From the NCBI GenBank assembly GCA_003133815.1, contig PKZR01000270.1, positions 2,569 through 35,072 on the forward strand: DNA of 32,504 nucleotides, in the 5' to 3' direction. The notes under the pieces are model-generated. The model was given only the letters and a program-made list of their open reading frames with translations, was not told where the DNA came from and did no database searches. This document shows, one piece after another, positions 1-32,504 of the stretch (the stretch's first letter is position 1; each line of letters begins with the position of its first letter). The stretch is from Limisphaerales bacterium. Its GTDB lineage: Bacteria > Verrucomicrobiota > Verrucomicrobiia > Limisphaerales > UBA11358. Both the position numbers and the translations under genes were made by a program.

Positions 1-497
1 TAAAGTGGACGCAGCCGCCCGCGCAATTTGTCTAGCGCGTAGCGATAGCGGCTTGCCGCCGTGTTCGGCGGAATATCCAGTGCGGCGGCAATTTCCTCAA
101 ACGTCATTTCGCCCCACAGTTTCAAATGGACGACGGCGCGCTGTTCTTCCGGCAATTCGCCGAGCGCAATTGCCAATTCTTCGCGGAAAACTTTTTCATC
201 GGGGTCATTTGCAGGCGCAAAAATTGAGATCGCTTCGGCGGCGAAATTTTCCTTCGTCCGCTCGCGCGTGCCGCGCCGCCGGATCAGATCAATCGCCGCA
301 TTGTGCGCGAGCCGGATGAGAAACGCGCGCTCCTCGCGGACGCCGTCGAGCAGTTTCGGTTCGCGCGCGAGCTTGACGAAAATTTCCTGGAGCAAATCGC
401 GCGTGTCGGCCTCGTCGCGTGTGAAATTCAGGAGAAAGGCAAAAAGCGGCTGCGCGTGCTTGTCGTAGAGCCGCTCGATTTCCGTTGCGCGGGGCAT
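1..497 (-). CDS. ECF-type RNA polymerase sigma-70 factor (3' end truncated by window edge)
   Basis: Not in the ORF track because there is no stop in the window. Manual translation from ATG 497 gives MPRATEIERLYDKHAQPLFAFLLNFTRDEADTRDLLQEIFVKL...RAFLIRLAHNAAIDLIRRR (region 2) and LGELPEEQRAVVHLKLWGEMTFEEIAAALDIPPNTAASRYRYALDKLR (region 4 HTH). Confidence 0.93.
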   Translation of the reverse strand, partial: MPRATEIERLYDKHAQPLFAFLLNFTRDEADTRDLLQEIFVKLAREPKLLDGVREERAFLIRLAHNAAIDLIRRRGTRERTKENFAAEAISIFAPANDPDEKVFREELAIALGELPEEQRAVVHLKLWGEMTFEEIAAALDIPPNTAASRYRYALDKLRGRLRPL

Positions 498-504
498 TTC
501 GTCT

Positions 505-533
505 TAATGACGCGCCCGGCGTCGGGATTTGTC
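505..533 (-). promoter_or_regulatory. Putative ECF-type (autoregulatory) promoter GACAAA-N15-CGTCATTA
   Basis: Minus strand reads GACAAA tcccgacgccgggcg CGTCATTA agacgaa ATG. A CGTC -10 core is typical of ECF promoters. Confidence 0.5.
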
Positions 534-1030
534 TAGCTTTTACGTGAGCAAAGTTTCTCCAATTCAGTTGTCCATTTTCGGCAGAACCAAAGCGGAATAA
601 AACCAAATATGCCAAATGAACAATCTATCAGTCGCCACCAAATCGGGATTCCGCGCAGACCGCCGAACACAAACGCATACGGCATCACCAGAACACAGGC
701 GATCAAACCGAAGTCAAAAAGCCAGCGGTTGCGGACTGGGTCGCGCAATGCACCGATGAAGACAATCGCGATGACAAAATGCCCGAACGCCAGCCAGTCC
801 GTGCCGTAGAAAAGAAACGAATGTTCCGCCTGCGTCTGCGCCAGCGCATCGCGAATCCGCAAAAACCAGCGCGCCATTTCGGATGATCCGCCATTTGACC
901 CGGAAAATTTCACTAGCAGATTCAATTCGCCTTGCAGCGGAATCGCCGTCACACCGCTGATAAACAAGCCTATGATGAACAGCCATGTCAGCAGTTTGAT
1001 CCGATGTCGCAAGCTTTGTTCACGCTTCAT
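533..1030 (-). CDS. Conserved hypothetical membrane protein (about 4 TM)
   Basis: 165-aa ORF with hydrophobic segments and conserved-looking motifs YGTDWLAFGH, RDPVRN and RGIPIWWRLIDCSFG. Co-oriented with its neighbours. Confidence 0.75.
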   Translation of the reverse strand: MKREQSLRHRIKLLTWLFIIGLFISGVTAIPLQGELNLLVKFSGSNGGSSEMARWFLRIRDALAQTQAEHSFLFYGTDWLAFGHFVIAIVFIGALRDPVRNRWLFDFGLIACVLVMPYAFVFGGLRGIPIWWRLIDCSFGIFGFIPLWFCRKWTTELEKLCSRKS

Positions 1031-1073
1031 GTGCGAATTATTCTAGGCTTGGTTTTTCAAATTTTGCACGGTT

Positions 1074-1847
1074 CTATTCACGCGATTTCAATTTTGTTTC
1101 GCTGTCATGCAAATTCAAACAATCACCCCAGTGCGCGAGAAAGAATTTTTTCTCCGTCGGGAAAAACGTGTCCGCCGTCCCGAGAATCGGCCTCAGCGCC
1201 GTCGTCATCTGTACCGCGACGAGCAGAAAAATGACGACCCATGTGTGGAAACCCGCGTGCGACCGGGCGTTCGATTGCGAAAATCCGGCCTCCAAAAATC
1301 GCAGTCCGAAAATTGTCGCGATAAACCAGAAAATCAGATGCAGCGCGCCCATCCACGCGAGCGATTCCGTGGATTGCGAAAAAATCCACGCGACCGGCGC
1401 GAAGCCGATGAGCAGCATCGTCGTCAACATCAGCATCCCGGCGAGCAATCCAAAAATTTCGGAGAGCCGTGCGTGCGAACCGCTCAAACATGTGAAAATG
1501 TAAAGGCTAGGAAGACAGATGAGCGCGGATATCATCAGGCCTGCGGCGATTTTTACGGGCGCGATCCATAGCTGCTGCCCGCCGGAAAATGTTCCGACAA
1601 CCACTCCATAAATTAGGCTGCACACGATTGAAATGAACAGCATCGCCGCAATCAATTTTCCCGCGCCCGGCTGCCGCAGTTGAAACATCATCCGTCGCGG
1701 ATGACGCAGAAGGGCTTCAATCACGGCGATGATGTTCGGAATCGCGACGCGCTCCAGCGGGTCGTCGCCAAGCTGGCGCACGCCACTTGAAAGAATCGAC
1801 GGAATTACCGGCGGGATTTGCGGTGGGACTGGATTTTGTTCGTTCAT
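1074..1847 (-). CDS. Hypothetical multi-pass membrane protein (Yip1-like), paralog of 1866..2588
   Basis: 257 aa, about 5 TM, motifs LICLPSLY and VQMTTALRPILG. Confidence 0.75.
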   Translation of the reverse strand: MNEQNPVPPQIPPVIPSILSSGVRQLGDDPLERVAIPNIIAVIEALLRHPRRMMFQLRQPGAGKLIAAMLFISIVCSLIYGVVVGTFSGGQQLWIAPVKIAAGLMISALICLPSLYIFTCLSGSHARLSEIFGLLAGMLMLTTMLLIGFAPVAWIFSQSTESLAWMGALHLIFWFIATIFGLRFLEAGFSQSNARSHAGFHTWVVIFLLVAVQMTTALRPILGTADTFFPTEKKFFLAHWGDCLNLHDSETKLKSRE

Positions 1848-1865
1848 AGGTCAATGAGTTTTGGT

Positions 1866-2588
1866 TTAGTTGTTGAAAATTTGTTGAAGCGATTGAAAGA
1901 CATTTTCATAAAAATTTCCTTGTAGCGCGGACGCGCGGAAAAATTCCACCGGAAGGTCAGGCGAACCGATGAATGGCCGCAGAATCCACGAAAGCTGGCT
2001 GCCCAGAAATAAATTTCCCGCCAGCCACGCAAACAGGACGCGAAGCGCAACCGCCCTGCTTCCGCCGAGCCGCGCGAGCAGTTGAAACAGCCGGACATTT
2101 CCAGTCATACCTGCGAACGCAATGACAACGACGTTGATGAGTTTGATAAGATTGTAAGTTGAGCCGGAAATGGTTTGCGGCGAAATCGGCGGCGCGTTCC
2201 AAATCATAAAAGCGAGCAGCGGGCTGAACGCGCCCAGAATCGCCGCCGCAATGGTGAAGCTCATCACGATCGCGGAGAACGACTGGCGGAACGGGATGTT
2301 TAGGCCGAGCAGCGGTGCGAACATGGCATTAATGAGCGAGTTGCCGATGGTCGTCAATAAAATGATGAGCGGAAATTTGATCGCGACATAAAGCGCCTGC
2401 TGCGGATCGCGCCACCAACCCATCGCCGCGCCGTAAAGTCCCGCGCCAAAAATGATGACGGTGACGTGCAGCAGAAATCTGCGCGCGTTCCAGGATTCGC
2501 TCCACATGGAAATCGTTCCCGTTTCACCGCGCAGGAGCGTGGCTATTTCAGCCGGATGGGTCTTTAATTTTGCGGATGGTGCGGGCAT
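1866..2588 (-). CDS. Hypothetical multi-pass membrane protein (Yip1-like), paralog of 1074..1847
   Basis: 240 aa, about 5 TM, motifs AIKFPL and GSQLSWILRPFIGSP..GNFYE. Start overlaps the upstream stop (TAATG). Confidence 0.78.
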   Translation of the reverse strand: MPAPSAKLKTHPAEIATLLRGETGTISMWSESWNARRFLLHVTVIIFGAGLYGAAMGWWRDPQQALYVAIKFPLIILLTTIGNSLINAMFAPLLGLNIPFRQSFSAIVMSFTIAAAILGAFSPLLAFMIWNAPPISPQTISGSTYNLIKLINVVVIAFAGMTGNVRLFQLLARLGGSRAVALRVLFAWLAGNLFLGSQLSWILRPFIGSPDLPVEFFRASALQGNFYENVFQSLQQIFNN

Positions 2589-3304
2589 TAAAATTCTGCA
2601 GATTGTTTGGTGATTTCAGATTTTACGCGAGATCGCAGCAAAAATTCCCGTCCGATTTGCAGCACCGGCGCGGACATCAACGCCAATGCCGCGCAAAACA
2701 GCGGCCAGTTAAATCGGGCGGGCAGCATGGACCGAATCGCATCCAAATTGTGATGCGCGGCGGCAATGGAATCCGCCATGAAAACATAAAGCGCAAGCGC
2801 GACGCCGGTGAAATTTAATATCCACGCCCGCCAGCTTGACAGCATCGGGGTGTGTTTCCGTTCAAACTGGCAGGCGAACGTGCCCCATAAAATCAACAGC
2901 AGCGAAATCAAACCCGGTGCGAGCACCGGCCCCCACCACGGCAACGGCAGCAAAAATAGAACGTCCCAATCCAGCAACGAGTGCGGCCAGCCGCAAATGA
3001 TTTTCAGAAAGACATAATAAAAAACATCCCACACGCCAAACGCAATGACGGCGTAGCCGATTCGCGCCCGCCACGTCCGTCCCGCGAGAAAACCTACGGC
3101 AAACAGCATGACCAGCGTGGCCAGCTCGCGCGGCAGTTCCACCGAGGCAAATCCGCCGATGATGGGCAGCGGATCGGGTTGATATGGTTCGATGCGGTCA
3201 ATCATCGAGCGCAGATAAAACACCACCGCCGATTCCACCCATGCCATGGCGGCGGCGTAGATCACGACCATCCACCAGCGATGCCATTTAGATTTGAGTT
3301 TCAT
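2588..3304 (-). CDS. Conserved hypothetical membrane protein
   Basis: 238 aa, about 6 TM, motifs AMAWVESAVVFYLR, RELATLVML, WDVFYYVFL and WDVLFLLPLPWWGPV. ATGA coupling to the upstream gene. Confidence 0.8.
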   Translation of the reverse strand: MKLKSKWHRWWMVVIYAAAMAWVESAVVFYLRSMIDRIEPYQPDPLPIIGGFASVELPRELATLVMLFAVGFLAGRTWRARIGYAVIAFGVWDVFYYVFLKIICGWPHSLLDWDVLFLLPLPWWGPVLAPGLISLLLILWGTFACQFERKHTPMLSSWRAWILNFTGVALALYVFMADSIAAAHHNLDAIRSMLPARFNWPLFCAALALMSAPVLQIGREFLLRSRVKSEITKQSAEF

Positions 3305-4218
3305 GTTTTTTGTTTGGTGGAGCTTTCAGTTTTACCTGCCGTTACGTTGATGAGCTTTGCCATGAGTTCCACGGGCTTGATGGCGAGGTAAGTGAAATCC
3401 GCCAGCCACGCCGACTTGATCTGGGTGGCGATCACCGGGCCAAGGCGGTTGTAGCCGCAGCGGAATATCCGGTGGCTGCGCGGCGCGCGATTTCGCCACA
3501 GATTTTCTAACTGCCAGAACGTGAGGAGCTGTTGATTTGCCATCCGCCTGCGACCTTTGTGTTCAATTTCAAAATGCGGGCCGACAATTTTCGCATGGCC
3601 GCGACCTGCCGCCGTGACTATGAAACAATCGGATGGGGGCTTGTCCGGCAGCGACGCATACAGGCTGCGCGACCACAGCCAGCTCACCAGCCAGAACGGC
3701 AGGGAACCAACCAGCGAAATGAAATTTGGCCAGAAGCTGAAACGGGAGGCCTTGATCAGTTGCGCGGCGCGAATCGAATACCATGCCGCAACATAAAATG
3801 GCACCAGCAGCCATAATTTGGGGACGTCTGCCTCGGATCCGAGGCACACCATGCCAAACAAGAAACAAATTGTGGCAACGATTGCTCCCAGAAAAAATCC
3901 GACGACAATCCAACGCGAGGTGCGATTTTCGACACGAAGGATTTCCAGCGCATACAAGGCTGCTGTCGCCAGCAGCACCAGCGGTGTCAGCGCCAGCTTC
4001 CCTGCGATAAAGCAGTCCAGCCAGCCGTAAGCGCACGCGCCCTTCCATTCCGGCTCCATGAAAGAACTCAATAAAAAAACGACCAATGGCACCACGACTC
4101 CTACAAACGACAGGATCAACGCGATGAACAAGCGGCGCCACGATTTTTCTTTCAACACCGGCGGCAAGGCCAGCGCTGATAAAATTCCGATGAGGAGAAT
4201 CCAAGGTGCAAGAATCAT
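3301..4218 (-). CDS. DUF6688-like membrane protein
   Basis: N-terminal TM region, then a soluble domain CFIVTAAGRGH...RRMANQQL..F..LE..PRSHRIFR..YNRLG..ADFTYLAIKP that matches my recollection of the DUF6688 C-terminus. ATGA coupling to ispH. Confidence 0.65.
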   Translation of the reverse strand: MILAPWILLIGILSALALPPVLKEKSWRRLFIALILSFVGVVVPLVVFLLSSFMEPEWKGACAYGWLDCFIAGKLALTPLVLLATAALYALEILRVENRTSRWIVVGFFLGAIVATICFLFGMVCLGSEADVPKLWLLVPFYVAAWYSIRAAQLIKASRFSFWPNFISLVGSLPFWLVSWLWSRSLYASLPDKPPSDCFIVTAAGRGHAKIVGPHFEIEHKGRRRMANQQLLTFWQLENLWRNRAPRSHRIFRCGYNRLGPVIATQIKSAWLADFTYLAIKPVELMAKLINVTAGKTESSTKQKT

Positions 4219-5084
4219 GCGAGAATTTGTTCAGGTCGCATCAAAGGCTTGTTTTGCAGGTTATTCAACCATTCGTTGACTTTTTGAATGACTTCGTCCG
4301 GCGTCGAAGTTCCCGCCGTTATGCCGACAACGTCATCGTCGCAAAACCATTCCACGCGTAGATCGTCCGCCATCTGGACGTGATGAACGCGCTGACAAAA
4401 TTGCGAACAGGTTTGCACCAATTCATGCGTGTTGTTGCTGTGCGCGCCACCAATGACAACCACCACATCGCACTTTTGCGCCAGTTCGACCGCTGCGCTT
4501 TGACGCTGCTTAGTCGGCTGGCAGACGGTGTCAATGAAGCACACCTCCGATTTCGGATAGCCCTCGCGGATCAATTGCACCAGCCGTCTGACTTTTTCAA
4601 TGGGTTGCGTGGTTTGTGAAATAATTCCAAAGCGCGAACGCTCCTGAAGTTTTGAAATATCTTCCTCGACCAGCACCACATCGAACTCAGCCAAATCTTC
4701 CGTCATGCCACGAACTTCAACATGATCGCGCTTGCCGATCACAACCGGGTGAAAACCTTCCTCCACAAGCTTCTTCAAACTGCGATGCGCAACGTGAACA
4801 AGTGGACACGTAGCCTCCAGCACGTTCAATCCGCGCCGACGCGTTTCTTTCAAAACGCGTTCGGACGCGCCGTGCGCCGTGACCATCACCGTTTGCGTTC
4901 CGACATTGGCAGATTGCCGCTCAAAGCGAATTCCCTTCGCACGCAATTCCGCCAGCACGGCTTCGTTGTGGACCAAATCGCCCAGAACCGTAAGCGGCTC
5001 GCGTTCCACCGACTCCAAAGCCAGGGCAATGGCATCCTTTACCCCAAAACACATTCCCAGATGTTCGGCGCGTATGATTTTCAT
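4215..5084 (-). CDS. ispH: 4-hydroxy-3-methylbut-2-enyl diphosphate reductase
   Basis: Three Fe-S cysteine motifs (GMCFGV, ATCPLV, DTVCQPT) plus LVHN, TAHG, HVEV, SQTT, HSNN and GITAGTSTP. Confidence 0.95.
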   Translation of the reverse strand: MKIIRAEHLGMCFGVKDAIALALESVEREPLTVLGDLVHNEAVLAELRAKGIRFERQSANVGTQTVMVTAHGASERVLKETRRRGLNVLEATCPLVHVAHRSLKKLVEEGFHPVVIGKRDHVEVRGMTEDLAEFDVVLVEEDISKLQERSRFGIISQTTQPIEKVRRLVQLIREGYPKSEVCFIDTVCQPTKQRQSAAVELAQKCDVVVVIGGAHSNNTHELVQTCSQFCQRVHHVQMADDLRVEWFCDDDVVGITAGTSTPDEVIQKVNEWLNNLQNKPLMRPEQILA

Positions 5085-5088
5085 ATTA

Positions 5089-5105
5089 ACTTTGTATCAC
5101 AAAGT
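5089..5105. promoter_or_regulatory. Palindromic operator ACTTTG-N5-CAAAGT upstream of ispH
   Basis: actttg tatca caaagt, 4 nt upstream of the ispH ATG. A second copy lies at 6082..6098. Confidence 0.7.
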
Positions 5106-5140
5106 AAAAGACCGCAGGCTTCCATTTCCGTTCAAAATAA

Positions 5141-5449
5141 TTATTTGGGTCTGTTCTGCCGGACTATTTTTTCCAGCAGGTTGATGTATTCAGCAAAGGC
5201 TTTGCGGCCCGGAGCCGTGAGCGAGCAGGTTGTGAGCGGGCGGTTGTTTTGGAATGATTTTGCGACGGCGATGTAACCCTCCTGCTGCAATGCTTTTATA
5301 TGCGTTGTGAGATTGCCGTCGGTCATTTCAAGCGCGTCGCGCAGCTCGGTAAACGACAGTTCCGGCGTGGCCGCGAGCATGGACATGATCGCCAGCCGGC
5401 CCTTTTCGTGGATCACACGGTCGATCTGTAAAAATGGTTCCGGGTTCAC
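5141..5449 (-). CDS. Winged-helix transcriptional regulator (HTH_34, ArsR/MarR-like)
   Basis: IDRVIHEKGRLAIMSMLA...SFTELRDALEMTDGNLTTHIKALQQEGYI...LTAPGRKAF. Start reassigned to GTG 5449, which overlaps the upstream stop (GTGA). Confidence 0.9.
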   Translation of the reverse strand: MNPEPFLQIDRVIHEKGRLAIMSMLAATPELSFTELRDALEMTDGNLTTHIKALQQEGYIAVAKSFQNNRPLTTCSLTAPGRKAFAEYINLLEKIVRQNRPK

Positions 5450-6075
5450 GCGACGGGATTTTTCTTCTCGGTCAGATACAAATACGCGCCGTAAGCAAGA
5501 TGCAGCACACCGAAGAAAAAGCCCATGAGCCACTGTGAGTTTATCTCAATCTTCGGTTGGACAACCGCCAAGAAAAAAAGGAAAGCGCAAGCAAAGCCAA
5601 TAAAAATCCACCCAATCCATTTCATGCCGCGTGGCATGAAAAATCCAGCTGCGTGCAATGCGCATCCATAAAAGAGCAGCCAGACCAATGTCAACAGCAG
5701 GTTGAATCCGCCACCAGCGTCGCCGCTCATGAGATACACGACCACCAAGCTAACGCACATTCCCGAAGTCAATGGCGGCAATAAGGCCTGCGCCACGCGC
5801 CGGGTCGGAGGCGACCAGAAGCTTTCGTTGTCTTTCAACGCCTGTCGTCGGGCAATGAAAAATGCGCCTGCGATTACAAAAATGGACGCGCTGAGCCAAA
5901 GGACACCAAACTCCCGTGTCGAATCTAGATGAAAGATCAAACCCAGCGTGGCGGCAATGACGCCCAAAACTCCTGCAAATAGCATTATCGGTGCGAGCGC
6001 ACGGCGATAAAGCGCGGAGCGTTCCATTAAGGTGCGGATGGTTTGCAGGTTTTCTTCGGCCCAGTTCGGATGCAT
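5446..6075 (-). CDS. Membrane protein coupled to the HTH regulator (putative sensor or anti-repressor)
   Basis: Start reassigned to ATG 6075 (MHPNWAEENLQTIRTLMERS...). About 6 TM, motifs WLLFYGCAL and FFGVLHLAYG. Confidence 0.8.
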   Translation of the reverse strand: MHPNWAEENLQTIRTLMERSALYRRALAPIMLFAGVLGVIAATLGLIFHLDSTREFGVLWLSASIFVIAGAFFIARRQALKDNESFWSPPTRRVAQALLPPLTSGMCVSLVVVYLMSGDAGGGFNLLLTLVWLLFYGCALHAAGFFMPRGMKWIGWIFIGFACAFLFFLAVVQPKIEINSQWLMGFFFGVLHLAYGAYLYLTEKKNPVA

Positions 6076-6081
6076 GAGTTC

Positions 6082-6110
6082 ACTTTGCGTTGCAAAGCAG
6101 GCATTGACAA
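6082..6110 (-). promoter_or_regulatory. Sigma70-like promoter TTGTCA-N17-CAAAGT overlapped by operator ACTTTG-N5-CAAAGC (6082..6098)
   Basis: Minus strand reads TTGTCA atgcctgctttgcaacg CAAAGT gaactc ATG(6075). Confidence 0.62.
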
Positions 6111-6205
6111 GCACAAAATCTGCTTGAAGAAACTGAAAAATCTGCATGGAATAAAGCAAATTATATTCTTCATGCCATGGTGTCTTTATGGTTATTTATT
6201 TGCAG

Positions 6206-6586
6206 ATGCCGCCGCCGAAAAAAGTTTCCGCCCGCCAAAAAGTTCTCGCACAATGGCGTGGCGTGGACCTTGCGCCGATTGAGACAGCCAAGGCAATCCG
6301 TGCACGCGACGCAGGCAAAGTCGTCGCAAAAGTCCTGTCAGACTTGAAAATGGATTCACGCCGCGCCGATATTGAAATTGTGAAAGTCTGGAATGAGTTG
6401 CTAGACCCGAACATCACCGCACACGCGCAGCCGCACAATCTGCACAAGGGAACTTTGTTTGTGAACGTGGACAGCAGCTCGTGGCTATCGGAAATCGTCC
6501 GTTACCGCCGCAAGGAAATCCTGGATCGCCTCCAGCACAGCTTCGGGAAAAACCTCATCCAGAAAATCTCCTTCCGCGTCGGCTGA
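6206..6586 (+). CDS. DUF721 / DciA family protein
   Basis: IVKVWNELLDPNITAHAQPHNLHKGTLFVNVDSSSWLSEI...IQKISFRVG fits the DciA KH-like domain. Start is 6206 or 6188. Confidence 0.8.
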   Translation: MPPPKKVSARQKVLAQWRGVDLAPIETAKAIRARDAGKVVAKVLSDLKMDSRRADIEIVKVWNELLDPNITAHAQPHNLHKGTLFVNVDSSSWLSEIVRYRRKEILDRLQHSFGKNLIQKISFRVG

Positions 6587-6650
6587 AGTTGGAGCTCAAG
6601 CTTCACTTGTTTGGTTTCGAGGACACACTAAGGCGCAAACTCTCACTTCA
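6584..6650. repeat. Degenerate REP-like inverted repeat between convergent genes
   Basis: TGAAGTTGGAGCTCAAGCTTCACTTGT ... ACACACTAAGGCGCAAACTCTCACTTCA. The arms are imperfect and fill the whole intergenic gap. Confidence 0.4.
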
Positions 6651-7151
6651 CGCCATCAATTCCATCTGCCTCGGCGTAAGCAGCCACGCGAGCGTCGCGC
6701 AATGGCCGTATTCCAACTCCTCCGTTTCCAATTTACACAGGCTGCCTTTCTTCAGGTCAATTGTCGCTCCCGTGCCACCAGATGCCAGCAACGCTATGAA
6801 CCGGCTTAAAAATGGTTCGTGGCCAACAATTAAAATATTTTCCGGCGCGGGTTTCAAGCCGTTCAATTGCCGGATCAAAGCCTGCGGGTTTCCACCGGGA
6901 ATTAAATCGTCCGAGAACATGAGCTTCTTTTGGAGCTTGAAATGTTTGGCGACAATCTCAGCCGTTTGCCTCGCACGCAAATAAGGGCTGGAAATGATCG
7001 CATCAAAGGACAAACCCATTTTCTCCATCGCGTCTGCAGCTTCGCGAAGGCGCTGCTCGCCTTTCGGAATCAGCGGGCGCTCGGCGTCGGTATTGATTCC
7101 CGGCGAGCCGGGTTCCATCGCGATTCCATGGCGCAAAATGTATACGTTCAT
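6648..7151 (-). CDS. sixA: Phosphohistidine phosphatase SixA
   Basis: Motifs YILRHG, ERPL, SSPYLRARQTA and LIVGHEP. Start reassigned to ATG 7151. Confidence 0.9.
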   Translation of the reverse strand: MNVYILRHGIAMEPGSPGINTDAERPLIPKGEQRLREAADAMEKMGLSFDAIISSPYLRARQTAEIVAKHFKLQKKLMFSDDLIPGGNPQALIRQLNGLKPAPENILIVGHEPFLSRFIALLASGGTGATIDLKKGSLCKLETEELEYGHCATLAWLLTPRQMELMA

Positions 7152-7252
7152 GAATGAAAATCTAATCCGTCGCGCGCTGAATGCAATGCCGCGCAAAATG
7201 TAACAATTTTCATTTTGGTTTTGGCGGCGGCGTTTCCTATTTTGTCAGCCCG

Positions 7253-8185
7253 ATGCAAACCATCCGCCGCGCCGTCATTGATGTCGGCACCAACTCGATC
7301 AAATTGCTAGTGGCCGATGTCGCCGGGCGCGACGTGAAGCCGGTGCTTGAAGAAAGCAAGCAAACCCGGCTCGGCAAGGATTTTTATGAAACGCACCGGT
7401 TGCAGCCCGAAAGCGTTGCGCATACGGCGGCCGCAGTCTGGGAATTTGCGGAAATCGCGCGCGAAAAAAATTCCTCGTCCATCCGCGTCATAGCCACGAG
7501 CGCGGCACGGGATGCAAAAAACCCGACGGACCTGACCTCGGCAATCGAACGTGCGTCCGGACTGAAAACCGAAATCATTTCCGGCGTGCGCGAAGCCGAA
7601 TGGGTGTTTCAAGGCGTCACGACAGATTTGGAACTGGCGAAAACCCCGCTGCTTTTGCTCGACGTTGGCGGCGGCAGCACGGAATTTATCCTGGGCCACG
7701 GCGCGAAAAAAAATTTCGCCCACAGCTTTCCGCTTGGCACAGTGCGGCTGCTGGAAAAATTTCCTCACGGCGATCCGCCTTCGAAATCAGAATTTGCCTC
7801 GTGCCGCGATTGGTTGAGAAAATTCCTGCACGGTGAAGTCCGTCCGCAGCTCGAACCGGCGCTGAAAAATGAGACTGGTGAAATCCGGCTAGTCGGCACC
7901 GGCGGCACGACAAGCATCCTCGCGCGCATGTTGAAAAAACTGGACCGCTTTGACCGCGAAAAAATCGAACGGACGATATTGAGCTTCGAACAAATCGTCG
8001 CCAACAGGAATAATCTCTGGAAACTGCCGTTGGTCGAGCGCAAGGAAATTCCCGGTCTGCCGAAACTGCGCGCGGACGTGATTTTGACCGGCGCGCTGAT
8101 TTACGAAACCGTCATGGAAGAATTCGGCTTCAACGAACTCCGTGTCAGCACGCGAGGACTGCGCTTCGCGGCGGTGATGGACTGA
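7253..8185 (+). CDS. ppx: Ppx/GppA family exopolyphosphatase (no HD domain)
   Basis: Motifs AVIDVGTNSIKL, TRLG, ATSAARDA, ISGVREA, LDVGGGSTE and GTGGT. Start reassigned to ATG 7253. Confidence 0.9.
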   Translation: MQTIRRAVIDVGTNSIKLLVADVAGRDVKPVLEESKQTRLGKDFYETHRLQPESVAHTAAAVWEFAEIAREKNSSSIRVIATSAARDAKNPTDLTSAIERASGLKTEIISGVREAEWVFQGVTTDLELAKTPLLLLDVGGGSTEFILGHGAKKNFAHSFPLGTVRLLEKFPHGDPPSKSEFASCRDWLRKFLHGEVRPQLEPALKNETGEIRLVGTGGTTSILARMLKKLDRFDREKIERTILSFEQIVANRNNLWKLPLVERKEIPGLPKLRADVILTGALIYETVMEEFGFNELRVSTRGLRFAAVMD

Positions 8186-8254
8186 AGATTTAAGACGACT
8201 GGCGGCTGTAAATTTGAAGCAGCGCGGCAATTGTAAATAGCATATCGTGAATAT

Positions 8255-10886
<2,632 letters not shown>

Positions 10887-10888
10887 GG

Positions 10889-10923
10889 ATGTGAGGTTCA
10901 ACCATTTTTCACATTGTTGTCAA
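10889..10923 (-). promoter_or_regulatory. Candidate amtB promoter: perfect TTGACA plus inverted repeat ATGTGA-N14-TCACAT
   Basis: TTGACA on the minus strand at 10923..10918. Inverted-repeat arms at 10889-10894 and 10909-10914, just upstream of ATG 10886. Confidence 0.4.
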
Positions 10924-10986
10924 TGCATGTATTGCTCAAAACTTGTTCGATTTTGTCCGCATTCGCGATTAGCCTGCCCGTCGCAA

Positions 10987-13644
10987 ATGTCCGCCGAAAC
11001 CCAACTCACGCCCATGATGGCGCAGTATCGCCGCATCAAAGGCGAACTGCCCAAGGATGCGCTGCTGCTCTTCCGCCTCGGCGATTTTTACGAGATGTTC
11101 TTCGAGGATGCGCAGGCCGGCGCGCAGCTCCTCAATCTTTCCCTCACCGCCCGCAACGGGATCCCGATGTGCGGCCTGCCGCATCACGCCGCCAATAGCT
11201 ACATCGCGCGCATTTTGAAAAGCGGACGCAAGGTCGCCATTTGCGATCAAACGGAGGAAGCACGTCCTGGAAAATTGGTGAACCGCGAGGTCACGCAAAT
11301 CCTCTCGCCCGGCACACATTTTGACGAACGGATGCTCGTCGCGGAACGAAATAATTTTTTGGCGTCAGTTTATCCGTCGGGAAAAATCTTCGGCCTCGCG
11401 CTGGTGGATTTGACCACCGGCGATTTTCTGACGACCGAACTGGAAAACGAATCCGCTTTGCTCGCCGAACTGGAACGCTTGCGGCCGGCGGAAATTATTT
11501 TCCCGACCGAAGCGGTGGCGCTGCGTGATTTGCTGCGCGGCGCATTCCGGATTTTGAGCGGCTACGACGACTGGACGTTCGCGCCGGAAACCGCGTTTTA
11601 CACGGTGAAGGAACAGTTCAAAGTCGCCTCGCTCGATGGCTTCGGCCTTAAAGACAAAACCGCCGCCATCGGCGCGGCGGGCGGCGCGCTGCATTATCTC
11701 ACACAAAACCTGCGGCGCGACGTAAAGCACCTCACGCGCATTTCTTTTTACCAGCGCAGCGATTTTCTCACACTCGATTACACGACGCTGCGGCACCTGG
11801 AAATTCTCGAACCGCAGCATCACGATGCCCCGCGCAACGCCAGTCTTTATGGCGCGCTGAATAAAACCGTCACGCCGATGGGCGCGCGGCTCCTGCGCAA
11901 CTGGCTCTCGCAGCCGCTCGCCAAAGTGGACCCCATTCACCAGCGGCAAGACGCAGTGGAAACGTTCATCAACAATTCATTCGGCCTCGATGCCTTTCGT
12001 CAGCAGTTAGCGCAGGTGCGCGATTTGGAACGGACGCTCGGCCGTTTGAGTTCCGGCAGCGGCAATGCTCGCGATTTGGTCGCATTGCGTTTGGCACTTG
12101 ATCAAATCCCCGCGCTGAAACAAATTCTCCAAAACCTCGTGGCCGCCGACGTGAAGAGGCTCAATTTAAAAGAAGAAAGTCAGAGCCTCCTGACGTCGGC
12201 TGTTACAAACGAATTAAAAGACGCGCCGTCGAAGAATTCCTGCCTGCTGGCGGCCTTAAATTCGCAAATCTCCGAATCACCCGACCTCGTCGAATTAATT
12301 TCCCGCGCCATCGTGGACGAGCCGCCGCTGCCCATCAAGGAAGGCGGCATGATCCGCGACGGCTTCGACGCGGCACTCGACGAGCTCCGCACCGCCCAGC
12401 GCGGCGGCAAAGATTGGATCGCCAAGTTGCAAGCCGATGAGATCACCGCCACCGGAATTTCGTCGCTCAAAGTCCGTTTCAATTCGGTTTTTGGATATTA
12501 CATCGAAGTCACCAAGTCCAATCTCGACAAGGTGCCGCCGCATTATCATCGCAAACAGACCGTCGCGAATGGCGAGCGTTTCATCACGCCGGAACTGAAA
12601 GCGATGGAGGGAAAAATTCTCGGCGCGGAAGAGCGCAGCGTGAAGCTGGAATACGAAATTTTCCAGCGCGTGCGCGAGGAAGTTTTGGGCCAGTTGCCAA
12701 AAATCCAGCAAACCGCTTCCGCGCTGGCACAACTAGACGTGCTCGCGTCGTTCGCCGTAATCGCACGGCTGCATAATTATTGCCGTCCGCAAATTTCCGA
12801 CGAAGGCGTTTTGCAAATCCGCGACGGCCGGCATCCGGTGTTGGAACAGCAGCTGGTCGAGGAACGCTTTGTGCCGAATGACACGGGGCTGGCTTCTTTG
12901 GAGCGCGGGCTTCAGCCCGCTTCATTATCTGCAGACGAAAGTGCGTTGAAGCGGCCTGAAGGCCGCGCTCCACAAATCGCTTTGATCACCGGGCCGAACA
13001 TGGCGGGCAAATCCACTTACATCCGGCAGGTCGCGCTGCTCACGCTGCTCGCGCACACGGGCTGTTTTGTGCCGGCGGCGGAAGCGCGAATCGACCTCGT
13101 GGACCGTATTTTTACGCGCATCGGCGCTAGCGACGATTTGTCGCGCGGGCAATCCACGTTCATGGTGGAGATGACCGAGACGGCGAACATTTTGAACAAC
13201 GCCACGCCGCGCAGCCTTATCGTGCTGGACGAAATCGGGCGCGGCACCAGCACGTTCGACGGACTTTCGCTCGCATGGAGCATCGTGGAATTCCTGCACA
13301 ATCAGGTCGGCGCCAAAACGCTGTTCGCCACGCACTATCACGAGTTAACCGAGCTTTCAGCCCGCCTGCCGCGCATCAAGAATTTCAACGTCGCCGTGCG
13401 CGAATGGCATGATCAGATCGTGTTCCTCCGTAAAATCGTCGAGGGCGGCACGGACAAAAGCTATGGCATCCAGGTCGCGCGGCTCGCGGGCGTGCCGAAA
13501 GAGGTTTTGGAACGCGCCAAACAAATTCTTGGCAACTTGGAAGAATCCGAGCTGACGCCGGAAGGCAACGTGCGCCCGCAAGCGCGTCAGCGCAGCAAAC
13601 TGCAGAATCTTCCCACGCCGCCGCAGATGGATTTGTTCGGGTAA
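10987..13644 (+). CDS. mutS: DNA mismatch repair protein MutS (with two in-frame palindromic insertions)
   Basis: LTPMMAQY, FRLGDFYEMF, GRHPV, Walker A GPNMAGKST, GQSTFMVEM, LDEIGRGTST, FATHYHEL and C-terminal clamp motif QMDLF. Start reassigned to ATG 10987. Confidence 0.97.
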   Translation: MSAETQLTPMMAQYRRIKGELPKDALLLFRLGDFYEMFFEDAQAGAQLLNLSLTARNGIPMCGLPHHAANSYIARILKSGRKVAICDQTEEARPGKLVNREVTQILSPGTHFDERMLVAERNNFLASVYPSGKIFGLALVDLTTGDFLTTELENESALLAELERLRPAEIIFPTEAVALRDLLRGAFRILSGYDDWTFAPETAFYTVKEQFKVASLDGFGLKDKTAAIGAAGGALHYLTQNLRRDVKHLTRISFYQRSDFLTLDYTTLRHLEILEPQHHDAPRNASLYGALNKTVTPMGARLLRNWLSQPLAKVDPIHQRQDAVETFINNSFGLDAFRQQLAQVRDLERTLGRLSSGSGNARDLVALRLALDQIPALKQILQNLVAADVKRLNLKEESQSLLTSAVTNELKDAPSKNSCLLAALNSQISESPDLVELISRAIVDEPPLPIKEGGMIRDGFDAALDELRTAQRGGKDWIAKLQADEITATGISSLKVRFNSVFGYYIEVTKSNLDKVPPHYHRKQTVANGERFITPELKAMEGKILGAEERSVKLEYEIFQRVREEVLGQLPKIQQTASALAQLDVLASFAVIARLHNYCRPQISDEGVLQIRDGRHPVLEQQLVEERFVPNDTGLASLERGLQPASLSADESALKRPEGRAPQIALITGPNMAGKSTYIRQVALLTLLAHTGCFVPAAEARIDLVDRIFTRIGASDDLSRGQSTFMVEMTETANILNNATPRSLIVLDEIGRGTSTFDGLSLAWSIVEFLHNQVGAKTLFATHYHELTELSARLPRIKNFNVAVREWHDQIVFLRKIVEGGTDKSYGIQVARLAGVPKEVLERAKQILGNLEESELTPEGNVRPQARQRSKLQNLPTPPQMDLFG
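12139..12206. repeat. REP-like inverted repeat (family A) inside mutS
   Basis: GTGGCCGCCGACGTGAAGAGGCTC (12139-12162), 20-nt A-rich spacer, GAGCCTCCTGACGTCGGCTGTTAC (12183-12206). 19 of 24 positions are complementary. Confidence 0.8.
12899..12972. repeat. REP-like inverted repeat (family B) inside mutS
   Basis: TGGAGCGCGGGCTTCAGCCCGCTTCA (12899-12924), 22-nt spacer, TGAAGCGGCCTGAAGGCCGCGCTCCA (12947-12972). 24 of 26 positions are complementary and each arm is itself a hairpin. Confidence 0.88.
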
Positions 13645-13986
13645 GTTCTGCCGGAAGTTTTCAGTACGCGTCATGGCCGCAGAACGTCGCAGTCAAAAGT
13701 TCTTTGCCACCTTCTTCTCGTCGCCAGCAATTCCATCGGCGAAGATGAAAAATGGCTCAAACTATCGCCTTGATAAGAGGACATCCTAGTCCGCCAAGAG
13801 GATGATTCCACCTGACACGACTCTGTCCTCGCTTTAAACGATAATGCTATCGTTTTTCTATAAGACAGCAGCTTGGTGCTAGAGGACATACACTTTCGAC
13901 AATTAAAGATAGGCTTTTGACAATAGGAGGTAAGCGTGCTACCAGCCGAAATGCTATTTCTACAAGCGTAACGAGGCGTTCGGCAC

Positions 13987-14019
13987 GGCAATTTTGCCCT
14001 CCGGAACCTCAATTTTGCC
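13987..14019 (+). promoter_or_regulatory. Direct repeat CAATTTTGCC x2 (21-bp period) upstream of the ArsR-like gene
   Basis: Copies at 13989-13998 and 14010-14019. The first lies within the palindrome GGCAA-TT-TTGCC. Confidence 0.45.
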
Positions 14020-14039
14020 AATAAAAACAGCATTTTATT

Positions 14040-14360
14040 ATGAATCCATACGAAATACCCGCTTCCATTCAACCGTTGCCCAATCGCGCGCTGCTGGCGG
14101 CGGCTTTGGCCGCCGAAAGCCGCTGGATAATTCTCAAGGAATTGACCAAGGGCGAGCCGCGCATGACGATGGAACTGGCGCGGCTCATCGGGACCAGCCC
14201 CGACGCCACGGCCAAGCAGATGATCATGTTGCGCCGCGCCGGCTTGGTAGAGCAGGTTTACGGAAAGCTTTACACGATTCCGAAAAAATATCTGCCGCAA
14301 CCCGGCCAGCCCGTCGTGGATTTCGGCCATTGCCTGCTCCGGCTGGATGCTGCGGGGTAA
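14040..14360 (+). CDS. ArsR-like winged helix-turn-helix protein
   Basis: AALAAESRWIILKELTKGEPRMTMELARLIGTSPDATAKQMIMLRRAGLVEQ. Confidence 0.8.
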   Translation: MNPYEIPASIQPLPNRALLAAALAAESRWIILKELTKGEPRMTMELARLIGTSPDATAKQMIMLRRAGLVEQVYGKLYTIPKKYLPQPGQPVVDFGHCLLRLDAAG

Positions 14361-14364
14361 ATCC

Positions 14365-14432
14365 AGCGCCGTAGGCGCGGCATATTTGTAGAATCCAGAA
14401 TAAAAACGAACCAAGCTCCGCAGGAGCGAAAT
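14365..14432 (+). repeat. Tandem pair of short GC hairpins (REP-like, family C)
   Basis: AGCGCCGTAGGCGCGGCAT (14365-14383) and AGCTCCGCAGGAGCGAAAT (14414-14432). The stems co-vary (GCGCC/GGCGC vs GCTCC/GGAGC). Confidence 0.6.
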
Positions 14433-14550
14433 CGTCTACCATGAATTTGTTGTTAAAACGATGGCCGACCGTGAAAAGGCCAGCACGACAAACGTAAACC
14501 AACTATTTCTTTCGGAGCCAAATCAAATTGAAAAGCGTTAAAGAATTTTC

Positions 14551-14603
14551 ACCGCGAACCACGCGAAATACGCGAACGGAATTTCTTTCGCGTGGTTCGC
14601 GGT
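14551..14603. repeat. Perfect 18-bp inverted repeat built from 9-mer tandem units (family D)
   Basis: ACCGCGAACCACGCGAAA (14551-14568) and TTTCGCGTGGTTCGCGGT (14586-14603), with a third CGCGAA unit in the loop. Confidence 0.85.
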
Positions 14604-14616
14604 TGCAATTCCCGGC

Positions 14617-14694
14617 TTAAACAATTTCCACCGGACATTTTAGCAGCGCGTCGAGAAAAGCCTGACCGTATTGGTTTGTCAAAATCCGGTTGTC
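14617..14694 (-). pseudogene. Displaced copy of the last 25 codons plus stop of dinG
   Basis: Translates DNRILTNQYGQAFLDALLKCPVEIV*, versus the dinG end DNRILTKQYGQSFLDALPKCQVEIV*. 67 of 78 nt are identical to 15189..15266. Confidence 0.9.
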
Positions 14695-14724
14695 ATTTCA
14701 TCAAACATCGGCAACATTGATTAC

Positions 14725-14931
14725 ATGAGCGCAGCGCAAGCCACGGCGGATGTTTTTGTTACGGCCTTCAAAAGCTTGAAGCGCCGCGAGCGCGAAGTCG
14801 TTTTGGAAAAAATGCTCGCCGACGAGGATCTTTCCGAAGATTTTGCCGACACGCTTGCGTTGGAAGCCCGCCGTCATCAGCCGCGCCAGTCTTTTCGCCA
14901 GACGCTGAAGGAACTGAACGTCCGCGCGTGA
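14725..14931 (+). CDS. Putative type II antitoxin
   Basis: 68-aa ORF with an acidic core, GTGA-coupled to the RelE/ParE gene. Upstream reads TTGTCA-N17-AACATT-N6-ATG. Confidence 0.75.
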   Translation: MSAAQATADVFVTAFKSLKRREREVVLEKMLADEDLSEDFADTLALEARRHQPRQSFRQTLKELNVRA

Positions 14932-15185
14932 GCTGGCAGATCGAAATCGCGCGCGACGCCCGCAAGGAACTCGAACGGCTTCCGGCACAAATCCAAATCC
15001 GCATCAGCAAAGCCATTCTCGCGCTGGAAGAAAATCCATTTCCGCACGGCTGCAAGAAATTGAAAAACCGCGACGGTTTTCGCATTCGTGTTGGCGATTA
15101 TCGGATTCTTTATTTTGCCGACACGAAGTTGAAACAGATTGCCGTCGGCGTCATCGGCCATCGGCGTGAAGTTTATCGCGATTGA
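14928..15185 (+). CDS. RelE/ParE family toxin
   Basis: ARKELERLP..IQIRI...LEENPFPHGCKKLK...FRIRVGDYRILY...IGHRREVYR. Confidence 0.92.
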   Translation: MSWQIEIARDARKELERLPAQIQIRISKAILALEENPFPHGCKKLKNRDGFRIRVGDYRILYFADTKLKQIAVGVIGHRREVYRD

Positions 15186-15188
15186 TTT

Positions 15189-17267
15189 TCAAACAATCTC
15201 CACCTGACATTTCGGCAGCGCGTCGAGAAACGACTGCCCATATTGCTTCGTCAAAATCCGGTTGTCCAAAACGACGGCGATGCCCGTGTCCGTCTTCGTG
15301 CGTATCAAGCGGCCGACGCCCTGGCGAAATTTCAATATAGCTTCCGGCAAAGAAAATTCGCCGAAGGAATTTCCGCCGCGCGCCTCAATTGCCTCGATGC
15401 GCGCCTCGATGAGCGGATGATCCGGCACCGCGAACGGCAGCCGCGTGATGATGACGTTGCTCAACGCCTCGCCGGGCACGTCCACGCCCTGCCAGAAGCT
15501 GTCCGTGCCGAAGAGCACCGAGTCCACGTCGTCCTTGAACTTTTCCAGCATCGTGGAGCGCGGCGTGCCGGTGCCTTGAACAAATAATTTCAGGCCAAGC
15601 CCGTCGAAAAACGGCTGCATTTTTTCGGCTGTTTCCTGCATCAGCTTGTAGCTCGTGAACAGCACGAACGCCTTGCCGTGGGTTTGCTTTACGAAATGCT
15701 CGACGTGGTGGATCAATGCGTCGGCGTAACCGGCTTCCCGGGGATCCGGCATTTTTTTTGCGACATACAGCTTCATCTGCCGTTCGTAATCGAAGGGGGT
15801 GCCAACCTGCAATTGCGTGGCCGATTCGCAGCCGACGCGGTGGGAGAAATAATTCAACCCGTTCTGCGATTTTGTATTCGTGGCGAGCGTCGCGCTCGTC
15901 ATCACGATGCTCGTGTCGCTTTCAAAAAGACGGCGGCGCAAATAATCGGCGACATCCACCGGCGCGGCGTTCAGGGTAAGATTCCGCTGCGATTTGCCGC
16001 CGCGTTCGACCCAGTAAACGTGGTCGTCCGCCTGCTGGCTTAAAAATTCCGCGACCTCCGCCTTCAATTCGCCCAGCCGACGGTTGCATTCAATCAACTC
16101 CTGGCCGATGTCCTTGTCATCGCTCAACTTCACCAACTCGCTCACCGCTTCTCGTAATCTTTGAATTGGCAATGTGACATTATCTTTTACGAGTTCCGCG
16201 CGACGAATTCTTAATTCTGTCCACGCGCGCTTGCGTCCGCCGCTTTCGCCACCGAATTTTGGTTTTGCCGTCGCCTGAATTTCCTCGCACGCCGTCTCGA
16301 CATTCTCAAAAAATTTGTCCGACTCGTTCAAGATGTCCGCGACAAGTTTCACGGCATTGCCTTTGCGCAACGTGGCCAGCAAACCCTTTTCCGTGCGGGG
16401 ATTCCACAGCCGGTTCAGCGCGTAACGCACCTGCCCGCTTGATACGCTCAGGCCGATGTGCCGGGAGGCGACGCTTTCCATTGTGTGCGCCTCGTCGAAA
16501 ATCACGAAGTCGTTTTTGAAAAGAATTCCGCCCTCCATTTCCTCGTCCACACCGCCGAGCAATGTAAAGAAAAGCGTGTGGTTCAAAACAAGAACATCGG
16601 ATGAAAGAATTCTGTTCCGTGCACGCTGAAAAAAACAGACGTCGTGGTCCTTGCTGAAATCGGACTGGTAACCGCATGTTTTCGGGGAGCAAAGGCCGCG
16701 CTCGGAACAGACCTGCGCCCAGACTTTTGCGTCCGGTTCGATGGAAAAATCCGACAGGCTGCCGTCCTTCGTTTCCTTAGACCATTCGTAGATGCGCTGC
16801 AATTCCTCGGCCTCGGACGATGTGAACAGGTTGCCGCTCTGCTGCATCGCCTTTTGCAACCGGCGTGTGCAGAGATAATTTGCGCGGCCTTTGAGCATCG
16901 TGAAATTAAACTTCACCGGCTCCGGCAACGCGGCCAGAACGCCTGTGAGCATCGGCAAATCCTTTTCGGTGAGCTGCTCCTGCAAATTGATCGTGTGCGT
17001 CGAGACGATTGCCTTCTTTTTCTGCGCAACTGCAAAAAGAATCGCCGGAACGAGATACGCCAGCGACTTGCCGACGCCGGTTCCGGCCTCGACCGCGAGA
17101 TGTTCGCGGTTCTGCAAAGTGCGGGCAACCGCCACGGCCATTTCCTGCTGCTGCGGGCGGAATTCAAAATTGCTCGCCTTGGACAGAATTCCGCTGGGCG
17201 AAAAAATCTGTTCCACTTGTGCGACCAAATCAACGCCGCTGGGCTGGATTTCGGAAAGGGAAATCAT
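15189..17267 (-). CDS. dinG: ATP-dependent DNA helicase, DinG/YoaA family
   Basis: Q motif FRPQQQEM, EAGTGVGKS, KGRANYLC with further Fe-S cysteines, DEAH, TSATL, FWQGVDVPG and QGVGRLIR. Start reassigned to ATG 17267 (ATGA overlap). Confidence 0.92.
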   Translation of the reverse strand: MISLSEIQPSGVDLVAQVEQIFSPSGILSKASNFEFRPQQQEMAVAVARTLQNREHLAVEAGTGVGKSLAYLVPAILFAVAQKKKAIVSTHTINLQEQLTEKDLPMLTGVLAALPEPVKFNFTMLKGRANYLCTRRLQKAMQQSGNLFTSSEAEELQRIYEWSKETKDGSLSDFSIEPDAKVWAQVCSERGLCSPKTCGYQSDFSKDHDVCFFQRARNRILSSDVLVLNHTLFFTLLGGVDEEMEGGILFKNDFVIFDEAHTMESVASRHIGLSVSSGQVRYALNRLWNPRTEKGLLATLRKGNAVKLVADILNESDKFFENVETACEEIQATAKPKFGGESGGRKRAWTELRIRRAELVKDNVTLPIQRLREAVSELVKLSDDKDIGQELIECNRRLGELKAEVAEFLSQQADDHVYWVERGGKSQRNLTLNAAPVDVADYLRRRLFESDTSIVMTSATLATNTKSQNGLNYFSHRVGCESATQLQVGTPFDYERQMKLYVAKKMPDPREAGYADALIHHVEHFVKQTHGKAFVLFTSYKLMQETAEKMQPFFDGLGLKLFVQGTGTPRSTMLEKFKDDVDSVLFGTDSFWQGVDVPGEALSNVIITRLPFAVPDHPLIEARIEAIEARGGNSFGEFSLPEAILKFRQGVGRLIRTKTDTGIAVVLDNRILTKQYGQSFLDALPKCQVEIV

Positions 17268-18172
17268 TTCAGCGGCGTGCTGCTCAAAACAACCTTCAAC
17301 GCCGAAGTTTTTCCCGGCGCGAGTGAAATCTTGTTCTGCTTCACGTTGCCGGATTCCACGCAGACCATGTGCTTGTGTTCGGCCGGATCGAAATCGTCCG
17401 GCAATTTTTGCGTCGTCCACGGATTCCAAACCACGGTGGACTGGGAATTAAATTTCTCCACGCGGATTATCCGCTTTAGGCTTTCATCGTGGATTTCAAC
17501 GGTCGCGGTGTTATCAGGATAAACGCGGTTGGTTTCCTTCGCGATGCGCAAAACCGGATTATGTTCCACTTTGCGCGTGCCGGTGTTACCGGCTGCGAAA
17601 TCATTGAAGGGCGCATCCCGCAAACCGGTCAAATAAACAGCGCCAATGTCGCCGACTTGAAAATAAGTGTGCAGGCAGTTTTCGATTTCCAGCGTCTCAT
17701 CGCAGCCGTCGTTGGCGGCGACCAGTTCCATCGTGAGCGTGTCGGCGACGGTGACGATGAATTCGTTGCGCAGATTTTCCCACGCCGCGCGCCCGGGCAT
17801 TTTCGGCAGCGCAAAGCGCAGAGTCACGGCGCCTTCTGCGGTGGAAGAAGTTTTCACCAGCTCCCATTCCGTTATGCGCGCGAAACCGTGCGAGGGTTCG
17901 CCTTGACGATTGCCAAACCACGGAACAATGACCGGCACGCCGCCGCGAATCGGCTTGACCGGATCAAACCAGCTTTTAGAACTCATGAACAGCAGCGATG
18001 GTTCGCCTTTTTTCTGGAAGCCCGTAGCGTGCGCGCCGTGCATATAAATTTCGGCCGTGCTGAAATCTGTTTTGACGTTGATTTTCGGCAGTCCGCCGTA
18101 ACCGGTTGAAATGGCGACGCGGCCGGGGATTTCAAGTTTCCGCAGGAGACCGGATATTGTTGAGACGTTCAT
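17264..18172 (-). CDS. D-hexose-6-phosphate mutarotase (YeaD-like)
   Basis: PIRGGVP, SHGFAR, LHTYF, VVWNPW and MVCVE. Confidence 0.9.
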   Translation of the reverse strand: MNVSTISGLLRKLEIPGRVAISTGYGGLPKINVKTDFSTAEIYMHGAHATGFQKKGEPSLLFMSSKSWFDPVKPIRGGVPVIVPWFGNRQGEPSHGFARITEWELVKTSSTAEGAVTLRFALPKMPGRAAWENLRNEFIVTVADTLTMELVAANDGCDETLEIENCLHTYFQVGDIGAVYLTGLRDAPFNDFAAGNTGTRKVEHNPVLRIAKETNRVYPDNTATVEIHDESLKRIIRVEKFNSQSTVVWNPWTTQKLPDDFDPAEHKHMVCVESGNVKQNKISLAPGKTSALKVVLSSTPLK

Positions 18173-18294
18173 AGTAGCGCGGAAAATTTATCATGCGCTG
18201 CCTGCAGGCGCATTCATTTTGTTGGATGCAAGGTTGCCGCCGATAGCCTTTGAATTCTCGACAATCGCAGTCGCGGCGATTAGGCTGTCGGCGC

Positions 18295-19422
18295 ATGACG
18301 CGCACGGAAAAGCTACTGGCCGAACTCATCGCGCTGCCCAGCGTGAATCCCGCCTTTATGCCGCCGCGCCACCCGCATGCCGGCGAAAAGAACGTCGCGG
18401 ATTTTCTCGCTTCAGTCGCCGCCCGCGCCGGACTTGAAATCGAACTCCAAAAAGTAATGCCGGGACGCTTCAATCTCCTTGCTCGCCTGAGGCCGCGAAA
18501 CAAAGTGCGCCGGACCATTTTGCTTGCGCCGCATCTCGACACTGTCGGAGCCAACGCGACGAAATTCATACCTCAGCGCAAGAATGGACGGCTTTACGGA
18601 CGCGGCGCTTGCGACACGAAAGGTTCCATCGCTGCCATGCTCACCGCGCTTTGCGAACTGGCGGATTCAAAGTCTCGACCACTCGAAACAGAAATTGTTT
18701 TCGCCGGATTGATTGACGAGGAGCACGCACAAGCCGGCTCGCGCGCACTGGCCGCAAGCGGATTCAAAGCGGATATGGCCATCGTCGGTGAGCCGACGCG
18801 GTTGCAGGTTGTCACCGCTCACAAAGGAAGCCTGTGGCTGGATCTGGAAACGCGCGGCAAGGCCGCGCATGGTGCGACGCCGCAGCTTGGCAAAAATGCC
18901 ATCCACGAAATGGCCCGAATTGTGGATCTGCTCGAAACAGATTACGCGGCGCAATTGCGGAAGCGAAAACATCCGCTGCTCGGCGCGGCGACGGTGAACG
19001 TGGGGAAAATTTCCGGCGGCACGCAGCCGAACATCGTTCCCGATTTTTGCAAAATTTCGGTTGACCGCCGCACATTGCCGGGCGAAACGGATGCGAAAGT
19101 GAAACGCGAAATCGCCGCATTTCTTCGCTTCATGAAATTGTCCGCCAACATTTCCAGCACAAAGCTCGCGCCGGCATTGCCGCTGGAAACAAATTACAAA
19201 TTGCCGCTCATCCAGCAGTACTTGAAATGCGTAGGCCAGACAAAGCCACTGGGCGTTCATTACTTTTGCGACGCCGCCATTTTATCGGCTGGGGGCATTC
19301 CGAGCGTCGTTTTCGGGCCGGGCGACATCGCGCAGGCGCACACTGAGGATGAATGGATTTCCTTGACGGAATTGGAACGTGGTAAAAACCTGCTTTTGCA
19401 GTTTTTGAATTCGCTTCCCTGA
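18295..19422 (+). CDS. M20 family metallo-amidohydrolase (ArgE/DapE-like)
   Basis: HLDTV, GRGACDTKG, DEE, GEPT, GKAAHG and GPGDIAQAH. Start reassigned to ATG 18295. Confidence 0.9.
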   Translation: MTRTEKLLAELIALPSVNPAFMPPRHPHAGEKNVADFLASVAARAGLEIELQKVMPGRFNLLARLRPRNKVRRTILLAPHLDTVGANATKFIPQRKNGRLYGRGACDTKGSIAAMLTALCELADSKSRPLETEIVFAGLIDEEHAQAGSRALAASGFKADMAIVGEPTRLQVVTAHKGSLWLDLETRGKAAHGATPQLGKNAIHEMARIVDLLETDYAAQLRKRKHPLLGAATVNVGKISGGTQPNIVPDFCKISVDRRTLPGETDAKVKREIAAFLRFMKLSANISSTKLAPALPLETNYKLPLIQQYLKCVGQTKPLGVHYFCDAAILSAGGIPSVVFGPGDIAQAHTEDEWISLTELERGKNLLLQFLNSLP

Positions 19423-19452
19423 ACGATTTCAGTTTCGTATTTTTCGACACTC

Positions 19453-20730
19453 ATGGCATCAGAAAATCCAAAAGCAATCCCGACGATTGACCACAAGCCG
19501 CACGCGGCGTTTTTCCGCCAGAGCGGCTGGCTGATGATCGCGACCATCTTCGCCGGGCTGATGGCGTATGGCGTGCATCCGCTCGCCAAAAAAATCTCCG
19601 AGTCCGAATACAGCATTTTTGGGACGATGCTGATGGTGACGGCGTGCATCCCGACGCTGCCGCTGCAAATGGTGTTTGCAAAGCTGACGGCGGACGGACT
19701 GGTGACAAACCGCTTGCGGCAACTTGCCGGGATGATCCGGCTGGGCTGGCTGTGGACGCTGATTGGGTGGGCCGTGTCGTCACTGATCGTTTTATGTTTT
19801 CAAAATCAAATTGCGGAACGATGGCATCTCAACGGCCTTGAGGTTTTGTGGGTGACGCTGGCGGTGGTGCTGATGAATCTGTGGATGCCGATGTTCTCCG
19901 GCGTGCTGCAAGGGCGGCAGGATTTTTTCTGGCTGGGCTGGTCGGCCATCGTCAGCGGATTCGGACGTCTCGCTGTGGCGGCGTTGATCGTGCTGGCGTT
20001 TCACGGCGGCGCGACTGGGATGATCGCGGGCGCATTCGCCGGCATCGGCGCGTGGGCCGGCATCGCCATCTGGCGTTCGCGGGATTTGTGGCGGGTGAAG
20101 CCTGAGCCGTTTGACGGACGCAGCCTGTTCAAACAAGTTGCGCCATTGATGATTGGTTTCGCTGCGTGCCAGGTTTTGTTCACTACGGACACGATGTTTG
20201 CGAAGGCGTATTTTTCCGGCGATGAAATGGCATCCTACGGCGCGGCGGGAACTTTGTCGCGCGGATTGCTGTGGCTGGTGCTGCCGCTGGCGGCGGTGAT
20301 GTTTCCGAAAATTGTCCATGCGAGCGCGAAGTCGGAAAAAAGCAACCTGCTTGGAATTGTTTTGCTCGGCACGGCGGTCCTCACGATTTGTGGCGCGGCA
20401 GGATTGTGCATCGTCGGGCCAATCGTGGTGAAGCTCGTCTACACGCCTGCCTACGTCGCGACGACGACAAAACTTCTGCCATGGTATGCCTTCTCGATGG
20501 TGCCGCTCGCGCTGGCGAATGTGCTGGTGAACGATCTGATGGCCCGGGCGCGTTTCAAAGTCGTGCCGTTGATGGTGCTTCTGGCACTGGCTTATGGATT
20601 CACGCTGCCGTTCATGTTGAACCGGTTTCACCACATGGAAGTGGCGCTGCAAACGCTTGGTGCGTTCAATCTGCTGCTTCTCGTGATTTGCGCGTGGTTC
20701 AGTTTTGGAAGTCCGAAGCCCAAAGCCTAA
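19453..20730 (+). CDS. Oligosaccharide flippase-like membrane protein (MOP/Wzx superfamily)
   Basis: About 12 TM, motifs GVLQGRQDF, DTMFAKAYF and AVMFPKI. Next to a GT2 gene. Confidence 0.75.
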   Translation: MASENPKAIPTIDHKPHAAFFRQSGWLMIATIFAGLMAYGVHPLAKKISESEYSIFGTMLMVTACIPTLPLQMVFAKLTADGLVTNRLRQLAGMIRLGWLWTLIGWAVSSLIVLCFQNQIAERWHLNGLEVLWVTLAVVLMNLWMPMFSGVLQGRQDFFWLGWSAIVSGFGRLAVAALIVLAFHGGATGMIAGAFAGIGAWAGIAIWRSRDLWRVKPEPFDGRSLFKQVAPLMIGFAACQVLFTTDTMFAKAYFSGDEMASYGAAGTLSRGLLWLVLPLAAVMFPKIVHASAKSEKSNLLGIVLLGTAVLTICGAAGLCIVGPIVVKLVYTPAYVATTTKLLPWYAFSMVPLALANVLVNDLMARARFKVVPLMVLLALAYGFTLPFMLNRFHHMEVALQTLGAFNLLLLVICAWFSFGSPKPKA

Positions 20731-20773
20731 TTTCCTGAAGCCGCCGATTCCCCCGGCTTTGGACTTTGGACTT
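20709..20773. repeat. Inverted repeat of heptamer tandems across the flippase/GT2 convergent junction
   Basis: AAGTCCGAAGCCCAAAGCC (20709-20727) and GGCTTTGGACTTTGGACTT (20755-20773). 17 of 19 positions are complementary. Confidence 0.6.
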
Positions 20774-21581
20774 GTGGTGTGGACAATGGCTTTGGTGCGC
20801 GTAATTTTTTGTAAATCCACGCCTCAAGCGGACGCAGCGGGCGCAATAATTTATAGAACGGCGAATAAATCAGCCGCACGCGTACCACGGACAAAAACAT
20901 CGCCGATGATTGACGGAACAACGAAGTCGTCACCTTGGAACCAACCTTGTCGGTCCATTCGATCGGCACTTCGAGCACGCAAAATCCGGCGCGCTTGAGC
21001 GAGACCAGCAAATTCACGTCAAACGCAAGGTCTGCAATACACAGCGTCGAGTGGATTTTCTCCACGGCAGAGCATCGCATCAATTTGCAAGGGCATTGCG
21101 TGTCCTTGATGTTCATCCAGAAAAGCACTTGTACAATCAGGTGAAACGTCCGGCTCGCAACGCGCCGCAACGTGGGCTGTTCCTGATGCATGACCGATTC
21201 CGGCAGCCAGCGCGAGCCGACCACGCAATCCGCCTCGCCGATGTGCTTCGTCAATTCCAGAAACGCCGGCGGCGAGGTCGCGCCATCCGCGTCCGCGTAG
21301 CCGATGTAATCACCGAGCGCGGCGAGCTTGAGTCCTTCTATCAGCGCGCCGCCTTTGCCGATAGGATCCTTGAATTCCATGGAGCGGACGACAGGATATT
21401 CCACCGAGACTTTTTGGACGACGCCGAGTGTGTTATCCCTGCAGCCATTGAGGACGACGATGATCTGGAACTTACCGGAATAGTGTGTCCCGAAAAATTG
21501 CGCGTATTCACGCAGCACCGGTTCGATGCGCGCTTCTTCGTTGTAAGCCGGAATCAGGATGAGCAGGCTTGGGTCGGGCAC
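20727..21581 (-). CDS. GT2 glycosyltransferase (polyprenyl-phosphate glycosyltransferase-like)
   Basis: LIPAYNEE, GKGGA, DAD, GSR, DTQCPCK and FDV. Confidence 0.88.
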   Translation of the reverse strand: MPDPSLLILIPAYNEEARIEPVLREYAQFFGTHYSGKFQIIVVLNGCRDNTLGVVQKVSVEYPVVRSMEFKDPIGKGGALIEGLKLAALGDYIGYADADGATSPPAFLELTKHIGEADCVVGSRWLPESVMHQEQPTLRRVASRTFHLIVQVLFWMNIKDTQCPCKLMRCSAVEKIHSTLCIADLAFDVNLLVSLKRAGFCVLEVPIEWTDKVGSKVTTSLFRQSSAMFLSVVRVRLIYSPFYKLLRPLRPLEAWIYKKLRAPKPLSTPQVQSPKPGESAASGN

Positions 21582-21686
21582 GCGGATTCAGTAACAGAAA
21601 ATGTTCGCGCAGGCAATCCGCGGCTGCTTTTTTAGAAACAATTCTTGCCGCCGCGTCCGCCAATCGTTATCACGTTGTCAAACCGT

Positions 21687-22796
21687 ATGGACTCCCGCGA
21701 AGCATTCATAGCGTTAAACATGATCGATCACGTCGGGCCGGTGCGCGCGCGGCTCCTGCTCGAACATTTCGGCAACGCGCCAAAAATCCTCGCCGCCTCC
21801 AAATCCGATCTGCTCCGCGTCCGCAACATCGGCGAGGAAACCGCCGAGGCAATTTCCAGTTGGGAAAAATCCGTTCACCTCGTCGGCGAATTGAAACGCA
21901 TCGCGGACTTCGGCTGCCACGTTTTGATTTCGTCCGATGAAAATTATCCCGCGCTGCTCCGCGAGATTTACGATCCTCCGCTCGTGCTTTACGTCAAAGG
22001 CGAATTGACTGCGAAGGACAAGAACGCCGTGGCGATGGTCGGCTCGCGGCAGACGACCCATTACGGCATCGAGACCGCGCGCAAGCTGGCGTATCAGCTC
22101 GCCTACGTCGGCGTGACAGTGGTGAGCGGCGGCGCGCGCGGCATTGACACGGCGGCGCATCAGGGCGCGTTGAGCGCAAAAGGACGGACGATATGCGTCC
22201 TGGGAACTGGAATAAATTTAGTCTTCCCCCCGGAGAATGCGGAACTGTATGAACGCATTTCGGCGAATGGCGCGGTCATCACGCAGTTTCCGTTCAACCG
22301 GCCGGCGGACAAGCAAACTTTCCCGATTCGCAATCGCATCGTCGCGGGCATGACACTTGGCACGGTCGTTGTGGAGGCAAATGCAACAAGCGGCGCGCTC
22401 ATCACGGCGAACATGGCGGTTGAAGCAGGCCGGCAGATCTTTGCCGTGCCGGGGCGGATTGATTCGCCGCGCAGCAAGGGCTGCCACGATTTGATTAAAA
22501 AGGGCGCGAAACTGTGCGAAGGCGCCGAAGACATTTTGAGCGAGTTTGAGTATTTGTTCCCAACCAGCAACCGTCCGCCGTCGCCGGGGAAATCGGGGGT
22601 TTTGCCTGCGCTGGAATTGTCCGAGAACGAACAAAAAGTGTTCGATGTGCTTAAGACAGACGATGAGCTGGGAATTGATGAAGTCATCCGCAAAAGCGGA
22701 CTGCCGAGTTCGTCGGTTTCCGTATCGCTTTTGAGCCTTGAAATGAAACGCGCCGTGAAACAATTGCCGGGGAAATTATTTGTGCGGAATAATTAG
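21687..22796 (+). CDS. dprA: DNA-processing protein DprA
   Basis: YPALLREIYDPP, MVGSR, VSGGARGID, FPIRNRI, SGALITA and FAVPG, with a C-terminal winged helix. Start reassigned to ATG 21687. Confidence 0.95.
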   Translation: MDSREAFIALNMIDHVGPVRARLLLEHFGNAPKILAASKSDLLRVRNIGEETAEAISSWEKSVHLVGELKRIADFGCHVLISSDENYPALLREIYDPPLVLYVKGELTAKDKNAVAMVGSRQTTHYGIETARKLAYQLAYVGVTVVSGGARGIDTAAHQGALSAKGRTICVLGTGINLVFPPENAELYERISANGAVITQFPFNRPADKQTFPIRNRIVAGMTLGTVVVEANATSGALITANMAVEAGRQIFAVPGRIDSPRSKGCHDLIKKGAKLCEGAEDILSEFEYLFPTSNRPPSPGKSGVLPALELSENEQKVFDVLKTDDELGIDEVIRKSGLPSSSVSVSLLSLEMKRAVKQLPGKLFVRNN

Positions 22797-22858
22797 TGAA
22801 ACGAAACTTGCGGGTTCGTGTTTAATGAATTAAAAGTCTCCAAACGCGGGGGAAAATT

Positions 22859-23896
22859 ATGGCGAACTACACCATCATCGGCGGCGACGGCAAGCAATAT
22901 GGCCCGATCACGGGCGACGATTTGCGCAAATGGATTTCCGAGGGACGACTTAACGCGCAATCGCTCGCAAAAGCGGACAGCGACGCGGAGTTTCGACCGC
23001 TCGCGACTTTTCCTGAATTGTCAGACGCGTTTGCGCCACAAGCCGCCGCGCCGGACTCACCGCCATCTCTTGCCATTTCTGCCGACTGGCTGGAACGCGA
23101 TTACGAACTGGACATTGGCGACTGCTTCAGCTGCGGCTGGAAATTGTTCAAGGAAAACATGGGAACATTGTTCGGTGCGTTTATTGTTGCAATACTGCTT
23201 GCAGCGGTTGGAGTTTCAATAATCAATGCCGTTTTGATGGTGTTGGCTCCCAAGATAGTTCTCACCTCGCCAATATTGCGGCAATTCTTCAATATCGCGC
23301 TTCAAGCCGGGGTTGCCGTCGTCATGGGGCCCTTGTTCGGCGGCCTTTATTACATTTTTATTCAAAAGATGCGCGGGCTTCCGGCGGATGTGGGGGACAT
23401 CTTCATCGGTTTCAAAAAATTGTTTTCGCAGCTTTTCCTTGGCAATTTCGCTGTTGGTTTTTTTGTTGGGCTTTGCATGATTCCCTACAATCTGACCCAA
23501 GCCGCAAAAGTTGAGCCGCTGCTGGAACAAATGCGTCACGCGTCCACGCCCGCAGACATGCAAGGCATCCTCCCGGAACTGTGGGCGGCAATTTTCAGCA
23601 CGCTGCCCGTTCTGCTGGTTTGCATGATTCCGGCGACTTATCTGGGAGTGAACTGGATGTTCACTCTGCCGCTCATTATTGACAAGCAGTTGAAATTCTG
23701 GCCGGCGATGAAAGCGAGTTGGAAAAAAGCACACCAGCACTGGTGGCTTCTGCTTGGCTTTGTCGTCGTCGTCGGGTTATTGAACCTGGCGGGATTTTGC
23801 GCGTGTTGCATCGGTCTGCTGTTCACGATTCCCATCGGCACCGCTGCGCTGATGTTTGCGTATGAAACAATTTTCGGTGAATCGCAAACCCGTTAG
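22859..23896 (+). CDS. GYF_2 (DUF4339)-domain membrane protein
   Basis: N-terminal YTIIGGDGKQYGPITGDDLRKWISEGRLN, followed by a multi-TM domain ending CCIGLLFTIP. Confidence 0.8.
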   Translation: MANYTIIGGDGKQYGPITGDDLRKWISEGRLNAQSLAKADSDAEFRPLATFPELSDAFAPQAAAPDSPPSLAISADWLERDYELDIGDCFSCGWKLFKENMGTLFGAFIVAILLAAVGVSIINAVLMVLAPKIVLTSPILRQFFNIALQAGVAVVMGPLFGGLYYIFIQKMRGLPADVGDIFIGFKKLFSQLFLGNFAVGFFVGLCMIPYNLTQAAKVEPLLEQMRHASTPADMQGILPELWAAIFSTLPVLLVCMIPATYLGVNWMFTLPLIIDKQLKFWPAMKASWKKAHQHWWLLLGFVVVVGLLNLAGFCACCIGLLFTIPIGTAALMFAYETIFGESQTR

Positions 23897-24518
23897 CCGC
23901 TCGAAGGCCAAAAATGCCGCGATGCTCAACCTGCTGGCCACGCCAGGTCTCGGCTCGCTTTTGTGCGGTCGTTGGGTTGCTGGAACCGGACAACTTCTCT
24001 TTTCTGTCGCAGGTTTCACGTTCGTCATAGTGTGGTTTTTCAAGGAAATGATTCCGTATTACGGCATGATGTTCGATGAAGATACGCCGCATTTGCCCGG
24101 CATGAAAATGCTTGCGGCGGGCGGAAACTTGTTTGCCGTCTCGTGGCTCTGGTCGGCGGTGACGAGTTTCAGCTTGTTGCGAGAATCCTCGTCGGGCCGG
24201 TTGCGTTCGCTGGAAAATTCCGCCACGCCACCACAGTTGAAAATGGACGAGACAAAAATTTTCCTGGCACTCAGATCCGTTCCGAACTGGCAGAGAAAGG
24301 CCGACGTGATTTCCCGCACGTTTCAATTCAAGGATTTTCCCGCTGCGATGAAATTCGTGGATGCCGCCGCCCAGCTGGCCGAAGAGGAATGGCATCATCC
24401 CGACATAGACATCCGCTGGAACAAGGTGACGCTCGCGCTTACGACGCACGACGCGGACGGACTGACGGACAAAGATTTCGCACTCGCCAAAAAATTTGAC
24501 GAGATGTCATTTCGTTGA
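23862..24518 (+). CDS. Pterin-4-alpha-carbinolamine dehydratase fused to an N-terminal membrane domain
   Basis: C-terminal RTFQFKDF...EEEWHHPDIDIRWNKVTLALTTHDADGLTDKDFALA. The N-terminal part (about 125 aa) has 2-3 hydrophobic segments in the same frame. Confidence 0.8.
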   Translation: MKQFSVNRKPVSRSKAKNAAMLNLLATPGLGSLLCGRWVAGTGQLLFSVAGFTFVIVWFFKEMIPYYGMMFDEDTPHLPGMKMLAAGGNLFAVSWLWSAVTSFSLLRESSSGRLRSLENSATPPQLKMDETKIFLALRSVPNWQRKADVISRTFQFKDFPAAMKFVDAAAQLAEEEWHHPDIDIRWNKVTLALTTHDADGLTDKDFALAKKFDEMSFR

Positions 24519-26051
24519 AGCCGGAGAATTTGTCACCGCTGATGCCGCGGGAATTTTCAGCGCAAGCGACGAGTTCGTTTGCGGCACGCGTCCGAGCCAG
24601 ACGCCGCTGACGCCGTAATACCAGTCAAGGCCCGGAATGTCGGGCTGCCCGGTTCCAACACCGCGGACGACAAGACGGTCTTGCGGACGCATTTTTCTAA
24701 CCCATGGCGCGTAAGCTTTCCCGTCTCCGTTATTCCACATCACGCTGTGATAGACATTGAAATCTTCCATGGGCATGAAAGTGGATTCAAAACCGAGAAT
24801 ATAACGCCAGTCACCGTCTGGATTCTTGTAAAAGGTCTGGTAGAAAAGAGTCATGTCCGCCGAATAAAAAATTCCACCCTTGTCCGGCATCCAGCCTTCA
24901 AGTTCGGGATGCTCCGCCACCGAAAGATATTGTGTCTTCAACGTCGAAGACCAGCGGCTGTTCACGTCATTGGTGGTGACAACATACGCCGTCAACGCCA
25001 GGCCGCAAACCAGACCGAAGCGTTTGAGGGAATCGGGAGCGAAACGCATTTCAAAAAACGACTGCAAGTCGCACGCCAACAAAACCATCAGCGCCGGCGC
25101 GCCCCAATCATCCCAAAAACGATCCGTCTCGCAGCCCATCACCCAGCCCAAAACGGCGAGCCACAACGCGGGATTGCGGTGCAACGGCGTTGCTTCAAAC
25201 TTTGCCAACTGCCGCAAGACAATCATTCCGCCGAGCAGAAGGACCATGAAAACGTCACCGCCGGAAGGTCGCAATTCCGTGACCAGCGTAGATTGCGTCT
25301 CATGCATTCCCATGGCGCGCAACGCCACCTGCAATGCCTCACAAATATATTCCACCGGATGGCCGGTAAGCGCCGCACCCAAAACCGTCGCCAGCATCCA
25401 GCTCAACGCAAGCATGAAGCACCAGCGGAATTGTTGCGCGATGAAAAACGCCGCGACCGGCAGCGCCCAAAGATACCAGACCCCGTGAAAAAATACCGCC
25501 AGGGTGATCAACGATGTCATCCACAAAACCGCCCGCCATTTCGGCGGCGACTGGCCGTGGCGTTGCCACATCAAAAGAATGACCATGAGCACCGCCATGC
25601 TCAATAAAAACGGGCGACCCAGACACAGCCGCGACAAGAGACCCGACGCCATTGAAACCAAAGCCAGCATTGCCAGCCACGCTTCCGGGCGTTTCAGGCA
25701 AGCCATTGCCGACCAGCTGATGAGAAGGAACAGTCCCACAACAGAAAACAGAACCAGTTTCTCGGCGTCACAGTTTGTCCATAGATGTATTTTCTCCAAT
25801 AACAGATTCCAGCCGAACTCGTGATCAATTTTGTAGACATCATTGAGCACGAGAATTTGCGACCAGGACTTTCCGCTCACCGCCTTCGCGGCATGGCGCA
25901 ATGCATCGTCAACCGGCAGATAACCATAGCCGATGATTTTAAAAGGAATCGCCAGGGCGACAAGAATGACAACCGCCCAGATGGAGAGCGGCACATAACG
26001 ACGAAGCGACTCCAGACCTGATGAATCGGATTTGTCATTGTCGTCGGCCAT
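24507..26051 (-). CDS. Hypothetical polytopic membrane protein, possibly a GT-C-fold glycosyltransferase
   Basis: First TM followed by a DD-containing loop (VDDALRH), many TMs with a GRP motif, and a soluble C-terminal domain. The function is inferred. Confidence 0.65.
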   Translation of the reverse strand: MADDNDKSDSSGLESLRRYVPLSIWAVVILVALAIPFKIIGYGYLPVDDALRHAAKAVSGKSWSQILVLNDVYKIDHEFGWNLLLEKIHLWTNCDAEKLVLFSVVGLFLLISWSAMACLKRPEAWLAMLALVSMASGLLSRLCLGRPFLLSMAVLMVILLMWQRHGQSPPKWRAVLWMTSLITLAVFFHGVWYLWALPVAAFFIAQQFRWCFMLALSWMLATVLGAALTGHPVEYICEALQVALRAMGMHETQSTLVTELRPSGGDVFMVLLLGGMIVLRQLAKFEATPLHRNPALWLAVLGWVMGCETDRFWDDWGAPALMVLLACDLQSFFEMRFAPDSLKRFGLVCGLALTAYVVTTNDVNSRWSSTLKTQYLSVAEHPELEGWMPDKGGIFYSADMTLFYQTFYKNPDGDWRYILGFESTFMPMEDFNVYHSVMWNNGDGKAYAPWVRKMRPQDRLVVRGVGTGQPDIPGLDWYYGVSGVWLGRVPQTNSSLALKIPAASAVTNSPASTK

Positions 26052-26062
26052 GCTGCGCGGAA

Positions 26063-26989
26063 TCAAAACACCTTCGGGACGCCCTCGTCGAGGATTTTTA
26101 TTTGCTCCGTAAGGTTTTCCCTCGTCGCGATTTCAGAAAGCCAGCGCGGCGGCTCGTCCATTTCCTCGAACGACAATTTGAAGGTTCCGTAGTGCATTGG
26201 AACAAAAAATTTCGCGCGCAAATCCTTGAACGCCTGCACCGCCTGGTCCGGGCCCATGTGAACTTTGCGAAAGGTCGCCGGATGGTATGCGCCGATGGGC
26301 AGCAGCGCGATCTCCGGTGCCAGCTTCCTGCCGATTTCCTTGAAGCCGTGGAAATATGCGCTGTCGCCGGCGTGATAAATTTTCCGGCCCTGATGTTCCA
26401 GCATGAATCCGCCATAGCCCCGATGACTGTCGCGCAATGTCCGTGCGCCCCAGTGTTTGCTTGGTGTGAACGTCACCTTCCAGTCGCCCTGCGAAAAGCT
26501 TTCCCACCATTCGAGCTCAATGATGCGGGAAAAGCCAAGGTTGCGCGCCAGGTCGCCGACCCCGCGCGGCATCACGCCGATTTTCGGATTCGGCAGTTTT
26601 CTCAAAGTCGGTTTGTGAAAATGATCGAAATGAGCGTGGGTCAGCAGAACGAGGTCAATCGGCGGTAAATCATTTATTTTCAGGCCGGCGCGTTTAAGGC
26701 GTTTCAACAGGAAAAGCCAGTTCGCAAAATTCGGGTCGATCAGCACGTTCAGGTCTGTGAACTGAATGAGAAACGATGCGTGTCCGATCCATGTGATGGC
26801 CACCTCGCCGTATTTCAATTTGGGGAAAACCGGGCGGCGCGGCTGGCCGTGGCGCGGTGTGAACCAGCCCTTCAAGATCAGCTCCTGAAAAAAAGTGCGC
26901 GGGTTGAAATGCTTCGCCGGCGTCAAATCCTTGAAGGAGCGCGGGAGTTTCCGGCGCGGCGCGGGACGGCTGGATTTTTCTTTCGTCAT
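26063..26989 (-). CDS. MBL-fold metallo-hydrolase (NAPE-PLD/RomA-like)
   Basis: WIGHAS, THAHFDH, PSKHW, YHAGDS, LPIGAY and PMHYGTF. Start uncertain (26989-27067). Confidence 0.88.
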   Translation of the reverse strand: MTKEKSSRPAPRRKLPRSFKDLTPAKHFNPRTFFQELILKGWFTPRHGQPRRPVFPKLKYGEVAITWIGHASFLIQFTDLNVLIDPNFANWLFLLKRLKRAGLKINDLPPIDLVLLTHAHFDHFHKPTLRKLPNPKIGVMPRGVGDLARNLGFSRIIELEWWESFSQGDWKVTFTPSKHWGARTLRDSHRGYGGFMLEHQGRKIYHAGDSAYFHGFKEIGRKLAPEIALLPIGAYHPATFRKVHMGPDQAVQAFKDLRAKFFVPMHYGTFKLSFEEMDEPPRWLSEIATRENLTEQIKILDEGVPKVF

Positions 26990-27092
26990 CTGCGATTTGA
27001 CTTTAACAGCCGCCGCGCGTTCGACCAATTTGAAAATTAAATCTGTTCTCACGACATTTGCTTTCAATTTATGCCGCTGCTAAATTGCATTC

Positions 27093-27647
27093 GTGAACAA
27101 ACTCGCAAAGCAGCTTGATCGGTTTCTCCGCCAGCCGCCGAAGCTCGGTAAAAATGTTTTCATCGCCAAAACTGCCACTGTCATCGGCGATGTCACACTC
27201 GGCGCGCATTCCAGCGTGTGGTATGGCGCGGTGCTTCGCGGCGACATCAACCGCATCGTCGTCGGCCACCACTCGAATATCCAGGACAATGCCGTGCTGC
27301 ACCTCGCGGACGATTTTCCGTGTCTCCTTGGCAACTGGGTCACCATTGGCCACGGCGCGATCGTCCACGCATGCAAAATCGGTGATGAATGTCTTGTCGG
27401 CATGGGCGCGGTGATTTTGGACGGAGCTGTCATCGGCAAACAATCCATCATCGGCGCGAAGGCGCTGGTAACGCAGGGAGTGAAAATTCCGCCCGGCTCG
27501 CTAGTACTCGGCGCGCCGGCGAAAGTGGTTCGCAAGCTAACCATGAAAGAGCGCGCCGGCCTGAAATGGTGGGCGCAAAAATACGTGGACAATGGAGCTT
27601 ACTGCTTGAAACACAAAATCAGCCACCCTGATTCGTGCAAAGATTGA
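27093..27647 (+). CDS. Gamma carbonic anhydrase family protein (YrdA-like)
   Basis: Hexapeptide repeats, LRGD, NIQDNAVLH and TIGHGAIVHAC. Confidence 0.92.
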   Translation: MNKLAKQLDRFLRQPPKLGKNVFIAKTATVIGDVTLGAHSSVWYGAVLRGDINRIVVGHHSNIQDNAVLHLADDFPCLLGNWVTIGHGAIVHACKIGDECLVGMGAVILDGAVIGKQSIIGAKALVTQGVKIPPGSLVLGAPAKVVRKLTMKERAGLKWWAQKYVDNGAYCLKHKISHPDSCKD

Positions 27648-27688
27648 TTTTTTGCCCGCTACCGCACAAACTCCACGGAGATTAAAAA

Positions 27689-28447
27689 ATGGCCGGTTCA
27701 CTTTCAGGAAAAATTGCGTTTGTCACGGGCGGTGCGCGTGGCATTGGTCGCGCCGTCGCGTTGAAACTCGCCACCGCGGGCTGTGACGTGGCCATCGCCT
27801 ATCACAACAGCCATGAAGAAGCCGAGGCCGTCTGCAATTCAATCCGCGCGCTGGGCCGACGCGCGCTTGCCACGCAGGCGGACGTAAGCGATCCCGCCAG
27901 CGTAGCCGAGGCGTTCGCCGAATTTCGCAAAGAATTTGATCGCGTTGACATCGTCATCAGCAACGCCGCCATCGGCGTGCTCAAACCGGCGATGGAGCTT
28001 TCGCTCAAACATTTCCGACGCTGCATGGAAACCAACGCGCTTGCGCTGAATTCGCTCGCTCAAAACGCCGTGCCGATGATGCCGGAAGGCGGCTGCCTCA
28101 TTGGGCTTTCGAGCCTGGGCTCGGTGCGCGCCATTCCACACTACGCATTCATCGGCGCATCGAAGGCCGCGCTGGAATCGCTCGCCCGCGGGCTTGCACA
28201 AGAGCTCGGCCACGCAAAAAGAATACGTGTCAACATCGTCAGCGCCGGAATCGTTGACACCGACGCGCTGAAATTTTTCCCGAACCGGGAACAATTGCTC
28301 GCCGAATACGCACGCCGCACGCCAATCGGCCCGACGCTTACGACAGAACAGGTCGCTGACGCGGTCTATTTGCTTTGCCTGCCGGAAGCAGCGATGATTA
28401 CCGGCCATACGCTCGTTGTGGACGGTGGCTACTGCATTTCAGGATGA
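27689..28447 (+). CDS. SDR oxidoreductase, enoyl-ACP reductase FabL-like
   Basis: TGGARGIG, SNAA, SSLGS and a Y-x6-K active site (YAFIGASK), plus VDTDALKFFP. Confidence 0.8.
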   Translation: MAGSLSGKIAFVTGGARGIGRAVALKLATAGCDVAIAYHNSHEEAEAVCNSIRALGRRALATQADVSDPASVAEAFAEFRKEFDRVDIVISNAAIGVLKPAMELSLKHFRRCMETNALALNSLAQNAVPMMPEGGCLIGLSSLGSVRAIPHYAFIGASKAALESLARGLAQELGHAKRIRVNIVSAGIVDTDALKFFPNREQLLAEYARRTPIGPTLTTEQVADAVYLLCLPEAAMITGHTLVVDGGYCISG

Positions 28448-29208
28448 ACGAACCCAAAATTATTGACTCCGGTTTGTCCGGCGGAATTGCCATCGTCACC
28501 GGCGGCAGCCGTGGCATCGGCCGCGCCATCGTCGAAATCCTTGCCGCGTCGGGAATGGAAGTCATTTTTACTTTTCGAGACAACTCGGCGGCGGCAAATG
28601 AAGTCATCGCCGCAAATCCAGGCAAAAAAATTTCCGCGGAGCAGGTGGACGCCCGCGATTCCGCCGCATGTGCCGCTTTCGCGGAAAAAATCATCGATCG
28701 TACGGAGAAAATCGACCTTCTCGTCAACAACGCAGGCGTCATCCGTGATAATTTGCTGGCGATGCTCGACGACGACGACATCAAGGCCGTCCTGGACACC
28801 AACGTGACCGGCACTTTCAACATGACGCGCGCCGTCGCGCCGTATATGATTTCCAAACGTCGCGGCAAAATCGTGAACATCAGTTCCGTCTCCGGCGAGA
28901 AGGGCGGACGGGGCCAGACGAATTATGCGGCGAGCAAAGGCGCGATCAACGCCTTAACGAAGGCGCTCGCCGTCGAACTAGCGCCGCGCGGCATCACGGT
29001 CAATGCCGTAGCGCCGGGCGTCATCGAGACCGAAATGTCGCGCACCGTACGCGAGCTGGCGGGTGACCAGATTCAGTCGCGGATTTTGTTGAAGCGAATC
29101 GGCAAACCGGAAGACATCGCAAATGCAGTCTGGTTTTTAAGTTCGAAATTCGCCGATTACATAACGGGCGAAATATTGCATGTGGATGGCGGATTCAAGA
29201 TGGAGTGA
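28444..29208 (+). CDS. fabG: 3-oxoacyl-ACP reductase
   Basis: TGGSRGIG, NNAG, GQTNYAASK and NAVAPG. ATGA coupling at 28444. Confidence 0.88.
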   Translation: MNEPKIIDSGLSGGIAIVTGGSRGIGRAIVEILAASGMEVIFTFRDNSAAANEVIAANPGKKISAEQVDARDSAACAAFAEKIIDRTEKIDLLVNNAGVIRDNLLAMLDDDDIKAVLDTNVTGTFNMTRAVAPYMISKRRGKIVNISSVSGEKGGRGQTNYAASKGAINALTKALAVELAPRGITVNAVAPGVIETEMSRTVRELAGDQIQSRILLKRIGKPEDIANAVWFLSSKFADYITGEILHVDGGFKME

Positions 29209-29212
29209 AATT

Positions 29213-29656
29213 ATGAGCAACGAAAACATCACAAAAGAAGAGATCGCAACCATTTTTCCAAAAGTGGCGGAGACGATGGCTGACGCGCTCGGCTGCGACA
29301 AAGAAAAGGTGAAGCTCGACGCGTCGCTGATCGGCGACCTCGGCGCGGAATCCATTGACTTCCTCGACATCATCTTCCGCCTCGAACGAGCTTTCAAAGT
29401 GAAAATCCCGCGCGGCAAAATCGTGGAGGAAGCGCGCGGCCAGCTTTCTGAATCCGAATTCGAGAAGGGCGGAGTGGTGACCGACGCGGGCGTGGCGCGG
29501 CTGAAATCCTTTTTGAGCGAAGTTCCGCCGGAACGTTTCAAAACCCCGTTGAAGTCGGCTGAGATTCCCAAGCTGTTCACCACCGAGACATTTTGCAAAA
29601 TGGTGATCCGTCAACAGCGCGCAACGGCGGCGGACGGCGGCGCAAAGCCGGCTTGA
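29213..29656 (+). CDS. Extended acyl carrier protein
   Basis: DLGAESIDFLDIIFRLE phosphopantetheine-site motif in a 147-aa protein. Confidence 0.88.
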   Translation: MSNENITKEEIATIFPKVAETMADALGCDKEKVKLDASLIGDLGAESIDFLDIIFRLERAFKVKIPRGKIVEEARGQLSESEFEKGGVVTDAGVARLKSFLSEVPPERFKTPLKSAEIPKLFTTETFCKMVIRQQRATAADGGAKPA

Positions 29657-29670
29657 GCGGACTGACCGGC

Positions 29671-30510
29671 ATGGACGGACATTTTAACGCATTCACTTTT
29701 GTGAATCGCATCACCGAGCTCCAGCCGGGCGGCTCGGTTCTCGGAAGCTATCTAATCCCGCCTCACATCGACGCTTTTCCCCAATCGCTGGCGGCGGAAG
29801 CGCTCGGGCAACTTGCCGCGTGGGCGGCAATGTCAATCGTTGATTTCAAATTCAGGCCGCTCGCCGGGATTGCCGGGCTGGTGGAACTTCTCTCGCCTGT
29901 CCGGCCGGGACAAATGCTGAACCTGTCTGTCGAACTCGAAAGCGTGGACAACGAAGCGACTGCCTATCGCGGCATCGCGAGCGCAGACGGAATTCCTGTG
30001 ATTCGCCTGCAAAATTGTGTCGGCCCCATGTTGCCCGTTGAGGAATTCGACGAGCCGCAGACGTTGCGACAGCATTTCGCCGTGCTGCGAAACGGCGGAT
30101 CGACACCCGGCGGTTTTGGCGGAATTCCTCCGCTCGAGTTTGCGCGCACCGGCGGCGAACCGGGACAGTCTGTTCGCGCCACGCTGGAAATCCCCATGTC
30201 CGCCCCTTTTTTCGCCGATCATTTTCCGCGCCGCCCGGTTTTTCCAGGAGCGCTGCTGATGAATCTGAACATCCAGCTTGCCGCCGTGTTCGCCGCTGAA
30301 ATTCCCGCGCCTGGTGGAGGTCGTTGGGATTTGCGGACGATTTCCGATTTGAAACTGCGCGCATTCATTCCACCCGGCGAAAAATTGGACCTTGAAGCAA
30401 GGCTCGCCAGCCGCATGGAAAATTCCGCAACGATTATCGTGGAAACGCGCAAGGAAAAAAAACTTGTCGGCAGCGCGCGTGTAACGCTCAAGACGGAGGG
30501 AAGCCCATGA
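29671..30510 (+). CDS. Double hot-dog FabZ/FabA-like dehydratase
   Basis: Domain 1 has FTFVNRI...AEALGQLA...VRPG. Domain 2 has FFADHFPRRPVFPGALL...FIPPG. Confidence 0.8.
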   Translation: MDGHFNAFTFVNRITELQPGGSVLGSYLIPPHIDAFPQSLAAEALGQLAAWAAMSIVDFKFRPLAGIAGLVELLSPVRPGQMLNLSVELESVDNEATAYRGIASADGIPVIRLQNCVGPMLPVEEFDEPQTLRQHFAVLRNGGSTPGGFGGIPPLEFARTGGEPGQSVRATLEIPMSAPFFADHFPRRPVFPGALLMNLNIQLAAVFAAEIPAPGGGRWDLRTISDLKLRAFIPPGEKLDLEARLASRMENSATIIVETRKEKKLVGSARVTLKTEGSP

Positions 30511-31805
30511 CGCCGCGCCGGAGAATCGCCATTACGGGCATCGGCATGGTGACGCCGGTCGGGAACGATGCGCGCACGACTTGGGCGAATTTGCAAGCCG
30601 GACGCAGCGGCCTCGACACGATCCGTCATTTTGATGCAAGCGATTTTCCCGTCCGCATCGGCGCGGCAGTGAAAAACTTTGACGCGGCTGCCGTCATCGG
30701 CAACTCAAAACTTCTCAAGCTCGCCACGCGTGCGAACCGGTTTGCCCTCGCTGCGGCGGAAGAAGCGCTTGCAGATGCAGGAATCCGTCCGACATTATCC
30801 GATGCCCACCGCTGGGGGTTTTGCGTCGGCGCTGGAATGATGGGGCAGGATTTTCGAGAACTGGAAGTTGTCCAAAAATTCTGCGCACCGGACGGTGAGT
30901 TTCAACCGGACGGATTTCTAGCGGACAATTTTCCCGCCGACCCCGTTGCATTTTGCCGCAGCCAGACCAATTCCGGCCTCGCGCTGCTCACGCGCCACTT
31001 TGGGATTCGCGGGTACGCCACGGCTGTTCACACCGCCTGCGCTTCCGGGGGACAAGCTCTCGGCACCGCCCTTAAGGTGATGCGGCGCGGGCATGCTGAT
31101 TTCATGCTGGCCGGCGGTTTCGATTCCATGCTCAACCCGATTGGCATCGCCGCATTTTGCCTGTTGGGTGCGTTGTCCACCGACAACAACGCTCCCGAAC
31201 GCGCGAGCCGCCCGTTCGACGCCACGCGCAATGGCTTTGTCATGGGCGAGGGCGCGGGATTTTTGGTCTTGGAAAATTGGGATTCCGCCCGCAAACGCGG
31301 CGCCAACATTTACGCCGAACTGGCCGGCGACGGAAATTCATTGAGCTGCTATCGCATCACCGATTCGCCGCCGGACGGCGACGGCCCGATTCAGGCTATA
31401 AGACAGGCGCTGGCCGACGCGGGGATTTCACCAGAATCTGTGGATTATGTGAACGCCCATGGAACTTCGACTTTAATGAACGACAAAAGTGAATGCGCCG
31501 CGTTGCGCGTCGTCATGGGAAATCACATCGACCGCGTCGCGGTAAGTTCGACCAAGAGCTGCATGGGACATTTGATAGCGGCGGCGGGCGCGGTTGAGGC
31601 CGCCGTGTGTGCGCTCGCCATCCGCGATGGAATCGCTCCGGTTAATGCAAATTATTTGCTACCTGACCCTGACTGCAACGTGAACATCGTGCGCGAAAAA
31701 TCGCAGCCAATGAAAATCCGCGCCGCGCTCTCAAATTCACTCGGCTTCGGCGGCTCGAACAGTTCGCTCGCCTTCCGTCACCCCGACGAGGTTCCGGACG
31801 CATGA
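30507..31805 (+). CDS. fabF: Beta-ketoacyl-ACP synthase (FabF-like)
   Basis: Catalytic triad motifs TACASG, NAHGTST and KSCMGHL, plus SRPFD and GFGG. Confidence 0.92.
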   Translation: MTPRRRIAITGIGMVTPVGNDARTTWANLQAGRSGLDTIRHFDASDFPVRIGAAVKNFDAAAVIGNSKLLKLATRANRFALAAAEEALADAGIRPTLSDAHRWGFCVGAGMMGQDFRELEVVQKFCAPDGEFQPDGFLADNFPADPVAFCRSQTNSGLALLTRHFGIRGYATAVHTACASGGQALGTALKVMRRGHADFMLAGGFDSMLNPIGIAAFCLLGALSTDNNAPERASRPFDATRNGFVMGEGAGFLVLENWDSARKRGANIYAELAGDGNSLSCYRITDSPPDGDGPIQAIRQALADAGISPESVDYVNAHGTSTLMNDKSECAALRVVMGNHIDRVAVSSTKSCMGHLIAAAGAVEAAVCALAIRDGIAPVNANYLLPDPDCNVNIVREKSQPMKIRAALSNSLGFGGSNSSLAFRHPDEVPDA

Positions 31806-32504
31806 ACTCTCCGCGAAAAATTTTAATCACGGGCCTCGGCGCTGTTTGCGGCGCCGGTTTGAAGATTGACACCATCTGGGACGCCATCGTTAATGGCAAA
31901 TCCTCCATCAAGGAAATCAGCGGTTGGGACGCGGGTCGCTGGCCGGTGCGCGTGGCGGCGGAGGTCACGGGTGTGGACAACCGCACGCTTGTCGAGGACC
32001 GCAAGCTGCACAAAATGATTTCCAAGACCGATTTGTTCGGCCTCTACGCGGCGGACACGGCGATCCGTCAATCCGGCCTGCCGGCCCATCGCGAAACGCT
32101 CGACCCGGACGCGACAATTCATTTCAACGACCGCAGCGGCGTTTTCGCCGGCTCCGGCGGCGGAAATTACGGGTGCAATTACGATTTCTTTCCGGCAATG
32201 GCGGCGGCTGGCGGCGACCTGAAAAAATTCGGCGCGGAATTCACCGAATCCGTCAACCCGATGTGGTTGTTGAGAAATCTACCAAACAACGTGCTGTGCC
32301 ACGTTGGCATCCGGCACAATTTCAAAGGCACGAATGCCTGCATCACAAACCATTGCGCAGGCGGCGCGATGGCGGTCGCCGAAGCAGCAGCAGCCGTCCG
32401 TGCGGGCGAGGCCGACCGGGCCGTCGCCGTCGGGCATGATTCTCCATTTGAACCGGAGACGCTGTTTCATTATCACCGCCTTGGACTGTTGTCGCCGGAA
32501 ATCG
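31802..32504 (+). CDS. Second ketosynthase-family protein (truncated by window edge)
   Basis: Missed by the ORF track. ATG 31802 (ATGA overlap) gives MNSPRKILITGLGAVCGAG...NPMWLLRNLPNNVLCHVGIRHNFKGTNACITNHCAGGAMAVAEA..., open to the window end. Confidence 0.88.
   Translation, partial: MNSPRKILITGLGAVCGAGLKIDTIWDAIVNGKSSIKEISGWDAGRWPVRVAAEVTGVDNRTLVEDRKLHKMISKTDLFGLYAADTAIRQSGLPAHRETLDPDATIHFNDRSGVFAGSGGGNYGCNYDFFPAMAAAGGDLKKFGAEFTESVNPMWLLRNLPNNVLCHVGIRHNFKGTNACITNHCAGGAMAVAEAAAAVRAGEADRAVAVGHDSPFEPETLFHYHRLGLLSPEI

Follow-up and report, generated by a model that had tools for sequence, protein, structure and literature searches.

A REP/REPIN-like palindromic doublet lies in frame in the mutS gene of a Limisphaerales bacterium

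In the stretch of Limisphaerales DNA analysed here (32,504 nt, hereafter the window), the forward strand carries at 10885..13644 a mutS gene, listed as an open reading frame of 919 codons, which matches all five MutS domains of Pfam (MutS_I, II, III, IV and V; E 5e-35 to 2e-86). Translation probably begins at the Met of MSAETQL, close to codon 36, where the alignments of most relatives set in; their matches open at query residues 27-37. Since mutS is non-essential, its description as "one essential repair gene" in an earlier account drawn from the DNA letters (the sequence-only reading) was mistaken. Despite the insert described below, the gene is intact and the element is in frame.

The pre-Walker-A loop of MutS domain V (12883..12975, forward strand) comprises 31 codons, TGLAS...APQ, between FVPND and IALITGPNMAGKS. 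Within this loop, a palindromic doublet of the family that we call F1 extends over 74 nt of the same strand (12899..12972), with a core of 72 nt or 24 codons (12900-12971) plus a complementary T..A pair, and is translated as LERGLQPASLSADESALKRPEGRAP, MutS residues 672-696. The in-frame position of this peptide after FVPND had been recognised previously, but not the TGLAS that precedes it or the Q that follows. The left arm (12899..12924, forward strand) consists of a GGAGCGC tag, the mini-hairpin GCGGGC-TTCA-GCCCGC and a final TTCA. A spacer of 22 nt (12925..12946, forward strand), which evolves freely among six orthologous inserts, leads to the right arm (12947..12972, forward strand), an inverted unit with the mini-hairpin GCGGCC-TGAA-GGCCGC, in which one of the three frames is open (KRPEGRAPQ). 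A recount recovered the figures originally given for the arms, i.e. 26 nt each with 24/26 positions (92 %) complementary, and also their compensatory character: the two mismatched positions swap G and C, so that each arm keeps its own 6-bp stem.

Exactly one inverted repeat with at least 24/26 matches and a spacer of 3-60 nt exists in the window, and the best ones in dinucleotide shuffles of the window (n = 30) reach 18-20/26. The element folds at -49.7 kcal/mol as RNA (z -8.07) and at -31.6 as DNA (z -8.25), a stability attained by 0/200 shuffles. An Rfam search of the element returned sub-threshold miRNA-precursor hairpins alone, the best at 23.5 bits where the gathering score is 104.

Copies of the F1 unit are widespread among relatives. 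When its 21-nt form was searched at up to two mismatches in 101 genomes of the genus, 62 contained matches, up to 44+24 (68) in a single genome, compared to at most one match per strand for the reversed pattern that served as control. An exact match to the 25-nt unit is found in no fewer than 121 stretches of species-representative genomes, nearly all of them titled as Verrucomicrobiota, Limisphaerales or Pedosphaera. Inverted doublets are formed at 99/121 loci with the unit with lengths that cluster at 72 nt and at 94-108 nt, the family consensus being one C..G pair longer than the copy described here. A unit comprises a 6-bp stem and a 4-nt loop, and all three inner base pairs are kept in 100/107 unconstrained partner arms, with at least eight different stems. 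F1 thus has the short, covarying palindrome of a REP and the two inverted units with a short spacer of a REPIN. The GTAG/CGTC tag is absent from the unit, which starts with (C)GGAGCGC. In the draft genome of the organism itself (G000), no other F1 copy is found at up to 5/25 mismatches, and blastn gave 13-14-nt chance matches alone; since this draft is 82 % complete, the absence of further copies is not proven. The many dispersed copies of a REP are seen in the congeners and not in G000; the absence of other genomic copies, which the sequence-only reading had named as refuting it, applies to this draft in a literal sense alone, the unit being multi-copy in the relatives.

F1 copies also share an open frame with Pfam domains scoring above cut-off: FAD_oxidored, UvrB_inter, SWI2_SNF2, MmeI domains (4 loci), Glyco_transf_4, GSP_synth and N_methyl, as well as MutS_V in two further species. 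The N_methyl case (L276) scores 23.3 against a cut-off of 21.2, and the domain is confined to one side of the element; the latter may be upstream of the gene start. The unrelated proteins with in-frame copies include Mfd, SNF2, MmeI and a glycosyltransferase, and the copies elsewhere finish in the same KR(P/A)E(G/A)RAP peptide. One family thus recurs in frame within unrelated intact genes, like the palindromic elements of Rickettsia (RPEs) and intragenic REPs, and other genomes carry the peptides ERGLQ.AS ... KRPEGRAP, like the KRPEGRAP and ERGLQPAS that the sequence-only reading had proposed to look for, in frame inside unrelated proteins.

No mobiliser emerged from the loci inspected. Flanking matches of at least 4 nt, as expected of a target-site duplication (TSD), were present at 1/117 doublets, compared to fewer than one expected, so that the duplication typical of a MITE is lacking. 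The F1 unit was found within 1.5 kb on either side of 0/42 Y1_Tnp loci, 30 of which are from the 37 matches in five copy-rich genomes. In G000, the inverted repeat that flanks the only Y1_Tnp is a different one. Among 13 GIY-YIG loci in the five copy-rich genomes, none is bracketed by the unit. One F1 doublet is situated directly upstream of a GIY-YIG match within a 570-codon open frame. In L042, two F1 doublets enclose a gene that was considered as a mobiliser and set aside: its 453-codon ORF, by reading of the translation, looks like an ordinary AMP-binding enzyme of the acyl-CoA-synthetase type. Since the arm hairpins covary, no TSD is apparent and no Y1 locus is flanked by the unit, F1 is REP/REPIN-like, without a known mobiliser. 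The architecture of two inverted hairpin units of a dispersed family proposed by the sequence-only reading is accordingly sound, but membership of the REPINs proper is not established, because the unit is missing from all 42 Y1-transposase loci inspected and has no GTAG tag.

This kind of element is already known, from the RPEs and from intragenic REP dimers in Opitutus repair genes; new are the family, the mutS hotspot and the conservation of the arms. Intragenic REP dimers with GTAG or CGTC tags were reported by Di Nocera, De Gregorio and Rocco (2013; PMC3733652). According to the sections of that article available to us, they encode 20-30 residues, reach their highest counts in the verrucomicrobium Opitutus terrae and often reside in replication and repair genes (uvrA, uvrB, recB, polA, dnaE2, ligase); in recB of two Xanthomonas species, different REPs occupy about the same site. 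F1 resembles them in its short hairpin units, mostly arranged as head-to-head dimers in frame within genes, whereas its tag is GGAGCGC. The accessible parts of the text and four supplements of PMC3733652 do not mention mutS, nor do they describe the presence of at least nine families in one loop of one genus or the conservation of arms at synonymous sites, both found here. With the RPEs (Ogata et al. 2000, 2002; via the review PMC10969869 and PMC3733652), F1 shares palindromic repeats in frame in unrelated housekeeping genes that are read through as extra peptide; as far as the available text of PMC10969869 goes, RPE peptides are predicted to be compatible with the three-dimensional fold and function of the host protein. 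However, RPEs measure about 150 bp and come from an obligate intracellular parasite among the Alphaproteobacteria, while F1 is a 72-74-nt REP doublet of free-living Verrucomicrobiota from peat and permafrost (a habitat label taken from run records). REPINs are linked to RAYT transposases (Bertels and Rainey 2011; PMC3337134, PMC3116915, as far as available). F1 is similar to them in that some hosts have tens of copies in their genome and no TSD is seen, but differs in that no RAYT/Y1 gene is flanked by the unit (42 loci), in its single copy in G000 and in its GGAG instead of GTAG tag. Compared to MITEs as outlined in the available part of PMC10969869, F1 is likewise small and non-coding, has terminal inverted repeats and is at times fused in frame, but shows no TSD in 117 doublets and has no known parent insertion sequence.

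A comparison of 90 MutS proteins bears out the suggestion that loops of mutS are insertion hotspots. The pre-Walker-A loop, which aligns as an insertion against residues 597-608 of E. coli MutS, is extended in 72 of them and has 8-9 codons in the other 18; its length ranges from 8 to 54 residues and it contains at least nine repeat families, while 16 loops classed as "other" resemble decayed remnants. The families F2, F3 and F4, other repeats of the same loop in relatives, do start with GTAG. These 90 genes provide a natural series in which one loop is either empty or occupied by a repeat, drawn from at least nine families, and the uncoupling of loop history from gene history is the puzzle that they pose. 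A structure prediction for MutS residues 560-919 from a 76-row alignment gave a mean pLDDT of 49.9, too poor to place the insert. The second palindromic element of mutS (12145..12200, forward strand) lies in the linker between domains III and IV (VAADVKRLNLKEESQSLLTSAVT), with 18-nt arms complementary at 16/18 positions. It is multi-copy in G000 (18 matches per arm at up to two mismatches) and common to L001, L002, L004, L008 and L024; two unrelated repeat families do coexist in this gene, since the palindrome is real and of a family other than F1.

The F1 insert is present in mutS of six species (G000, G007, G012, G092, G048 and G051), all with loops of 93 nt and no gaps. Segregating sites amount to 5/50 in the arms and 13/22 in the spacer (Fisher p 3e-5), and third positions segregate at 3/17 in the arms compared to 123/200 in the flanks (Fisher p 6e-4), a test that is biased because the arms encode the peptide motif by which the six inserts were identified, so that decayed copies would have fallen into "other". 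Families F2, F3, F4 and F6 show the same trend, in a test that is also biased. A single clade for the six F1 bearers is not rejected (AU test, p 0.089). Nevertheless, simple vertical descent fits poorly with spacer distances that are bimodal (1/22 or 8-12/22) beside gene-wide distances that are flat (0.13-0.175).

The account that we favour, and consider quite likely, is that a REPIN-like F1 copy was inserted in the MutS loop of a shared ancestor and has since been read through, its spacer drifting and its arms being kept. F1 is a REP-doublet (REPIN-like) family of Limisphaerales/Pedosphaera-type Verrucomicrobiota, with inverted GGAGCGC-tagged units flanking a 22-nt spacer, and one copy would have entered a short surface loop before the Walker A strand in a common ancestor of six or more species. 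The lack of TSD would fit a single-strand mechanism of the HUH/Y1 type. As the element has 72 nt (24 codons) and one open frame in its right arm, translation should carry through it and add about 24 residues to an intact MutS. The spacer has drifted roughly neutrally, the arms staying near the family consensus even at synonymous positions, and such conservation suggests a force that operates on the arms as nucleotide sequence: they may be maintained by selection on a hairpin, in DNA or mRNA, or by correction against other copies. Through in-frame palindromic repeats, selfish DNA can add peptide segments to conserved enzymes. In the present case there is evidence that conservation concerns the hairpin arms and not the encoded peptide spacer.

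Alternatively, the repeat may be a selfish passenger of a permissive loop, with no effect on MutS, mRNA or DNA and bound to decay, in which case arm conservation would reflect the way copies were recognised or occasional gene conversion. We find this plausible, if somewhat short of an even chance. It accords with the free drift of the spacer (13/22 sites), with the range of 8-54 residues and at least nine families among the 90 loops, with the 16 "other" loops that look like decayed remnants, and with the occurrence of F1 in unrelated proteins; insertions in flexible loops may also be neutral according to the available text of Di Nocera et al. 2013 (PMC3733652). It is at odds with the third positions (3/17 in the arms vs 123/200 in the flanks) and with the intactness of both arms in all six species even though the motif needed one arm, and gene conversion would lack a donor in G000, where there is no other copy.

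The 26-bp stem could instead be kept for a role in mutS mRNA, for example as the target of a double-strand RNase or as a translational pause setting MutS dosage, or in DNA, as a protein-binding or cruciform site. Nucleotide-level conservation of the arms beside a neutral spacer, the similar trend in F2, F3, F4 and F6 (in the biased test) and the very stable structure argue in this direction, as do compensatory changes in orthologues: L001 has T..A as its terminal pair where L003, L307 and L311 have C..G, and GGGC/GCCC has become GGCC/GGCC in L002. However, no known RNA family is matched (Rfam, 23.5 vs 104 bits), and no specific sequence is needed, since 18/90 MutS have no insert and others contain unrelated repeats. 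On balance, this role seems to us rather doubtful.

It is unlikely, in our opinion, that whole loops, short or repeat-bearing, are swapped between species by short-patch recombination whose crossovers fall in the nearly invariant codons for FVPND and QIALITGPNMAGKS, so that the six F1 inserts would not be simply vertical. The short or long state of the loop needs 16 changes compared to a shuffled mean of 16.6, i.e. it is decoupled from the gene tree, and the AU test rejects a short|long split (p 8.5e-105); whichever family they hold, long alleles have flanking codons in common and differ there from their short sisters, and the bimodal F1 spacers with flat gene distances point the same way. Yet divergence at 0-60 nt from the loop is 0.11-0.13 vs 0.14-0.18 further out (58 nearest-neighbour pairs with different loops), hence without excess, the per-site association profile reveals no linkage block, windowed identity has no dip, and the groups were named after the tree was seen. 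Because the loop flanks are nearly invariant, these recombination tests have low power.

Very unlikely, to our mind, is a more elaborate scenario, in which the loop would be a dedicated landing pad in Limisphaerales, where many hairpin families come in, are exchanged and leave again at a single site, precise to the codon, whatever the history of the gene, their stems being selected because the hairpin tunes the amount of MutS and hence the rates of mutation and recombination. Since mutS controls these rates, genome evolution would in turn be affected if the hairpin had any influence on MutS dosage; such feedback was raised speculatively for other repair genes in the parts of Di Nocera et al. 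2013 (PMC3733652) available to us.

An origin of the palindrome in faulty assembly or binning, or by chance at this site, has practically no probability left: the draft is fragmented (469 contigs) and lacks a second copy, but the reading frame is intact, more than 100 F1 copies exist elsewhere, shuffles never come near 24/26, and the artefact is already refuted by the assemblies of five other species that carry the same insert and by contigs of two DNA runs from other studies, which cover 12600-13002 and 12775-13002 with no differences. The assembly could have been contradicted by reads, as the sequence-only reading had foreseen; instead, independent contigs are identical across an insert that six species share in mutS. 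The RNA runs X15 and X16 leave parts of the stretch without cover. A contig of X16 with a 75-nt "skip" joint was discarded as evidence on this organism; it comes from a relative, because it differs at 6 positions in 86 nt. The idea that such repeats generate new protein sequence stands as far as translation potential and a single contig from an RNA library (metatranscriptome) take it: this 151-nt contig, of which carried-over DNA is a possible source, runs across 12822-12972 without a difference.

The palindrome at 12899-12972 on the plus strand consists of two 26-nt arms (12899-12924 and 12947-12972, from inverted-repeat comparison), which are complementary at 24 of 26 positions and separated by a 22-nt spacer. 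Both unpaired positions are G/C swaps, so that within either arm a 6-bp stem with a 4-nt loop is retained (GCGGGC-TTCA-GCCCGC on the left, GCGGCC-TGAA-GGCCGC on the right). At spacers of 3-60 the window contains no second inverted repeat this good, while the best arm match in 30 dinucleotide-preserving shuffles reached 18-20 of 26 at most, which confirms the palindrome described in a sequence-only reading of this DNA; that observation is real, and its interpretation largely right. The folding energy of an 82-nt stretch at the element is -49.7 kcal/mol for RNA (z -8.07) and -31.6 for DNA (z -8.25), values that 0 of 200 shuffles equalled.

The element lies in the mutS ORF (10885..13644, plus strand; Pfam MutS domains I-V, E 5e-35 to 2e-86), where it translates as LERGLQPASLSADESALKRPEGRAP, residues 672-696, within a loop TGLAS...Q bounded by FVPND and IALITGPNMAGKS. 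Alignment to E. coli MutS places it as an insertion at residues 597-608. Only one of the three frames of the right arm is open (*SGLKAALH, EAA*RPRST, KRPEGRAPQ), and for this reason translated copies of the family, here termed F1, share the same end peptide. The listed ORF begins 35 codons upstream (10885-10989) of the Met (MSAETQL) at which most relatives' alignments start; these codons lack conservation, so the start as annotated probably lies too far upstream.

An assembly artefact as the origin of the insert is ruled out by independent contigs and by the assemblies of five other species, which carry a mutS loop of identical length (93 nt) with an F1 insert. Two DNA runs of other studies yielded contigs over 12600-13002 and 12775-13002 with 0 differences and 0 gaps, thereby supplying the read support on which the earlier reading had made its proposal depend. 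A metatranscriptome library, in which DNA carry-over is possible, also has a 151-nt contig that spans 12822-12972 with 0 differences.

The proposal that mutS loops are insertion hotspots holds well beyond this species. The pre-Walker-A loop could be read in 90 of 95 mutS loci (85 in the genus sample and 10 in further genera of its order), the five unparsed ones being mostly frameshifts in the records. It is short (8-9 residues, T-x-(L/F)-(D/N)-x-x-(T/I/L)-Q) in 18 and long (15-54 residues) in 72; most of the long ones fold with strongly negative energies. Sorted by peptide motif, 56 long loops belong to nine families (F1 6, F2 6, F3 8, F4 5, F5 16, F6 7, F7 2, F8 5, F9 1) and the remaining 16 were classed as 'other'. 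F3, F2 and F6, the families covered by a copy-number test, are genome-wide repeats in five host genomes each, with 10-136, 2-50 and 30-99 matches per genome, respectively, against at most 4 in controls. GTAG starts F2, F3 and F4, and GGAGCGC starts F1 and F6. At 12973 and 12979, metagenome contigs have loose ends that represent relatives with other repeats at the exact F1 site. Some loops are more elaborate: that of L313 (genome G103) has an F2 insert whose spacer contains an F8-like piece (SEIGNRKSE), a possible nested insertion, and three others (L008, L327, L339) carry an additional tail (LEK...) behind the F4 element.

Further variable sites of mutS lie near residues 217-222 and 420-447. 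The latter, in the domain III/IV linker, holds a second palindrome (12145-12200; 18-nt arms, 16 of 18 complementary, 20-nt spacer) that translates as VAADVKRLNLKEESQSLLTSAVT. Unlike the F1 element it is multi-copy in the genome of the window (18 matches per arm, at most 2 mismatches), and it is similar to the GTAG-type F2 found in the pre-Walker-A loop of other species. In seven relatives' assemblies (L294, L297, L316, L330, L340, L356, L017) the frame changes between tblastn pieces of mutS; since several of these assemblies have few contigs (4 in G098, 10 in G109, 20 in G111), consensus indel errors are as likely as real pseudogenes.

How the loops came to differ was considered on a mutS tree of 93 rows and 2473 columns, from which insert columns had been taken out. 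Family labels require 37 changes on it (shuffled mean 47.9, minimum 41), and the short/long state 16 against a shuffled mean of 16.6. The AU test does not reject a single clade of the six F1 hosts (p-AU 0.089) and rejects a short versus long split (p-AU 8.5e-105), with groups that were named after the tree was seen. The loop may have been subject to repeated local insertion and replacement; alternatively, whole loops may have been swapped by short-patch exchange, with crossovers hidden in near-invariant flanks. Adding an insert to the loop of a short sister does not give the long allele, since the four loop codons adjoining the insert differ too. Sisters with different loops show neither an identity dip near the loop nor a linkage block at it, and 58 nearest-neighbour pairs with different loops no extra divergence within 60 nt of it (0.11-0.13 versus 0.14-0.18 further out). 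Between species, the F1 spacers differ at 1 or at 8-12 of 22 sites; gene-wide distances are flat (0.13-0.175). On the FastTree mutS tree, L024, from a genome (G028) whose label gives a different genus and family within the order, falls inside the genus clade, which could be due to gene transfer or to a classification boundary.

Within six gap-free orthologous F1 loops, 5 of 50 arm sites segregate (third positions 3/17, first and second 2/33), compared with 13 of 22 in the spacer (Fisher, p 3e-5) and, among third positions, 123 of 200 in 600 nt of flanking mutS (p 6e-4 against arm third positions). As these loops were picked by an arm-encoded peptide motif, decayed copies would escape and bias arm conservation; one arm is enough for recognition, yet both are intact in 6/6. 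Some changes are compensatory: L001 has T..A as its terminal pair where L003, L307 and L311 have C..G, and GGGC/GCCC has become GGCC/GGCC in L002. F2, F3, F4 and F6 follow the same trend, with the same recognition bias in stronger form.

The sequence-only reading had taken a lack of other genomic copies as evidence against a repeat. Literally, the 3.6-Mb draft of the window's genome (469 contigs, 82% complete) contains no further copy of either arm at up to 5 mismatches in 25, and blastn-short returned nothing beyond 13-14-nt matches; within the genus, however, F1 is multi-copy. The 21-nt unit GGAGCGCGGSCTTCAGSCCGC (at most 2 mismatches) is present in 62 of 101 genus genomes, a tally for which alone the unpublished G074 was used, with up to 44+24 matches in one genome, 7 to 25 in each of the five further genomes with the mutS insert, and at most 1 per strand for a reversed-pattern control. 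Among species-representative genomes, at least 121 stretches match the 25-nt unit exactly; their record titles almost all name Verrucomicrobiota, Limisphaerales or Pedosphaera and in a few cases other taxa. Among the matches listed, 99 of 121 loci have inverted doublets, clustering at 72 nt (as in the window) and 94-108 nt, and 100 of 107 partner arms, left unconstrained by the search, have all three inner base pairs, with at least eight different stems (GCG/CGC 52, GCC/GGC 21, GCA/TGC 11, GGC/GCC 9, and others). The compensatory mismatches pointed out earlier for the window thus belong to a family-wide covariation. The consensus is one C..G pair longer (of the 117 doublets listed, 62 have C at -1 and 53 have G at +1), and these 117 lack target-site duplications (a single flanking match of at least 4 nt, <1 expected). 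At L040, L043, L049 and L058, doublets are nested in an outer inverted repeat (GGTGTCCTAATTTG ... CAAATTAGGACACC), which suggests either that one repeat was inserted into another or that the doublets are part of a longer composite element.

As for a mobiliser, Y1_Tnp (PF01797) has matches in 96 of 101 genus genomes. None of 42 Y1_Tnp loci has an F1 unit within 1.5 kb on either side (30 of them from 37 matches in the copy-rich G042, G083, G085, G064 and G066), nor are any of 13 GIY-YIG loci bracketed by one. F1 is therefore REP/REPIN-like in anatomy: the REPIN architecture that had been proposed stands as an inverted hairpin doublet of a dispersed family, with no Y1 gene flanked by its own repeat among these 42 loci. 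The sole Y1_Tnp gene of the window's genome (IS200/RAYT-like; contig C271:880-1700, outside the window) is flanked by inverted repeats unlike F1 (GCGCCGTAGGCGCG... and AAGCTCCGT.AGGAGCGGCAT...), and the locus resembles a REPtron or TIRtron that belongs to another family.

In-frame palindromic repeats as a kind are already known. Rickettsia RPEs are the classic in-frame case (review PMC10969869), and PMC3337134 describes REPINs as pairs of inverted REPs that flank a spacer and exploit RAYTs. According to Di Nocera et al. 2013 (PMC3733652), intragenic GTAG/CGTC REP dimers encode 20-30 residues, are commonest in Opitutus terrae (Verrucomicrobia) and R. conorii, often lie in replication and repair genes, and in recB of two Xanthomonas species differ at about the same site; the word mutS is absent from the text of that paper and from four of its supplements. 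A full-text literature search gave no related report of an in-frame palindromic insertion at the mutS Walker A motif. New here are F1, a family with a GGAGCGC tag and no visible transposase, the extent to which one MutS loop is reused, and the nucleotide-level conservation of the F1 arms.

A search for like peptides in unrelated proteins had been suggested, and in-frame F1 copies do sit beside unrelated Pfam domains. The frame is open over the whole 178-407 nt at 48 of the 121 loci among the matches listed. Counting domains over cut-off in the same frame as the copy, these include FAD_oxidored (L217), UvrB_inter as in Mfd (L224), SWI2_SNF2 (L232), MmeI domains (L237, L238, L259, L269), Glyco_transf_4 (L246), GSP_synth (L266), N_methyl (L276) and, in two more species, MutS_V. 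DNA-handling proteins make up 8 of the 13 such loci among the matches listed (MutS 2, Mfd 1, SNF2 1, MmeI 4). L237 and L238 lie about 1.6 kb apart on one public contig, as two in-frame doublets of a single MmeI-type restriction-modification gene, in which the first precedes the methyltransferase domain and the second falls between the TRD and C-terminal domains.
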